64,000 nucleotides of DNA. It comes from an archaeon. Lineage in GTDB: Archaea > Nanobdellota > Nanobdellia > Woesearchaeales > UBA9642. Shown piece after piece: positions 1 to 64,000 of the stretch (within the stretch, counting starts at the first letter, position 1; each line of letters starts with the position of its first letter). The notes below the pieces were generated by a model that was not told the origin of the DNA, made no database searches, and was given only the letters and a program-made list of their open reading frames with translations. The stretch lies in assembly GCA_020057295.1 (NCBI GenBank), contig JAGVGF010000002.1, forward strand, positions 1 through 64,000. The letters are read 5' to 3'. Position numbers and translations under genes: made by a program.

Positions 1-130
1 ACATTATTCCAAAGAATAGTGCAAATGTGAATCCCCACGTTTCTGAAATTCCCCAAACGAAGAATGTGGATATAAAGAATCCTATAATACTTGTTAACAT
101 AAACCCTGCTGATAAATGTGCATATCTCAT
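1..130 (-). CDS. small membrane protein, runs off the window edge (MRYAHLSAGFMLTSIIGFFISTFFVWGISETWGFTFALFFGIM...)
   Basis: Manual translation; ATG at 130 preceded by GAGGTG SD; hydrophobic; not in ORF track. Confidence 0.7.
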   Translation of the reverse strand, partial: MRYAHLSAGFMLTSIIGFFISTFFVWGISETWGFTFALFFGIM

Positions 131-189
131 ATTGACACCTCAATTATATAATTATGTTCTATCTTGGTCTAGATGATTTATATAGTTTA

Positions 190-1140
190 TCACTTTATGA
201 TATATTTGCCGTTCATGAATCTATCTAACATTTGTTCGTGTTCTATCATTAACCATCTTAGTCTTTTTTTATCCCAATTAGTTCGCATGACTGCAGCAGC
301 ATGTAATATAGTATATAATCTGATTATCTCTTTATCTTCTGATGAAAATTTTTTGCTATATCCTTGTAGAAAACTACTAAATTCAGGAATTTGTTTAGTT
401 TTTAATAATATCCAATACCAAGCTTGTCCAATATCTCCTAAATTGTGTCCTTTCATTGCACTATCAAAATCATAGATGCCTGTTATTGTTCCTTCTTTTG
501 TAGCATTTAGATTATAGAAATGAAAATCTCCGTGTAAATTTACAAATTTATTGTTCTTTGCCTTGCTTAATAATTTTGATAATTTTAGAAATTCTCTTTT
601 TAGAAATAGATACTGTTCTTTTTTCAAAGATTTTTTAGCAAACTTCAAATATTTTCTTATACGTTTATTCGTCCAAGATTTCCATTCTTTAATACTTTTT
701 ATTTCATGTTTTTGATGTATCCAAAATTTTTGTATTTTTAGATTATGTATTTTTCTTAATACTTTACCGCTATTATATAATAATTTCTTTTTAGTATGTT
801 TATCGGAATATTTGTATATCTTAAACAGATTTTCTCCCTTTAATAACTCCATAATCATTATTCCGTAGTCTGATATTGTTTGAGTTGTAAATATTTTTGG
901 GGCTGGAATATTTTTCTTATTAAGATATCTTAGTATTTGTATATTTTTGTTCAATTCTTCATCATGCTTAACTTTATATATCTTTACTGCTAATTTTTTC
1001 GTGGGATGAATTATAGAAACAGTATATACTTTACTAACTAACCCGTTAGAGAATCTTTTAAAACTATTTATTGATGCTTTAGGAAACGTTTTCCGTATTT
1101 CCAGCAAAACCTCTGCTTTTCTAAATCTTAGTGTTGTCAT
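190..1140 (-). CDS. aminoglycoside phosphotransferase/choline kinase-like protein
   Basis: Brenner motif HGDFHFYNL and YDFD; AVKIY kinase lysine. Confidence 0.8.
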   Translation of the reverse strand: MTTLRFRKAEVLLEIRKTFPKASINSFKRFSNGLVSKVYTVSIIHPTKKLAVKIYKVKHDEELNKNIQILRYLNKKNIPAPKIFTTQTISDYGIMIMELLKGENLFKIYKYSDKHTKKKLLYNSGKVLRKIHNLKIQKFWIHQKHEIKSIKEWKSWTNKRIRKYLKFAKKSLKKEQYLFLKREFLKLSKLLSKAKNNKFVNLHGDFHFYNLNATKEGTITGIYDFDSAMKGHNLGDIGQAWYWILLKTKQIPEFSSFLQGYSKKFSSEDKEIIRLYTILHAAAVMRTNWDKKRLRWLMIEHEQMLDRFMNGKYIIK

Positions 1141-1598
1141 TTGAATATCTCATCAACGACTTTTAACGCTGCTTCCTTATTTTTTGGAAATGCTGCAATG
1201 TGCATTCTTATGTGAAAGCAGTCTCCTGAATCTGTTAATTCTACAATATCTTTTAGTAATAATTCCTTGTTTAATCTTATGTAGAAAAATAAATCATCGT
1301 CAAGTCTTGAACTTTTTTGTGCTCTTAATGTTTCATAATATGGTTTTAATAATTCTTTTAATGTTTTAACAAATTGTGTTGCATGCGTTTCTTTTAATAT
1401 TTCTAGAGTGTATGTTTTTATTTTTCTGTTTTCAAAACTTTCAACAGTTTCTTCTTTAATTACTAATTTCTCTTTGTCAAAGTCTAAGGGTAATAGTTTA
1501 TTAAATACTTTTTTAGTGTTTTCTATTACTTCTGGTTTTCCGAAATATTCTTCAGGTTTTAGAAAAACGGTTATTTTTGCATTATGAATATATTTCAT
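1137..1598 (-). CDS. archaeal RNA-binding protein (DUF54/COG1325-like)
   Basis: RLDDDLFFYIRLNK...DSGDCFHIRM..AAFP pattern; ATGA overlap with kinase gene. Confidence 0.7.
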   Translation of the reverse strand: MKYIHNAKITVFLKPEEYFGKPEVIENTKKVFNKLLPLDFDKEKLVIKEETVESFENRKIKTYTLEILKETHATQFVKTLKELLKPYYETLRAQKSSRLDDDLFFYIRLNKELLLKDIVELTDSGDCFHIRMHIAAFPKNKEAALKVVDEIFK

Positions 1599-1689
1599 AC
1601 CGTTAATGTTAGTGTATTATTAATATATTTTGCGGATTACATATAACTTTTTAAATATCTAATATACTATTCTATGATTAGAGGTGTGT

Positions 1690-2796
1690 ATGTCTAATAT
1701 TGAGGATTGGATTAAGGATCAAAAACTTAAGGGATATTCTGATAAACAGTTAGAACAACATCTTGTAGGTCAAGGATATAATAAGGAGGAAGTTGATAAA
1801 ATTCTTCTTAATGTTGATACAGGACATGGCAGTGTTAAACCTAAGAGAAGTATTTGGCTTACTATACTTATCATTATTGGAATAATTTTTCTAATATTTA
1901 TGGTATTAAGTGTTGTTGCATATTTTACATTTAGGCCTATTGTTGTTGCTATGATTGAGAAATATTCTTCAAATGTTACTGATGAATTGCTGTCTGGTGG
2001 AAATTTTACACGAATTAATAATAATGCGTCAATTTCTAATATTACACGTGTTAATGTGACTTCTAATACTTCTATTGTAAATAATTCCGTTATCAATGTT
2101 ACTCAAACGAATAATACAAATATTACTAATACAACAATAAACACTTCTGTTAATACTGCTGTTTGTGGCAATAATCATTTAGATGTCAATGAATCCTGTG
2201 ATGGCAGATTACTTAATGATGTGTATTGTTGGAATATTAACACTTCGAATGGTAAAAAATTCAATGGTGGAACTTTAAAGTGTAGTTCTAACTGTACATT
2301 CGATACTTCTAGCTGTACATATTGTGGTGATAATGTTATTAGCACTAATTCTGGTGAAGAATGTGAAATTATTGGCGGAAAAGTATTTTCTACAGTATTT
2401 TTCAAAGGAAGTAATCCTCATGAATGGGAATTAAGTAAAATTAATCCTTGTATAAATTTTGGTTACGCTTCAGGAAGCGTATTTTGTGGTGATACTTGTA
2501 GAATTAATGTTTCAGGATGTGCTACTAAACTTAATGCAACATGTGGCAATGGTTTATTAGAGGGAAATGAAGAATGTGATTTTGGAGTTATTGGTAAATT
2601 TAATGAATCTGTATGTTCTAATTTTATAGCTACTGGTAGAAGTCTTACTGTTCTGAATGGTACTAATGTATCTATTACTGGAATAATTACAGGTGGGAAT
2701 AGTACACACATAATATATACTCCTAGGTATAATGTTGGGAATTTAGCATGTACTCAAGAATGTAAGCACGATTATAGTGGTTGTGGTTATCAGTAA
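1690..2796 (+). CDS. membrane-anchored Cys-rich surface protein (CG[ND]...E-C repeats)
   Basis: One TM helix, Asn/Thr-rich stalk, three CGN/CGD..EEC-type repeats; ATG 1690 after GAGGTG. Confidence 0.75.
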   Translation: MSNIEDWIKDQKLKGYSDKQLEQHLVGQGYNKEEVDKILLNVDTGHGSVKPKRSIWLTILIIIGIIFLIFMVLSVVAYFTFRPIVVAMIEKYSSNVTDELLSGGNFTRINNNASISNITRVNVTSNTSIVNNSVINVTQTNNTNITNTTINTSVNTAVCGNNHLDVNESCDGRLLNDVYCWNINTSNGKKFNGGTLKCSSNCTFDTSSCTYCGDNVISTNSGEECEIIGGKVFSTVFFKGSNPHEWELSKINPCINFGYASGSVFCGDTCRINVSGCATKLNATCGNGLLEGNEECDFGVIGKFNESVCSNFIATGRSLTVLNGTNVSITGIITGGNSTHIIYTPRYNVGNLACTQECKHDYSGCGYQ

Positions 2797-2827
2797 CTTT
2801 TATAAACTTAGTATATTATCTATTATT

Positions 2828-3583
2828 ATGGGGTTGATTAGTCAATTTTTTGATATAATATTACATTTAGATAAATATTTAGGTATTGTTATCTCTACAT
2901 ATGGTGTATGGACTTATGCTATATTGTTTGCAATAGTTTTTTTAGAAACAGGATTAGTATTAACTCCTTTTCTTCCAGGTGATTCATTACTGTTTGCTGC
3001 AGGAGCATTAGCAGGCATAGGATTATTGAATATATGGGTATTATTTACTGTACTGCTATTAGCTGCAATTCTTGGCGATACAATGAATTATTGGGTTGGA
3101 AATTTCTTAGGCAATAAAGTTTTAGATTACAGACCAGTATTTATGAACAAATTTATTACTAAATATCATACTGAAAATTCTAGACTTTTAAGCAAAAGTT
3201 TTCTAAATCCTAAACACACTGTCAATCATATTATTTATTGGATATACAAATATATTATTAATGATAAAAATATTAATATGACTAAGAAATTCTTTACTAA
3301 ACATGGTTCAAAAACTATCATACTTGCCAGATTCGTTCCTATAGTTAGAACATTTGCACCATTCCTTGCTGGAATTGGTAAAATGGATTATTGGAAATTT
3401 TTAGCATATAATATTGTTGGTGCTATAATGTGGGTTGCAGTATTCTGTCTTGGAGGATACTTTTTTGGTAATCTTGCATGGGTTCAACAAAATTTTACTC
3501 TAGTACTTATAATAATTATTTTATTATCATTAATGCCTGCAGTATATCATTTGATTAAAGAAGGCGTGTTTAAGGGAGAGTAA
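2828..3583 (+). CDS. DedA/VTT family membrane protein
   Basis: ETGL..PFLPGDSLLFAAG, GD..NYW.G, ARFVPIVRTFAPFLAG motifs. Confidence 0.92.
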   Translation: MGLISQFFDIILHLDKYLGIVISTYGVWTYAILFAIVFLETGLVLTPFLPGDSLLFAAGALAGIGLLNIWVLFTVLLLAAILGDTMNYWVGNFLGNKVLDYRPVFMNKFITKYHTENSRLLSKSFLNPKHTVNHIIYWIYKYIINDKNINMTKKFFTKHGSKTIILARFVPIVRTFAPFLAGIGKMDYWKFLAYNIVGAIMWVAVFCLGGYFFGNLAWVQQNFTLVLIIIILLSLMPAVYHLIKEGVFKGE

Positions 3584-3584
3584 T

Positions 3585-4535
3585 ATGAAACATACATGGA
3601 AGATTACAATAATGCTTGTCGCATTTTTTATATTAGCACAAGTTGTTGGATTATGGTTATTAAATCTTGAATCACAAGTTAGTATTGATACTAAAACTAA
3701 TGAGACCGTAATTAACTATAGTGATACAGCAGTTGGTCCAAGACCAGAAACTCGCGGATCAGGAAGTTTAATATATATTTTAGCTGCAGTATTTATTGGA
3801 ACATTACTTGTATTATTAATTGTTAAATATGGTAAAGTAAATATTTGGAAGACATGGTTTTTCTTAGCTGTATGGATGGCATTAAGTGTTGCAATAGGAG
3901 TATTTACTCATAAGACTGCTAATCTTGGTTACGGTTTTATTCTTGACCCTTGGGCGATGATTATCGCGTTGCCGTTTGTAATTTGGAAAATCTTCAAGCC
4001 TAACATTATTGTTCATAATGTTACTGAAGTTTTAATGTATGCAGGAATTGCATTAATTCTTGTTCCTTTATTTGGTGGAGAAGTATTATGGGTTATAATA
4101 TTATTAGTTATAATGTCATTATATGATATGTATGCTGTTTGGAAGAGTAAACATATGGTTAAGATGGCTAAATTTCAGAGTAAGAGCGAATTGTTTGCTG
4201 GATTAAAAGTTCCTTACGGTACTCCTCCTAAGAAAGTTACTGTAAGACTTAGCTCATCTAAGACAATGCGCGTTAATGAACGACCAAAAGTTGCAATTTT
4301 AGGTGGTGGAGATATTGCATTCCCGTTAATATTTATTGGAACTGTAATGTCTGGATTAATAATTGCGGGCTTATCTAAGAGTACAGCATTTTTACAATCA
4401 AGTATTATAATATTTACAACGGCAGTTGCACTATTATTGTTGTTCATATTTGCAAAGAAAGACAGATTCTATCCTGCAATGCCATTCATCACAGCAGGAT
4501 GTTTAATTGGATGGGCAATAACATTACTTTTGTAA
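3585..4535 (+). CDS. presenilin/SPP-family intramembrane aspartyl protease
   Basis: YD, LGGGD and PAMP catalytic motifs; multi-TM. Confidence 0.9.
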   Translation: MKHTWKITIMLVAFFILAQVVGLWLLNLESQVSIDTKTNETVINYSDTAVGPRPETRGSGSLIYILAAVFIGTLLVLLIVKYGKVNIWKTWFFLAVWMALSVAIGVFTHKTANLGYGFILDPWAMIIALPFVIWKIFKPNIIVHNVTEVLMYAGIALILVPLFGGEVLWVIILLVIMSLYDMYAVWKSKHMVKMAKFQSKSELFAGLKVPYGTPPKKVTVRLSSSKTMRVNERPKVAILGGGDIAFPLIFIGTVMSGLIIAGLSKSTAFLQSSIIIFTTAVALLLLFIFAKKDRFYPAMPFITAGCLIGWAITLLL

Positions 4536-4537
4536 AA

Positions 4538-5578
4538 TTATTTTTTATTCTTTAAATATTCGTATATTCCGTTAGTGTATTGTCTCCAGTAATGTACTTG
4601 GTCTTGTACTAATAAATCATAATGCATTATATGTTCTGCTATTTCTGATTTGAATGATTCTATACTTTCATTTAATTCTTTAGGATTTCTTGCATTAAGA
4701 TATAGTATCATGTCGTAATCTCCAACCATTTGGCCTGCATAGAATATGTTTCTAAGTTTCTGGAAGGGTTTTTTCATTGTTTCTAATGGTGTATCTTGTT
4801 CTAATCTTACGAGAAGATAGTATGTTACAAAATTCATTTTCTGCAAGTTTGGTATGCCGCCAAAATTTAGTATTATCTTATTTTTTATGAGGTGTGTTAT
4901 TCTGCTCTTGACTGTTTGTCTATCAATTTTTAATTTTCTGCTTATATCAATTAATGACGCTCTAGGATTATCTGCTAATAATTTTAATATCTCTATTTCT
5001 GTAATGTTCGGAGTATATTTTTCAAAATTTTTCCCTACTGGAAATCTTTTTGTTGTTAGTATGTTACTGAATGAGTGATCGTGTTTTTTTTCGAAATTTG
5101 TCTCAAGATCTAGTACAGGATTTAATTGTGTAAATTCTAAATCTGATAAATGTGTTAATATAATATATTCCTTTACTTCGTTATTGCATAGTTCAAATAA
5201 CTCTTCTCTTATTTGATTTAGATGAAATCCGTCTACTGCATCAACAATTATCTGCATATCGAATCTTCCTATGAATGAATTAATCCACATCACAAATTTG
5301 TGTGTTTTAATCTTTTGATATATTGCATCTTTATCTTTTATGTTAGAACTAAATTTTAACAATATATGATATCTTGTAAATCCTAATCTTCTTGCATCAA
5401 TAAATAGGACATACTGCTTTAGTAACTCGTTTTTCTCTAAATTTTTTAGACGATATGTTACAGAATCTTTAGAAGTGTTTAATGCCTGTCCTATCGTGGT
5501 GTGTGGGATTCTGCAGTTCTGAGCCATTATTTCAAGTAGTTTAAGGTCTTTTTTGTTCATATTGCTCTTTATGCGCAT
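4538..5578 (-). CDS. tandem (double) Lrp/AsnC transcriptional regulator
   Basis: Two HTH+RAM repeats (DLKLLEIMAQNCR...GRFD; EIEILKLLADNPR...GDYD). Confidence 0.88.
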   Translation of the reverse strand: MRIKSNMNKKDLKLLEIMAQNCRIPHTTIGQALNTSKDSVTYRLKNLEKNELLKQYVLFIDARRLGFTRYHILLKFSSNIKDKDAIYQKIKTHKFVMWINSFIGRFDMQIIVDAVDGFHLNQIREELFELCNNEVKEYIILTHLSDLEFTQLNPVLDLETNFEKKHDHSFSNILTTKRFPVGKNFEKYTPNITEIEILKLLADNPRASLIDISRKLKIDRQTVKSRITHLIKNKIILNFGGIPNLQKMNFVTYYLLVRLEQDTPLETMKKPFQKLRNIFYAGQMVGDYDMILYLNARNPKELNESIESFKSEIAEHIMHYDLLVQDQVHYWRQYTNGIYEYLKNKK

Positions 5579-5669
5579 ATTAGTATATAAATTTTCCTCA
5601 TTATTCTCAAAAATAGATAGTAAGTTTATTATAATGTAAAATCTATATAACTACTAGAAGGGGGTTAAA

Positions 5670-6332
5670 ATGAACATAACAACTAATCAAAATGGCTTGG
5701 CTTTTAAGAACGGTTATAACATCGTTGATGCTAAAGGAACTGCTATTATAGGCATGAGTCCTGGTAATAGTTATTTCAAGAGAGAAACTATTGATACACT
5801 AATAACCGAGTGTGCTAAAAAATTCTCTAAAATAATATTAATGATTCCAGATAAACCGGCTGTACATACATACAAAGCTATAGGATATTCGGATAGCGAT
5901 GCTGAGAGAAAAGCAAGATTAAAATGTAATGCATTAGTTAATAATTGTAATTATAGTCTATCTAAAATTAATAATGATGCTATAGTTATAGCTAAGTGGG
6001 ATAATTCTATAGTTAATTCTTCCGAATATAATAATCAATATAACTATTTTAATGAATTATATAATACTAATGAGGCGTTTAGAAAAGATGTTAGAGATAC
6101 AACTAAAAATGTCATTGAAAAGAAAATAAAAGATAATAACAATATCGAATCTGCTATCGATGAAGGAGTAACATATTTGTTAAGTGAGTTGCCATTCATA
6201 ACTACGTGTGCCAAAATGTACGGTCCTATAGGATATATTTATCATAATCATTGGCCCATTTATGAGAATTATATTAATGGAGTTTATGACGGTGTAGAGA
6301 AAAAAGATCTAGGATTTATATTGATGAATTAA
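5670..6332 (+). CDS. tRNA-dependent cyclodipeptide synthase (CDPS), NYH subfamily
   Basis: GMSPGNSYF (GxSxxNxYF), MIPD, YLLSELP (YxxxExP), YH; 220 aa is typical CDPS size. Confidence 0.88.
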   Translation: MNITTNQNGLAFKNGYNIVDAKGTAIIGMSPGNSYFKRETIDTLITECAKKFSKIILMIPDKPAVHTYKAIGYSDSDAERKARLKCNALVNNCNYSLSKINNDAIVIAKWDNSIVNSSEYNNQYNYFNELYNTNEAFRKDVRDTTKNVIEKKIKDNNNIESAIDEGVTYLLSELPFITTCAKMYGPIGYIYHNHWPIYENYINGVYDGVEKKDLGFILMN

Positions 6333-6402
6333 TCTCTTTAATATATATCTCATAAAGAATATTCTATAAGATATATCTTAAAATATATCTATTAAAGTAT
6401 AT

Positions 6403-7764
6403 TTATTTCTTTTTCAAACTCAATATAATAAATATTATCAATGATATTATTACTGCTGGTATGAATGACATCTTTCCTAAGAATGGATATGATCCCCATA
6501 ATATTATTAATCCGAATAGCATAGAATAAAATGCTCCTCTCTCACTTGCTCTCTTCCATAAGAATCCTCCTATAATTGCAGGCGCAAGGACTATTAGTCC
6601 TTCATTTGCTGCCACAGCGAGCTCTACAAGGTTTGGATAAATATACGCGATGAGTATTCCTACTGCTCCTACACAAAGTGTTATTACTCTTCCAATCTTG
6701 AGATATTTCTTTTCGGATGATTTCTTATTTACGAATGTCATGTAGAAATCTTTTGTTAATATCGCACTAATTACCATTATCATAGTATTTAATGTGGATA
6801 ATATCGTGGCTATTAATCCTGCAATTGCTAACCCTAAAATTCCTGTAGGTAAGAATTCTTTTATCACGAGTAGAAATGAATAGTCTGGATTTATTCCCGG
6901 AAGAAATTTTCTTGCAACAAGTCCTACTATTAATGCAATTGCTATAAATGGAATCGTAAGTAATGCAGACCATACTATTATTTTTCTAGCTGTCTTTGCA
7001 TTATTGCTTGCATATATCCTCTGCCATATCTCCATGTATAGTAGGAATGTGGGGAAACCAAATATTATTGCAAACCAGAATAAACCTGCTCCGCCAAAAT
7101 TGTATATGTTCGTGAATCCTGTAGGAAGATCTATAAATAAATTTATTATCCCGTTTGATTTTATTAACATTAATGGAATCATAACAATTACGAGTGCTAT
7201 TATCATCACAATAAAATGTATGATGTCTGTATAGAAATCGCTTTTAACTCCAGATAGTGTTGTATATGCTAAAACTCCTCCTAGCGCGAATATTAATGAC
7301 CAAAACAATCCTTGCCCTCCAAATACTTGAAATATTTGAGACAATCCTAATAATAATCCTGCAAAAAATGTGAAGTATGAGATTATTATAGCTATACTTC
7401 CTATCACTCTTGCCCTGTTTGAATATCTTACTGCTAAAAAATCACCCATTGTGTGAGCTTTATATTTATCCCCAAATACTTTAATCTTTTTTGCAAAAAA
7501 CCATACTAGAACATATCCAATCATTATCAAAGACGCGGCCATTACGGTATATGATATTCCGCTTGAATATGTTGCTGATGATGCAGCAATAACTGTACTT
7601 AGTCCAACCATTGTTGAAAGCGTTGTAAATACTAATAATGTTGTATGAAATTTTCTACCTGCAACCAAGAATGTGTCTAATGTGGATTTTCTTCCAACCC
7701 ATATCGCTACTCCGAAACATATTGCGAGATATGTAAGTATTATTATAATATCTATCGTTTCCAT
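6403..7764 (-). CDS. sodium:solute symporter (SSS/PutP-like)
   Basis: FLVAGR, YTTLSG...TD, WQRIYAS, ATILST motifs; multi-TM. Confidence 0.9.
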   Translation of the reverse strand: METIDIIIILTYLAICFGVAIWVGRKSTLDTFLVAGRKFHTTLLVFTTLSTMVGLSTVIAASSATYSSGISYTVMAASLIMIGYVLVWFFAKKIKVFGDKYKAHTMGDFLAVRYSNRARVIGSIAIIISYFTFFAGLLLGLSQIFQVFGGQGLFWSLIFALGGVLAYTTLSGVKSDFYTDIIHFIVMIIALVIVMIPLMLIKSNGIINLFIDLPTGFTNIYNFGGAGLFWFAIIFGFPTFLLYMEIWQRIYASNNAKTARKIIVWSALLTIPFIAIALIVGLVARKFLPGINPDYSFLLVIKEFLPTGILGLAIAGLIATILSTLNTMIMVISAILTKDFYMTFVNKKSSEKKYLKIGRVITLCVGAVGILIAYIYPNLVELAVAANEGLIVLAPAIIGGFLWKRASERGAFYSMLFGLIILWGSYPFLGKMSFIPAVIISLIIFIILSLKKK

Positions 7765-8537
7765 TTTTTTCTTGTTACGTATATATTAAAGACTGTGCAG
7801 GATTTAACCCATTCATAATCTGGGGCATTATATTTCTTAAACTCTTTTGTAGGTTTACATTCTATAACATCTTGTAATTCTAAATCATTCTTTTGTAATG
7901 CATGTAAATATGTTCTTAATGGCCTTCTATAATTTTTTACTGTCATTCCAGGAAACATATTCCAATTTTTTAATTTTTCTCCCCTATCGCGTCCTAGATA
8001 AATTTTCTTTTGTGACTTCTTTATATTGATTTCTCCGACTGCAAATATTTTTAAATTGTCATCTTCATACGATTCTAGTGTTGCATATATTGGATTATAC
8101 GTTGAGTAAATAAATAACCCGTTTTTTTTAAGTACGCGATTTACTTCATGTAATAATTTGTTCAAGTCTTTAATATAATGTATGGATAGGCTTGCTGTAA
8201 CTATATCGAACGTGTTATCTTCATACGGGATTTTATTCATAGAACCAACTGTAAATTTTGCTTGTGGACATCTCTTTTTCGCAATTTTTACGAGTGTTTT
8301 ACTAATGTCTAATCCACAAACGTCAGCTTCCTTCTTTACATATTCCATAGCATGTGCTCCTGCTCCACATCCTAAATCTAATATTTTTTTACCTTTAATG
8401 TTTCCAAGAGTGTTAATCATTGCAGGCATTTCTAGAAATTCATTGTATGCCCCTTGACGTGTCCTAAAATCTCTTAATTCTTGATATTCAAGTCCGAATG
8501 TGTTATATATTTTTTTAGTATAATTTTCTATATTCAT
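7752..8537 (-). CDS. class I SAM-dependent methyltransferase
   Basis: ILDLGCGAG, GLDIS, FDIV, RVLKKNG. Confidence 0.9.
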   Translation of the reverse strand: MNIENYTKKIYNTFGLEYQELRDFRTRQGAYNEFLEMPAMINTLGNIKGKKILDLGCGAGAHAMEYVKKEADVCGLDISKTLVKIAKKRCPQAKFTVGSMNKIPYEDNTFDIVTASLSIHYIKDLNKLLHEVNRVLKKNGLFIYSTYNPIYATLESYEDDNLKIFAVGEINIKKSQKKIYLGRDRGEKLKNWNMFPGMTVKNYRRPLRTYLHALQKNDLELQDVIECKPTKEFKKYNAPDYEWVKSCTVFNIYVTRKKWKR

Positions 8538-9340
8538 TGAAAGAATCCCTTCAAATTTTTCTGTTTTAACCTTATATTGTATGCTTCTGGATTTATTGTC
8601 ATTAATTCTTTTGCTGGTAAGATTTGTGTTTTTGTGATTACTTGTTTATTTTTTTGTAATTCTTGTTTGATTTTTCTACTTATGTCTAATGGATCTGCTT
8701 TTATTGTCTTTTCGCTGAATCCATTTAATATTACTAATTCTGGAGCTACTTCCCTGATTAATTCAGTTATTTCTTCTATATCTAAGTATGAACTGTTTTT
8801 TTCTGGCTTGTTTAATGTCGTATTTATTATTAGAATATTTGCATCTTTGAACCATTCTACAAAGTTCTTATTGTATTTTGCTTTAGTAATATATCCTAGA
8901 ACAAATTTTGATGTATTTATCTTGTATGAGATTCCTACTTTATTATTTATTGCTTGAATATCAATTCCTCGTATACTTGTTTGTTTCTCTTCTTCTACTG
9001 TTACTATCTTTAGATTTTTTGCATGTTTACTTGTGAGAATACTTTCATCATGTTTAATCAGTTCTTTTGAACAGATTAAATGAATATCTTTATTTGTATG
9101 TTCTATGACTGCGTTAATATCGTTCGTGTAAATTGTGTCTGATGTGCTTGATAATATTATATTGATATTTTTTAATTCAATTTTTGCATTATCTGCTCTT
9201 ATGATTGTTCCTATGCCTGGATCAATTAGTATTTGATTATTGTCTACGTCTAGAATTATTCCTGCTGCTGTCCTATTATTGTTTAATACTTTAATATCTG
9301 ATACTGTTCCGAGCAGTGTAATCTTAGAATTAGTATTCAT
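8534..9340 (-). CDS. metallo-beta-lactamase-fold protein with degenerate metal motif
   Basis: ITLLGT, ILIDPGIGT present; HxHxDH replaced by STSDTIY. Confidence 0.6.
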   Translation of the reverse strand: MNTNSKITLLGTVSDIKVLNNNRTAAGIILDVDNNQILIDPGIGTIIRADNAKIELKNINIILSSTSDTIYTNDINAVIEHTNKDIHLICSKELIKHDESILTSKHAKNLKIVTVEEEKQTSIRGIDIQAINNKVGISYKINTSKFVLGYITKAKYNKNFVEWFKDANILIINTTLNKPEKNSSYLDIEEITELIREVAPELVILNGFSEKTIKADPLDISRKIKQELQKNKQVITKTQILPAKELMTINPEAYNIRLKQKNLKGFFQ

Positions 9341-9375
9341 ACAATGGCTTTAGAATGTGAAATTTATTAATTTTA

Positions 9376-9897
9376 CTAGTGTTTTGAGGCTTTTGCTAAA
9401 GAGTCTAATGCTATATCTCTTCTTTCATCCTTTAGATTTCCTTTCGATATTTCATCATGTGTGTCTCTATCGAATATGTCTTTTGATGGATTCTTATACT
9501 CGTAACCTGTCATGTGTTTGAATGTGTTTCTTCTATATCCATATCCCATGTATGGATATATTCTTTCTGCAATCCTTTCTAGCTGCTGTTCTAATTTTAA
9601 GTATGCCGTCTGTACATCATATTCTTTTAATCCTTTTAGCTTGCCTGATTTTGCAAGTTCAAGTTTTTTTACATCGTAGAAATCCATTAATGCACATGCC
9701 CTGTCTAAATCTTGTTCTACAGCATCCCTATTTATTCCTGGACTAATTCTTTCTTTCCATTCTAGATATGCGTCTCTGATTTGTAATATTCCAAACTTTG
9801 CATTGTCTAAATGTGCAGCCATTAACGCTTCCGCTAATTGTCTTGGTCTTATTTCAAATCTTTCATCTGCAGTTTTTAATGTGTCTACTAAACTCAT
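9376..9897 (-). CDS. hypothetical protein
   Basis: 173-aa ORF, no recognisable motif. Confidence 0.65.
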   Translation of the reverse strand: MSLVDTLKTADERFEIRPRQLAEALMAAHLDNAKFGILQIRDAYLEWKERISPGINRDAVEQDLDRACALMDFYDVKKLELAKSGKLKGLKEYDVQTAYLKLEQQLERIAERIYPYMGYGYRRNTFKHMTGYEYKNPSKDIFDRDTHDEISKGNLKDERRDIALDSLAKASKH

Positions 9898-9957
9898 GTT
9901 CGTTGTAGTAATAATTCATTTAAAAAGATTGCGGTTTGTAGCCACTTAGAAGTAACA

Positions 9958-10479
9958 CTAATTATATGTGTCTTTTATGCTCTTTAGAACTAATTCCATA
10001 GGATTAACTTTTTGTCCGACTGTTTTTTCTACTATGTCTGTTTGAGGTGTGTTTGTTGGTTCAAAATTTAATGTTTTCCTAAAATAATTTCTAATTCTTC
10101 TCTCGCTCTTTCCTAAAGTTATTATCTCAAATGATAATGCGTCTTCAGGAGTCATTCCCATCGTATGATAATCTGCAATGCCAGCGAACATATCAAAAAT
10201 TTCTAAAACATCCTTATGGACTTTAACTATTTGACCTTTATATTTTAATAACTGTAAATTTTCTTCAGGATATTCTTGACCTGAAAACTGTATTTCATGA
10301 TATCCTGCTAACATTCTTACAAGTCCGTTAGAATCTCTTTTTACAACCATCTCATCTAATTTTACTAAAATATCTTTATAATGCAAATGTGTACGCCTAA
10401 CATTACCTTCTATTTCTACAGAATACTTGTTTTCTAAAGGATTGCTCTCATCAAACATACTAACCATATTCATGAGCAA
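9958..10479 (-). CDS. hypothetical protein
   Basis: 173-aa ORF, start uncertain. Confidence 0.6.
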   Translation of the reverse strand: MLMNMVSMFDESNPLENKYSVEIEGNVRRTHLHYKDILVKLDEMVVKRDSNGLVRMLAGYHEIQFSGQEYPEENLQLLKYKGQIVKVHKDVLEIFDMFAGIADYHTMGMTPEDALSFEIITLGKSERRIRNYFRKTLNFEPTNTPQTDIVEKTVGQKVNPMELVLKSIKDTYN

Positions 10480-10512
10480 TTTATAAATTTTTCACTATTC
10501 AATGAGGATTAT

Positions 10513-10533
10513 TTCTCGCAAACTTTACGAAAA
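10513..10533. repeat. 21-bp imperfect palindrome, copy A (TTCTCGCAAACTTTACGAAAA)
   Basis: Shares AAACTTTACGAAAA with copy B at 11250-11270. Confidence 0.6.
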
Positions 10534-10588
10534 CTCTCGAGCAAGGTTAATATAAGATATGCTATTATCTTAGTTTAACCACAAAATA

Positions 10589-10618
10589 TATAAACGTAAT
10601 TACGTTTATAAACGTAAT
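10589..10618. promoter_or_regulatory. putative antitoxin operator overlapping TATA box
   Basis: Two overlapping perfect palindromes, TATAAACGTAATTACGTTTATA and ATTACGTTTATAAACGTAAT, directly upstream of the antitoxin SD. Confidence 0.7.
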
Positions 10619-10633
10619 ATACGAGGTGGTAAT

Positions 10634-10882
10634 ATGGTAAGTCTGACATTAAGCGTAAGCCCTGACTTGAAGGCAAAAATGGATCAATTTCCAGAATTAA
10701 ATTGGTCTGAAGTAGCTAGGAATGCTATAGAAAAAAAAATTGTATTATTACAGAAATTAGAGGAATTCAAAAAAGATAGTGAAGCTACTGATGAAGATGT
10801 AATGATACTAAGCAAGAAAGTCAAGATAGGAATGGCTAAACGCTTCAGAGAATCGGTGAAGCGCAATGGACGTAGTAATTGA
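10634..10882 (+). CDS. ribbon-helix-helix antitoxin (VapB-like)
   Basis: LTLSVSPDLK..M..FPELNWSEVAR; overlaps PIN gene. Confidence 0.8.
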   Translation: MVSLTLSVSPDLKAKMDQFPELNWSEVARNAIEKKIVLLQKLEEFKKDSEATDEDVMILSKKVKIGMAKRFRESVKRNGRSN

Positions 10883-11258
10883 TGCAAATATAATTTTTTC
10901 TATACTAATAAAAAAAGGCTTTAATGATAAAATATTGATTGAAAAAGAAATCCATATTTATGCTCCTTTTTATCTTAAGGAAGAATTGCTTGAACATTCT
11001 GATGAGATTTTATTTAAGACACACAGATCTTATGAAGAATTCTTAGAAATTTTTAAAATGTTAATGGAACAAATAGAATTTGTTGATTTTGAATTAAAAC
11101 ATTACATTGCTGCTTCTAAAATATGCTCTGATAAAGATGATGTTCCTTATGTTGCTTTAGCATTAAAATTAAATTTACCCATATGGTCCGAAGATAAGAT
11201 ATTGAAGAAAGACTTTATTAAAGTATATAATACTAAAGAATTAGTTAATTTTCCGTAA
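10866..11258 (+). CDS. PIN-domain toxin (VapC-like)
   Basis: VVIDANII, DKDDVPYVALA, WSED. Confidence 0.9.
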   Translation: MDVVIDANIIFSILIKKGFNDKILIEKEIHIYAPFYLKEELLEHSDEILFKTHRSYEEFLEIFKMLMEQIEFVDFELKHYIAASKICSDKDDVPYVALALKLNLPIWSEDKILKKDFIKVYNTKELVNFP

Positions 11259-11270
11259 ACTTTACGAAAA
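11250..11270. repeat. 21-bp imperfect palindrome, copy B (TTTCCGTAAACTTTACGAAAA)
   Basis: Overlaps PIN gene stop codon; one mismatch from a perfect palindrome. Confidence 0.6.
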
Positions 11271-11360
11271 TTTGCTCTAAATACTTATTAAGAAGATATT
11301 ATTCTTTATTTCATGGTTAACGAAAACTATATAAATAAGTCTGACTTAGTCGAACTTAGT

Positions 11361-11630
11361 ATGGTAAATGCACTTGTAACTTTAGACGAAAATACTAATA
11401 GAGTTCTAAATACTGTAAAGTCTAAATATAATTTAAAGGATAAAGGCGAAGCCATAACTTTTGTAGTTAACCATTATATTGAAGAGGTTAACGAGCCTGA
11501 ATTACGACCAGAATTTATCAAAGAATTAGAACGTATTAGAAAGGGCAAGTTCTATTCTTATAATTCTATAGAAGAATTAAAGGCTGATATAGCAAAAAAT
11601 GCGAAAGTTTCAGTTAAGCGAAGATCTTAG
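11361..11630 (+). CDS. antitoxin (DUF2683-like)
   Basis: NRVLNTVKSKYNLKDKGEAI...EPELRPEF; likely ATG 11361 after ACTTAGT repeats; overlaps RelE-like gene. Confidence 0.75.
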   Translation: MVNALVTLDENTNRVLNTVKSKYNLKDKGEAITFVVNHYIEEVNEPELRPEFIKELERIRKGKFYSYNSIEELKADIAKNAKVSVKRRS

Positions 11631-11853
11631 AATTGTATTGTTTAAACTATCTGTAAAAGATAATGTTTTACATGATAGAGTCATGAAGAAAATTTATGAA
11701 ATATGCTCTAGTGATGATCATTATAAAAATTTACGTCATGATATGAAAGGATTTAAACGCGTACATATCGGGCATTTCGTATTAATTTTTACCTATAACG
11801 ATAACTGTGTATACTTCTTTAAGTTTAAACATCATGATTATATTTATAAATGA
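11599..11853 (+). CDS. RelE/StbE-family toxin
   Basis: HYKNLRHDMKGFKRVHIGHFVLIF...HHDYIY. Confidence 0.85.
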   Translation: MRKFQLSEDLRIVLFKLSVKDNVLHDRVMKKIYEICSSDDHYKNLRHDMKGFKRVHIGHFVLIFTYNDNCVYFFKFKHHDYIYK

Positions 11854-11870
11854 TTAAAAGTTCTTCTTTA

Positions 11871-12137
11871 TGTGCTAGACTGGGCAGTTAGTCCTTGCCT
11901 GTTACCATAAACGGACTTTAGATGGAGTCGAAGCCTTCGGGGCGGTATGCAATTGTTGCATGGCCCTGGACGTACTGTCGATACTCTGTCCTCATTGACT
12001 GGTATTTCGATGAAAAGGATCAGAACAGGAATGGAGCAGTCCTAAATCATTATACTGGTGCTTTGAGGGTCGCGGAGAGGAGGGAAATCCAGGACAAACC
12101 ATACAATGATTGTACTATCCACCCGAAGGCGTGCACA
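11871..12137 (+). ncRNA. signal recognition particle (7S/SRP) RNA
   Basis: GC-rich island; terminal TGTGC/GCACA pairing; Alu domain with GGCAG/TTGCC helix, UGU motif and AGTCC/GGACT loop-loop pairing; helix 8 CAGAACAGGAATGGAGCAG; TTTATAAA box about 25 bp upstream. Confidence 0.88.
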
Positions 12138-12196
12138 CTACTTAATATTCTCACTGCACGTGATATTCAAGAAATTATATGAGTGAAAAAATAATC

Positions 12197-13084
12197 TTAA
12201 TCTGTAGTTTCTATTATATTAGCCAAGTCGTAAAGTTTTAGAATTAAATCTTCACTTATTTTATTTAGTCTATCTAATGTTTTTAATATATAAGAATTAT
12301 CATTAAGTAATTCTTTATGCTCTATAGGATATTTTGATATCTCTAGGTAAGAAGAGGATATTAAACACACAATTTGCATTCTAGGATGAAAAAATATTGG
12401 ACTAAGTTTCGAACTTTCTAATATTGTATCTATCAATTTTAATATATTGTCTTTATCAAAGCGTTTTAACACTGTGTATACATCAGAAATAAACTTCAAA
12501 CCGTAGTGATTATCTCTGTAAGCATAATATATCTTGTTTGAGTCAAATTCTTTTTTAAGATCGTTGTCAGTTTCTTCGCAAAATTTTAATAATTCTTCAA
12601 AATCTTCATTACTTAAAGTTGTCATATATTTTTGATAAGGTCTTATTTTTGTTTTTTTGTCTCTATATTTTATTATCTCTGTATATGATTTGAAATTATG
12701 ATAGAATAAATCGTTAGTGTATTCGGCTAGTGGAATTTCGAGTTCGACCTTATTCACTAAGTTAATTCCTATGTTTGGAGTGATGTGTCCTATCTTATTT
12801 TTTAGCTCTTCTGTAGTAACTGTGCCTGTAATGAGTCCATAAGCTTTCGCCATTTTTTCTACAGCGTGACACCAAGTATATAATGCATCGCAAGGATTAT
12901 TCTGAATTATTAACTTTGCAGAATCTAAAGTTTTTTTTGCATCCTCTAACCAAGCTCTACCATCACTTAGTTGATTTTTAGTAGTCTTTATCTTTATATC
13001 TAGTTGTCTTTGTAATCTTTTTTCAACATCTATATACGTAGGTTGAATATAAACTGGCGGATTAATCTTAGTATTGGTCTTCAT
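12197..13084 (-). CDS. HEPN-domain-like protein
   Basis: WLEDAKKTLDSAKL...ALY..CHAVEKMAKA...GH resembles the HEPN N-terminal helices. Confidence 0.6.
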   Translation of the reverse strand: MKTNTKINPPVYIQPTYIDVEKRLQRQLDIKIKTTKNQLSDGRAWLEDAKKTLDSAKLIIQNNPCDALYTWCHAVEKMAKAYGLITGTVTTEELKNKIGHITPNIGINLVNKVELEIPLAEYTNDLFYHNFKSYTEIIKYRDKKTKIRPYQKYMTTLSNEDFEELLKFCEETDNDLKKEFDSNKIYYAYRDNHYGLKFISDVYTVLKRFDKDNILKLIDTILESSKLSPIFFHPRMQIVCLISSSYLEISKYPIEHKELLNDNSYILKTLDRLNKISEDLILKLYDLANIIETTD

Positions 13085-13123
13085 TGTTGATGAATTTTTT
13101 CAAGGATAAAAATTTATCTGAAA

Positions 13124-13432
13124 CTACGTAGCTATAACCACAACAGCACATATAATAGAGATTACATAAAATACATAATATAATACGATAACTATATTCA
13201 ACAAATAATGGTGTGGGTTTATACGTGCCCACATTGCTTCAAGAAAATGCATTACGAACCAAAAGCAAACTCCTAAAATCATTATTAACAACGATTTATG
13301 TTGTAGTAAATTTAAATCATATCCCTTAACAGGTATAAAAAGAGAACCTATAAAGATTATTGTAGATACATAGATAATAAATCTTAGCGGGTTGTGTATT
13401 TTAAAATTTGTTAATATTCCTGTTTCTGACAT
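13124..13432 (-). CDS. small membrane protein
   Basis: Three hydrophobic segments. Confidence 0.6.
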   Translation of the reverse strand: MSETGILTNFKIHNPLRFIIYVSTIIFIGSLFIPVKGYDLNLLQHKSLLIMILGVCFWFVMHFLEAMWARINPHHYLLNIVIVLYYVFYVISIICAVVVIAT

Positions 13433-13464
13433 AAGATTTAGGAAGTGTATTCTTTATTTAAACT

Positions 13465-14160
13465 TTACTCTCTAAACACATACGAAGCTTTTACTTCGGG
13501 TAAGGATGTTGCGACTTGTTGGTTGAAGTATTCTGCTATTGCCTTATCGTATGATGCTGTTAGTGTGAATACTCTTCGTGCAAGTCTTAGTCTTTGTTCA
13601 AATGTTGTATTTCCTTCATTCTCTCGTAATGCTTCTACTATTCTACCATATTTTGCAGGGTCGCATACTGCTGCACAACTTGGGAAATTCTTTGCTGCAG
13701 CGCGTATCATTGTTGGTCCGCCTATGTCTATGTTTCCTCGTGCTTTCTCGAAACTAACATTACCAGCTATTACTTCCTCAAATGGATATAGATTTACTAC
13801 AACCATATCAATATAACGTGCATTATGTAATGTGTCAGCTAAATATTTTTGATGTTCAGGATTATTTCTCTCGCCGAGTATTCCTGCATGGATTTTTGGA
13901 TGTAATGTTTTTACTAGTCCGCCTTCCATTTCTGGAAATTCAGTGTATGATGCTACTTCCATTAGATTATATTCAAAATTATCTCCTAGAATAGCCTTTA
14001 TTCTAGTGTATGTTCCACCAGTTGATAATATTAATAAGTGTGGTTCTACTCTAAGTAATCCTGGAATGAATTCTTCCAAACCACTTTTATCAAATACACT
14101 TACTAGAATTGTTTTTACAGGAATCTTATAATCTACAGTACCTTTTAGATCTCTAATCAT
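13465..14160 (-). CDS. stand-alone IMP cyclohydrolase (PurH N-terminal, MGS-like domain)
   Basis: LVSVFDKSG, STGGT, GLVKTLHPKIHAGIL, VVNLYPF, DIGGPTMIRAAAKN; ends before transformylase domain. Confidence 0.88.
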   Translation of the reverse strand: MIRDLKGTVDYKIPVKTILVSVFDKSGLEEFIPGLLRVEPHLLILSTGGTYTRIKAILGDNFEYNLMEVASYTEFPEMEGGLVKTLHPKIHAGILGERNNPEHQKYLADTLHNARYIDMVVVNLYPFEEVIAGNVSFEKARGNIDIGGPTMIRAAAKNFPSCAAVCDPAKYGRIVEALRENEGNTTFEQRLRLARRVFTLTASYDKAIAEYFNQQVATSLPEVKASYVFRE

Positions 14161-14271
14161 GTTAATACCCCCTAAACTACTACACAATCATTAAAAGTAT
14201 ATTTAAAGTTTTCCTAGTCGTCATCAAGGCATGACAATAACATTTATATATTACTCATCCTAAAAAGTATC

Positions 14272-14646
14272 ATGGCAGACAAACCAGCTTTTCAAAATGA
14301 TTCATTAATAATAGATGAGAATTCAATCACAGCAGGAGATAAGAAGATTTACGTAAGTAATTTAGCTGGTTACATTTACAATAATGCGTTACCAAGAAGA
14401 ATATTTTGTATAGTATCATTCATCATAGGATGTGCAGGAATTTACTTATACTATCAATATTACAACATCCTAGCTGTAGGATTATTATCAGCTGTAATTG
14501 CTGCTGCGTCTTTAGCAATGTTCTTCAACAGTCAAGACACAATTACAATTCAATCTAATGCTAGCATTCTACAAATAAATTATCCATTAGGATTAAAGGA
14601 TAACATTAAAGAAATTCAAGATGCATTAGATAAGGTAAAGAAGTAA
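14272..14646 (+). CDS. hypothetical membrane protein
   Basis: Two TM helices flanked by soluble segments. Confidence 0.65.
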   Translation: MADKPAFQNDSLIIDENSITAGDKKIYVSNLAGYIYNNALPRRIFCIVSFIIGCAGIYLYYQYYNILAVGLLSAVIAAASLAMFFNSQDTITIQSNASILQINYPLGLKDNIKEIQDALDKVKK

Positions 14647-14677
14647 ACTTTAAATTCTTATACACTAATTACACGTT

Positions 14678-14992
14678 ATGAAAGTCCTTTTCGTATGTAA
14701 TCAAGGTGAAAATCGTAGCAAGACAGCTGCGTTAATATTTAAAGATAGATTCGAAACTAGAGCTAAAGGATTATATAATAATTTGTTGAAGGAAGAGGAT
14801 CTAGAATGGGCAGATATGATTATTGTCATGGAAGATCATCAAAGAAAGACAATCTCAGAAAGATTTCCTAAATCATATCTAAAAAAGAAGATAATTTCTC
14901 TTGATATTCCTGATGTATATTATTATAATCAAGAATCATTAATTCATGTTCTAAATGATAAGTTTACTCAAGCCATTCATGAAATTGCTTAA
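14678..14992 (+). CDS. low-molecular-weight protein-tyrosine-phosphatase-like protein
   Basis: VLFVCNQGENRS (Cx5R), WAD.I.VME, LDIPD. Confidence 0.88.
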   Translation: MKVLFVCNQGENRSKTAALIFKDRFETRAKGLYNNLLKEEDLEWADMIIVMEDHQRKTISERFPKSYLKKKIISLDIPDVYYYNQESLIHVLNDKFTQAIHEIA

Positions 14993-15116
14993 GTGCCTCT
15001 TCTTTATTATTAAATATCTTAGTTTCTGAAGTATAATATTCAGGCAATCGACGTGTAACTTTATACTTCAAACCATCTTTATGTTTTAAAACTTTTAGTG
15101 TAACTTCCCAAGTCAT
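14964..15116 (-). CDS. 50-aa hypothetical protein (MTWEVTLKVLKHKDGLKYKVTRRLPEYYTSETKIFNNKEEALKQFHEWLE)
   Basis: Manual translation; below ORF-track cutoff; fills a gap; globular-looking composition. Confidence 0.65.
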   Translation of the reverse strand: MTWEVTLKVLKHKDGLKYKVTRRLPEYYTSETKIFNNKEEALKQFHEWLE

Positions 15117-15159
15117 AAGAGAAATCAATCTAGAATTCTTTATCTTAACTTCTAAAGAT

Positions 15160-15180
15160 TTTTCGTAAAATTTACGCTAG
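15160..15180. repeat. 21-bp imperfect palindrome, copy C (TTTTCGTAAAATTTACGCTAG)
   Basis: CGTAAA-N-TTTACG core shared with copy B (one mismatch in A). Confidence 0.45.
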
Positions 15181-15194
15181 AGCCGTAGATCTTT

Positions 15195-15221
15195 CTATCT
15201 AGCTCTCAATGCATGACAAAA
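15195..15221 (-). repeat. duplicate of msrAB 3' end (FCHALRAR-stop)
   Basis: 24/27 identical to 15535-15561; differences are synonymous (GCG/GCA, CTT/TTG). Confidence 0.8.
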
Positions 15222-15236
15222 TATCCGTTTACAGGT

Positions 15237-15482
15237 CTACTTCTTTCCAGATGGTGACATTGCTCCGACAATCAGAAGCACAAGACCAATCAAAGCCGCA
15301 GCAAAACTGACATACATCATGCTTTGGTATGTTGTGCAATCTTCTGTAACTTGTGGATTGAATAGTTGTCCTATTTTGCTTGCTGTAGTTCCGCAAGCGA
15401 CGTTCTTGCTATTGTACAGTACACCGCCAATCACGCCAACGATTAAAAGAACAATCCCTATAATTAAAAGAGTATTTTTCAT
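15237..15482 (-). CDS. small two-TM membrane protein
   Basis: Two TM helices with a two-Cys loop; GGGGGT SD. Confidence 0.75.
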   Translation of the reverse strand: MKNTLLIIGIVLLIVGVIGGVLYNSKNVACGTTASKIGQLFNPQVTEDCTTYQSMMYVSFAAALIGLVLLIVGAMSPSGKK

Positions 15483-15534
15483 GTTTGAACCCCCGACAAT
15501 GATATAATCAAGGATAATTTCTATTTAAACTTTC

Positions 15535-16455
15535 CTATCTAGCTCTAAGCGCATGACAAAAAGTGGAAGGATTTTTATTAATATAATCTTGATGATATTC
15601 TTCAGCTGGATGGAATGCAGAAGCAGGTTCAATTGTTGTAACAGCAGGAACATTAAATACTCCTGAAGCGTCAAAATATTGTTTACTACGAATTGCAATA
15701 TCTCTCTGTTCTTCAGAGAAGTAAAATATAGCACTACGATATTGTGTACCTTCATCAGGTCCTTGCTTATTTAGTTCTGTTGGGTCATGAACTCTCCAGA
15801 AATAATTTAGTAAATCAGAATAAGATATTTGTGTTGGATCAAAAACGATTAGTACAGATTCGGCGTGTCCAGTAGTTCCAGAACTCACTTGAGAGTAAGT
15901 TGGATTTGCAATCCATCCACCAGTATATCCTGCAGTTGTTGAAATAACTCCTGTTAAATTCTCCATTAAATGTTGCACACCCCAGAAACATCCTCCAGCA
16001 AATAATGCTTTAGAATAATTAAATAATGATTCATACTGTCCATAACCTGAAGAATTTAACGAAGCATAAGAAATAAATTTTAACGAAGCAGAATTTATAC
16101 AATAACGTAAAGAACCATTTGGTCCATCATCAAATACATGTCCTAAGTGCGACGCGTTCGTTCTAACTTCAGTTCTAATTCCGAATGAATCATCCTCTTT
16201 TTCATACAAAGAACTATTTGGAACAGGTTTTGTGAATGAAGGCCATCCAGTTCCAGAATCAAATTTATCTAAAGAACTAAATAATACTTCACCAGTATTT
16301 ACATCAACATATATTCCAGGCCTATGTTCATTCCAGTATGCATTATTGAATGCGGGTTCAGTTCCACATTGTTTAGTAACATAATCAGTCATGTTTGTTT
16401 TCATAGTAGTACATCCAGTTAATACTAATAGTAGTATTAGTATCCAATATTTCAT
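15535..16455 (-). CDS. msrAB: bifunctional methionine sulfoxide reductase MsrB-MsrA with lipobox-like signal
   Basis: [21 protein letters not shown] (MsrB); [18 protein letters not shown] (MsrA); LVLTGC N-terminus. Confidence 0.93.
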
Positions 16456-16501
16456 AAAAACTAGAAGTAGGTATCTTTTATATACCTTATGAAAGATAGT
16501 C

Positions 16502-17812
16502 TTATAGATACTTCAATGCATAGAATAAGCATCCAATCTGAATCTTTATAAGATTTTTTATTGGAATTATTTTATATTTTGATTTTTTCTCTACATATTT
16601 GATGTTTCTTTCTATCTGTTTTTTAACTTCTTTGTCTAATTTAATTAATTCTTTAGTTTTCTTAGAATCTTCAAGTAATCTATGCAGTGCTCCGAGGTTT
16701 ATCGCGATGTAGAACTTTATCATGACATCCATTGTGAATTCCTCAGCGACGGTAGATTGCGCGGAATACTTCTTATCTTTTAACTTTCTAAGTTTTGCCT
16801 GTTGCTCTCTTATGTAAGCATGAGCCCCTCTGTAAAGCATCGTATAGAACGGTGATTTCTTATTTATCCCTTTAAGTTTCAGTACGTCGAGTATGAATTC
16901 TCTACTTGTAGTAGATTCAATCAGTTTTTTCCTGTTAACCTCTCTTCTTGTTTTTGAAATCTTGCTCTTATCCTCTACCTTCTTATCATACATATAAGGT
17001 ATCTCTCCAACAACGCCAAACATATCAGGAACAAGTTTTTTCACGTAATCTATACTAGGCTGTCCACCCTCCGTAGTCTTCCATGGCTTTTGCCCGTTCT
17101 CCTCCAAAAAATCATATATTTGCTCAAAGAACGGAACTATTGATATGGAATCATCAAGTTTCTTCATGAATGGATACATCTCATCGCCATTATCAAGTGG
17201 AACGTCAAGTCTCTTGCATAATCCCTTGATTTGTGAATAATATGTTTTTGGCATTTTATGCGATAATAAGAAGAATGCTCCGCTGAATCCTGCATTATGT
17301 AATGGATAGTTTATTTTAGGTTTTATTTTATCAATAAGTTTTCGTAGTGCATCGTTTTGTTTTGGAGATTTATTGAATGTGTATTTTTTGTACTTTATCG
17401 GAAACGACCATTCTGACTGGAGCATCGATGGTGAACGATAATATCCGTATGCATATTTTTTTATTGAGAATTTTCCTTTAAACCAAGGCTCGTTTAGTAT
17501 GACGCCGTCAGGATCTGAACATGGAACGATGTACCAAGTATATTTTTTTCTTAAATAGTCACTAGATTTTATTATTTTTATTAGTTCAAGAGAGGTAAGA
17601 CATCCTATTGGTTCATTTGGATGTGGTGCACCAAATATTAAAGCATTATTTTTTCCGTTTCCAAGTCTTGCGCAGAGAATCTTGTGACCATCCTCAGAGA
17701 CTCCAAGATTCAATATCTCATTTATGTCGCAAAGCCTTCTTAATTCATCATCAAGTTCATCAACAGTAAGAAATTCTTTATATTCTTTGACATTATCAAA
17801 CAATTCCTTCAT
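16502..17812 (-). CDS. M14-family zinc carboxypeptidase
   Basis: HPNE (HxxE), DPDG, LHN zinc ligands. Confidence 0.82.
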
Positions 17813-17863
17813 TAATAGAAAAATAGTGGTGTATTATTTAAATTTTATCTTATGAAAGATAAA

Positions 17864-18085
17864 CTAATCTTTTAGAAGTTCAACTAATGTCTTTTTGGAT
17901 TTTATTGATTCTTTATGTAATACTGCTGCTATCTCATACTTCTCTTCATGTACGGCATTCTTTTTCTCATATTCAGCATGGTATAAATCTACGATGCATC
18001 TGCACACATCTGTCGGCAATGATTGTGTCAGTTTATAGTATAGCTCGTTCAGTTCAGGACTAATATATATTCGTAACTGCTCCAT
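17864..18085 (-). CDS. small protein with UVR-like motif (paralog of 25252-25518)
   Basis: EKKNAVHEEKYEIAA resembles the UvrB/C coiled-coil motif; aligns ungapped to paralog. Confidence 0.7.
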   Translation of the reverse strand: MEQLRIYISPELNELYYKLTQSLPTDVCRCIVDLYHAEYEKKNAVHEEKYEIAAVLHKESIKSKKTLVELLKD

Positions 18086-18170
18086 ACAGTTAGGAGTACG
18101 CGTATATTTTTATTTATATTCACCCCCTTAGGGGCATAAAATATTTAAACAAGTACATCTATCTATTTTC

Positions 18171-18866
18171 ATGTTTGAGAAATTATCTGAACTCGGATTC
18201 AGTAAGGGCGAGGTAAAGGTTTATGTATGCCTATTGAAGCACGGTACATTGACGAGGACAGGGATTACGAAACATACTGAAGTTTCCTCTTCAAAAGTTT
18301 ATGAAATTGCAGATCGATTGGTTCTCAAAGGTGTTGTAAGTTGTATGCTAAAAGACAATATAAGATATTATACTGCTTTTGAGATAACAGCGTTAAAGAG
18401 ATATATCGAAAAGAAGCAGGAATCACTTGAGGAACAGAAGAAGATATGTGATGAGATAGCATCGACCATAACGATGAAAAATGATGAATACTTCTTAGTA
18501 TATGATGGTTGGGAAGGTATAAAGAATGCAGAGCTCGAAGCTATAAGAGAATGTCCTAAGAATTCTGTAATAATCGGTATAGGAAGTCAATTGCCTAAGA
18601 TAGACTTCCAGAAAGAATATCATCACATCAGGAATTCTAAGAATATTAAGGTGAAGAGTTTCATACCAGAAAAATATGTTATGCCTGTCAATTACAAGAA
18701 TTTCTCAGTAAAAGTATTTAAGAATGCTGCAGATATGGGTATAGGAGTATATCCTGATAGAGTTACATTAGAATCGTATAAAGAGCCAATGGTGTTAGTG
18801 ATAAAACAGCCTCAGATGGTTCAATTGATAAAATTAATGTTAGAAACAATGTGGAAAAATATTTAA
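18171..18866 (+). CDS. TrmB-family transcriptional regulator
   Basis: LGFSKGEVKVY..LL...SSSKVYEI..RL..KG; YDGWEGIK. Confidence 0.88.
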   Translation: MFEKLSELGFSKGEVKVYVCLLKHGTLTRTGITKHTEVSSSKVYEIADRLVLKGVVSCMLKDNIRYYTAFEITALKRYIEKKQESLEEQKKICDEIASTITMKNDEYFLVYDGWEGIKNAELEAIRECPKNSVIIGIGSQLPKIDFQKEYHHIRNSKNIKVKSFIPEKYVMPVNYKNFSVKVFKNAADMGIGVYPDRVTLESYKEPMVLVIKQPQMVQLIKLMLETMWKNI

Positions 18867-18869
18867 GAA

Positions 18870-19040
18870 TTATTCTCTAATTACATTATCTTTAATTTCC
18901 TTAATCTTATTCGCGTTTAGATAATACTGTTGCGCTTCATCATCCATTCCTTTACTCTCTAAATCCTGTGCTTTCTGATGAAACTTCCGTATGATTGTAT
19001 CAAACGGACCTCGAAGTTCTTCAACTTCCATATCGCCCAT
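18870..19040 (-). CDS. small hypothetical protein
   Basis: Likely start MGDMEVEE; helical composition. Confidence 0.5.
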   Translation of the reverse strand: MGDMEVEELRGPFDTIIRKFHQKAQDLESKGMDDEAQQYYLNANKIKEIKDNVIRE

Positions 19041-19077
19041 AAGCTTATAACGGTTAAATGTATATTTAAAGTTATTC

Positions 19078-19344
19078 TTAAAGCAAGCTTGTTCCACCTT
19101 TGATAACTAAATATGCAATTATTAAATAATATATCCATCCCACATTAATAATAACATTCAATAATATTACAAATCCTAGAAATCCATCAAACATGCTCAT
19201 TCCATCACCAAAAAATATTATCGCTTTTAATATTAAATACAATGATGCACTAATAATTAATCGTAATCCGATAATGTCAGTCATAAATAATAACACGATT
19301 AATGCGACAAATATATCTAATATTCCAAACATTTTAAGAATCAT
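19078..19344 (-). CDS. small membrane protein
   Basis: Highly hydrophobic with repeated YLxxKA/KG. Confidence 0.65.
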   Translation of the reverse strand: MILKMFGILDIFVALIVLLFMTDIIGLRLIISASLYLILKAIIFFGDGMSMFDGFLGFVILLNVIINVGWIYYLIIAYLVIKGGTSLL

Positions 19345-19454
19345 AATAAGAGAAATTATAAGAATTATATATCTTTATTTGTGATTAATAATCTATATTA
19401 AATCAATATATTTATATACTATATTTTGTAATATTCATTCTAGAGGTGAATTTT

Positions 19455-19862
19455 ATGGATGAAAAGAAAGATTTCATTGTATTATCTATTGTTTCTATTG
19501 TAGCAATCATAGCTATTGTATTATTGGTATTATCTAATGGAGGTATTTCTGGACAAGTGCCTAAGGCTGTACTTCCAGATGTTGTAACATTAACAAGTCC
19601 TGGTGATGGTTCAACAACTACACTAACTCCTACTCTAGATTGGTCTAGAGCGCATAGGGCAGATTTTATTATATTATATTTAGATAATAAGCCAGGATTC
19701 AGCACACCTATTGTTCAAGAATTTCAATTAAGAAAGAATGAACTTGCATATACAGTCCCTGCCGGATTATTACAGCCTGGAGTAACATATTATTGGCGTA
19801 TAGTATCATACAACGACAATGGTGCAACAAATTCAGCAACGTGGTCATTTACTACACAATAA
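19455..19862 (+). CDS. membrane-anchored Fn3/Ig-like domain protein
   Basis: N-terminal TM; LTSPGDG..TPTLDWS...LQPGVTYYWRI..WSFTT. Confidence 0.75.
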   Translation: MDEKKDFIVLSIVSIVAIIAIVLLVLSNGGISGQVPKAVLPDVVTLTSPGDGSTTTLTPTLDWSRAHRADFIILYLDNKPGFSTPIVQEFQLRKNELAYTVPAGLLQPGVTYYWRIVSYNDNGATNSATWSFTTQ

Positions 19863-19879
19863 ATCTTTTTATTTTATAT

Positions 19880-20317
19880 TTAACAAATATACTTCGGTAA
19901 GAAATGCCCAAAAGCACATATCACAGGATATTGTGGTCGAAATTTTTCTCTCCAAACATCAGGATCTACTTTTTCTCTAAGTGCTAAACGCAAAGATCTC
20001 CGTGTACATGGTGCGTAAAGAAATGCTTCATACAGTTGTGGTACTACTGCGTTTGGGTCTAGACCATCAAGTCTTCTTAACAATTTTTCAAATCTTCTCT
20101 CTTGACGATTTATTTTACCTACGGCTAATCCTGTGAGTGCAACTCCTGAAACAAGTGCTGCAATATTCTCAGGTGTTGGACCGCTGTTTATTATAGAATT
20201 AATACCTATAATTGTAGAGCTTGCGCCCGTACCAACTCCTAATAAACCATATAAATTAAGTTCCGCCCATCTATACATTTCTTCAATACTTCCCATAAAT
20301 CCAGAAAACAATTTCAA
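19880..20317 (-). CDS. hypothetical membrane protein
   Basis: Two weak hydrophobic segments; start uncertain. Confidence 0.55.
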   Translation of the reverse strand: MKLFSGFMGSIEEMYRWAELNLYGLLGVGTGASSTIIGINSIINSGPTPENIAALVSGVALTGLAVGKINRQERRFEKLLRRLDGLDPNAVVPQLYEAFLYAPCTRRSLRLALREKVDPDVWREKFRPQYPVICAFGHFLPKYIC

Positions 20318-20337
20318 TTAAAAAAGATTTCGTTTAA

Positions 20338-22995
20338 TTATTTTACAACGATGGCTGGCTTACCAGGAACTGCCTGGCGAGCTTTAATTTCTTTAGAATT
20401 TTCCGCTGTAACAACACGTACAGCACAATCAAACATTTTACTAATTAAGCCGTTAGCTTCATTAAATGCATTTAATTCAGTTCCTTGAGTTAATACTTGT
20501 TCAGGAAGTTTATCAACCATTTTAGGCAAAACTTTCATTATATCTTGACCATGTTTTTTTAGTTCAGATGACATGATATGTTTTGATAATTCGCCAGTAT
20601 TTCTAATTCCATTACTTACAAGTTCTTTTACCATTGAATAAAATTTATACTTCCACTCTTCAGATATTATTAATTCAATTTCTGTAGGAGATGAAATTTT
20701 AGCAAGTTCAAGAACTGATTTAATATCATTAACTGTATTATCAATTAATAATTCAATATAATGTAATTGTAAATCAATCTTGCTAATATCATGTTCAGGC
20801 CATTTCTGAACTGAAGCAAATCCTTTCCCATTAATAAGTTCCCAACATTCTTCAGATAAATGCGGGGCAAAAGGATTTAACAATAAAGATAACACTTCAA
20901 GAGCTTCACGCAAAACACCAGGGCTTACATTTTCACGAACAGTATAAATATAATTTACATAATCCATTAATGTAACAACAGCAGTATTTAATTTAAATTT
21001 ATCAATATCATCAGTAATGCTTTGAACAACAATATGTTGCTTACTAATCAAGTAAGAATCTTTAGTATTGCCAATTGATTCAACTTTATCCTCATATAAT
21101 TTATACACGCGTTGTAAGAATTTGTGTGTTCCTTCAATTCCTTGATCATTCCATTCCATCTCTTTATCAGGATTAGCAACAAACAACATAAATAATCGTG
21201 CAGTATCAATACCATACTTTGGAGCAATTTCTTCCTGAGTAATAATATTACCATAACTCTTACTCATCTTCTTACCATCTTTGTAAACTACACCTTGATT
21301 GAATAATGCATTGAATGGTTCATCTATTGATAACATTTTCATGTCACGCAATGCTTTAGTAAAAAATCTTGAATAAATTAAATGACCAACAGCATGTTCT
21401 ATACCCCCAATATATTGGTCTACTGGCATCCAATATTTAACAGCATCAGCATCAAATGGAACATCAGTAGTATTAGGACTACAATATCTTAAGAAGTACC
21501 ATGATGAATCCATGAAACCGCCCATCGTATCAGTCTCACGCGTTGCGCTTCCATTACATCTAGGACATCTTACATGAACAAAATGTTTACTAGTAAGTAT
21601 AGGATTTCCAGTCTGATCAAATCTAACATCTTCAGGAAGTAATAATGGTAATTCATTAAATGGTACGGGAACAATTCCACACTCATCACAATGAATCATT
21701 GGAATAGGAGTACCCCAATATCTTTGACGAGAAATTAACCAATCTTTTAATCTATATTGAATAGTTCTTGTTCCTAACCCTTTCTTTTCAATATAATCTG
21801 TAATTTTAGATATAGCATCAAAATTATTTAAGTCATTAAAATCACTAGAAAATACTAATGTGCCCTCATCAGTATAAGCTTTTGTCATCGTTTCAGCTTT
21901 TAATGAGTGATCATCATTCTGAATAACAACAGTAATTGGAATATCATATTTTTTAGCAAATTCGAAATCTCGATTATCGTGAGCAGGAACTGCCATAATC
22001 ATTCCAGTAGCATAGTCAGCCACAACAAAATTACCTGCATAAATAGGAACTCTATCGGTAGTTAATGGATTTGTGGCATAAAGTCCTGTGAATACTCCTG
22101 ACTTTTCCAAAAACTCCTTATCATCAGCAGCTTCAGCTTTTTTAACATCTTCAATAAATGCGTCAACAGTTTCCTCGTAAGGAGTTCCCTTAATTAATTC
22201 TTTAAGTTTAGGATGATTTAATGCAATCACCATAAATGTTACACCATAAATAGTATCTGGTCTTGTTGTAAATATTGGAAATACTTCACCATTATCTAAC
22301 TTAAAATGTACTAATGTTCCAAAACTTTTACCAATCCAATTCTCTTGAATAGTTTGAATCTTATCAGACCAATCTAATTTCTTAATATCTTCAAGTAATT
22401 GATCAGCGTACGCTGTAGTTTTAAAGAACCATTGATCTAAATCCTTATCAACAACTTGATTACCACATCTCCAACATGCACCCTTTTCAACTTCCTCATT
22501 AGCAAGAACTGTTGTACAGTGTGTACAATAATTTACCTTAGCTTTCTTTCTATATACTAATCCTTTCTCATAAAATTTGATGAAGAAGTATTGATTCCAT
22601 TTGTAATATTTAGGTTCATGAGTCGCAATCATCCTATCCCAATCATAACTTAATCCAAGTTGTTTGAAATATTTAGTAATTGTAGCAATTGAATTTTCAG
22701 TATATTCGCGTGGATGAATTCCAGCTTTCTTTGCAGCATTTTCTGCAGGCAATCCGAATGAATCATAACCCATAGGATATAAAACGTTAAAACCATTCAT
22801 TCTCTTAAATCTTGCAAATGCATCACCAATAGAGTAATTTCTAACATGACCCATATGTAAGAACGCGGCTGAAGGATATGGAAACATTTCTAGACAATAG
22901 AACTTCTTCTTAGTTTTATCCTCATGTACTTTGAAGACTTTACTTTCGGCCCATTTACTCTGCCACTTGTCCTGGATAGTTTTAAAGTCTGCCAT
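20338..22995 (-). CDS. leuS: leucine--tRNA ligase
   Basis: MFPYPS, HMGH, FTTRPDT editing domain, [15 protein letters not shown]. Confidence 0.97.
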
Positions 22996-23049
22996 ATGTC
23001 TTAAAATAGCCCTTAGTATTTAAAGATTTTCAAGAAAATCCGATAAAAA

Positions 23050-23382
23050 TTATATTATTGGAGCACCACGATACATGCTTTGAGGTTTTTCTAAACGTTT
23101 ATAGTTCTGTTCTATGGTTGCAACTTTGCATTCATGCATGTTAAATTGTAAATATAAGAAGTGTGTTAATTCTTTATAGTGTGGTTTCTCTTCAAATTTA
23201 GATTTTACACTATCTTCAAAATTTTGTATTGCAGTCATATTTCTAATAACATAATTATCATAATCATTAATAGTTGCATCATTTCGGGAGTAGAGATCTT
23301 TTGTGGAGTTTATTATGCCTTCTAATACTTCACCAAACCTTATCAAATCTCTGCTAATTTGCACATCATCCATAAAAACCAC
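23050..23382 (-). CDS. hypothetical protein
   Basis: 110-aa ORF, no motif. Confidence 0.55.
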   Translation of the reverse strand: MVFMDDVQISRDLIRFGEVLEGIINSTKDLYSRNDATINDYDNYVIRNMTAIQNFEDSVKSKFEEKPHYKELTHFLYLQFNMHECKVATIEQNYKRLEKPQSMYRGAPII

Positions 23383-23502
23383 CTTACTATACGATAAAGA
23401 GTGATTATTGGTTTAAAAATATTTGTAATTTTTGTGATATTTTCTCTACTTATTAATGGTAAAGTAAGTAAAATTTATAAATTATAAAAAGGCACTATAT
23501 CT

Positions 23503-24384
23503 ATGATTAAATCAGATAGTAGCTTAAGTATTGTCGTTCCTGTATATTGTCCTAATCAGTATTTACTAGACATAACGGAACATCAATTTCTTAATAGTTT
23601 AAGTAGAAATTCAGATAGAGAAAGAACTGAAATAATTGTTGTTGATGATGCATCACCAAAATCTTCAGACCTAGAAAAATTATTAAAAAAATTCAGATTA
23701 AAACATGGATTAAATATTACAATATTACGTAACGATGTAAATATGGGATTTCCATACAATGTAAATTTAGGCATGAGCGCAGCAAGACATGATTATGTTG
23801 CAATGTCAAATAATGATATATACATACCACGAGGAACAATAGACAGTATGTTAAGTGTTCTAGATACACATCCAAATATTGCAGCAGTAGGACCGGCTGT
23901 TAATAGAACAATAAATAAAGGATACAAAGGTCAAGTAGTAATATCATTCAATACAACTTCATTTGATGAACGAGAATTTAAGAAAATCGAAGATATTGCA
24001 ATAACACAACGTGCACTACCAAGAACAATATTTGATGTAGACTGGCTTGTAGGATATTTTATGATGTTGAGAAAAAGTGCATTCAAAGATGTTGGTGGAA
24101 TGGATGTAAAATATGGTCTAGGATATGGTGAAGAAGTAGACTTATGTTTTAGACTAAAAAAATTAGGATACGATCTTGCTGTAGATAGAAATGCATTCTT
24201 GTTTCATGGACATCCAGAAAAAATGAAATCATTCTTAGGTGCTAGCATGAACACTGTACCGTTTAATGCAGCAAAGATTGCTATAAAAAATAATATATAC
24301 TTTACAAGAAAAAACGGACTATTAGCACAGTTATCACTATTCTATAATTGGAATTTAAGAAAAACATTCAAAAATATAGCTTAG
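23503..24384 (+). CDS. glycosyltransferase family 2
   Basis: SIVVPVY, IIVVDDAS, N.GF....N.G, NND, GGMD, EEVDLC.R. Confidence 0.9.
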   Translation: MIKSDSSLSIVVPVYCPNQYLLDITEHQFLNSLSRNSDRERTEIIVVDDASPKSSDLEKLLKKFRLKHGLNITILRNDVNMGFPYNVNLGMSAARHDYVAMSNNDIYIPRGTIDSMLSVLDTHPNIAAVGPAVNRTINKGYKGQVVISFNTTSFDEREFKKIEDIAITQRALPRTIFDVDWLVGYFMMLRKSAFKDVGGMDVKYGLGYGEEVDLCFRLKKLGYDLAVDRNAFLFHGHPEKMKSFLGASMNTVPFNAAKIAIKNNIYFTRKNGLLAQLSLFYNWNLRKTFKNIA

Positions 24385-24398
24385 AATCTCCTATAGAT

Positions 24399-25148
24399 TT
24401 ATTTCTTCGCACTATTCCATAATGTTTTAAAATATTTTCTGAAACTTTCTGCAGCAAATTTATTCTCTATAATTATAGCCAGTGGACACTCTTTTTCAAG
24501 AATAAAAATTAACACTTTATTTTTATATATTTCTGTACTCATTGGCATTTCCATTTCTTTTGGTAAAAATCTAAAATATGTGTTAGCCATATGTTTACGC
24601 GCATGGTACAATGATCTATATTTTTCATTTAGAAGATGTTTTAATATAATTCCCTTAGCTGCTCTCTCAACGTGTTTTTCAGTAAAATATATCTCCCATT
24701 CTTTAGGTTGGTGTGCAAGACCCATGCTAAGCCATTCTTCACCTTTATCAAGGCTTTCAAGAATATCTTCTTCAGCAGTCTTTAATCCCTCCCAACCTGT
24801 AAATACTTTTACATCATTCTTAACTGTAGATTTTCTTCTAAGCATTAGTTCTGGAAGAATTTTTTGAATTTCTAACTTTTCTTTTGCGAGTCTCGACTCT
24901 TTTTCTTTAAGATAGTCAAGAATCCTGTATGGTTCTGCTGCCTCAAAATATTTTACACCATTTTTAGTGATTACATTAGCAAAACCCTTCTCACGAAGTC
25001 TATCAAGAACTTCGTAAACTTTAGATCCTGAAACTCTAGATTTTTTAGTAATATCTCCTGTAGTTGTAGATCCTAAATCTAGTAATGCAAGATACACCTT
25101 TCTTTCGCCTTGCGTAAGTCCTATATTTCTGAGCGCTTCGTCAATCAC
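24399..25148 (-). CDS. TrmB-family transcriptional regulator
   Basis: IGLTQGERKVYLALL...SGSKVYEVLDRL..KG; FTGWEGLK. Confidence 0.9.
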   Translation of the reverse strand: MIDEALRNIGLTQGERKVYLALLDLGSTTTGDITKKSRVSGSKVYEVLDRLREKGFANVITKNGVKYFEAAEPYRILDYLKEKESRLAKEKLEIQKILPELMLRRKSTVKNDVKVFTGWEGLKTAEEDILESLDKGEEWLSMGLAHQPKEWEIYFTEKHVERAAKGIILKHLLNEKYRSLYHARKHMANTYFRFLPKEMEMPMSTEIYKNKVLIFILEKECPLAIIIENKFAAESFRKYFKTLWNSAKK

Positions 25149-25251
25149 AATATGTATAGAACATAAGAATATATAAATTTAATTATTATAACGTACTGAG
25201 GGGGGAATAATATTTAAATAATTTAACGGTATCTCCTTAGTGGTGGTAATT

Positions 25252-25518
25252 ATGACAAACATATATGAACTAAATCCGGTATACAATTCGTTATATTCGG
25301 TAATTGGAAAAAATTTGGGTAAAGACATCTGCTGGAAAATTACGCAGCTCTATCAGTCAGAACTCGAAAAGAAAGTTTCTATAGATGATGAAGAATATAT
25401 GCGTGCTGCACAGTTTAGAGATGAAAGTAGAGACTTAGCTAAAGTTCTTATCGGAATGTTAGAATTAAAATATGTACAAGTTCCTGTAGAATCAAATATA
25501 AGAGTAACTATTCATTAA
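25252..25518 (+). CDS. small protein with UVR-like motif (paralog of 17864-18085)
   Basis: EKKVSIDDEEYMRAAQFRDE; ATG 25252 after GGTGGT SD. Confidence 0.72.
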   Translation: MTNIYELNPVYNSLYSVIGKNLGKDICWKITQLYQSELEKKVSIDDEEYMRAAQFRDESRDLAKVLIGMLELKYVQVPVESNIRVTIH

Positions 25519-25537
25519 GAAAATTATAAAAAAATGT

Positions 25538-25735
25538 TTAGAATCTTTTGAATTTTGCTGCTGTATCGATTAAGTCAACATGTCCTAAGAATAATGCTCT
25601 GCAACAGTATCTGTCAAGGCCAAGTTCATCCATTACTTTCTTTTTATCTTCGCCTTTTGCAGCTCTTTCTTTATATTCTTCCCATAAGTGTGCAACTGGT
25701 TTTCCGCATGAAAAGCATCTTATTGGAATGATCAT
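25538..25735 (-). CDS. rpoN: DNA-directed RNA polymerase subunit N (Rpo10)
   Basis: MIIPIRCFSCGK...RYCCR. Confidence 0.97.
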   Translation of the reverse strand: MIIPIRCFSCGKPVAHLWEEYKERAAKGEDKKKVMDELGLDRYCCRALFLGHVDLIDTAAKFKRF

Positions 25736-25798
25736 TTTGTTCTTCTCCTATTTGGTCGGTTACGACCGTTTTTCCCAAGGCTTTTTGCCAAAAAGGCT

Positions 25799-26194
25799 TT
25801 ATCTGTACGAAGTTTGAGTACTAGCTCTTGCCTGACCATGATGGTTTGGCTTTCCAGCTTCTCTAACCCTAATATCTGCAACTAGTAAGTGTCTATCATA
25901 TTCTAGGAATACTTCTTTTAATTTAGTATTGTAAGCAACTAAAGCTCTTGCAACAGCAAGTCTTGCAGCGTCAGCTTGATTAATAACTCCGCCGCCCTTA
26001 ACTCTTATATCAATATCAACTTTTGATGCAACATCGCCAGCTAACATTAATGGTTCCATAATCTTTAATTTTGATAGTTGCGGACTAAATATTTTCAAAT
26101 CCATACTATTAACAGTAATCTTACCATTGCCATCAGATAATACTGCTCTAGCAATTGATTGTTTTCTTCGTCCACTTGTGATAATATTTTTCAT
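25799..26194 (-). CDS. rps9: 30S ribosomal protein uS9
   Basis: GRRKQSIARA, VKGGG..QADA.R, C-terminal SYR. Confidence 0.96.
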   Translation of the reverse strand: MKNIITSGRRKQSIARAVLSDGNGKITVNSMDLKIFSPQLSKLKIMEPLMLAGDVASKVDIDIRVKGGGVINQADAARLAVARALVAYNTKLKEVFLEYDRHLLVADIRVREAGKPNHHGQARASTQTSYR

Positions 26195-26206
26195 TTTAAA
26201 TTACTC

Positions 26207-26626
26207 CTAAAAATTTGAACCCATCATTTTACATAGTTCATTAACAGTAACATATTTTAGATTTGGAATCTTCTTAATATGAGCTCCATCAATAGATATT
26301 GCCTTATGTTGTTTTAATTCTTCTGGATGTCCAATGTAGCACATTACTCTTTTATATGCTAATGTTCCTCTTGGAGTTTTATGATTTACCATTCCTCTAA
26401 CAATTCTTCGGACAAATCTGTCTGGTCTCCTGAAAAAGAAAGGTCCTTTCTCCCAAGTACCCTGCATTCTTCTACGATGAGTATCTTCAACTAAAAATGC
26501 TCTGTCCCCGCTAACATACATTTGCTCGCAATTAACTATTTTTACAGTTTCACCTAATAATGCCTGCTTAGCCACAAATGTAGCTACTCGTCCGACAATT
26601 AAATCTTTACCATCAACAATTATCAT
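26207..26626 (-). CDS. rpl13: 50S ribosomal protein uL13
   Basis: IVDG...IVGRVA..VAK, RRIVRGM. Confidence 0.95.
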   Translation of the reverse strand: MIIVDGKDLIVGRVATFVAKQALLGETVKIVNCEQMYVSGDRAFLVEDTHRRRMQGTWEKGPFFFRRPDRFVRRIVRGMVNHKTPRGTLAYKRVMCYIGHPEELKQHKAISIDGAHIKKIPNLKYVTVNELCKMMGSNF

Positions 26627-26631
26627 TTTAT

Positions 26632-26988
26632 TTACCCTATAATCTTAATATTTTTTGCATTAGGATACTTCTTTAAAGCTTCCTCAATTGAAATCACATC
26701 AGCCTTACCCTTGACTTTATCAATGGTGCCTTGTGAATAATTGTATGCTATGATTGTAACCTTTTTAGTTAATTCTCCACCAGATAATAATTTTCCAGGG
26801 ATTACAACTACATCATTATCTACAGTATATTTTTCAATCTTTGACAAGTTAACAACACGATGTTGTCTTGTTGGTCTTTCGAGTTCTAAAGCTACTCGCT
26901 TCCATACTCCTGTCTTTTCAGTTAATGAATGCTTCTTCAAACTACTTATGAGTTCTTGCAATCTTTGATTTTTATGTTCCAATGTCAT
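26632..26988 (-). CDS. rpl18e: 50S ribosomal protein eL18
   Basis: WKRVA.EL..P.R....VNLSKI, VIPGKLL. Confidence 0.95.
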   Translation of the reverse strand: MTLEHKNQRLQELISSLKKHSLTEKTGVWKRVALELERPTRQHRVVNLSKIEKYTVDNDVVVIPGKLLSGGELTKKVTIIAYNYSQGTIDKVKGKADVISIEEALKKYPNAKNIKIIG

Positions 26989-27008
26989 TTTATTTTTCCT
27001 ACTTTATA

Positions 27009-27094
27009 TGCGAGGGACGTGATTCGAACACGCGCACCCACTAAGGGACTAGCACCTCAAGCTAGCGCATTTGACCAGGCTCTGCCACCCTCGC
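27009..27094 (-). tRNA. tRNA-Leu(GAG)
   Basis: Cloverleaf GCGAGGG...CTAGC TT GAG GT GCTAG, long variable arm, TTCGAAT loop; conserved position between rpoD and rpl18e. Confidence 0.95.
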
Positions 27095-27106
27095 GCACTC
27101 AAAACT

Positions 27107-27733
27107 TTATTCTAAGTTCTTGACGAGTTCCGCGAATTCTTCGAGCTCTTTATTGTAAATGTCAATAGCTTTGATTACTATCTCTTTTGGAGTTAATTGT
27201 CCCCATGATTCGACTGTGAATATGTATTCGTCACCATCAACATTAGGCATCTTATAAAATACTAGGCCTGGACAAAATTTTGAATGGTCCCTGCCTTGTC
27301 CTAATATTGCTGTTGCCTCAAGTTCAACCTCTTGGCCTTCTAACAATTTTACTAACGGCATTTTACCGTGCATTGGCTTAATTTCTGGATCCTTACTTTT
27401 TATGTCTGATGCATAAACAGTTCCTGGACCTTGAGCCTTCAAAGTTAATTTAACAGTACATGATGCACATCCAGCACCCTTACACTTACATTCACTCATC
27501 ATGTTGTAAGATTTCAAGTCAGTACTTAATGGTACAAGACCTAATCTGTGTGCGAACATTTCATCGTATAATATTGAAGTATTTTTTCTGAATTCAACAT
27601 CATCAATAGACATTACAGGAACTTCGAATCCCATAATTCTTCTTAACGTGTTAGCGTAAGCTGTATCGACACCCTTAACGGAAAATATTAATCGATTCTT
27701 CTTTTCCTGATATTCGACAATTTTTATTTCCAT
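27107..27733 (-). CDS. rpoD: DNA-directed RNA polymerase subunit D (Rpo3)
   Basis: ANTLRR, NTS.LYDE..AHRLGLVPL, FTVESWGQL. Confidence 0.96.
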   Translation of the reverse strand: MEIKIVEYQEKKNRLIFSVKGVDTAYANTLRRIMGFEVPVMSIDDVEFRKNTSILYDEMFAHRLGLVPLSTDLKSYNMMSECKCKGAGCASCTVKLTLKAQGPGTVYASDIKSKDPEIKPMHGKMPLVKLLEGQEVELEATAILGQGRDHSKFCPGLVFYKMPNVDGDEYIFTVESWGQLTPKEIVIKAIDIYNKELEEFAELVKNLE

Positions 27734-27777
27734 TTTAGTAACCTATGATTAAATTATATTAATATATTAATTGAAAT

Positions 27778-28173
27778 TTATACTCTTCGTCCACGTTTAC
27801 CGCCTTTCTTTCTACAAGTGTCGTGCGGTATTGGTGTAACTTCTTCAATAGATCCAATTCTTAGACCCATTCTTGATAGTGCTCTAACTGCTGCCTGTGC
27901 ACCAGGTCCAGGATTAGTAGGACCATTATGACCACCAGGAGCTCTTATCTTAACATGAATACCACTGATACCTTTTTCCATTGCTTGTTCTGCAGCAGCT
28001 TTAGCAGCCATTATTGCAGCAGTTGGACTTGATTCAAGTCTATCAGACTTAACAACCATTCCGCCGCTTGACTTGCCTAAAGTTTCAGTACCACTAATAT
28101 CGGTAATGTGAATAATAGTATTATTATAAGACGAAAATATATAACATATTCCCCATCTAGTATTATCGTTCAT
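27778..28173 (-). CDS. rps11: 30S ribosomal protein uS11
   Basis: [32 protein letters not shown]. Confidence 0.97.
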
Positions 28174-28175
28174 CT

Positions 28176-28748
28176 TTATCCTCTCTTCCTACCAAACTTG
28201 TTTTTATCAACAGGAGGTCTTGGTTTTCTCTTAGTAGCTTCCTTAGCTCTTTCAGCATGAGTTGTATCGTAAAATGGTGATTTAGGTGAAATCTCAATTC
28301 CGCCTTCTTCAGAAACTCTGACTAGATATGATGGACTTGTAATTGCTTTGCTTGCAACTAATATGTGTCCATGAATAATCATTTGTCTTGATTGTTTCAT
28401 ACTCTTAGCAACACCCTTCTTGAAAAGTAATGTTTGTAATCTTCTGTTCAAAACATTTTTAATTGTAATTCCTAAAATTTCTTCTAATGATGCAGATTTA
28501 ATTAATCCTAATGATTCTAATTTCTTAACAAGATTATGTCTTTCCTTTTCTGCCTGTTTGTCCGTTTTTGCAGATAATGTTTTAGCTTGATTTTTGAATG
28601 ATTCTAATTTAGCAATATTTTTCCATAATTCAGTTCTCTTAGGAATACCATACTCTTTACATATTGCACTTTCTTCAGTAATCCTCTCAATTCTCCATGG
28701 ATGACTTGGTTTTGAATACTTTTTCCTAATCTTTTTTATTCCGCCCAT
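28176..28748 (-). CDS. rps4: 30S ribosomal protein uS4
   Basis: [29 protein letters not shown]. Confidence 0.96.
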
Positions 28749-28755
28749 TTTTTAC

Positions 28756-29331
28756 CTACTTCTTCTTATCTCCACCAGCTGCTGGTGCTGGAGTCTTATT
28801 TCTTACAACACCTAGTGAGACCTTACCCTTATTCTTTCTGAAATTAGATTTAGTTCTCTGACCACGTACAGGTTGTCCTAACATGTGTCTAACACCCTTG
28901 TATGATCTTATCTTTTTCATCTTCTTAATATCGTTATCAATTGTAATATCCCAGTCAGTAGTTATTAGATGCATATCCTTTCCAGTCTCTACATCTTTTC
29001 GTCTATTCATCATCCAGTCTGGACAATTATACTTTGCAGGATTTCTAATAACATCTTCAAGCTTTTGTACTTGCTCTTCAGATAATTTACCAGTTATAGT
29101 ATTAGGATCAATTTTTGCTGAGAAACATATGAAATTTGCAAACATGTAACCAATTCCCTTAATTTTCTGTATACCCATTAGAACTTTCTTCTCACCTTTC
29201 AAGTCAGTGTTAACTACTCTAACAATGTGTCTAAAGTCTGCACCATACTTTTCAGCGCCAGCATTAGATGCTTGAGGTCTACCAAATACAGGTTTTCCCA
29301 TAGGTTTTTTTGCTTGTGTCTTTTCATCCAT
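28756..29331 (-). CDS. rps13: 30S ribosomal protein uS13
   Basis: IKGIG, WMMNRRKD..TG, YKGVRH..GQPVRGQRT; likely start 29331. Confidence 0.96.
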   Translation of the reverse strand: MDEKTQAKKPMGKPVFGRPQASNAGAEKYGADFRHIVRVVNTDLKGEKKVLMGIQKIKGIGYMFANFICFSAKIDPNTITGKLSEEQVQKLEDVIRNPAKYNCPDWMMNRRKDVETGKDMHLITTDWDITIDNDIKKMKKIRSYKGVRHMLGQPVRGQRTKSNFRKNKGKVSLGVVRNKTPAPAAGGDKKK

Positions 29332-29533
29332 AATAATCACATTTAATTTTATGTAATAAACCAAAATTTTAGAGAGAAGTTGTATTGAACAATATCATAC
29401 AACCCTAAAATCGCTCCTCTTGAACTCGGGCTTATAGATAATGGGAATTTATATTTATTTATAAAGCATTCGGTTTCTAGTATATATTATATAATCATAA
29501 GATATTAAAACCTACTATGATTCACAAAAATTC

Positions 29534-30364
29534 ATGAAGGAGACATATCTTAAATTTAAATTCAAAGATGTAGATATCAAAGTGTGTGTAACTATTTATG
29601 GAGATTCTGGTAAACAGTTATTGTGTTTACATGGTTTTGGTAGTTCTGGTAAAGATTTTGAAGATTTAGAAAAATACATGCCAGGTTATCAGATAGTTGC
29701 TATTGACTGGATAGGATTTGGTGATAGCAGCAAACCATTAAGAGAGATTGATACTTATGACGAGAAGTATTTAACATCATTCCTAGAACTTTTTATTAAG
29801 AAAGCGGTTCAGAAAAATATTCTACAAAAAAAGTTTAGTATATTAGCAGTTTCAATGTCTGGATTAATGACTGGAATGGTTTATGATAATATAAAGAAAC
29901 ATTTAGAAAAACTTATTTTCTTAAATCCAGCTGGATTTGATAAAGATGTTAGTATGAAATTTTCAATGGTCATGGCCAATCCCTTACTAAAGAGAGAAGC
30001 ATTCATTAAATTAATTACGAAAGATGTGTTTTGGAAAGAATTCTTAGGATTACACGACAGGGATAAAGTACAATTATGGTCTAAAGTAGGAAGTGGAGAG
30101 TTTGAAGTATATCTACGATGTATTAATACATCTATGAGTATGACTGGTTCAATAAAAGATACACATATACATCATAATTATCATGAAATAAAAGTTCCGG
30201 TATTAATGATTGGAAGTTATAGAGATACATTAATTACAGAACAAGAATATTTGCGTAAGGCATCAAAATATGGTTGGGATGTTGTAATAATACATCATTA
30301 TGATCATATGATAATTAGCGAGAAGCCAAAAGAGATTGCAAAAGCAATAACAGATTTCTTATAA
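29534..30364 (+). CDS. alpha/beta hydrolase
   Basis: LHGFG, AIDWIGFGDS, AVSMSG nucleophile elbow. Confidence 0.85.
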   Translation: MKETYLKFKFKDVDIKVCVTIYGDSGKQLLCLHGFGSSGKDFEDLEKYMPGYQIVAIDWIGFGDSSKPLREIDTYDEKYLTSFLELFIKKAVQKNILQKKFSILAVSMSGLMTGMVYDNIKKHLEKLIFLNPAGFDKDVSMKFSMVMANPLLKREAFIKLITKDVFWKEFLGLHDRDKVQLWSKVGSGEFEVYLRCINTSMSMTGSIKDTHIHHNYHEIKVPVLMIGSYRDTLITEQEYLRKASKYGWDVVIIHHYDHMIISEKPKEIAKAITDFL

Positions 30365-30437
30365 ATTACGAATGTACTCCGACAATTCTTAAGATAACTA
30401 TATAAATCCAAATATACTCTTAATTTTAGGTGATATC

Positions 30438-30902
30438 ATGGAAGATAAAACAGCAAAATTAATTGTAAAAATTATCGCGATATTAGGATTCATTTCCGCA
30501 GCATTACTTATTGTGATGGGTGTGTTACTATTTTTGCAACTACAAAGTCCTGGTTGTGTAACCACAGGCGGATCAACAAAATGTATCTCGCAAGATCTTG
30601 CTTCAAAGATTAATACTGAATATATTGTTGGAGGAATATTATTTATCATAGGCGCATTATTTGTAGTATTCGTTAATATAAAATTATGGAACTATAAGAA
30701 TTGGGCTAGAATATTAACTATGGCAGGATGTTTCTTATCGGTTGTATCATCATTTGGAGAAACATGGATTTTTATAGTACTCTCTGTCATATTTAACGGC
30801 GTAATAATATATTTCTTAGGCATAGAACCATCTATAGTTAACTTATTTCAGAAAAAGACAGAAACAAAGAAAGTAAAGCCAAAGAAGACGAAAAAGAAAT
30901 AA
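30438..30902 (+). CDS. hypothetical membrane protein
   Basis: Four TM segments, KNWARI motif, Lys-rich tail. Confidence 0.7.
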   Translation: MEDKTAKLIVKIIAILGFISAALLIVMGVLLFLQLQSPGCVTTGGSTKCISQDLASKINTEYIVGGILFIIGALFVVFVNIKLWNYKNWARILTMAGCFLSVVSSFGETWIFIVLSVIFNGVIIYFLGIEPSIVNLFQKKTETKKVKPKKTKKK

Positions 30903-30962
30903 TTTTTATTTTTTTCTCTACTTTTCAGTAATATTTTTAAATCGTTCTTTGTACCTATTATC

Positions 30963-31799
30963 ATGGGGGTAGAACTTGTAGTTTTAGATTTCGATGGAAA
31001 TTTAACCAATGTAGATATTGAAGCTATCCCATTTGTTGAAAGTTATAAAACAGATTTTTCTAACACGCTTAATATTGAAAGGCCTAAATTAGATTTGATT
31101 TGGGCGCATAAACAATCACTCATAGAATCAAATCCTTCGGCTTATGGATGGACTGTTAATGGAATGATTGTTGCACCAGCATATGCTGACCCATTAATAA
31201 TGTCAAGAACAATTGCAGGAATTCTACTTAAAGATTCAGGAATTACAGACGAATCAATAAGATCAAAAATGTTAGACTCATTCTTTCAAAATAGTTATGG
31301 AAAGCTAGGGATTTCATTTAAAGAAGATGCTGACAGATTCTTATCAGGATTAAAAGAGAATATCGCTTGTTGTGTAATGACTAATTCAAAAACTGATGGT
31401 GTTGTAAAGAAGATTGCAAAATTACCCACAGACCATTCTGACATAGTTGTTTATGGAGATGCAAAGAAGTATCTTGTAACACCGGAATGGGAAGGTGTTG
31501 TTCCTAATTCAATAGAAAAAGATGGTTTTGGAAGACCATTATTTGTACGTAGACAACAATATTGGAATGCACTACATGCACTTATGCAAAAATATCATCT
31601 TCATCCAGAAAATGTTGCAGTAGTAGGAGACATATACGAACTTGATTTATTACTTCCAGAAATGGTCGGAATGCACACTATATTAACGCCACGTGAAAAG
31701 ACACCGGCTTTTGAGATTAATGCTGTTCTACAATCTCGTAAAGGATATGTTGCACAAAGTTTAGACGATGCATTAGACTATTTATTAATAATTAAATAA
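30963..31799 (+). CDS. HAD-family hydrolase
   Basis: LDFDGNLT, MTNS, VVGDIYELD. Confidence 0.85.
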   Translation: MGVELVVLDFDGNLTNVDIEAIPFVESYKTDFSNTLNIERPKLDLIWAHKQSLIESNPSAYGWTVNGMIVAPAYADPLIMSRTIAGILLKDSGITDESIRSKMLDSFFQNSYGKLGISFKEDADRFLSGLKENIACCVMTNSKTDGVVKKIAKLPTDHSDIVVYGDAKKYLVTPEWEGVVPNSIEKDGFGRPLFVRRQQYWNALHALMQKYHLHPENVAVVGDIYELDLLLPEMVGMHTILTPREKTPAFEINAVLQSRKGYVAQSLDDALDYLLIIK

Positions 31800-31814
31800 T
31801 TCTTGTAGAAAGAT

Positions 31815-32240
31815 TTATTTTTCTTTAATACTACTTACATCTTTGATGGTTATCCATGCACATGCATTGCCGAACCCTTCCTTATTGATATTAAAGGGTT
31901 TAATTTTTTGAACATTCTCTAAAAATACTAATATACAATAATTTTTTCCATCATAATAATCCGTATATTCAAGTGAGTTAAATCCTATAGCTCGACCATA
32001 TTTTTGTATGATTGGCATTATCTTCTCTTTATTTAAATCATCAAAGAACAACACATCTTTCACTTTTGCTTTTACAGTAATTGGTTCACCACAATCCTTA
32101 AAATATATTATATCTTCTTTTTTTATATTATGCCAAGGAGTTCTTTTAGTCTTATACCATCGACTTTCTATAGTTTTCTGACCAGAAATAATTTTTTGCA
32201 ATAATCTTCTCTTTTTATCAAGAATAGCTATGTGATCCAT
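31815..32240 (-). CDS. ASCH/PUA-like domain protein
   Basis: IISGQKTIESR (GxKxxExR), DIIYFK. Confidence 0.8.
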   Translation of the reverse strand: MDHIAILDKKRRLLQKIISGQKTIESRWYKTKRTPWHNIKKEDIIYFKDCGEPITVKAKVKDVLFFDDLNKEKIMPIIQKYGRAIGFNSLEYTDYYDGKNYCILVFLENVQKIKPFNINKEGFGNACAWITIKDVSSIKEK

Positions 32241-32275
32241 AAAGCTCAATGTATTAATTTTCAATAATAAACAAG

Positions 32276-32349
32276 GGCGGCCCGCGGGATTTGAACCCGC
32301 CCGAGAAGATCCACAGTCTTCTATGCTGCCAGGCTACATCAGGGCCACC
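32276..32349 (-). tRNA. tRNA-His(GTG) with genomically encoded G-1
   Basis: G-GTGGCCC...GAAGA CT GTG GA TCTTC...GCGGG TTCAAAT CCCGC GGGCCGC C. Confidence 0.92.
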
Positions 32350-32387
32350 ATAATAAAGAAAGAAAATAAAGTTTGTTTAAAAAGGTT

Positions 32388-32582
32388 TTACTTCTTCTGT
32401 AGTAATTTATATTGAAATGTTCCTAATACTATTCCTAAAACTACGAATGCCCATGCAATTGGAATTAGCACTTCTACATTATCTTGTGCTGCAAGTAATA
32501 CTATTACTGCAATCACCATAAACACACCGCCTATTATTCCTGCTAAATCTGTTATTGGATTCCTATTTTTTGCTTCTGCCAT
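32388..32582 (-). CDS. small two-TM membrane protein
   Basis: GGAGGT SD; two hydrophobic helices. Confidence 0.7.
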   Translation of the reverse strand: MAEAKNRNPITDLAGIIGGVFMVIAVIVLLAAQDNVEVLIPIAWAFVVLGIVLGTFQYKLLQKK

Positions 32583-32658
32583 ACTATTACCTCCTAATTA
32601 TGTTATTATGCTTATTATTAATATCAATATTTATATATTTCATCATTTCCAAAGTAAT

Positions 32659-33393
32659 ATGGATAATCTTGATCAAGTAGGACAGCATTACATGATTGAT
32701 AAGAAGTTAATTGAATTTATAGTAGATTCAGCAGATTTGAAAAAGACAGACGTAGTTCTTGAAATTGGTTATGGTAAGGGCGCATTAACAAAAAGTTTAG
32801 TTAAAAAATGTAAAGTCGTAGCGGTCGATATCGAAGAGAATGATTTAGATTTTATAGATTATAAATTAACTATTGTTCACAGTAATATTCTTGATAATTT
32901 TGAAGAATTGAATAAAAAATATCACTTTAATAAAATTGTTTCAAACATTCCTTATAATATTTCAGAACCTTAGATGAGAAAAATATTTAAGACGGAAATA
33001 CAATTGATAGTAATGACTGTTGGTGAAGATTTTGCTCAAGTCTTATCTAATGATAAAAGTCGTGTAGGGATAATTGCAAATTCACTTTATAATTTTAAGA
33101 TACTTAAAATTGTTCCACCAAAAGTTTTCAGACCAATGCCTAGAGTTAATTCTGCTGTTATTTCATTAGACTTAGTTAAATCTAATGCGATTTCAAAAAT
33201 GTATAAACAATTACTTTCTTTAGATGATAAAAAATTAAGAAATGCATTCGAGAAGATTCTTGTTGATAGAACAAAACGTGAAGTCAAAGAGTTAACAACA
33301 ATGCCTTTATTTTTGAAAAAATTTTACGAACTTGACAATAATGAGTTTGTGTTATTAAATAAGTTCATACATCTTCTATGTATGGAAAGATAG
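32659..33393 (+). pseudogene. rsmA: 16S rRNA dimethyladenosine transferase (KsgA/RsmA) interrupted by in-frame TAG at 32971-32973
   Basis: GQHYM, LEIGYGKGALT, SNIPYNIS, F.P.PRVNSA; both halves in the same frame. Confidence 0.8.
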
Positions 33394-33450
33394 TTACTAT
33401 TTAGTAGTTACAATAGTAAACTTTATAAATCTGTGATTTTTTCTTAGAAT

Positions 33451-34236
33451 ATGAACTTAATAAAAGGCACTATGGAAAAATTAGAAGGAAGAGTAGCGGT
33501 TTACTCTAGGTTTATCCCTAATCCTAATGGTGATTGTAAAGATTGTAATCCTATTTTTTCCAATAGAGTTTTAGCGATGTATGGTTCAGAAAGTATTACA
33601 GAAATATCTGACATTTTAGGAACTCCTAAAGAATTTCTAAACAAGATGATGAGCGATGATGATCAATTAAAAGATTTACTAGGCAGTTCTAAAGAAGGAA
33701 GAAACATTTATGTTTCACCAATCGTTGCAACAGTGGAAGATCATGTTAAATCATACTCTGGTGATATCATATTATCAGGAAGTTTCAGTTGTCCAATAAA
33801 ATGTATTAAAGCAAATATGATGAATATGGAATTATACGAGATGCATTATGACGAGCAAGTGAGTAGATCAACAGGAATTAATGTTCAACACGCAAAAGAG
33901 CATAAAGGTACAAGAGTTTTATACGATAGAAAAATTCCTTCTCTAGAATTAAGAAATATTTTAATGAACGAATATATTATACCTTTATTAGATGCTTCAA
34001 CTAGTGGAGAAAAAGCGTATTTTGATGATGTTAGAAGTGGATTAATATTATTCAGTCAAGGTTCAGATTTCAAACCAGATGTTAGAGCATTATGCGAATG
34101 GATAGAATTAGCTAAGAAAAATATGAATCCTAAAGTAGTAGAATGTTATATTGACAAAATGGTTGCAATACATACTGAAGAATATTTAGTCGCAAAACAG
34201 AAAGATGATGCTATAAAAGCATTACTAAAAGTATAA
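33451..34236 (+). CDS. hypothetical protein with C-terminal UVR-like motif
   Basis: Ends MVAIHTEEYLVAKQKDDAIK; Cys pairs CKDC and CPIKC. Confidence 0.6.
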   Translation: MNLIKGTMEKLEGRVAVYSRFIPNPNGDCKDCNPIFSNRVLAMYGSESITEISDILGTPKEFLNKMMSDDDQLKDLLGSSKEGRNIYVSPIVATVEDHVKSYSGDIILSGSFSCPIKCIKANMMNMELYEMHYDEQVSRSTGINVQHAKEHKGTRVLYDRKIPSLELRNILMNEYIIPLLDASTSGEKAYFDDVRSGLILFSQGSDFKPDVRALCEWIELAKKNMNPKVVECYIDKMVAIHTEEYLVAKQKDDAIKALLKV

Positions 34237-34237
34237 A

Positions 34238-35452
34238 TTATTTCATTTTGAGAATTTCTTTAGTCTTTTCTACGAATATTTTAGCTTCCTCTTCTGTATT
34301 ATACAAATAAAATGAAGCACGTGCACTTCCATCAATTTTATTATCATTAAACCATGAATGTACACAATGTCTTCCAGATCTAATCATTATGTTTGCATAC
34401 GAGTCAAGCAACAATGCTACTTCATGATGGTCCATCTTATTTTTTGCATTAAATGAAAATATTCCTGATCTAAGTTTCGGATCTTGTGGTCCTAAAATGT
34501 TCACGTGAGTATTTAATCCTTCAGTAATTATCTTGTTAAGTTTTAATTCATGAACGTGTATATCATCAATATATTTCTTTAAATATTCTACTGCTGCTCC
34601 AAGTCCTATAAAACCTGCATAGTCTTGCAATCCTGCTTCGTAACGTTCTGGTAATTGTGTAAATGTTGCACCATCATATGTTGTATCATCAACAGTACTT
34701 CCACCAGTAATAAATGGATCTAATCTATTCAAAAGTTCTTCTCTACCATATAATACTCCAGTACCGCTCGGACCGAGCATTTTATGACCAGAAAATGCTA
34801 AGAAGTCTACATCTAATTTTTTCACATCAACAGATTTATGCGGAACACCTTGTGCAGCATCAAGCATTACAACAGCATCATATTTACGTGCAATATTAAC
34901 AATTTCTTTTAACGGAATACTTGTACCATCCATATTACTAGTTTGTACCATTGACACAAATGAACGATTACTATTAGATTTAGCATGTTTTAATACATGT
35001 TCAAAATGTTGCAAGTCAAAACCTTCTTTAGTACTGATTCTTTCTCTACGTAAACCTTGTTGTCTCGCGACTAGTTGCCACGGTATAAGATTAGAATTAT
35101 GTTCCTTATCTGTAGATATTATTACATCACCTTTATGAAATTTAAAAGATTTAGCAACAAGATTAATACCCTCCGTAGTATTTTTCGTAAATATTATTTC
35201 CTTATCAGATTTTGCGTTAATAAATTTTCTAATGATAGAACGTGATTTACTAAATTCTTCAGTAGCCATTTTACTAAGTTTATGATGACTTCTTCCAGCA
35301 CATGCAGGATAATTATAATAATACTCATTCATCTTTTCAATGACTTGTCTAGGTCTTAAAGTCATACAAGCATTATCAAAATATATTATTGGCTTGCCAT
35401 TTAAGCCATTCTTTAGAATCGGAAAATCTTCACGCACTTTTAAAACATTCAT
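34238..35452 (-). CDS. SufS/CsdA-family cysteine desulfurase
   Basis: YFDNA, EHNSNL.PW, DAAQ, SGHKMLGP, RSGRHC, RASFYLYN. Confidence 0.92.
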   Translation of the reverse strand: MNVLKVREDFPILKNGLNGKPIIYFDNACMTLRPRQVIEKMNEYYYNYPACAGRSHHKLSKMATEEFSKSRSIIRKFINAKSDKEIIFTKNTTEGINLVAKSFKFHKGDVIISTDKEHNSNLIPWQLVARQQGLRRERISTKEGFDLQHFEHVLKHAKSNSNRSFVSMVQTSNMDGTSIPLKEIVNIARKYDAVVMLDAAQGVPHKSVDVKKLDVDFLAFSGHKMLGPSGTGVLYGREELLNRLDPFITGGSTVDDTTYDGATFTQLPERYEAGLQDYAGFIGLGAAVEYLKKYIDDIHVHELKLNKIITEGLNTHVNILGPQDPKLRSGIFSFNAKNKMDHHEVALLLDSYANIMIRSGRHCVHSWFNDNKIDGSARASFYLYNTEEEAKIFVEKTKEILKMK

Positions 35453-35510
35453 AGAATAACATAATTATTAACGATTTATATGTTTTATGGAATATACTGA
35501 TTAGAAAAAT

Positions 35511-35891
35511 TTATTTCTTCTTTTTCTCATAATTAGTATATTTTAGCGCCTTACCCTTCGAGAGTTTTAAAGGATATTTCTTTTCAGATATCTTGAGCTT
35601 TTCTTCAGACGCCTTGGACAAATCTACATCCAAAACACGAGCTAGTATTAGTAGAAAATGTAATGTGTCTGCAAGTTCGTAACTTATTTCTTTTCTATTT
35701 GCCGCACTCTTAAGATATTCTTTTATTTCCTCATCAGTTTTGAATCTGAAATGTTCAAGAATCTCACCAGATTCTATAGATAGTGCAATAGATACATCTT
35801 TTGGTGTGTGAAATTTATTCCAATCCCTAACTTTTAAGAATTTATCTAATGTGTCGCTCAATTCTGTTATAGTTGTTTTATTATCATTCAT
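35511..35891 (-). CDS. MazG-like nucleotide pyrophosphohydrolase
   Basis: RDWNKFHTPK, E..E..E, ELAD, KYP. Confidence 0.88.
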   Translation of the reverse strand: MNDNKTTITELSDTLDKFLKVRDWNKFHTPKDVSIALSIESGEILEHFRFKTDEEIKEYLKSAANRKEISYELADTLHFLLILARVLDVDLSKASEEKLKISEKKYPLKLSKGKALKYTNYEKKKK

Positions 35892-35905
35892 TTTCTAGTA
35901 AATAT

Positions 35906-36874
35906 TTATTTCCAGAACTCCCACCAAGAAATTCCAAGTTCTTTGTTTATTATTTTCTTGAATTCTGAATAATCTTTAGCTCCAACTAGTGATTGATTGT
36001 TAATGAAGAATGTTGGTGTGACAGTGATTCCTAGTGCTATGCCTTCACTGTATGTCTGTTCAACTAATGATTTATACTTTCCGCTGTTCAAGCATTCTGA
36101 AAATTGTGTATCATTCAGTCCAAGGTCTTTAGCATATCCTTTCAGATCTTCATCGAATTGTCGTTGTTGATTTGCAAACAAATATTCTCTATACTCCCAA
36201 TATCTTCCTTGATCAAGAGCGCAATGTGCAGCTTCGGTTGCTGGTTCCGCTGTCTCATGAGTTCCTCGAAGCGGAAAATCTTTGTAGATATATAAGATAT
36301 TGTCACCGTATTTTTTTATTAATCTCTTTACTGTAGGTTCTGCAAGTTTTGTGTAATGACACGAGTAGCAACCGTATTCTATAATAACTACTCCTGCCTG
36401 TGGATTACCGATATATGCGCCGTCAGTTATGGTTATGTTTTTTGGAGCAGTAAGTACAGCTCCTATGCTGTGTCCAGGAATTGCACAAATGGATCCTTCA
36501 GTTGTAGTATTTACTGGTTTAGTAGTTCCAAGTGGATCATATATGCAGAAACCACCTTGAGGACCATTACAATTACCATAAACTGCATAATTGTATAATC
36601 CTAATCCCATAAAGTATAATGTAACTAATGTTAATATTAAAAATATCCATGAGAATACTTCAAAATATTTGTAAGCTATTCTTCCAAGCCTTGGAGAAAA
36701 TTTTAGAAAACTTCCACTAATTTGACTTTTTAATCTTATATCGAGGCCAGTATCACACTTTCTTAACGTTATTTTCTTAAAAACACAATTAAATGCTTCC
36801 TTAGCAATAATTCTATATTTTACACTAAATATTCCAAGAATTCCGAATACAATTAATGCTATAATGCAAATCAT
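35906..36874 (-). CDS. membrane-anchored DsbA/thioredoxin-fold protein
   Basis: EYGCYSC, KDFPL, A.EAAHCA.DQG.YW, TPTFFIN. Confidence 0.85.
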   Translation of the reverse strand: MICIIALIVFGILGIFSVKYRIIAKEAFNCVFKKITLRKCDTGLDIRLKSQISGSFLKFSPRLGRIAYKYFEVFSWIFLILTLVTLYFMGLGLYNYAVYGNCNGPQGGFCIYDPLGTTKPVNTTTEGSICAIPGHSIGAVLTAPKNITITDGAYIGNPQAGVVIIEYGCYSCHYTKLAEPTVKRLIKKYGDNILYIYKDFPLRGTHETAEPATEAAHCALDQGRYWEYREYLFANQQRQFDEDLKGYAKDLGLNDTQFSECLNSGKYKSLVEQTYSEGIALGITVTPTFFINNQSLVGAKDYSEFKKIINKELGISWWEFWK

Positions 36875-36952
36875 AATAATTGATTACCTTTATCTATTTA
36901 TTAAATTAATGAAAATATTAAAGAACTAAAATAAAAGAAAAAATAATTGCGT

Positions 36953-38056
36953 TTATACGCCGCATCCTGCCGCATTTGCTGCACCGACACTATCATATCC
37001 AAATCCTGCTCCAGGTGGTGTTGCACTTAATTGTGTTTGACACTCTGCTGGTGCATTATTGAATGCTCCACATATTCCTGCTAAGAAACTTGCTGAATCT
37101 CTTCCAGCATTAGATTGAACACCGTTAATTACTAGTGTTGGACTTCCGCCTACACCATATTTTGTGTTCAATGCTGCATCTGTATCGAATTTAGGGAATT
37201 GACCGCTTAGCCATGATGCCTTATCCTGGAAATTCTTTGTAATACCAAATTCTGTATCAGCTGCAACTTTACATGCATCTAATTTTGTTTTATCAACACC
37301 AGTGCTTGCAATACATGAAGTAATTGCTGAGTCGCTTCCTTGTCCAACGCTATCGTTTAAGAAACATGCTAAATATTTTAAGTATTTATCTGGCTGTTCT
37401 TTTTGTATACAGTATTGATTTAAGTTTTCTTTAACTTCTTTTTCACCGTGCATTGCATAATATACAAATCTTATTTTAAAGTCTACTTTATCACCAAGTG
37501 TTCTTACTGCAGGCAATATTCCTTTTTCAGCTTGAGTACCGAATGGACAGTATGCCATTACAAATAATTCAACAGTTGGTTTATCTGTTTTTGGAACTAC
37601 TGTTGGTTGCTGTGCCGCGGCTGCTGCTGCAGGTTGTACTGGTGCTGTCATATCAATTGCTGAAGGGAATAGTAATGAACCATCCTTAGAAGCATATGAA
37701 TTATATGGTCTACCAGCTACAGTCAAATTAATTTGGTATAATGAACCAGTATCTGTAACACTGTCAACTGTAAAAGTTTGACCTGCTACAGCATTCTTTA
37801 AATATGTTTCAGTCTTAGCTTTAACATCTGATGCACTTAAAGTTTTTCCAGTAACACTTGTACTACCGGAACTGCCGCCAAAGCCGCTAGTTGCTATAGA
37901 TGCTATAAATAATACCAGCAATACTACACTTACTGCTCCTAGAATCCATGTAGCAGTCTGATAAGTCTGATGTTTCCTATGCTGTTCATGTTCAATGTAT
38001 TTATGTTTATGTTCATGCTCATGTTTTGCATGTTTTTCAGAATCTTCTTCACTCAT
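36953..38056 (-). CDS. membrane-anchored DsbA-like protein with His-rich N-terminus
   Basis: LFVMAYCPFG, GVGGSPTLVING; one TM. Confidence 0.8.
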   Translation of the reverse strand: MSEEDSEKHAKHEHEHKHKYIEHEQHRKHQTYQTATWILGAVSVVLLVLFIASIATSGFGGSSGSTSVTGKTLSASDVKAKTETYLKNAVAGQTFTVDSVTDTGSLYQINLTVAGRPYNSYASKDGSLLFPSAIDMTAPVQPAAAAAAQQPTVVPKTDKPTVELFVMAYCPFGTQAEKGILPAVRTLGDKVDFKIRFVYYAMHGEKEVKENLNQYCIQKEQPDKYLKYLACFLNDSVGQGSDSAITSCIASTGVDKTKLDACKVAADTEFGITKNFQDKASWLSGQFPKFDTDAALNTKYGVGGSPTLVINGVQSNAGRDSASFLAGICGAFNNAPAECQTQLSATPPGAGFGYDSVGAANAAGCGV

Positions 38057-38235
38057 ATAAATTCACCCCAAACGCTTATCTCTATAAAGTCAGTATTGTA
38101 AAATAATGCCATACGACCCTTATGTACGAATATTAAAGCTTTATTTATATATTTTGTGAAAATTAGAGTATACATGGGGAGTATCCAAAAATATACCTTG
38201 TTATAGTAAACTTTAAAATATGAATAGTATAAGAT

Positions 38236-39054
38236 GTGTATATGGTTGAAAGTTTTAAGGATTCAATGTTTATGCATACTGTGCGTGCCATAAAATCTAA
38301 TCCGTTAATCTATTCTAAAATTGTATTAGCATACCTTATACTTTTTGTATTAATATTATTTGTTAACAGATTTACTAACTTGTTAATTCCAAATGTTACA
38401 GATTATATTTTATCTAAATTGATTACTTATAATAGTGATATTTTATTAAGAGTCTTATTATTATTACTATACATAATATTTTTTATACTATTAATTATGG
38501 TATATTCATTGTTTACATTAACAATTCTAGGATATGTTAGATCATTAACTGCAAAATATAAGCACGATTTCAGATTATTCAATAAGATGTTTTCATTAAA
38601 TATAGTATTAACACTCTTATTCTTATTACTATTATTTTTTGTAATGCCTGGAGTATTATCTGTAATTAGTACTAATGCATGGCTCACTGGAATAATTGTT
38701 GTAATGATTATAACAATATTTTTATTATATTATATATTCTTCAATTTTGTACAATCATTATTCATCATGGGTTTGCCTTTTAGAGATAATTTACATCATA
38801 GTTCTAGAGCATTAATTAGTAAAGCATATTATGGTGTGTTGCTAGTAACGTTCACAATACTATTAATATATGTAGCAACATATGCGCTATTAGGAGTACT
38901 ATTTGAGTATTATATATCGCAACATTATAACACATTTTTAAATGTGTCAACATATTTATCACTGATATTATTGTCGTTTCTGTTAGCATTCAATAATGTG
39001 TACTTCTATTTTATTACAAAACACAGAGTTGTGAAAAAAATCAAGAAGAGATAA
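38236..39054 (+). CDS. hypothetical multi-TM membrane protein
   Basis: About six hydrophobic helices. Confidence 0.7.
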   Translation: MYMVESFKDSMFMHTVRAIKSNPLIYSKIVLAYLILFVLILFVNRFTNLLIPNVTDYILSKLITYNSDILLRVLLLLLYIIFFILLIMVYSLFTLTILGYVRSLTAKYKHDFRLFNKMFSLNIVLTLLFLLLLFFVMPGVLSVISTNAWLTGIIVVMIITIFLLYYIFFNFVQSLFIMGLPFRDNLHHSSRALISKAYYGVLLVTFTILLIYVATYALLGVLFEYYISQHYNTFLNVSTYLSLILLSFLLAFNNVYFYFITKHRVVKKIKKR

Positions 39055-39082
39055 ATTCTAGAATAATATTACTATACAGATT

Positions 39083-39715
39083 TTATCTAAATAAATGACT
39101 TCCCATAACTACAATATCTGCTCCTGCATCTGAACATTTTTCAGCTATGATATTATCTATTCCGCCATCAACTTCTATAAGATAATGATATTTATGTTTC
39201 TCACGTAATTCATTCAGTTTTTTGATTTTGTTTATGCTATGTTCTATAAATTTTTGTCCAGGAAGACCAGGGTGTACACTCATTACAAGCACAAGATCAA
39301 TCTTATCAAGATGTTTTACATGCTCTACAGCTGTGTCCGGATTAATACTTATTCCAACAAATTTTTTGTTCTTATGCAAAAATTCTATAGTTGTAGGGAA
39401 ATCACTCTTTAAAACTTCATTATGTATTATAAACATATCAGCAAGTATAAAAAAATCTTTCAAATACTTCTTATAATCTACAACCATTAAATGAGCTTCT
39501 TTTTTCTGTGCACATTTAATCTTGTGAACCATTTGAGGAGTAAAAGAGTTATATTTAACAAACACTCCATCCTCAATATCTAAGTGTAGAATCTGAAATT
39601 TATCTGACTTATTTTTTAGTGCATTATTGATTTTGTCGATCATCACATTGTCTGATTCCTTAAGAGCTTTAGCCTTAAATAAGAATCCTAATATTGATGC
39701 GCTAACTCTAACCAT
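39083..39715 (-). CDS. rpe: ribulose-phosphate 3-epimerase
   Basis: HLDIEDG, AHLMV, VMSVHPG..GQKF, EVDGGI. Confidence 0.92.
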   Translation of the reverse strand: MVRVSASILGFLFKAKALKESDNVMIDKINNALKNKSDKFQILHLDIEDGVFVKYNSFTPQMVHKIKCAQKKEAHLMVVDYKKYLKDFFILADMFIIHNEVLKSDFPTTIEFLHKNKKFVGISINPDTAVEHVKHLDKIDLVLVMSVHPGLPGQKFIEHSINKIKKLNELREKHKYHYLIEVDGGIDNIIAEKCSDAGADIVVMGSHLFR

Positions 39716-39840
39716 TTCATCATTGAATAGATTTTACTTTATTAATTTTGTTAAACTGCTCATTAAACATAATATATAATTATATCATTATTAAACTTTA
39801 TATATTACTTGTTTCATGAACTCAGTTAAGGTGATTACAG

Positions 39841-40284
39841 TTGAAAATTAACAAAAAGGTCGGTCATGTTCTAGGATTTATAGCTGCAGACCATCGAGGA
39901 TATAAGTTAAAAGAATATTTAAAAGAGAAATTTCCTCTGATTGATTTAGGGACTTTTGAGGGAGAAAAATCTGTTGATTATCCTGATTACATAAAAAAAC
40001 TAACTAAGTACGTTCTGAAAGAAAAATCTCGAGGAATAGTAATCTGTGGGACAGGCATGGGTGTTAGTATGGCTGCGAATCGTGTTAAAGGAATAAGAGC
40101 AGGACTATGTAGAACAACAGATGATGCATACATGTCGCGATATCACAATAATGCAAATGTTCTAGCTTTAGGAGAAGATGTTACCACACCTAAAGATGCC
40201 GAAAGAATTGCAAAAAAATTTTTTGATACAGAATTCTCAAGCGAATTAAGACATAAACGTAGAATAAAGAAGATGGACAAATGA
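39841..40284 (+). CDS. rpiB: ribose-5-phosphate isomerase B
   Basis: ADHRG, VDYPD, CGTGMG..AN...GIRA, HNNANVL, RH.RRI. Confidence 0.93.
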   Translation: MKINKKVGHVLGFIAADHRGYKLKEYLKEKFPLIDLGTFEGEKSVDYPDYIKKLTKYVLKEKSRGIVICGTGMGVSMAANRVKGIRAGLCRTTDDAYMSRYHNNANVLALGEDVTTPKDAERIAKKFFDTEFSSELRHKRRIKKMDK

Positions 40285-40745
40285 AAGAATCATTGAATAC
40301 TGATATTAAACCAAAAAATAAATATATTCATTATTTAGGATATTCATTCCTAATTGCATTCCTTTGGCAGATCGTCGGCCATGAAAATTATAGTTATAGT
40401 GTAGCATTTCCAGTAATATTTGGAATAAACACATATCCTTTACTTGTCTGGACACTAGGATTATGGATATTCGCAATATTCTTTACGTTCTTGTCCGCAA
40501 AATTTTCAAAATGGAAATTAGTAATATTTTCTATAGTACTTTACTGGATAGTGTTAATATCTTCAGAAACAATTGCTTATCACTATTTTGGATTTAGAGA
40601 TACTGCAGTAGCATCTTATCCTGGACTTCCATTATGTGATTGTATACACGGACCATTATGGATGCAAATAGTATATTTATTGATGGGTCCTATATTGATT
40701 GGAGTGTTATTATTTGTTGATAAATCTATTAAATTTAAAGAATAA
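40281..40745 (+). CDS. hypothetical membrane protein
   Basis: Four TM segments; YPGLPLCDCIH; ATGA overlap with rpiB. Confidence 0.65.
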   Translation: MKESLNTDIKPKNKYIHYLGYSFLIAFLWQIVGHENYSYSVAFPVIFGINTYPLLVWTLGLWIFAIFFTFLSAKFSKWKLVIFSIVLYWIVLISSETIAYHYFGFRDTAVASYPGLPLCDCIHGPLWMQIVYLLMGPILIGVLLFVDKSIKFKE

Positions 40746-40755
40746 TTTTTAATAA

Positions 40756-41901
40756 TTATTTTCTTTTTCCACCAAACATTTTATTTAATACATCATCCAT
40801 TTGTGCTTTTTGTTGTGGAGTCATTTTAGTAATTCTGTTTCTTGGATCTTTATCATTTGATACTCTAGTTTCTGCTACGCGTATTTTGTCTGCTTCTGGA
40901 CTTTCCTTCTTTAAACTCTTGTCAATGCCGTTAATGTCTTTCATTATATCATCTACTTCTCGAAGGCCAGAGCTTCTATCCTTGAACTTTATTACATCAT
41001 AACAATATTCTGTAATATTTTCAGCAGTAAGTCCAAATTTTTCGAAAAGTTCAGCTGATTTTCCTGATTCTCCAAATTCATCTCTTATTCCTAAGATTTT
41101 TATTGGAACCTTTGATAATGATAACGCTTCAACAACTGCACTTCCTAATCCACCATATATTGAATGTTCTTCAACTGTAACAACAGCCTTACATTTTTGC
41201 GCCTGTTTTAATAATGCTTCTTTATCTAAAGGTTTTATTGTATGCATATTCATTACTGTCGCGCTTACTCCTTGATCTTCTAGCATTTTTGCTGCACGTA
41301 ATGCTTCATTAACCATTAATCCACATGCAACAATAAGTACATCATGTCCATCTTTCAAAATGTTTGCCTTACCAATTTTAAAATCAGAATACTCGTGAGT
41401 TATTACAGCACCAGGTTCTCTAGATAATCTTAAATAACATGGTCCATTAATCTTAACAATTCCATCTAAAGCCTTCTGAGCTTCTAGAGCATCACATGGA
41501 ACAACAACAGTAAAGTTTGGCATAGTTCTAAATAATGAAATATCTTCTTCACACATTTGACTAACGCCATCCATTCCAAGATTTATGCCAGCATAATGTC
41601 CCACAATCTTAACGTTAGATTTATTTATTGCAATAAGTCTTATTTGTTCATGTCCCCTTAAACAGAATGCAGCAAAAGTATTTGTAATAGGAATTTTATC
41701 TTCCAAACCTAATCCGTTAGCAATTCCAAACATATCCTGCTCAGAAATTCCTACTTGAATAAAACGTTCAGGATATTTATCAACAAACTCCTTAACACCA
41801 GAAGATTTAGCCAAATCCGCAGTAAGTACAACAATGTTAGGATTATCTAACTCTGCAAGTTTCTTTCCATATCCATCACGTGTTGAGATTTTAGCTAACA
41901 T
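40756..41901 (-). CDS. transketolase, C-terminal subunit
   Basis: GISEQ, DG.SQ...ED, YLRL.R, TIKPLD, EEHS..GGLGS. Confidence 0.92.
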   Translation of the reverse strand: MLAKISTRDGYGKKLAELDNPNIVVLTADLAKSSGVKEFVDKYPERFIQVGISEQDMFGIANGLGLEDKIPITNTFAAFCLRGHEQIRLIAINKSNVKIVGHYAGINLGMDGVSQMCEEDISLFRTMPNFTVVVPCDALEAQKALDGIVKINGPCYLRLSREPGAVITHEYSDFKIGKANILKDGHDVLIVACGLMVNEALRAAKMLEDQGVSATVMNMHTIKPLDKEALLKQAQKCKAVVTVEEHSIYGGLGSAVVEALSLSKVPIKILGIRDEFGESGKSAELFEKFGLTAENITEYCYDVIKFKDRSSGLREVDDIMKDINGIDKSLKKESPEADKIRVAETRVSNDKDPRNRITKMTPQQKAQMDDVLNKMFGGKRK

Positions 41902-41930
41902 TTTAATCTTATTTTTTTATTTCTATCTCA

Positions 41931-42545
41931 TCATTTTTTCCCATTAGTTTTTGTTGCATAGTTTGTTATTGCAATTGCGAGTATTAGTACGTTGAATGCA
42001 CTTCCTATTAATGCGTTTAGGACCGCTACGGTTTTATTTAATCCCATAGGGCATATGTCTCCATACCCTACTGTGAAAAATGTTATTGCACTAAAATATG
42101 GGTAATGGAATGTTTTAATTACTAGATTAGGATCATTTAACATTGTGTCTTTTGTAATTGATGTATTATCTATGCATTCTCCGTATCTTAGATATCCTGT
42201 TCCTGTAAGTGCGATTCCCCAGTATGCTATTGCAAATAATACTATAATAAACAGTACTGATGTTACATATCCGATAAGTATTTCTCTTATTGTTAATTCA
42301 TGATGTAGTAGCTTTGCGATGTTCATCTGCACTCTACTCACTAGAAAAGATATGAAATATGCTAATAATACAAAACCTATTATTACCGAAACTGTTCCCT
42401 GATTTATTACAAGAAATATTATGCTAAGAATATATAATGTAATGAATGTTATGAAAAAATGATTTAACGATAAATTCCATATTCTTCTAAATAGTCCTAT
42501 ATTTTCTTTTATTTTTCTATTTGCTTCATTTATTTTCTTTATCAT
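41931..42545 (-). CDS. potassium channel family protein
   Basis: YFSAITFFTVGYGD selectivity filter. Confidence 0.88.
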   Translation of the reverse strand: MIKKINEANRKIKENIGLFRRIWNLSLNHFFITFITLYILSIIFLVINQGTVSVIIGFVLLAYFISFLVSRVQMNIAKLLHHELTIREILIGYVTSVLFIIVLFAIAYWGIALTGTGYLRYGECIDNTSITKDTMLNDPNLVIKTFHYPYFSAITFFTVGYGDICPMGLNKTVAVLNALIGSAFNVLILAIAITNYATKTNGKK

Positions 42546-43375
42546 TCTGATTCTAACTCCTTTAACGCTTTCTGATATTCTTCATCATTAGGAGCTTTAC
42601 CGTGCCATTCAGCAGTGTTCTCCATAAATGAGACTCCTTTACCTTTGATTGTATTAGCTAGTATTATTACGTTCTTTCCTTTATCACTTAATGTTTTTGC
42701 AAAATTATATGTATTAATTAATTCATTAATATCATGTCCATCAACTTCTAACACTTCATAATTGAATGCCTTAAATTTAGCATTCAGTGGTTCAAGATTC
42801 TTTACATCAATGTTTGAGCCATCTAATTGCACTTTATTATTATCGACAATTATTATAAGATTACTTAAATTATATTTTTGTATTGTTGCAAGAGATTCCC
42901 ATATTTGACCCTCGTTTAATTCTCCGTCACCAAGCATACAATATATTTTAGCTGAATTATTATCTAATCGTAACGCAAATGCTTTACCAGCAGCAATAGA
43001 TAATCCTTGACCTAAGCTTCCACTGGTTGTTTCCATTAATGGAAATTTACTCTTATCAGGATGCCCTTGTAGTCTTGAATTAATCTTTCTAAAATTTAAT
43101 AATTCGTCAGGATCAAAATATCCTGCATGCGCAAGTACAGCGTAATATGCTGGAGTACAATGTCCCTTACTTAATATGAATCTATCTCTTGTTTTATCTG
43201 CTAAATGTTCAGGATCATGATTCATAGCATTAAAGAATAATGTGACAAGCAATTCCGTTGCCGAAAAAGAACCACCAATATGTCCAGAACCAGCATTATA
43301 TACCATTAACAGTATATCTCTACGAACTTCTCTACAAACAGAAGCTAACTCACCCACATCATCAATTCTATGCAT
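42542..43375 (-). CDS. transketolase, N-terminal (TPP-binding) subunit
   Basis: SGH.GG, DRFILSKGH, LQGHP, GSLGQG, GDGE..EG..WE. Confidence 0.95.
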   Translation of the reverse strand: MHRIDDVGELASVCREVRRDILLMVYNAGSGHIGGSFSATELLVTLFFNAMNHDPEHLADKTRDRFILSKGHCTPAYYAVLAHAGYFDPDELLNFRKINSRLQGHPDKSKFPLMETTSGSLGQGLSIAAGKAFALRLDNNSAKIYCMLGDGELNEGQIWESLATIQKYNLSNLIIIVDNNKVQLDGSNIDVKNLEPLNAKFKAFNYEVLEVDGHDINELINTYNFAKTLSDKGKNVIILANTIKGKGVSFMENTAEWHGKAPNDEEYQKALKELESE

Positions 43376-43490
43376 ATACCATTATGTAAAAAAGATTATT
43401 TATATAGTTAGCGTTTTAATATGATTTATCCTTAATTATTAAATAGAAAAATAAAATAATAATACACAAAAACTAGAGAATTTTTCGTGT

Positions 43491-43643
43491 TTACTCTTCG
43501 TCAGCAAATTTCTTTATCAAATCAAAGTGTTCTACTATTAATTTTGCTTTTGCCTTTCCAAACTGGAATGGATATTGATCATTATCATCTTTCTTTAATA
43601 TAATCATCTTATGCCCTTTAAACTCGCCATAATCTACTCCCAT
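43491..43643 (-). CDS. 50-aa small protein (MGVDYGEFKGHKMIILKKDDNDQYPFQFGKAKAKLIVEHFDLIKKFADEE)
   Basis: Manual translation; GGGTGA SD; absent from ORF track. Confidence 0.75.
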   Translation of the reverse strand: MGVDYGEFKGHKMIILKKDDNDQYPFQFGKAKAKLIVEHFDLIKKFADEE

Positions 43644-43814
43644 GATATCACCCTAAATAGTTTTTAGTTAAGAATTAGTCATGGACTTTTAAATTTAATG
43701 ATTGAAAAATAATAAAAGATATATTAAGTATACTTACTATATAATTTCATAAAATTTAAATATACCTAAAAAGTCCATATTTCAAGGTGAATACGTATAA
43801 ATCACACTTTTGAC

Positions 43815-44213
43815 ATGGCTAATACAAAGGATAATTTTAAAAAATTTGCACCTATAATACTAAGATACGGGATAGGATTAGTATACTTATGGTTTGGTAT
43901 AAGTCAGTTATTAAGTCCTGAAAATTTTGTCGGATATCTACCGGATTTTATCTTTAATTCAAGTTATGCTACTACTTTCGTCATTATTAATGGGATATTT
44001 GAGATAATTGCTTCAATACTATTACTATCAGGTATTTTTACAAGGATAGTTGCAATACTTTTAGCTTTACATTTACTTGCAATAACAATTGATGTGGGCT
44101 ATGGTGAAATCGGTGTAAGAGATTTCGGTTTAACAATAGCTACTATAACGATATTTTTATGGGGTGAAGATGAATGGTGTATGGAGAAAAAATGGAAAAA
44201 GACAAACAATTAA
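43815..44213 (+). CDS. DoxX-family membrane protein
   Basis: LRYGIG..Y.WFG, G.FE...LL.G..TR..A, RDFGL. Confidence 0.85.
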   Translation: MANTKDNFKKFAPIILRYGIGLVYLWFGISQLLSPENFVGYLPDFIFNSSYATTFVIINGIFEIIASILLLSGIFTRIVAILLALHLLAITIDVGYGEIGVRDFGLTIATITIFLWGEDEWCMEKKWKKTNN

Positions 44214-44791
44214 TTTCGGTTCCGATATTTTCGGAAAAACCTGTTAATGAAAAAAATGAAAATTTTATGAGATTTGCATTAATGATATTCGCATTATTTG
44301 CAACAGCATCTTTGTTAATTACAGGATGTTCAGCAAGTACTCCTGTTACACAACCAAATCCTTCAGATTTAAGCAATCCTAATGCTGCAAATGCTGGAGG
44401 GGTAACTCCATTAAATGAATCTAAAAATGTTAGTATAGATGCAACTAATAAGTCTGAAATTCAAAAAACTCAGGATACTATCACAAATTTTGTTATTGCT
44501 GACGGAACGTATGCTGATCCAGTAACATATATGTCTCCAGGCGGTCAAAATAGTATTAAAATAAGTGTTACTACAAAAGGCGATGTTGTAACTGATGCAT
44601 CTGTCACAGTAATAAATTGTGATATGACATCACAACGTTATGTAGGACAGTTTAACACAGCGCTTCCAAGCTTAGTTGTTGGAAAGAAGATAAGCGATAT
44701 TACTATTCCGCATACAGTAAGCGGAAGTTCGTTAACATCTGCCGCGTTCGCAAAACATTTGAAAGACTTGGTTGTACAACATCCAGGATAA
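44174..44791 (+). CDS. FMN-binding (flavinylation substrate) lipoprotein-like protein
   Basis: LITGC lipobox-like motif, DGTY...Y.SPGG, VVGKKI, VSGSSLTS; start uncertain. Confidence 0.75.
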   Translation: MVYGEKMEKDKQLISVPIFSEKPVNEKNENFMRFALMIFALFATASLLITGCSASTPVTQPNPSDLSNPNAANAGGVTPLNESKNVSIDATNKSEIQKTQDTITNFVIADGTYADPVTYMSPGGQNSIKISVTTKGDVVTDASVTVINCDMTSQRYVGQFNTALPSLVVGKKISDITIPHTVSGSSLTSAAFAKHLKDLVVQHPG

Positions 44792-44870
44792 ATTCATCCA
44801 GAATATTTTTTATTATTATTTTTATTATTTTTTACTATTATTTTATATGTTTTCGTAAAACATTAACGAT

Positions 44871-45785
44871 GTGATTTTAATGAATTTCTTATCAAGGGAA
44901 GGAGAGTATTTAGGGAGTCATTTTGAGATTAAACTTCCAGAAGAAAACATTTCTTTATGTGATGAATGTTTTGCTGAATTAAAGCGTATAGAACAGGAAT
45001 ATTCAAGATTCTTAGATACTTCGGAACTTTCTAAAATAAATTCTAAATTAGGAATATGGCATGATATTAGTCCAGAATTTGTTTCTTTAGTAAAAAAAGC
45101 TTTAGAATTCAATAAATTAACAAATGGAAATTTTGATATAACACTAAAATCATCATTAGATTCATTAGGGTACGATAAGAATTATTCATTCTCAAAAAAA
45201 TCTGAAATCAGAGAGCATCTTATTTCTCGCATAAAAAATAAAATCCAAAACAAGTTAAATCCTGTTGTTTTAGATGAAAAACATAACAAAATCTTATTGC
45301 GTAAAGAGATTGAATTAGGAGGATTCGGCAAAGGATATTGTCTGGATAGGTTATCAAAAATATTAGAATCTAAAAGCGTTACAAATTATTATATTAATGG
45401 TGGCGGAGACATATACGCTAAAAAAGAAGATGAGAATGATTCATGGACTGTGTTATTAGAACATCCAGATGATTCTGAACGTGCGATAGGTCAAATAAAT
45501 TTAAATGGGATGGCAATAGCCGGTTCAGCTCCCAACAGAAGAAAATGGGGCAAATATCATCATTTACTTAATTCGAAAACTAAACTTCCACAAGATTCAG
45601 TAAAATGTATCTTTGTGCTAGCAAAAACCGGCATTGAGGCAGACGCACATGCCACAAGTTTATTCACAGCAGGATTTGACGAGGGAATTAAACTCGCAAA
45701 CAAGTTATCTATAGATATATTGATTGTCTCAAAAGAAGACAAAATGTATATTAGTCCAGGATTTAAAGTAGAATTATTCTCCTAA
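44871..45785 (+). CDS. apbE: FAD:protein FMN transferase
   Basis: YSRF...SELS, T.G.FDIT, LGG.GKGY..D, INGGGD, HHLL, EADA.AT. Confidence 0.9.
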   Translation: MILMNFLSREGEYLGSHFEIKLPEENISLCDECFAELKRIEQEYSRFLDTSELSKINSKLGIWHDISPEFVSLVKKALEFNKLTNGNFDITLKSSLDSLGYDKNYSFSKKSEIREHLISRIKNKIQNKLNPVVLDEKHNKILLRKEIELGGFGKGYCLDRLSKILESKSVTNYYINGGGDIYAKKEDENDSWTVLLEHPDDSERAIGQINLNGMAIAGSAPNRRKWGKYHHLLNSKTKLPQDSVKCIFVLAKTGIEADAHATSLFTAGFDEGIKLANKLSIDILIVSKEDKMYISPGFKVELFS

Positions 45786-45837
45786 GAATTGTTTAATTAA
45801 TAGAATAATTAATAAAAAATAAAAATAAGTATATGAT

Positions 45838-46272
45838 TTATGGTCCTAATCTTCTTTCTAAATCTGCTTTTGTTTTACGTGCTGCAATAATTGTTTCTTG
45901 ATTAATCATATTCTGATATTTTGGTTGTGCACTTCTTTCTATTACAACATTACAGATATGTACTCCTAACCTTTGTACTGTTGTACTTCTAAAATAATCT
46001 TCTAATGCTAGTACTCCTGTAAAACTTGTACCGTTAATTCCATTTGTTCCGTTTCCATGCACTCCTAATCGTAATTCTCTGTGATTTGTATTAATGCTTG
46101 TTATCCTAACACCGTACATTTCTTCAAATCTTCTTACTGCCTCACAATTTGGATTCGCGCCTTCTTTTGGAGGGGTTTCTTGATAGAATCCTAGCTCTAT
46201 CTTTATACCGTGAACAAATTGTTTTAATTTTTCTGCGCTATATCTTGGCGGCATTTCTAGTTGTTTACTCAT
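45838..46272 (-). CDS. hypothetical protein
   Basis: 144-aa ORF with SD-like GAGG upstream. Confidence 0.6.
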   Translation of the reverse strand: MSKQLEMPPRYSAEKLKQFVHGIKIELGFYQETPPKEGANPNCEAVRRFEEMYGVRITSINTNHRELRLGVHGNGTNGINGTSFTGVLALEDYFRSTTVQRLGVHICNVVIERSAQPKYQNMINQETIIAARKTKADLERRLGP

Positions 46273-46413
46273 ATAAAATCAATCCTCGCTTAACTACTTA
46301 AGAATAACAAACTTTTGAGCTATTTATAAATTTTACTCTAAGAATGATGCTCTTCTTTTTATCTCTTTTTTCAAGTAACAACTTTTTTAAAGGAATTATC
46401 ACTCCCAAATGTC

Positions 46414-47001
46414 ATGACAAAAAAACACGAAACCAAAAAAGATTATGTATTTCATGCATCTCCGGTGCAGAATCTTCATGAGATAAGTCCTCATGAATCC
46501 GAAGCGTATATAAGATTGCATATGCAGTTTCCTGCAGTATTTGCATGTAAAACAAGTGATATTGCAGCAGTATTTCTAGGACACCTAGGTGGAGATAGCA
46601 CTTGCGAAATAAGATTAGAACATTCCATACCAGTACTTTACGAAAAATTTGCTGGAGCATTCCATTTAAGATATGGTGCTGATAATGGTATTAAAAGACA
46701 AGGATCAATATATGTTCTCCCAAGAGAAACTTTTGTTAAGAGAGCAGTATGGGTTGGAGGATTAGCTTCCGAACAACCAGTAGTTCCATTATTTGAGATG
46801 AAGATACCGGATGTAGAATCATATTTAAGAATGTTAAATGCAGATAATAGGATATCGATTAAATTGCATGATGGTTCTAATGCTGCTAGTAGGCATTATG
46901 CTGAAGAACAACTAAGAAGCGATAGTCCAGGTGCTACAGAACTAAGAAAGTATCATCCAAGTATAATTGAGTTCTTAGAAAAAAAGAAAAAACATCATTA
47001 G
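46414..47001 (+). CDS. hypothetical protein, possible ADP-ribosyltransferase-like fold
   Basis: N-terminal VFHAS, PAVFA, G.IY.LP pattern. Confidence 0.5.
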   Translation: MTKKHETKKDYVFHASPVQNLHEISPHESEAYIRLHMQFPAVFACKTSDIAAVFLGHLGGDSTCEIRLEHSIPVLYEKFAGAFHLRYGADNGIKRQGSIYVLPRETFVKRAVWVGGLASEQPVVPLFEMKIPDVESYLRMLNADNRISIKLHDGSNAASRHYAEEQLRSDSPGATELRKYHPSIIEFLEKKKKHH

Positions 47002-49430
47002 TTATGTAATCCTAATTTTTTTTCAGTCTCGTACACCATCATTGTTGTTTTAATTACTGTGTCTGATGTTAGACTGATGCTTTGAATTCCTGATTCTACA
47101 ACGAATTTTGCAAATTCTGGATACGTACTTGGAGCATCTCCGCAAATTCCTATATATTTTTCTCTTCTATTACAAACTTCAATTACGGATTTTACTAATG
47201 TTTTTATTGCATCATTTCTTTCATCAAATACATGGCTTACAACTTCTGAATCCCTATCAACTGCAAGTGTCATTTGTGTTAAATCGTTTGATCCAATTGA
47301 AAATCCGTCAAAGATATCCATAAATTGATCTGCAAGAATTACGTTGCTTGGAACTTCGCACATTGCATAAACTTTAAGTCCATCTTGTCCTCGGACTAAT
47401 CCGTTGTCTGCCATAACTTTTAAGACTTTATTTCCTTCAGTTATAGTTCTACACATTGGAATCATTATAATAATATTTTTTAGTCCGTATTCATTTCTAA
47501 CTTTTAGTAATGCTTCACATTCCATTTCGAATCCTTTAATATATTTTGGATCGTAATATCTTGCTGCGCCTCTCCAGCCTATCATCGGATTATCTTCTTT
47601 TGGTTCAAATTCTTTTCCGCCGATTAAATTTGCGTATTCATTCGATTTAAAATCAGAGAGTCTTACAATAACTGGTTTCGGATAGAATCCTGCTGCGATC
47701 ATTCCTACGCCTTGAGCAAGCTTTTCCACATAGAATCCTCTTTTTGTTGGATATGCTGCTGTCATTTTTGCAATTTTTTGTTTTGCTTCTTGATCTTTTA
47801 AATTATCAAATCCTAAAAGTGCGAGAGGATGCGCTCCAATTGCATTGTTAAGAACGAATTCTTCTCTTGCTAAACCTACTCCATCATTTGGAAGGAAACT
47901 TAATTCGAATGCTTGACTTGGATCTCCGACATTCATCATTATGTGCGTCTTTGGCCTTTTTAATGTTCCAAGATCTAATTCATTAACATCAAATATTAAT
48001 TGTCCATCATATACAAATCCTTCATCTCCTTGTGAGCAATCAACTGTGACATTTTGTCCTTGTTTTATTTTATCTGTTCCTTCAGTTGTTCCTACGACAC
48101 ACGGAATTCCAAGTTCTCTTGAAATAATTGCTGCATGGCAAGTTCTTCCTCCACGATTTGTTACAATTGCTGAAGCGATTTTCATTATTGGTTCCCAATC
48201 AGGATCAGTCATTTCAGTTACTAATACTTCTCCTTTTTTGAAAAGTCCAATATCTTTTACGCTTTTAATTACATTTGCAGTTCCTTTTCCGATTCTTGAA
48301 CCAACACTTTTTCCTTTTACAACAACTGGTCCTTTTTCTTTTAAGGCGTATGTTATCATTTTTGTAATGTCTTTTTTACTTTGAACTGTTTCTGGTCTTG
48401 CTTGTACAATAAATAATTGTCCTGTTATTCCATCTTTTGCCCATTCCATATCCATAGGTTTTAAGTGTCCTGCTTTTGTTGAATAATGATCTTCGATTGT
48501 GCAAGCCCATCTTGCAAGTGTTAAAACTTCTTCATCAGTCATGCAGAATTTTGCTCTTTCTTCATCAGGAACTGAAATGTTCTTTGTAGGTTTGGTTCCT
48601 TGTAAATCATAGACTAATCTTTGTTGTTTTGAACCAACGTTTTTTGAAATTATTGGTTTAAATCCGTTTTTTAATGTTGGTTTAAAAACATAGAACTCGT
48701 CAGGATTAACTGCTCCTAAAACAATGTTTTCTCCAAGACCATATGATCCAGTCACTAAAACTGCATCTTTAAATCCTGATTCGGTATCGATAGAAAACAT
48801 AACTCCTGAACATGCTAAGTCAGAACGAACCATCTTTTGAACACCAACACTTAATGCAATTGAAAAATGATCAAAATTCTTGTCTACTCTGTATGAAATT
48901 GCACGATTTGTAAATAATGATGCAATACATTTTTTTACAGCTTCTAAAATTTGATAATCTCCGCGAATGTTTAAATAAGATTCTTGTTGTCCTGCGAATG
49001 ATGCATCTGGTAAATCTTCAGCTGTTGCTGAACTTCTTACTGCAACATCAGTATCTGATCGATCTTTATTGTATGCGCCACATAAATCTCTATACGCGCT
49101 TAGAACTGCAACTTTTAATTCGTTAGGAAATTCCGCTTTTAGAATTGTTTCTCTAACTTTATGTCCTCTTTCTTGAAGATTTTGCATATCTCCTGTGTTT
49201 AAGTCTGATAAAATTTCTTTAATCCTATTTTTTATTCCTGCTTTTTCAAGGAAATATCTGTAAGCATATGCAGTTAGTGCAAATCCGTTTGGGATTCTAA
49301 CTCCTTTAGGAGTAAGGTTTACATACATTTCACCAAGTGAAGCATTTTTTCCGCCGACATACTGAACATCGTCATTGCTTAATTGATCAAACCAAAGAAT
49401 AAACATGCTACTTTTATCCACACAAACCAC
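46998..49430 (-). CDS. ppsA: phosphoenolpyruvate synthase (pyruvate,water dikinase)
   Basis: VGGKNASLGEM, AVRSSATAEDLP.ASFAGQ, GGRTCHAAIISRE, SIGSNDLTQ; true start may lie slightly downstream. Confidence 0.97.
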   Translation of the reverse strand: MVCVDKSSMFILWFDQLSNDDVQYVGGKNASLGEMYVNLTPKGVRIPNGFALTAYAYRYFLEKAGIKNRIKEILSDLNTGDMQNLQERGHKVRETILKAEFPNELKVAVLSAYRDLCGAYNKDRSDTDVAVRSSATAEDLPDASFAGQQESYLNIRGDYQILEAVKKCIASLFTNRAISYRVDKNFDHFSIALSVGVQKMVRSDLACSGVMFSIDTESGFKDAVLVTGSYGLGENIVLGAVNPDEFYVFKPTLKNGFKPIISKNVGSKQQRLVYDLQGTKPTKNISVPDEERAKFCMTDEEVLTLARWACTIEDHYSTKAGHLKPMDMEWAKDGITGQLFIVQARPETVQSKKDITKMITYALKEKGPVVVKGKSVGSRIGKGTANVIKSVKDIGLFKKGEVLVTEMTDPDWEPIMKIASAIVTNRGGRTCHAAIISRELGIPCVVGTTEGTDKIKQGQNVTVDCSQGDEGFVYDGQLIFDVNELDLGTLKRPKTHIMMNVGDPSQAFELSFLPNDGVGLAREEFVLNNAIGAHPLALLGFDNLKDQEAKQKIAKMTAAYPTKRGFYVEKLAQGVGMIAAGFYPKPVIVRLSDFKSNEYANLIGGKEFEPKEDNPMIGWRGAARYYDPKYIKGFEMECEALLKVRNEYGLKNIIIMIPMCRTITEGNKVLKVMADNGLVRGQDGLKVYAMCEVPSNVILADQFMDIFDGFSIGSNDLTQMTLAVDRDSEVVSHVFDERNDAIKTLVKSVIEVCNRREKYIGICGDAPSTYPEFAKFVVESGIQSISLTSDTVIKTTMMVYETEKKLGLHN

Positions 49431-49590
49431 CCTCTTTTATTAAATAATTATGATAGGACTCTAAAGAAGAGTATCTCACCCCTTTTCCCCGAGTCCTTAA
49501 TCTTGATAATAGTTAAAAATCTGCCGCATGAGTATATAAAGTTTTGTTATTATTATATAGTAGAATTATCTTATTTATTGTCTATTTATC

Positions 49591-50070
49591 TTAAGAATCT
49601 TCTTCATCATCTTTACTTGTTTCTTCAAGTAATTCCACATTTTTACTTTTCAAGTATTCTTTAAGCTCTTTTCTCGTCACAAATGATGTAGGATTCCACA
49701 TTGCTAAATATTTTTCTATAACTTTAACGTCGCTCTTCATTGCAACATTATCCATTTCAGATCCGAATACTAATACTTTTTCAGAAAAATCATTTGTATT
49801 ACGTTTTAGTTCTAGTAATTCATCATTAAAACTTCTTAACTCTTTAGCATATCCTCTTTCTGATTCTATCATATTCTGGTCTGTCAATTGAAGTTTTTTT
49901 CTAAGATTTCCATATCTTTCTTCTAGAACTCTTAATCTTCTATCAAGATCAGAAATAATGCTCGCTATTTGCGCATATTCGTTAGTTCCCTTACCATCAT
50001 CTTTAGGTTGACCTTCTTGAGCATTAGCTAATTCACGTTCAATATGATTCATTGATTGTTCATCAGCCAT
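49591..50070 (-). CDS. coiled-coil hypothetical protein divergent from pilus ATPase
   Basis: RRLRVLEERY coiled coil; EKYL..WNP..FVT. Confidence 0.7.
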   Translation of the reverse strand: MADEQSMNHIERELANAQEGQPKDDGKGTNEYAQIASIISDLDRRLRVLEERYGNLRKKLQLTDQNMIESERGYAKELRSFNDELLELKRNTNDFSEKVLVFGSEMDNVAMKSDVKVIEKYLAMWNPTSFVTRKELKEYLKSKNVELLEETSKDDEEDS

Positions 50071-50230
50071 GAAATTAATTTAGTACAACAGATATATAAA
50101 TCTTTTTAGAACTCTTCTTTATAGCAACATTTATATATAAAAAACTTCAATGAATTCATTAACGGGTTTAGTGGAGGGTGTTAGTACAACTTATTACTAA
50201 AATAAGCTATTACTGACATAAGAGGTGTGT

Positions 50231-52537
50231 ATGCTTTTTGGCAATCCAAATAGTTCTTATGATGTAGTTAAGGAAGGCGAAGAGACAGTCCTTAGAATGG
50301 ATTATGAGAATTCTTTAGAAGTACCTTCACTTGAAGATTCTGAAAAATGTATGGCTGATACTATTGAAAAGTTGATGGCCAATAGAAATATTACTAAAAT
50401 AGTCTTCAGCCAGAAACGTGATTACGAGTACGATTTTCCTCAAACGCGTGTGCTTGTAGAATTTTCTAAAGTATTTTCTAACATTATCAAACATAAAGCT
50501 GTATTCAATTATCGTGCGATGACATTGAATGAACCTTCACCAATAATTCTTAATGCCGCTACACAAAAATATTCCGAGTTGCAAAACATTTTATTTAATT
50601 TGATGAAGAAAGATCCTGTTGGTGCATATGTTGAATTAAAACGTTTAGTTAGAAAAGAGAAAATTGAGTTAGATAAGAGTGTTGATGATGTATATACTGC
50701 AATGCTTGAACGTTACATTCAAGTACTAAATTATGTTATTAAAGTTTTAGAAACAACAAAATTAATCGAGATTGCCACACCACATCTTAGTGGAATGCAG
50801 CTTGGTGATAGAAGTATCTATAGAAGAATATTCACTCCAAATATTAAGCCGGATTTCATGTTTACAAAAATTATGTCTTCATATCCTAAGAATGGTATTG
50901 AAGTTGACAGTTATAGTGTAAAAAATTCTGATGTAATAATTTTCAAGCTACAACATAATGTACAAAATTTATATCACATCACTCCTCCAGAATTTAAGTT
51001 GCCAGAAGAAAAATATGAAATTCTAGATTTAGCAAGAAAGATTATGGCAGAACATCAGCCAGAACGTCAAGAATTCGTTGACCCTGCAAGAATGAGAGAA
51101 GTATTCACAAATATTGGTCGTGACTTAATTGAAGAACTTGCAGAGTATAAGAATGTTAAATTAAAACATGCTGAAGTTGAAGAGCTTGCAAAAATTTTAG
51201 TAAGATATACTGTAGGATTCGGAATTATTGAAGCATTACTTGAAGATGATAAGATTCAAGATATTACAATCAATAGTCCTATGGGTCAAGTTCCAATATT
51301 TTTAGTCCATCAAGATTATGATTATTGTAGAACAAATTTAGTACCAACGATCAGAGATGCTGAAAGTTGGGCTTCAAAACTTAGAATGATTTCCGGAAGA
51401 CCACTCGATGAAGCAAACCCTATTCTTGACACTGAAATATTAATTCCTGGTACAGCAAATGCGAGAGTCGGGGTTATATCTCCTCCATTAAACCCGACTG
51501 GATTGGCCTACGCGTTCCGTAGACATAGAGATAAACCTTGGACTTTCGCATTATTTATAAAAAATGGGATGATGAATGCACAAGGAGCAGGATTAATGTC
51601 TTTCTTAATTGATGGTTCAAGAACTATGTTAATTGCAGGAACTAGGAGTTCAGGTAAATCATCATTATTAGGTGCATTAATGGTTGAGATAATGCGTAAG
51701 TATAGAATGATAACAATAGAAGATACATTAGAATTACCAGCAGAGTCATTAAGAAAATTAGGATATAATATTCAACAGATGAAAGTAGGAAGTGCACTAT
51801 CTAAAGGATCAAGCGAAGTATCTGCTGAGGAAGGGATTAGAACAACATTAAGACTTGGAGACTCGTGTCTATTTGTAGGAGAGGTTAGAAGCACAGAAGC
51901 TAAATCATTGTATGAAGCAATGCGCGTAGGAGCACTTGCAAATGTTGTTGCAGGTACAATTCATGGAGATAGTCCATACGGTGTATATGATAGGGTTGTT
52001 AACGATTTAGGAGTTCCAAAAACATCATTCAAAGCAACAGATATTATCGTTGTAGCAAATCCTATAAAGTCTGCCGACGGATTACATAGATGGCGTAGAG
52101 TTACTCAAATTACAGAAGTTAGAAAACATTGGACCAATGATCCTGTTGAAGAGAAAGGATTTGTAGATTTGATGAAGTATGATTCTAAAAAAGATGCTCT
52201 TGTTGTATCTGATGATTTACAAAATCAAGATAGTGATATCATAAAAGCTATTGCTGAAAATGTTAAGGAATGGAGCGGAAACTGGGATGCTGTATGGGAT
52301 AATATTATGTTACGTACAAAAAATTATCAGACAATGGTAGATTATGCTACACAATTAAATAATTATGATATCTTAGAAGCAAGATTTGCAATAGAAGCAA
52401 ACGATCAATTCCATAAGATTACAGATAAAGTCAAAGAAGAAGTTGGAGTTATGGATAGTAAAAGAATATTTTTTGAATGGAATGAATGGTTAAAAAGATC
52501 TGTAAAAGAGTATGATGCAAGACATCACAAGAAATAG
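50231..52537 (+). CDS. type II/IV secretion (pilus assembly) ATPase, VirB11/FlaI-like
   Basis: Walker A GTRSSGKS, TIEDTLEL, GEVR, GTIHG. Confidence 0.92.
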   Translation: MLFGNPNSSYDVVKEGEETVLRMDYENSLEVPSLEDSEKCMADTIEKLMANRNITKIVFSQKRDYEYDFPQTRVLVEFSKVFSNIIKHKAVFNYRAMTLNEPSPIILNAATQKYSELQNILFNLMKKDPVGAYVELKRLVRKEKIELDKSVDDVYTAMLERYIQVLNYVIKVLETTKLIEIATPHLSGMQLGDRSIYRRIFTPNIKPDFMFTKIMSSYPKNGIEVDSYSVKNSDVIIFKLQHNVQNLYHITPPEFKLPEEKYEILDLARKIMAEHQPERQEFVDPARMREVFTNIGRDLIEELAEYKNVKLKHAEVEELAKILVRYTVGFGIIEALLEDDKIQDITINSPMGQVPIFLVHQDYDYCRTNLVPTIRDAESWASKLRMISGRPLDEANPILDTEILIPGTANARVGVISPPLNPTGLAYAFRRHRDKPWTFALFIKNGMMNAQGAGLMSFLIDGSRTMLIAGTRSSGKSSLLGALMVEIMRKYRMITIEDTLELPAESLRKLGYNIQQMKVGSALSKGSSEVSAEEGIRTTLRLGDSCLFVGEVRSTEAKSLYEAMRVGALANVVAGTIHGDSPYGVYDRVVNDLGVPKTSFKATDIIVVANPIKSADGLHRWRRVTQITEVRKHWTNDPVEEKGFVDLMKYDSKKDALVVSDDLQNQDSDIIKAIAENVKEWSGNWDAVWDNIMLRTKNYQTMVDYATQLNNYDILEARFAIEANDQFHKITDKVKEEVGVMDSKRIFFEWNEWLKRSVKEYDARHHKK

Positions 52538-52575
52538 ATTTAGAAAAATAGTTTATAAAAAATAATTATCATAGA

Positions 52576-54870
52576 ATGTTTTTAAAAAAGAGGTTGAGTG
52601 TGGAAAAGACAGATTCCAAAAATCTAAAAAGTTTCGAATCCAAATATCGTGAAAAGATTAAGGAAGAATTTGATAATTATAAAGGTAAGGAGAGTCCAGA
52701 ATCCAGTATTCAATCTAGACAGTATCAAGAATTTAAGAAGCAGTGGATGCCAAAAAATTTTACACTTTACGAGAAAGCATGTTCGTTTTCTGAAAATCTT
52801 CTAAAGATTGAACCAGACCCAAGAGAGGCTGCAAAGATTAAGGAAGCGATAGAAACATGTCATATGAATGCTACTCCTGCAGGTGTTAAAAGTTTCTCGT
52901 TTGTTGGACCTTTAATGTTAATAATAGCAGTAACTGTTCTAAGTTTTATACCTATGCTTTTAGATCCTCTTGCCGATCCTGCATCTGCAATGTTCTTCGT
53001 AATATTTGCCGTAGTATTAGGATTAATATTAGTTGTTCCATTAAGTAAACTTCCAGAATTTTTAGCGGCTAGTTGGCGTATGAAAGCAAGCAATCAAATG
53101 GTTCTTGCAGTATTCTACATTGTAACATATATGCGTCACACAAGCAATCTTGAAAATGCTATCGACTTCGCTGCAGAACATTTACCTCCACCATTATCAT
53201 TGGATTTGAAAAAGATTATGTGGGATGTTGAGACACAAAAATATTCTGGTGTTAAAGAAAGTTTAGATGCATACCTTGAAGGTTGGAAGAAAGATAATAT
53301 GGAATTTGTAGAGGCTGTGCATTTAATAGAATCTTCATTATATGAAAATTCTGAATCTAGAAGATTAAATTCATTAGAGAAATCTTTAACGTTAATACTT
53401 GATGAAACTTATGAGAAAATGTTGCATTATGCACATAATCTTCAAGGTCCTCTAACAATGTTGAATATGCTCGGCATTGTTTTACCCATTCTTGGTCTAG
53501 TAATCTTGCCTTTAGTTGTTAGTTTTATGGAGCAGGTTAAATGGTATCATTTAATGGTTATGTATAATGTTGCTTTGCCTGTCGGTGTGTATTATCTTAG
53601 TCGTATGGTTTTAAGCACTCGACCAACTGGTTATGGTGATACTGACATTTCTGAAAATAATCCTGAATTAAAGAAACATAAGAATATTTTATTAAATTTT
53701 GGTGGTAAAGAATTTCAGTTACATCCAATATTTATTGCAAGTTTTTTGTTTGGAATGTTATTCTTTATAGGTATTAGCCCACTCATAATGCATCTTGTAG
53801 TTCCAGAATTTGATATGGCCGTTGATCAGGAATATAATGTACGTGTATTAGCTAGTCCTACTAAATGTGATAATGCTGTACCGCCCGCACCGATGAAATT
53901 TTATCTGCTCGGTTATAAATGTGATAAGAATGGAGATCTGCTTGGACCGTTTGGAGTTGGAGCGGCTATACTTAGTTTATTTATACCATTAAGTTTTGGT
54001 ATTGGTTTAGGAATATATTACAAACTACGTTCAGAAAATGTTATGAAAATTAGAGATGAGTCTAAAAAGTTAGAGAATGAATTTGCTGGAGCATTATTTC
54101 AGTTAGGAAATAGGATTGGTGATGGCTTGCCTGTAGAAATTGCATTTTCTAAAGTTGCTGATGTAATGAGTGGGACAGTTAGTGGAAAATTCTTCGAGTT
54201 AGTAAGCGTAAATATTACTAAATTAGGAATGAATGTTGAGGAAGCAATATTTGATCCTAAACGTGGTGCAATAGTATATTACCCTAGCAGTTTAATTGAG
54301 AGTTCAATGAAAGTACTTGTTGAATCTAGTAAGAAAGGTCCTCTCGTCGCGTCTCAAGCATTAATTAATGTTTCCGAATATATTAAGCAGATACATCGTG
54401 TTGATGAAAGATTAAAAGATTTAATGGCCGATACAATAAGTAGTTTACAATCACAAATTAGTTTCTTAACGCCTGCAATTTCTGGAATAGTAATTGGTAT
54501 AACATCAATGATTACTGGAATAATTGGTAATTTATCTGATAATATGAAGCGTTTAAGTCAAGGAATTGGTGGAGAAGCAGGTAGTAGTGCAGGACTGGGT
54601 TTTAGCCCAGATTTTTTTGGAATAGGTATACCAACATTTTATTTCCAATTTATTGTAGGAGTTTATGTTGTACAAATAATCTATATAATGACCGTACTTG
54701 TTAATGGAATAAGAAATGGTTCTGATAGCTTAGCAGAAAGATATATGTTAGGAAAGAATTTAATGAACAGTACGATAATGTACTTCTTCATAGCTTTAGT
54801 TGTAATGTTAATATTCAACATGGTAGCAGGACTAGTAATGGGTAATGTGGGAGTTACAGCAGGAACATAA
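52576..54870 (+). CDS. type II secretion F/TadC-like membrane platform protein
   Basis: Two GspF-like halves, multi-TM; follows the ATPase. Confidence 0.82.
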   Translation: MFLKKRLSVEKTDSKNLKSFESKYREKIKEEFDNYKGKESPESSIQSRQYQEFKKQWMPKNFTLYEKACSFSENLLKIEPDPREAAKIKEAIETCHMNATPAGVKSFSFVGPLMLIIAVTVLSFIPMLLDPLADPASAMFFVIFAVVLGLILVVPLSKLPEFLAASWRMKASNQMVLAVFYIVTYMRHTSNLENAIDFAAEHLPPPLSLDLKKIMWDVETQKYSGVKESLDAYLEGWKKDNMEFVEAVHLIESSLYENSESRRLNSLEKSLTLILDETYEKMLHYAHNLQGPLTMLNMLGIVLPILGLVILPLVVSFMEQVKWYHLMVMYNVALPVGVYYLSRMVLSTRPTGYGDTDISENNPELKKHKNILLNFGGKEFQLHPIFIASFLFGMLFFIGISPLIMHLVVPEFDMAVDQEYNVRVLASPTKCDNAVPPAPMKFYLLGYKCDKNGDLLGPFGVGAAILSLFIPLSFGIGLGIYYKLRSENVMKIRDESKKLENEFAGALFQLGNRIGDGLPVEIAFSKVADVMSGTVSGKFFELVSVNITKLGMNVEEAIFDPKRGAIVYYPSSLIESSMKVLVESSKKGPLVASQALINVSEYIKQIHRVDERLKDLMADTISSLQSQISFLTPAISGIVIGITSMITGIIGNLSDNMKRLSQGIGGEAGSSAGLGFSPDFFGIGIPTFYFQFIVGVYVVQIIYIMTVLVNGIRNGSDSLAERYMLGKNLMNSTIMYFFIALVVMLIFNMVAGLVMGNVGVTAGT

Positions 54871-54920
54871 AAATAATATACATACACAAAAAATATAAAC
54901 CCTTACTATAACTTACTATT

Positions 54921-55568
54921 ATGATTGTTAAACAAATTTCTAAAAACATTTACTTAATTAAATTCAAGACGAGAAATGATTTGACATCAACGTTATTAAG
55001 ATTTCAAGAACATTATGAATCACCAAAATTTAAAGGCAAAATATTCACGCTTGAAGAATATAAGAAATGGTATATTAAAAACTCTCCTAAAGGCATAAAG
55101 ACTGGAAAATTTACGTACTATAAGGATTGGAGCGGATTTAACATTCCATCACACATATTACAACCATTTTATAGAGGATTATTTAATCCATTAACAGAAG
55201 CGGAAAAATCTATATTACACGTTTTTAATAAAATAAGAAATAAAAAATTCTATATAATCGGAGTATATGGTGATGTCGATAAAAGTATACTGAAACATGA
55301 GATAGCTCATGGAATGTATTATTCAAATAATAATTATCATAAGGAAGTAAATGCTGTTCTTAAAAAGATGGATTCAATTGCAGTCAAACAAATTATTAAG
55401 TATTTCAAGAAAAATGCAGGATATCATAAAGATGTATATTTAGATGAAATTCATGCATATACACTTACAGAAAAAGGTTTATTAAAGAAGCGTGGTGTAG
55501 ATGTTCATAGAATTCTTAATACACGTAAAGAATTACTACAATTATTTAAGAAATATTCTTCTAGATAA
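54921..55568 (+). CDS. hypothetical protein with HExxH zincin-like motif
   Basis: RFQEHYESP, WSGFNIP, KHEIAHG, DEIHAY. Confidence 0.65.
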   Translation: MIVKQISKNIYLIKFKTRNDLTSTLLRFQEHYESPKFKGKIFTLEEYKKWYIKNSPKGIKTGKFTYYKDWSGFNIPSHILQPFYRGLFNPLTEAEKSILHVFNKIRNKKFYIIGVYGDVDKSILKHEIAHGMYYSNNNYHKEVNAVLKKMDSIAVKQIIKYFKKNAGYHKDVYLDEIHAYTLTEKGLLKKRGVDVHRILNTRKELLQLFKKYSSR

Positions 55569-55610
55569 TACTAAAAATTTATAAATAGTTCATATCATTA
55601 AGTTTATCTG

Positions 55611-56147
55611 ATGTCAATACTTTACCACGGTACGAATATTAGAAATGGTATAATCTATTCTTCACATAATGCATTATTGTCTTCTTTTGATATTCAACTT
55701 GAACAATTAAGAGCTGCAGGCGGTACTACTAATCCTATGGATAATAAATCTTTAGAGAAATTAGCCAGTGATTTAAGAGCTTTAGAAATACGGAGGTATG
55801 AACATAAACATGATCGTGCAGTTATTGTTACTGAAGATTTTGATACTGCTCTAACTCAATCAAAACTTTCTATTACAGAAAATTTTGTTGGAAAACATCT
55901 AATCTTGGGTTTAAATCTTGATAACTCTATAGTTAACAGATTATCGCCTGATGGTGACGTTTATAGTTTAATGATTCCTAGAAGATTACCATTAACTGGA
56001 CTTGTAGAATTATATTTTGAACATACTCCAACAAATTTACGTGCTATGAAACTGGCTTTTGGAAGATTTAACCCTACATATCTACAATTATCAGATTATC
56101 ACGAAGAAACAGATCCTGTCGTAATTTCTCAAAGCGTTACACTTTAA
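55611..56147 (+). CDS. hypothetical protein (N-terminal LYHGT)
   Basis: LYHGT is typical of ART-fold strand 1; remainder unrecognised. Confidence 0.55.
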   Translation: MSILYHGTNIRNGIIYSSHNALLSSFDIQLEQLRAAGGTTNPMDNKSLEKLASDLRALEIRRYEHKHDRAVIVTEDFDTALTQSKLSITENFVGKHLILGLNLDNSIVNRLSPDGDVYSLMIPRRLPLTGLVELYFEHTPTNLRAMKLAFGRFNPTYLQLSDYHEETDPVVISQSVTL

Positions 56148-56307
56148 CTTTAGTGTATTGTCCAATGCAATGTTTACATGGCTTATCATCATGTGAACAT
56201 CTATGCGTGCAACATCCAAAGTGTACAAACCCTTTATGATTATCACATAGAACTAAGCTATCTGGACTCTTCTCAAAATCTCCTGTACAGATTTTACAAT
56301 TATCCAT
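56137..56307 (-). CDS. 56-aa PHD/RING-like zinc-finger protein
   Basis: MDNCKICTGDFEKSPDSLVLCDNHKGFVHFGCCTHRCSHDDKPCKHCIGQYTKVKV; GGGGTGA SD; TATA-like TTTAAA upstream; absent from ORF track. Confidence 0.78.
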   Translation of the reverse strand: MDNCKICTGDFEKSPDSLVLCDNHKGFVHFGCCTHRCSHDDKPCKHCIGQYTKVKV

Positions 56308-56372
56308 ATATTCACCCCTTACAATAATATACGGTAAAAACAGTATTTAAAGTTTATTGAAAAATAAGAAAA

Positions 56373-56446
56373 TGGGACGACTGAGATTTGAACTCAGGAC
56401 ATCTACGGCTTCAGCGTAGCGCTCTCCCAGGCTGAGCTATCGTCCC
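56373..56446 (-). tRNA. tRNA-Phe(GAA)
   Basis: GGGACGA...CTACG CT GAA GC CGTAG...CTGAG TTCAAAT CTCAG TCGTCCC A. Confidence 0.95.
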
Positions 56447-56476
56447 ATTAATGCCTGTAGTAAAAAGATTAATTGT

Positions 56477-57052
56477 TCATTTAAATAGGTTATGTTTTTT
56501 AGTCTTCAAATCATATAATTTGCCAACTTGTATTTTCTTGTGATAAAAGAATAATGTTCTTTCAATGTCTCTTACATTGACATTAAATTGAACAGAATAT
56601 TTTCTAAGTATTGTGAGATATGTTAGCCAGTCTTTTAGATTAAATCCTTGGCCGCCAGGTTTAGTTTTTACCTCGCCGTACTTATACAGCAATTGCCATA
56701 CGCGTATATCTATTATTCCATAATTTTTTGGATCTGTAATTGTCAAGAGTGAGGATGCTACTGCAACAGATACACCTTTTAGAGATGTTAAATATTGCAT
56801 CTTTTCTTCTTCAGATTTCGTCGTAATTACTTTCTGTGATACTTTCTTGATTACTTCTTCAGAATTGTTTAGATAATGATTTTTTGGCCTTGGAGTCTTC
56901 CACATCGCTACAGTATAGAATTGATCTTTTGTTAAGAGTTTCTTTCTTTTTACATCACTTAAATCTTTTATTAGTTGAATTGCTTCCTCAGTCTCTGATG
57001 CAGATAAATTATTTTTAATTAGTTCGTTGAGATTTTTATATTCTTTACTCAT
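56477..57052 (-). CDS. HhH-GPD-like DNA glycosylase-related protein
   Basis: WK.PR, L.SLKGVSVAVAS.LL...P..YGIID.R. Confidence 0.65.
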   Translation of the reverse strand: MSKEYKNLNELIKNNLSASETEEAIQLIKDLSDVKRKKLLTKDQFYTVAMWKTPRPKNHYLNNSEEVIKKVSQKVITTKSEEEKMQYLTSLKGVSVAVASSLLTITDPKNYGIIDIRVWQLLYKYGEVKTKPGGQGFNLKDWLTYLTILRKYSVQFNVNVRDIERTLFFYHKKIQVGKLYDLKTKKHNLFK

Positions 57053-58257
57053 TTCACTAACCAATCTAATTCTTCTTTTTCTAGCTTGAAGTGTTCCATA
57101 TTTTTTTCTACAAATTTCTTATCAGAATTCTTGAATATTATCCTGAGATATGGCATATTTTTTATTGCTTCTTTTCTTGATGTGTGTGTTTTTCCAGAAA
57201 TTTTTTCTGCAATTGCTTTTCTTTTAGCATTTTTCTGGTTAGCCATCCATATCCTTAATATTCTATCGGTTGGTTTATATGATATAAAGTTCGGATTCTT
57301 TTCCGTCTTTGATATTGCAACTCCCACACTTAATAAGTTATATATGTATACATAAAATCTGTAATATTGCCATCTTCTTATTCTTCCAAAATACACGTCT
57401 GCTAATGATAGATTTTCGTATGCCTTAGCTAAATCTTCAGCTTTAGTATATTCTTTTGGCAGATTTTCATCTAACCATAAAAATATTTTATCAATATCTT
57501 CTTCAACTTTATCATATGCGTTTATTGCTATTTCTGGACTTGTCGTCTTGAAAACTTTTAATAATGCATTTATTATGGTTTCTTCACGTTCTCTGTCTGA
57601 TGTTTCTTCAACATCCTTACGAGTAATTTTTCTGTTATTTCCACTAATATTTTCTAAATCATTTATTGCTGCTCTTAAATCTCCTTGCGATACTCGTGCC
57701 AAATGACTTATTGCATCTTCATCAAATTCTATTCCTTCTTTTTCACAGATACTTTTCAAGCGTACTGCTTGTTCTAATGCAGTTATTGCTTTATATTCTA
57801 TCATTATAGAATTTTTTCTTATATCATTAAACTTTTGTTCCCATGGATCATTTGCTGTAAGAATTATTGGAAATGGTGATATATCGATAAATTTCACAAT
57901 AGTTGAAACTCCACCACGATCTTCAGTTCCAGAAAGTCCATCAATTTCATCAATAAGAATTAATTTTCCTTTGCCAAATAATGACATCTGTTGAATTGCT
58001 GGTAGAACCTTGCTTTCTAAACCTTCAGTATTTCTAACATCTGAAGCATTTACTTCTATTATTTCTAAATCTAACTCATTAGCTAATGCATGTATTGTGC
58101 TAGTTTTTCCAGTTCCAGAAGGACCATATATTAGTAATGCTTTACGAACTTTTCTAGAACTATACTCAGAAATCTTTTCTTTCAATTCCTTTAACGCCTT
58201 ATCCTGACCAACTATTTCTTTAGTGGTTTTAGGCTTATATTTATAATTGAACGTCAT
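57049..58257 (-). CDS. rfcL: replication factor C large subunit
   Basis: KYKPK, GPSGTGKT, EVNASD.R, IDEIDG, GDLRAAINDL, WLDEN. Confidence 0.93.
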   Translation of the reverse strand: MTFNYKYKPKTTKEIVGQDKALKELKEKISEYSSRKVRKALLIYGPSGTGKTSTIHALANELDLEIIEVNASDVRNTEGLESKVLPAIQQMSLFGKGKLILIDEIDGLSGTEDRGGVSTIVKFIDISPFPIILTANDPWEQKFNDIRKNSIMIEYKAITALEQAVRLKSICEKEGIEFDEDAISHLARVSQGDLRAAINDLENISGNNRKITRKDVEETSDREREETIINALLKVFKTTSPEIAINAYDKVEEDIDKIFLWLDENLPKEYTKAEDLAKAYENLSLADVYFGRIRRWQYYRFYVYIYNLLSVGVAISKTEKNPNFISYKPTDRILRIWMANQKNAKRKAIAEKISGKTHTSRKEAIKNMPYLRIIFKNSDKKFVEKNMEHFKLEKEELDWLVK

Positions 58258-58305
58258 GATTGTAGGAGGGCGAAAGACTTTAAAAAGATGATTATGTTAT
58301 GCCTT

Positions 58306-58767
58306 TTATTTTTTTAATATTTCTAGTATCTTATTAGCCTTATCTATTCTTCCAAGTTTTTTGTAAGCTTCATATTCCTCGTGTAAGTCTATTAAGGGAA
58401 TATTCATCTCTTCACATTTTTTTATTACTACTTTGTCGAAATTAGGAATTTTTTCCCATTCTCCATCCGTTTTACATTCTAAATCCGTAAATATTTCAAC
58501 TTGCACTCCTGAAATATTAAATAATCCATATATTGATTTAAATTTTTCAGATTCTTTGTAATGTACTGTTTCGATTGCGTATTCGTTCAATAGCTCGCCA
58601 ATTTTGTTGATGCTTTCTTGATCTGTTTTTATATCAATATCTCTAACATCAACATCTACTCCGTGTATTGCTAGAGCAGTACTTCCTATTAGAACCCAGT
58701 TCAAATTATGCTCTGAAAATTTCTTAGTTATTATCCTTAACGCATCAATGTTTTTTTGTGGTATCAT
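58306..58767 (-). CDS. nucleotidyltransferase-fold protein
   Basis: IGSTAL..HG....RDIDI (GS...DxD). Confidence 0.75.
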   Translation of the reverse strand: MIPQKNIDALRIITKKFSEHNLNWVLIGSTALAIHGVDVDVRDIDIKTDQESINKIGELLNEYAIETVHYKESEKFKSIYGLFNISGVQVEIFTDLECKTDGEWEKIPNFDKVVIKKCEEMNIPLIDLHEEYEAYKKLGRIDKANKILEILKK

Positions 58768-59675
58768 TTCAAACTTTCCAGATATTCGTCTTTTCTTGCG
58801 AACTTATGAACTCGTGCGAGTTTCTCGATTGCTCTGTCTGTACTTGATCCGTACTGTGCTGCTTTTTTTGGTCTTTCGGAATATTTTTCTAAATATGGTT
58901 CAGCAGCTTTACGTAAAATCATTTTCGAACCTTGAGAATTTATTTTAAATTGGATGGGAATCTTCATAGAATACTTGATTAATTCATCGTCTAGAAATGG
59001 CGTTGTAAATGAAAACTTTAATGCTTTTGGAATTGCCGAATCACGTATCAAATCTCTTTGATACATTTTTAATAATCCCTCATAACATTCTTCATTTGTT
59101 GGATTATTTTTATGTCTATCATATCCTGCAAATATTTCTTCAGAACCAAGGCCAGAGAAAAATACTTGTTCATGTTTTGATATTGAGTGTGCGGCAACTT
59201 CAACTGAACCAACACCTACAGTAACAACATTGCACGCATTAGCAGATTTTAATATTTTTGTAGTTTTATGTATTATTTGTTCTATTTCTTTTAGATTAAA
59301 TATTTTAAATTTGAATTCATCATCGCTTAATTTAAGATGTTTTGCAACAAGCTGCGCTTGAACTATATCTTCAGGAACTTTAAACTGTCCGTCTTGAAAA
59401 CCAACAGTATAACATGTGAAATTTGCCTTTAATTTTTTACAAATTGAAGCAATATAGCTCGAGTCAAGACCGCCAGAAAAACATATACCAACAGAATCTA
59501 GCCCTTCAATCCTTTCCTTTATAGCTTCATCCGTTAATTTTCTAACTTCTAAAGCAATTTTTGATTCAGAATCTACTAATTCATTATCGATATTGGGTTT
59601 GAATCTTTCAATTATCTCAATCCATTCCTTTTCCGATATTAATTCTCCATTCTTAACAAAGAATTCCTGCTTCAT
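58764..59675 (-). CDS. asparagine synthase C-terminal (PP-loop) domain protein
   Basis: FSGGLDSS, SGLGSEEIFAGY, PFLD, K..LR, RPKKAAQYGS; no GATase domain. Confidence 0.85.
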   Translation of the reverse strand: MKQEFFVKNGELISEKEWIEIIERFKPNIDNELVDSESKIALEVRKLTDEAIKERIEGLDSVGICFSGGLDSSYIASICKKLKANFTCYTVGFQDGQFKVPEDIVQAQLVAKHLKLSDDEFKFKIFNLKEIEQIIHKTTKILKSANACNVVTVGVGSVEVAAHSISKHEQVFFSGLGSEEIFAGYDRHKNNPTNEECYEGLLKMYQRDLIRDSAIPKALKFSFTTPFLDDELIKYSMKIPIQFKINSQGSKMILRKAAEPYLEKYSERPKKAAQYGSSTDRAIEKLARVHKFARKDEYLESLK

Positions 59676-59744
59676 AATTATGTGAATGATTGACGTTTTT
59701 TAAATTTAATCAAACTTTATAAACTTCTAATCTCACATTTTGTT

Positions 59745-60332
59745 ATGGAGAATAAATTTCTTCCCCTTTTGGAACTTGCATTGCCTTACTATGAGAAAGG
59801 CAGATCTATGGATGTTGAACACATAAAATGGTTGTGTGAAACAGTTCCAAAATACATTTCTGATAGTGAAGTAAATCACGATATATTAATGCCTGTAGCA
59901 ATACTTCATGATACAGGTTATTCAAAGATACCTAAAGGTTCTGATTCCTATAACTTAAATGTACGAAAAGCACATTCAGAATTTGGAGCACAGATAGCTG
60001 AAGAAATAATGACTAAACTAGACTATCCGAGAGATACAATTGAAGAAGTAAAACGATTAATTCTCAAACACGATGATTGGGCTTTTGGAGATTCATTTAT
60101 TACTGAACCAGTTTTGCTTGCATTTAACAATTTTGATTTTATGTGGATGGCATCAGAAAAAGGATTTGAGTTATGTCGCTCTAATATGAATATAGAACCA
60201 GTTAAATATTATCATCTGGTTGAAAAGTTCAATAAAGATAATCTTGATCGTGGAAGTAGATGGTTTAATTCTAGAACAGAAGAGTTATACTATAAATTGA
60301 TGGCAGATCGAAGAAAAGAACTAGGAATATAG
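59745..60332 (+). CDS. HD-domain phosphohydrolase
   Basis: EH...AILHDTGY...H...G...HD. Confidence 0.8.
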   Translation: MENKFLPLLELALPYYEKGRSMDVEHIKWLCETVPKYISDSEVNHDILMPVAILHDTGYSKIPKGSDSYNLNVRKAHSEFGAQIAEEIMTKLDYPRDTIEEVKRLILKHDDWAFGDSFITEPVLLAFNNFDFMWMASEKGFELCRSNMNIEPVKYYHLVEKFNKDNLDRGSRWFNSRTEELYYKLMADRRKELGI

Positions 60333-60395
60333 TTAAACTATACTGCTTTAATTATTCATATTAAACTTTATAAACACATATTTATTCTCGATATT

Positions 60396-61595
60396 ATGCA
60401 AATAGGTGTTGTGGGGAAAGCAAATGTTGGAAAGAGCACGTTCTTTAAGGCAGCTACATTAATGGATGTTCTAATAGCTAATTATCCTTTTGCAACAATC
60501 AAGCCAAATCATGGCGTAGGTTTTGTGAAGATTGATTGTACTGACACATTCTTTAATACACAATGTAATCCTAGAGAAGGATTCTGTATTGATCATAAAA
60601 GATTTGTTCCTGTTGATGTTATTGATGTTGCAGGATTAGTTCCTGGAGCACATGAAGGTAAAGGTTTAGGAAACCAACTTTTAGATGATTTAAGACAAGC
60701 TCATGCACTCGTGCATGTTGTAGATTTTGCTGGTGCAACAAATGAGAGAGGAGAACCATCAGATCCAGGTTCAAGAGATCCTTATGATGATATTACATTT
60801 TTAGAGGAAGAAATAGATTTCTGGTATTTAGGAATTATAAATAAGGGATGGGAAAAGTTTGCACGACAAATTCAGCAAGAACATGGTGACCCATGTAAAG
60901 CTTTAGGTAAACAATTATCAGGATTAATGGTTACTGAAGAAATGGTTGATGATGTCATAAAAAAATTAAATCTGCCAAAAGACAAAGTTGTTGCATGGAC
61001 TGAAAGAGATTTGATGGATGTAGCTAGATCATTAAGAAAATTAACTAAACCAATGATAATTGTAGCTAATAAGATGGATATTCCAATAGCGCAAGAAAAT
61101 TATCATAGAATAAAGAAAGAGCATCCAGAATTAACAATAATTCCTTGTTCAGCAGAATCTGAACTTGCATTGAAAGAGGCAGCAAAACATCAATTAATAA
61201 AATATCTTCCAGGAAACGATGATTTCGAATTTACAGATGATGGAAAACTTAATGATAAACAAAAATTTGCATTAAATTTTATTAAAGAAAATGTTTTGAA
61301 AAAGATGGGTTCAACAGGCGTTCAAACGGCAATAAATGCAGCAGTGTTAGATGTCCTAAAATATATTGCAATATTTCCAGGTGGAGTAAACAAATTAACA
61401 GATCAATACGGAAGAACTTTACCAGATTGTTTCTTAATGCCTCCAGGAACGACAGCATTAGATTTCGCATTCAAATTACATACAGATTTTGGTAAGAATT
61501 TCATTAAAGCAATCGACGTCAAAAGAAAGATGCCAGTCGGAAAAGACTTCCCGCTAAAACATTTAGACGTTGTAGAGATACATAGCGGGAAATGA
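60396..61595 (+). CDS. Obg-superfamily YchF-like GTPase/ATPase with TGS domain (archaeal type)
   Basis: GKANVGKST, NYPFATI, DVAGL, ANKMD, C-terminal TGS. Confidence 0.93.
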   Translation: MQIGVVGKANVGKSTFFKAATLMDVLIANYPFATIKPNHGVGFVKIDCTDTFFNTQCNPREGFCIDHKRFVPVDVIDVAGLVPGAHEGKGLGNQLLDDLRQAHALVHVVDFAGATNERGEPSDPGSRDPYDDITFLEEEIDFWYLGIINKGWEKFARQIQQEHGDPCKALGKQLSGLMVTEEMVDDVIKKLNLPKDKVVAWTERDLMDVARSLRKLTKPMIIVANKMDIPIAQENYHRIKKEHPELTIIPCSAESELALKEAAKHQLIKYLPGNDDFEFTDDGKLNDKQKFALNFIKENVLKKMGSTGVQTAINAAVLDVLKYIAIFPGGVNKLTDQYGRTLPDCFLMPPGTTALDFAFKLHTDFGKNFIKAIDVKRKMPVGKDFPLKHLDVVEIHSGK

Positions 61596-61612
61596 TAAAT
61601 TTTTTCTAGACA

Positions 61613-62305
61613 TTATTTTACAATATTTAATATCTCTTCAGGCTTCTTGATTGTGTAATCAGAGAATTTCTCTTCTCCGCCTGATGCATGACCCCATGTT
61701 ACAAATATTGATTTCGCTTTCAATTTTTTTGCAGGTTCAAGATCTGATAATTTATCTCCGATGACATAAAGTATCTTACCTTGTTTTTTTAATAATTTTA
61801 AATTATCTTCATTCCCTATACCTAGTATTGGTGGTTGGCCATATATATAATCGAATTGTATATCTGATTTAGATATTGCAATCATTCCAGATATTATGTC
61901 TGTTCTGACTCCTGAAACAATCGCTAATTTATATCCTTTGGACTGTAGTCTTTTTAATGATTCTATAAACCCTTTCGGAAATATATTTTTTCCATATTCT
62001 TTGGCAACCATAAACATTCCAATTTGAAACAAGTTTGTAGAAATTTGATTAAGATATTTATCTCCTGTGATATTCATAAAATCCAAATCATTTTCTCTAT
62101 ATCTTATAGTCATTTCAGGTTCTAAACCTGTAAGTGTAGTGACAAATTCTCTATTTGCCTTGTATAATTCTTTAGGATTTGCATGTTCATATTTCGTTGG
62201 CAAACCTCTCTTTAGAATGCTTGATCTGAACTCATTAGCTTTTTCAATCATTTCTGCTTTCACTAATGTTCCAGCGAAATCTACAATTATTATCTTATTG
62301 ACCAT
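61613..62305 (-). CDS. HAD-family hydrolase-like protein
   Basis: VDFAGTL, AIVSG, IGDKLSD, VTWG. Confidence 0.8.
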   Translation of the reverse strand: MVNKIIIVDFAGTLVKAEMIEKANEFRSSILKRGLPTKYEHANPKELYKANREFVTTLTGLEPEMTIRYRENDLDFMNITGDKYLNQISTNLFQIGMFMVAKEYGKNIFPKGFIESLKRLQSKGYKLAIVSGVRTDIISGMIAISKSDIQFDYIYGQPPILGIGNEDNLKLLKKQGKILYVIGDKLSDLEPAKKLKAKSIFVTWGHASGGEEKFSDYTIKKPEEILNIVK

Positions 62306-62336
62306 ACTTATAAAATAGAAATCATGTTAATAAATT

Positions 62337-63374
62337 TTACTCAATAACAATCTTGTCGCCGTATGCTTCCTCAATTATTTGTTCTTTGCCTTTGAACTTT
62401 TGTCTGATTGGCGCAAGTAATTTATTGATTTCAACACCAACACCTGATTTTAAGTCCATTGGATGTAATTTTTTCGTAATAAATGCTTCATGTAATTCTT
62501 CTCGTGTCTTAAAATGTAATGGTCCGCCCCATTTTTCAGGTCTGTCAATAACAAATTCTTCATTCTTATCCATTTTCTGAGTCATTATAACTGTCTCTGC
62601 AAATTCTAGTACACCATTTTCTGGATCTCCTTCAAGACAGTATGCATTCTTTAATTTGTCTTTGATCGTTTTTTCATCATCAATCAAGTCAATCTTAGAA
62701 TTTTTAATACTACTAGACATTTTACCTTCTTGAGTTAATCCTCTTATAAATGGAATCATCAATTCAACTCTTGACTTATATCCTACTTGTGGCAAGAATT
62801 CACGTGCAAAGACAAGAATCTTTCTCTGATCTAGTGCACCCATCTGAATATCTACGCCAAGATATTCTTCATCTAAAGCCTGCATTATCGGATAAATAAG
62901 TCCGGAAAGTTTAGGATTATCGCCCATTTTAACAACATCTGAGGCCGCCTTTGTACAATCTCTAATAGATGTTAGTGTAGACATCTTCAAAACATCAAGG
63001 ATATAATCCTTATTAACCTGAAAATCTGATCCTTTAACAAGTTCAAAATTCTTCAAATCTCCACCCATAGCTTCAATCATTGCTGGAATAACAATTTCAT
63101 AATACTTATATCTCTTCTCAAGCAATTCCCACGGAGTATTATCTAATGCACCATGAATATCTGCTAATAATACTTTAACTTTAAATCCTGCTTTTAAGAA
63201 ATCAGCTAGTTTCTGTACCCACGCAAAATATCCAATATGTGGTCTTCCAGTCACGGAAGTTCCAAGATATACGCTAGGATGCTTCTTTTCTTCTAATAAT
63301 TTAATTAATTCCTCTTCTGTAATAATCTCTTGAGTATTACGCTTAATTAGCTGAAATCTCTCGTTAGTATCCAT
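62337..63374 (-). CDS. tyrS: tyrosine--tRNA ligase (archaeal type)
   Basis: HIGY, LADIH, YPIMQALD, DQRKI, KMSSS, LHPMDLK. Confidence 0.95.
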   Translation of the reverse strand: MDTNERFQLIKRNTQEIITEEELIKLLEEKKHPSVYLGTSVTGRPHIGYFAWVQKLADFLKAGFKVKVLLADIHGALDNTPWELLEKRYKYYEIVIPAMIEAMGGDLKNFELVKGSDFQVNKDYILDVLKMSTLTSIRDCTKAASDVVKMGDNPKLSGLIYPIMQALDEEYLGVDIQMGALDQRKILVFAREFLPQVGYKSRVELMIPFIRGLTQEGKMSSSIKNSKIDLIDDEKTIKDKLKNAYCLEGDPENGVLEFAETVIMTQKMDKNEEFVIDRPEKWGGPLHFKTREELHEAFITKKLHPMDLKSGVGVEINKLLAPIRQKFKGKEQIIEEAYGDKIVIE

Positions 63375-63454
63375 AATAATCAGAACCTCTGTTAATTTTA
63401 ATAGTTTATTGTTTTAAAGAAAATATTATAAAAATTTGTTAAAAAATAAAAAGT

Positions 63455-63703
63455 TTATACCTTACGATAGATATATACACAAATTCCTACAAGTATTACA
63501 CCCATCAAAGTCCTACTAATTGCGCCAAGATCTACAGGAGCAGATTCTTCTGCAACAACATTAGCAGTTATACCATTAGCGCCACTTGTAGTTGGTACGC
63601 CTGTATTAGCAGAATTTGTTAACATAAATACTACTCCTACCACAGCTACTATGCCTACAATCATCATAATATATATTGGTGTCTTATCTTCCATTGGTTT
63701 CAC
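63455..63703 (-). CDS. small membrane protein with two TM helices
   Basis: IVGIVAVVGVV...GITANVV...C-terminal TM. Confidence 0.7.
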   Translation of the reverse strand: MKPMEDKTPIYIMMIVGIVAVVGVVFMLTNSANTGVPTTSGANGITANVVAEESAPVDLGAISRTLMGVILVGICVYIYRKV

Positions 63704-63735
63704 CTTTTAACTTGATATATCTTCATCCATAATTT

Positions 63736-64000
63736 TTACCTTATTAGGTTGTGCTTCCTTAAATATTTTGTGTATAATTCGAAATCTTTAGACTGTTTAA
63801 ACTCCTCAAGCTTATCAGGAGGTAATTGAGCAATCCAATCATGTAACCCGTGTAACATTTCACGCAGTTCAGCATCACTCATAACAACTTCATCATGCTC
63901 TTCAGATATAATATCTATATTTTTCACAGGAGTTATATCTTCTAAATCCACATCTTCATCCTTTGAGGGAGAGTTTTTTCTAGAAAAATTCAACTTCTTA
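63736..64000 (-). CDS. hypothetical protein, C-terminal part (truncated by window)
   Basis: LP...EEFK.S.DFELY...L C-terminal motif; frame open to window end. Confidence 0.6.
   Translation of the reverse strand, partial: KKLNFSRKNSPSKDEDVDLEDITPVKNIDIISEEHDEVVMSDAELREMLHGLHDWIAQLPPDKLEEFKQSKDFELYTKYLRKHNLIR

Follow-up and report, generated by a model that had tools for sequence, protein, structure and literature searches.

Within the 64,000-nucleotide stretch of archaeal DNA analysed here (the window), a gene for a cyclodipeptide synthase (CDPS) of the NYH subfamily lies divergent to a gene for a tandem Lrp/AsnC-type regulator, and the two occupy a variable slot between a peptidase gene and a symporter gene. 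The genes and intergenic elements of this locus are as follows:

3585–4535, + strand: presenilin-like signal-peptide peptidase; left border of the variable slot, conserved in same-genus genomes
4538–5560, − strand: tandem (covalently duplicated) Lrp/AsnC-type regulator, 340 aa, assigned from profiles, a structural model and orthologue starts
5584–5592, − strand: TATATAAAT box, TATA-like, conserved in alignments A2 and A4, ~28 nt upstream of the regulator start at 5560
5598–5607, no strand: TCATTATTCT box, partly conserved across loci, between the two TATA-like elements
5627–5637, + strand: TATTATAATGT box, TATA-like, ~41 nt upstream of the CDPS ATG
5670–6332, + strand: NYH-subfamily CDPS, 220 aa, ATG start, assigned from profiles, PDB sequence matches, a structural model and a residue alignment
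6403–7764, − strand: sodium:solute symporter; right border of the variable slot

A first-pass annotation of the sequence had asserted that 5670–6332 encodes a CDPS, and profiles, fold and catalytic residues all bear this out. The Pfam CDPS profile that it had proposed as a check (PF16715) matched well above its cut-off of 27 bits (96.8 bits, E 2e-27), with residues 17–201 aligned to profile positions 12–200 of 220, and the NCBIfam model for tRNA-dependent cyclodipeptide synthases (TIGR04539) reached 120.4 bits, its cut-off being 45. When the PDB was searched by sequence, the top 18 among the 20 distinct sequences listed (E ≤ 1) were CDPSs, the best of them being BtCDPS (6ztu, E 2.5e-11). An AlphaFold2 model of the protein (pLDDT 95.5, pTM 0.90) forms a single, class-I aaRS-like Rossmann-fold domain that is superposable on solved CDPSs; its best Foldseek matches were all CDPSs (6ez3, TM 0.84–0.86; 6ztu/7azu, 0.85), and the structural comparison with AlbC (3oqv), likewise proposed at first pass, gave a TM of 0.74. 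CDPSs by definition lack the aaRS ATP-binding motifs HIGH and KMSKS, and direct reading of the 220-aa translation found neither string. The motifs quoted in the annotation are all there (GMSPGNSYF at residues 28–36, YLLSELP at 169–175 and YH at 191–192), and by profile, fold and residues the ORF is a genuine member of the CDPS family.

Its catalytic and signature residues are S30, N33, Y169, E173, Y191 and H192, with the Asn at AlbC position 40 (N33) and the Tyr-His at 202–203 (Y191, H192) that denote the NYH type, unlike the XYP subfamily, which has X at position 40 and Tyr-Pro at 202–203. S30, Y169, E173 and Y191 align with Rv2275 S88, Y229, E233 and Y253, and we take S30, Y169, E173 and Y191 to be the AlbC catalytic positions S37, Y178, E182 and Y202, with the offset between AlbC and Rv2275 numbering taken from L200 = N251. 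The window protein carries the SNYEYH set, as do 78 of 81 clade rows (the alignment rows without the Streptomyces outgroup L065), the other three having F at Y169; equivalents of S30, E173 and Y191 are kept in all 81. One variant CDPS (G296) has Cys in place of the Ser and YY in place of YH.

Pocket P1 of the window CDPS reads I26 G28 M58 P60 W110 F176 I177 Y189 (IGMPWFIY) and pocket P2 approximately T144 N147 V148 K151 N193 W195 P196 (TNVKNWP), where W110 (P1 position 5) and the P2 positions come from pairwise HMMER alignments across weakly aligned stretches. The first-pocket residues listed by eye at first pass (Ile, Gly, Met, Pro, Phe, Ile and Tyr) agree with I26, G28, M58, P60, F176, I177 and Y189; W110 had been left out. 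Across the clade the P1 consensus is [IV]G[ML][AP]WF[LMI]Y, and the P2 positions vary. The window P1 resembles that of proline- or hydrophobic-accepting NYH enzymes, and by pocket analogy the product would be a proline-containing or hydrophobic cyclodipeptide. This is a guess, and similar P1 motifs can yield different products, including those of Leu- and Phe/Ile-producing enzymes (PMC5816076). One public source labels two relatives as cyclo(L-tyrosyl-L-tyrosyl) synthases, a label that we rejected on residue and profile evidence: P1 position 8, at which Asn has been called essential for tyrosyl recognition (PMC5816076), is Tyr189, and the cyclodityrosine synthase equivalog NF052540 scored 59.2 bits, short of its cut-off of 300.

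The divergent gene at 4538–5560 encodes a protein with the N-terminal AsnC-type winged HTH and C-terminal RAM of Lrp/AsnC proteins in duplicate: each half consists of a winged HTH and a RAM-like domain, and two HTH-plus-alpha/beta units appear in the model. The Pfam profiles HTH_AsnC-type (61 bits) and HTH_24 (66 bits) each matched two stretches, AsnC_trans_reg matched residues 256–308 (28 bits, cut-off 25), and residues 6–145 aligned with PH0061 and 192–308 with PH0140/PH1519. The halves superpose on archaeal Lrp/FFRP structures at TM 0.80–0.85 (target-normalised) with 18–22% identity; no NCBIfam equivalog cut-off was reached, the best being LysM with 87.7 bits against 180. The start was set at Met 5560, since orthologues begin MNKKDL or MDKKDL and the mechanical ORF runs on to 5578. 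Conservation extends over the full length of the protein, both RAM-like domains and the linker included. The intergenic boxes conserved with its gene are an indirect hint that the regulator may bind this DNA, and its ligand may be an amino acid. This gene, the only conserved partner of the window CDPS, had gone unmentioned in the first-pass annotation.

Between the two starts (5561–5669), the position of the TATATAAAT box would fit a leaderless transcript of the regulator gene, and the TCATTATTCT box is a candidate operator. The motif TATTATAWTG is invariant in seven of seven CDPS loci of alignment A2 and retained in 10 of the 11 loci of A4; its weight comes entirely from this cross-locus conservation, because the window holds a single TATTATAWTGT where chance alone would give 0.83. 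The promoter boxes are kept across loci whose CDPSs share just 29–57% identity, and a Shine-Dalgarno-like GGGGG run at 5660–5664 precedes the CDPS ATG. A scan for inverted repeats found none in the window's intergenic region and an 18-nt pair, 83% complementary, in locus L009 only. A scan for sigma-70 promoters and terminators, which says little about an archaeon, returned bacterial-type consensus matches and no terminator.

All-versus-all clustering of 840 ORFs identified the regulator as the sole neighbour family that recurs with archaeal CDPSs. By tblastn, a regulator homologue 62–73% identical to that of the window is divergently adjacent in seven loci (L002, L004, L005, L006, L008, L009 and L010, of which L002 and L008 are identical in DNA). 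Among 401 genomes of the order, all five NYH-type CDPSs adjoin a regulator orthologue (60–71% identity), and orthologues of that kind occur in seven genomes. The pair was also found at 12 of 80 metagenome loci, a set covering CDPSs with the strings I[IV]GMSPGN and [HY]TYKA[LIM]GY, and these 12 include the two closest CDPSs (56% identical, with regulators 74–75% identical). Regulator identity exceeds CDPS identity in 21 of 21 pairs (means of 68% versus 47%), an excess for which a simple pathway-specific repressor would not account. Two orthologues (G400 and G402, 69–70% identical) have as divergent partner a protein of 120–130 aa and not a CDPS, which shows that the regulator is not confined to CDPS loci; this small protein matched no Pfam family, and no counterpart was found in its own genome or in loci L001–L105. 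The CDPS profile rises above its cut-off in 9 of the 401 genomes, XYP-like CDPSs occur in three other genomes of the order (G182, G211 and G228), and a search of 12 further same-genus genomes found no CDPS. New relative to the first-pass annotation is that the CDPS gene is one half of a two-gene accessory cassette; CDPS, regulator and promoter together are rare and patchy in the order.

Synteny, a further check proposed at first pass, places the cassette natively in its chromosome, with flanks shared by same-genus genomes in addition to the regulator beside each NYH-type CDPS of the order. In two same-genus genomes without the cassette (G002 and G004), the DedA-peptidase and symporter flanks are syntenic with the window and the symporter stands next to the peptidase, the slot being filled instead by a 206-aa ORF or by a group of four, an AbiEii toxin among them. 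The earlier description of a 'diketopiperazine system', taken as a biosynthetic cluster, did not hold up: clustering of the 840 ORFs found no tailoring enzyme or exporter conserved beside archaeal CDPSs, the window locus lacks the adjacent conserved tailoring enzyme (cyclodipeptide oxidase, P450, 2OG oxygenase, methyltransferase or prenyltransferase) that marks a CDPS-dependent cluster, and the neighbours are core genus synteny. A tailoring or export role was considered and rejected for the class-I methyltransferase (7752–8537), the MBL-fold protein (8534–9340) and the symporter, none of which is conserved with the CDPS. The methyltransferase has weak partial matches in four bacterial loci and no others, and a different 123-aa ORF takes its position in G004; the nearby MBL and symporter genes are independent of the CDPS, because G004 keeps their arrangement without one.

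The host genome (1.20 Mb in six contigs, 100% complete, 0.46% contaminated) shares its GTDB order with G054 and G377 (Candidatus Woesearchaeota archaeon) and agrees with the reduced-genome, DPANN-type archaeon supposed at first pass. An archaeal SRP RNA lies at 11868–12140 of the window, and chorismate synthase, the Iso_dh family and P5C reductase (PF01264, PF00180 and PF14748) had no match in the host genome, where control genomes were positive in 14/14, 14/14 and 12/14 cases, respectively.

In a tree built by a fast search and rooted on a single, very long Streptomyces branch, the sister clade of the archaeal CDPSs is mostly bacterial (CPR, Melainabacteria and Bdellovibrionota), and its CDPSs are largely fused to an SBP_bac_3 domain. 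CDPSs of the clade, surveyed in genomes by the peptide pattern MS[PV]GNSYF, occur as stand-alone enzymes with the tandem Lrp/AsnC partner, as stand-alone enzymes with no conserved partner, and as fusions to a solute-binding-type domain. NYH enzymes fused to 'ABC-transporter domains' have been mentioned (PMC5816076) and may be the SBP_bac_3 fusions seen here; the alignment and tree of ~800 CDPSs accompanying that paper may also already include members of this clade.

From these features we infer the activity, regulation, ligand and product of the cassette. The reading that we favour, with a probability of roughly 70%, is that of an active NYH CDPS making an untailored diketopiperazine, with a dedicated tandem Lrp/AsnC regulator, in an accessory cassette. 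Following the established ping-pong mechanism of CDPSs, a first aminoacyl group would be moved from aminoacyl-tRNA onto Ser30 (pocket P1), a second would be added via pocket P2, and the dipeptidyl-enzyme would be cyclised with Tyr169, Glu173 and Tyr191, which would free an untailored 2,5-diketopiperazine. The CDPS would be transcribed from the conserved archaeal-type promoter region that it has in common with the divergent regulator gene, and the regulator, of feast/famine type, would gate synthesis in response to a small ligand, for which an amino acid is the likeliest candidate. Regulator, promoter and CDPS would together make up an accessory cassette inserted at a variable site of a Woesearchaeota-type (DPANN) chromosome.

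The strict co-inheritance of the pair with a shared divergent promoter could also be that of a signal synthase and its receptor, a possibility we regard as doubtful. The cyclodipeptide would here be a diffusible signal, the RAM-like domains of the tandem regulator would bind the diketopiperazine and not an amino acid, and the regulator would auto-regulate the cassette and perhaps other genes in a LuxI/LuxR-like manner. Conservation of the regulator end to end, and above the enzyme in every pair, is consistent with this, as are the lack of linked tailoring genes or exporter, expected of a small membrane-permeant product, and the SBP_bac_3 fusion, which puts a sensor module with the CDPS clade in both groups. 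The solved Lrp/AsnC-type structures that name a ligand in the title, among the matches listed, however, hold amino acids (L-Ile, D-allo-Ile, L-Leu, L-Phe and Gln); signals that diversify, as the varying P2 would imply, predict a co-diversifying receptor, yet the regulator evolves more slowly than the enzyme; and two of its orthologues are paired with a non-CDPS gene. Broadened to a self-contained signal synthase and receptor of DPANN, in which the regulator senses either the diketopiperazine or its amino acid and switches the shared promoter, the idea seems to us just as tentative. If it were true, the cassette would be a quorum- or host-proximity signal for DPANN episymbionts, the fusion of the sister clade would be another solution to the same problem, and a sensor-coupled CDPS lineage would have been exchanged between ultra-small symbionts of both domains.

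Aminoacyl-tRNA might instead be used otherwise, through transfer to another acceptor or through a deacylation that tunes charged-tRNA pools in an auxotroph. Charged tRNA would be costly to a host without Phe/Tyr/Trp, Leu and Pro synthesis markers, there is no exporter or tailoring context, and the clade has variants in the nucleophile or Y169 (Cys and YY in G296; F in 3 of 81 rows). We consider this quite improbable: the six acyl-enzyme and cyclisation residues are all intact in the window CDPS, its nearest folds are bona fide cyclo(Leu-Leu) synthases, and we know of no precedent in the CDPS family for a non-cyclodipeptide aminoacyl-tRNA activity. It is likewise very unlikely that the gene is a passenger gained by horizontal transfer, neutral or in decay and without a present role; its rarity and patchiness (0 in 12 other same-genus genomes, 9 of 401 in the order) and the toxin-antitoxin-type gene found in the slot elsewhere would suit a passenger, but the reading frame is unbroken, all catalytic residues are present, the N-terminus is conserved, and promoter and partner gene are kept across distant loci. 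The best full-length structural match of the 4538–5560 protein is the tandem siroheme decarboxylase NirDL (4ch7, TM 0.59 query-normalised and 0.64 target-normalised), and with its unusually strong conservation it might conceivably be a NirDL/AhbAB-like enzyme on the Lrp/AsnC fold that modifies the cyclodipeptide or another substrate. Against this speak an identity to NirDL of 11% at an rmsd of 6.6 Å, NCBIfam scores of 30.9 bits for AhbA (cut-off 140) and 26.5 bits for AhbB (cut-off 125), the closer match of each half to archaeal DNA-binding FFRPs and the conserved DNA boxes that accompany the regulator gene even with different cargo, so that we give the idea scant credence. Characterised CDPSs are mostly bacterial (PMC5816076), as is the sister clade, and bacterial contamination or a mis-binned contig had been named at first pass as what would overturn the claim of an archaeal CDPS. 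This is refuted, because same-genus genomes share the flanking genes; in addition, the archaeal SRP RNA lies 5.5 kb from the CDPS on a contig of 267,877 bp, GC is uniform (0.306–0.316 over the six contigs; 0.287 in the cassette against 0.313 in the window), and among named relatives the closest are MAGs of Woesearchaeota, Nanoarchaeota and Micrarchaeota.

DPANN archaea and CPR bacteria presumably live attached to hosts, and to our knowledge almost no small molecules made by them have been described. Under the favoured reading of an active, regulated CDPS, the cassette, a compact and intact gene pair that can be tested cheaply, is a candidate source of a diffusible small molecule from DPANN symbionts, and a host without aromatic, leucine and proline synthesis markers would spend two charged tRNAs per product molecule. 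The host or neighbour signalling suggested at first pass is a conceivable role for its product. CDPSs are an established kind of enzyme, and what is of interest here is the biology of the host together with the regulatory coupling; for CDPS enzymology, the clade adds an as yet uncharacterised NYH group with a nearly fixed first pocket and three architectures.

Among known systems, the NYH cyclo(Leu-Leu) synthases 6EZ3 (Staphylococcus haemolyticus), BtCDPS 6ZTU/7AZU (Bacillus thermoamylovorans) and YvmC 3OQH (B. licheniformis) give the best sequence matches (E 2.5e-11 to 1e-6) and the best folds (TM 0.82–0.86), and they have the same S/N/Y/E/Y/H set and a similar length. The window CDPS differs from them in its identity of only 20–23% and in its mapped pocket residues; it is ~2 residues shorter than BtCDPS between Glu173 and Tyr191, and it has no P450 (CypX-type) partner gene. 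In its pockets it resembles the proline-accepting NYH CDPSs 82, 83, 98 and 100 (Gondry et al. 2018), which make cPL, cPR, cPM and cPP: their P1 motifs CGHPWLLY, LGFPWFMF, VGLPWFFF and LGLPWLFF (PMC5816076), from published rows that we matched to the enzymes by product, share the pattern x-G-x-P-W-[FL]-x-[FY] with IGMPWFIY, and TNVKNWP resembles TDVHRIP, the P2 of a row in which both pockets accommodate Pro. The hosts of these enzymes are actinobacteria, Lysobacter and Vibrio, and the likeness lies in the pocket motifs. Rv2275 of M. tuberculosis has SPGNSYF around the catalytic Ser in common with the window CDPS, whereas the Rv2275/cYY group carries Asn at P1 position 8 in place of Tyr189.

As described in 2018, NYH enzymes came mainly from actinobacteria, firmicutes and proteobacteria, and the one archaeal sequence mentioned belonged to the XYP type (PMC5816076); the metagenomic AQS34941, for which that paper claimed the first retrieval of an archaeal-annotated CDPS (Gondry et al. 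2018), was described as XYP type, whereas the window CDPS is NYH. The CDPS of Parcubacteria bacterium RAAC4_OD1_1 (7QB8) also comes from an ultra-small, reduced-genome organism and is the sole characterised CPR-organism CDPS in the literature examined; it belongs to the XYP subfamily, makes cHP/cHE and is a much weaker structural match to the window CDPS (TM 0.61–0.65), with a sequence E of ~1e-5. Our literature search returned no publication linking CDPSs with Woesearchaeota, Saccharibacteria or AsnC and, within the portions of the sources available, none linking them with DPANN.

MarR-type proteins, like the Lrp/AsnC regulator, are of the winged-helix class. The MarR-like PchR (YvmB) is reported to regulate yvmC-cypX in Bacillus subtilis (PMC4992311), and it resembles the window regulator as a winged-helix-class protein of another family tied to CDPS genes; PchR governs a CDPS–P450 pathway, whereas the window CDPS stands alone. 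Each half of the window regulator aligns with and superposes on the archaeal FFRPs LysM, LrpA, PH1519/FL11, PH0140 and PH0061, from which it differs by joining two complete units within a single chain of 340 aa.

The open reading frame at 5670–6332, which the first-pass annotation had assigned to the cyclodipeptide synthases (CDPSs) from its signature motifs, is securely a member of that family. Translation and DNA place GMSPGNSYF at residues 28–36, YLLSELP at 169–175 and YH at 191–192, and the protein scores 96.8 bits against Pfam CDPS (PF16715; E = 2e-27, cut-off 27) and 120.4 bits against NCBIfam TIGR04539 (cut-off 45). The best 18 of the 20 distinct PDB sequences listed at E ≤ 1 are all CDPSs, led by BtCDPS (6ztu, 2.5e-11) and including 6ez3 (3.2e-9), YvmC (1e-6), Rv2275 (4e-6) and AlbC (1.6e-4). 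An AlphaFold2 model built with 20 homologues as input (pLDDT 95.5, pTM 0.90) returned only CDPSs among its top Foldseek matches, with TM-scores of 0.84–0.86 for 6ez3, 0.85 for 6ztu/7azu, 0.82–0.84 for YvmC, 0.78 for Rv2275 and 0.74 for AlbC, compared to 0.61–0.65 for a Parcubacteria enzyme of the XYP subfamily. Together, these profile, PDB and structural matches confirm the motif-based assignment, and every testable criterion places the protein in the NYH subfamily of the CDPSs.

Features of the regulator–CDPS cassette
4538–5578, minus strand: tandem Lrp/AsnC regulator ORF, divergently upstream of the CDPS; start placed at 5560
5584–5592: box 1, TATATAAAT (intergenic alignments A2 and A4)
5598–5607: box 2, TCATTATTCT, partly conserved (A2 and A4)
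5627–5636: box 3, TATTATAWTG, unchanged across all 7 CDPS loci in A2; 10 of 11 A4 loci retain it
5670–6332, plus strand: CDPS ORF, 220 aa, ATG start

A reduced-genome, DPANN-like archaeon had been proposed as host, and this is supported by a genome of 1,201,343 bp in 6 contigs (one of which, 267,877 bp long, begins with the 64 kb of the window), by an archaeal SRP RNA at 11868–12140 (135.7 bits versus a gathering score of 96.5) and by biosynthesis markers: chorismate synthase, the Iso_dh family and P5C reductase had no match in the host genome, which is rated 100% complete and 0.46% contaminated, and were matched in 14/14, 14/14 and 12/14 control genomes, respectively. GC content is 0.306–0.316 over all contigs, and 0.287 in the two cassette genes versus 0.313 in the window. 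The window also carries tRNA-Leu(GAG) (27009–27094), tRNA-His(GTG) (32275–32348) and tRNA-Phe(GAA) (56372–56447, minus strand), of which the Rfam tRNA model at its gathering threshold reported the His and Phe genes and not the 86-nt tRNA-Leu, as well as two adjoining 173-aa ORFs at 9376–9897 and 9958–10479 (minus strand).

Bacterial contamination is rejected by flank synteny: the DedA-type protein, presenilin-like peptidase and sodium:solute symporter genes that flank the cassette occur in the window's order in two genomes of the same genus (G002 and G004). Between peptidase and symporter, the window holds the regulator and the CDPS, G002 a single 206-aa ORF without a Pfam family (L081:2603–3223) and G004 four ORFs, an AbiEii toxin among them (L082:2733–4841); within the genus, this slot is a variable hot spot. 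Given conserved flanks around differing contents, the cassette is therefore an accessory element inserted where a native archaeal chromosome varies in gene content.

The regulator start was placed at 5560 because orthologues begin MDKKDL or MNKKDL. Profiles match two AsnC-type HTH domains and one AsnC_trans_reg domain, both halves align to archaeal Lrp/FFRP regulators, and the model (pLDDT 82.5) comprises two HTH-plus-alpha/beta units, each superposing on PH0140, PH0061 and PH1519 (TM 0.80–0.85, normalised to target); over the full length, the only structure matched is NirDL, a tandem siroheme decarboxylase (11% identity). When the window's neighbours were searched by tblastn against 69 related loci, the regulator alone recurred, 62–73% identical and divergently adjoining a CDPS in L002, L004, L005, L006, L008, L009 and L010 (L002 and L008 being one and the same DNA), with no occurrence in the bacterial-labelled loci of this set. 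All-versus-all clustering of 840 ORFs yielded no other neighbour family common to the archaeal loci, so that a multi-gene diketopiperazine pathway is not borne out; a tailoring-enzyme cluster was likewise rejected at the CDPS locus. The CDPS and regulator are instead a conserved two-gene regulator–enzyme cassette. One of these cassettes, of DPANN type and with a regulator that shares 73% identity with that of the window, lies in a genome labelled uncultured Methanosarcinales archaeon (L004), which suggests a mis-binned contig or transfer.

Tandem Lrp paralogues are common, with 5 matches in the host genome and as many as 13 in another (G002). Own-genome matches include C2:102599–103591, C5:59962–60867, C6:125176–126054 and C5:57388–57774; all paralogues there and in G002 are at most 30% identical to the CDPS-linked copy, within a family expanded in the order. 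Of 401 genomes of the order, only 7 carry an orthologue at least 60% identical, and in 5 of these it adjoins one of the five NYH-type CDPSs of that sample. The pair also recurs in 12 of 80 metagenome loci, two of which hold the CDPSs nearest to the window's (56% identical, with regulators 74–75% identical).

Intergenic DNA between regulator and partner gene is alignable across loci, and three boxes stand out. We take those at 5584–5592 and 5627–5636 to be archaeal TATA-like elements; the former lies ~28 nt from the regulator start, suggesting a leaderless transcript, and the latter ~41 nt from the CDPS start. Since the window is AT-rich and chance alone predicts 0.83 matches to a TATTATAWTG-type box (1 was observed), and no inverted repeat was detected in its intergenic region, the case for a promoter rests on cross-locus conservation, the boxes being conserved among loci whose enzymes are only 29–57% identical. 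Two findings make this picture less simple. In each of 21 pairs, sequence identity is higher for the regulator than for the enzyme (mean 68% versus 47%), and the regulator is conserved over the whole protein. Moreover, in two genomes (G400 and G402), regulator orthologues 69–70% identical to the window's retain the same boxes and face, in place of a CDPS, a 120–130 aa protein without a Pfam family (L097:2620–3012, plus strand; L098:1043–1405, minus strand) without a counterpart in the window's genome. Regulator and promoter therefore behave as a constant module, with the CDPS as its usual cargo.

Within the order, the enzyme is rare. The CDPS family was not found in 12 other searched genomes of the genus or in any of 18 searched genomes of the taxonomic family, and it occurs in 1 of 60 relatives and, above cut-off, in 9 of 401 genomes drawn evenly from the order (the window's own included): five of NYH type (G000, G054, G377, G295 and G296), three XYP-like fragments, all at contig ends (G182, G211 and G228; L086, L087 and L088), and one marginal score (G089). 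Two of the XYP-like sequences carry an IYP-type motif. The CDPS of G296 (L085:1345–2148), which adjoins a 70%-identical regulator orthologue, is divergent (29% identical to the window's), with Cys at the catalytic Ser position, Tyr-Tyr for Tyr-His and an insertion.

Searched exhaustively with phmmer, 1.84 billion representatives yielded 524 proteins at E ≤ 1e-3, of which 51 reach E ≤ 1e-30, and a genome scan by the pattern MS[PV]GNSYF recovered 68 loci, nine of them archaeal-labelled (Woesearchaeota, Nanoarchaeota, Micrarchaeota, one 'Methanosarcinales' and one unclassified) and the remainder mostly CPR/Patescibacteria, Melainabacteria/Obscuribacterales and Bdellovibrionota. In a quick maximum-likelihood tree (82 rows, with a single long Streptomyces branch as root, seven fragmentary rows omitted), the window enzyme groups with three metagenome proteins in a starred clade of four rows, nested in a starred 33-row set (8 archaeal, 3 bacterial and 22 unnamed); a mostly bacterial clade of 51 rows is separate (SH-aLRT 92). 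Domain labels change at least 4 times on this tree, which is not proof of transfer, as bins can be wrong. The stand-alone CDPSs of L007 (Woesearchaeota) and L011 (Patescibacteria), both without the tandem regulator, are sisters (starred, support 99), which could reflect exchange between domains or mis-binning. Proteins of 406–508 aa make up 37 of the 62 locus rows, and all five scanned against Pfam (L013; L014, 5980–7359; L025; L036; L056) combine an N-terminal CDPS with a C-terminal SBP_bac_3 domain (PF00497) in one chain; L056 lies in a metagenome-assembled genome labelled Woesearchaeota. A ligand-binding module thus accompanies the clade in both groups, as the separate Lrp/AsnC gene in archaeal loci and, for most rows of the mostly bacterial clade, as a solute-binding-type domain fused to the enzyme, and this is our main reason for thinking that CDPS output may be coupled to small-molecule sensing.

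Aminoacyl pockets were mapped from the AlbC positions given in the available part of Gondry et al. 2018 (PMC5816076; P1, 33-35-65-67-119-185-186-200; P2, 152-155-156-159-204-206-207) and checked on a HMMER alignment to Rv2275, offset by +51, consistent with the equivalence there of AlbC L200 and Rv2275 N251. By this offset, Rv2275 P1 reads VGVTMLFN, a cYY-group motif of Table 2 in that source, so the mapping behaves correctly. Catalytic and signature residues of the window enzyme are S30, N33, Y169, E173, Y191 and H192 (NYH type), P1 is I26 G28 M58 P60 W110 F176 I177 Y189, and P2 is approximately T144 N147 V148 K151 N193 W195 P196. The weakest placements are W110, set via the BtCDPS alignment and its site just after model strand 105–109, and residues 176, 177 and 189, counted from E173 and Y191 because HMMER gaps fall exactly there. 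Across 81 clade rows (all but the Streptomyces outgroup, L065), S30, N33, E173, Y191 and H192 never vary, 78 rows have Y169 and 3 have F there, and P1 is almost fixed as [IV]G[ML][AP]WF[LMI]Y; in P2, T144 is kept in 65, V148 in 80 and W195 in 78, and the other four positions vary.

P1 shares the pattern x-G-x-P-W-[FL]-x-[FY] with four proline-accepting NYH enzymes in Table 2 (CGHPWLLY, LGFPWFMF, VGLPWFFF and LGLPWLFF), and P2, TNVKNWP, resembles TDVHRIP, a row with Pro in both pockets (PMC5816076, available part). Similar P1 motifs also occur there in enzymes giving cFI and Leu-containing products; we therefore predict, with low confidence, a proline-containing or hydrophobic cyclodipeptide. 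One source calls relatives cYY synthases, an identity rejected for the window enzyme by an equivalog score of 59.2 bits versus a cut-off of 300 and by Tyr rather than Asn at P1 position 8, where Asn is needed in tyrosyl recognition (PMC5816076, available part).

The locus is a genuine CDPS in a genuine DPANN-type archaeon, an enzyme of known kind in an uncharacterised clade. Its interest is moderate, and would be high if the enzyme proved to make a signal for which the regulator is the receptor. In the literature covered, with most subscription papers and supplements outside its scope, we found no link of CDPSs to DPANN, Woesearchaeota, Saccharibacteria or AsnC. A precedent for a regulator controlling a CDPS is PchR/YvmB of Bacillus subtilis (PMC4992311, available part). 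According to the available part of the 2018 survey, NYH enzymes were 71.8% actinobacterial, 19.1% firmicute and 8.5% proteobacterial, and its single archaeal-annotated CDPS was of XYP type, whereas the window enzyme is of NYH type (PMC5816076).
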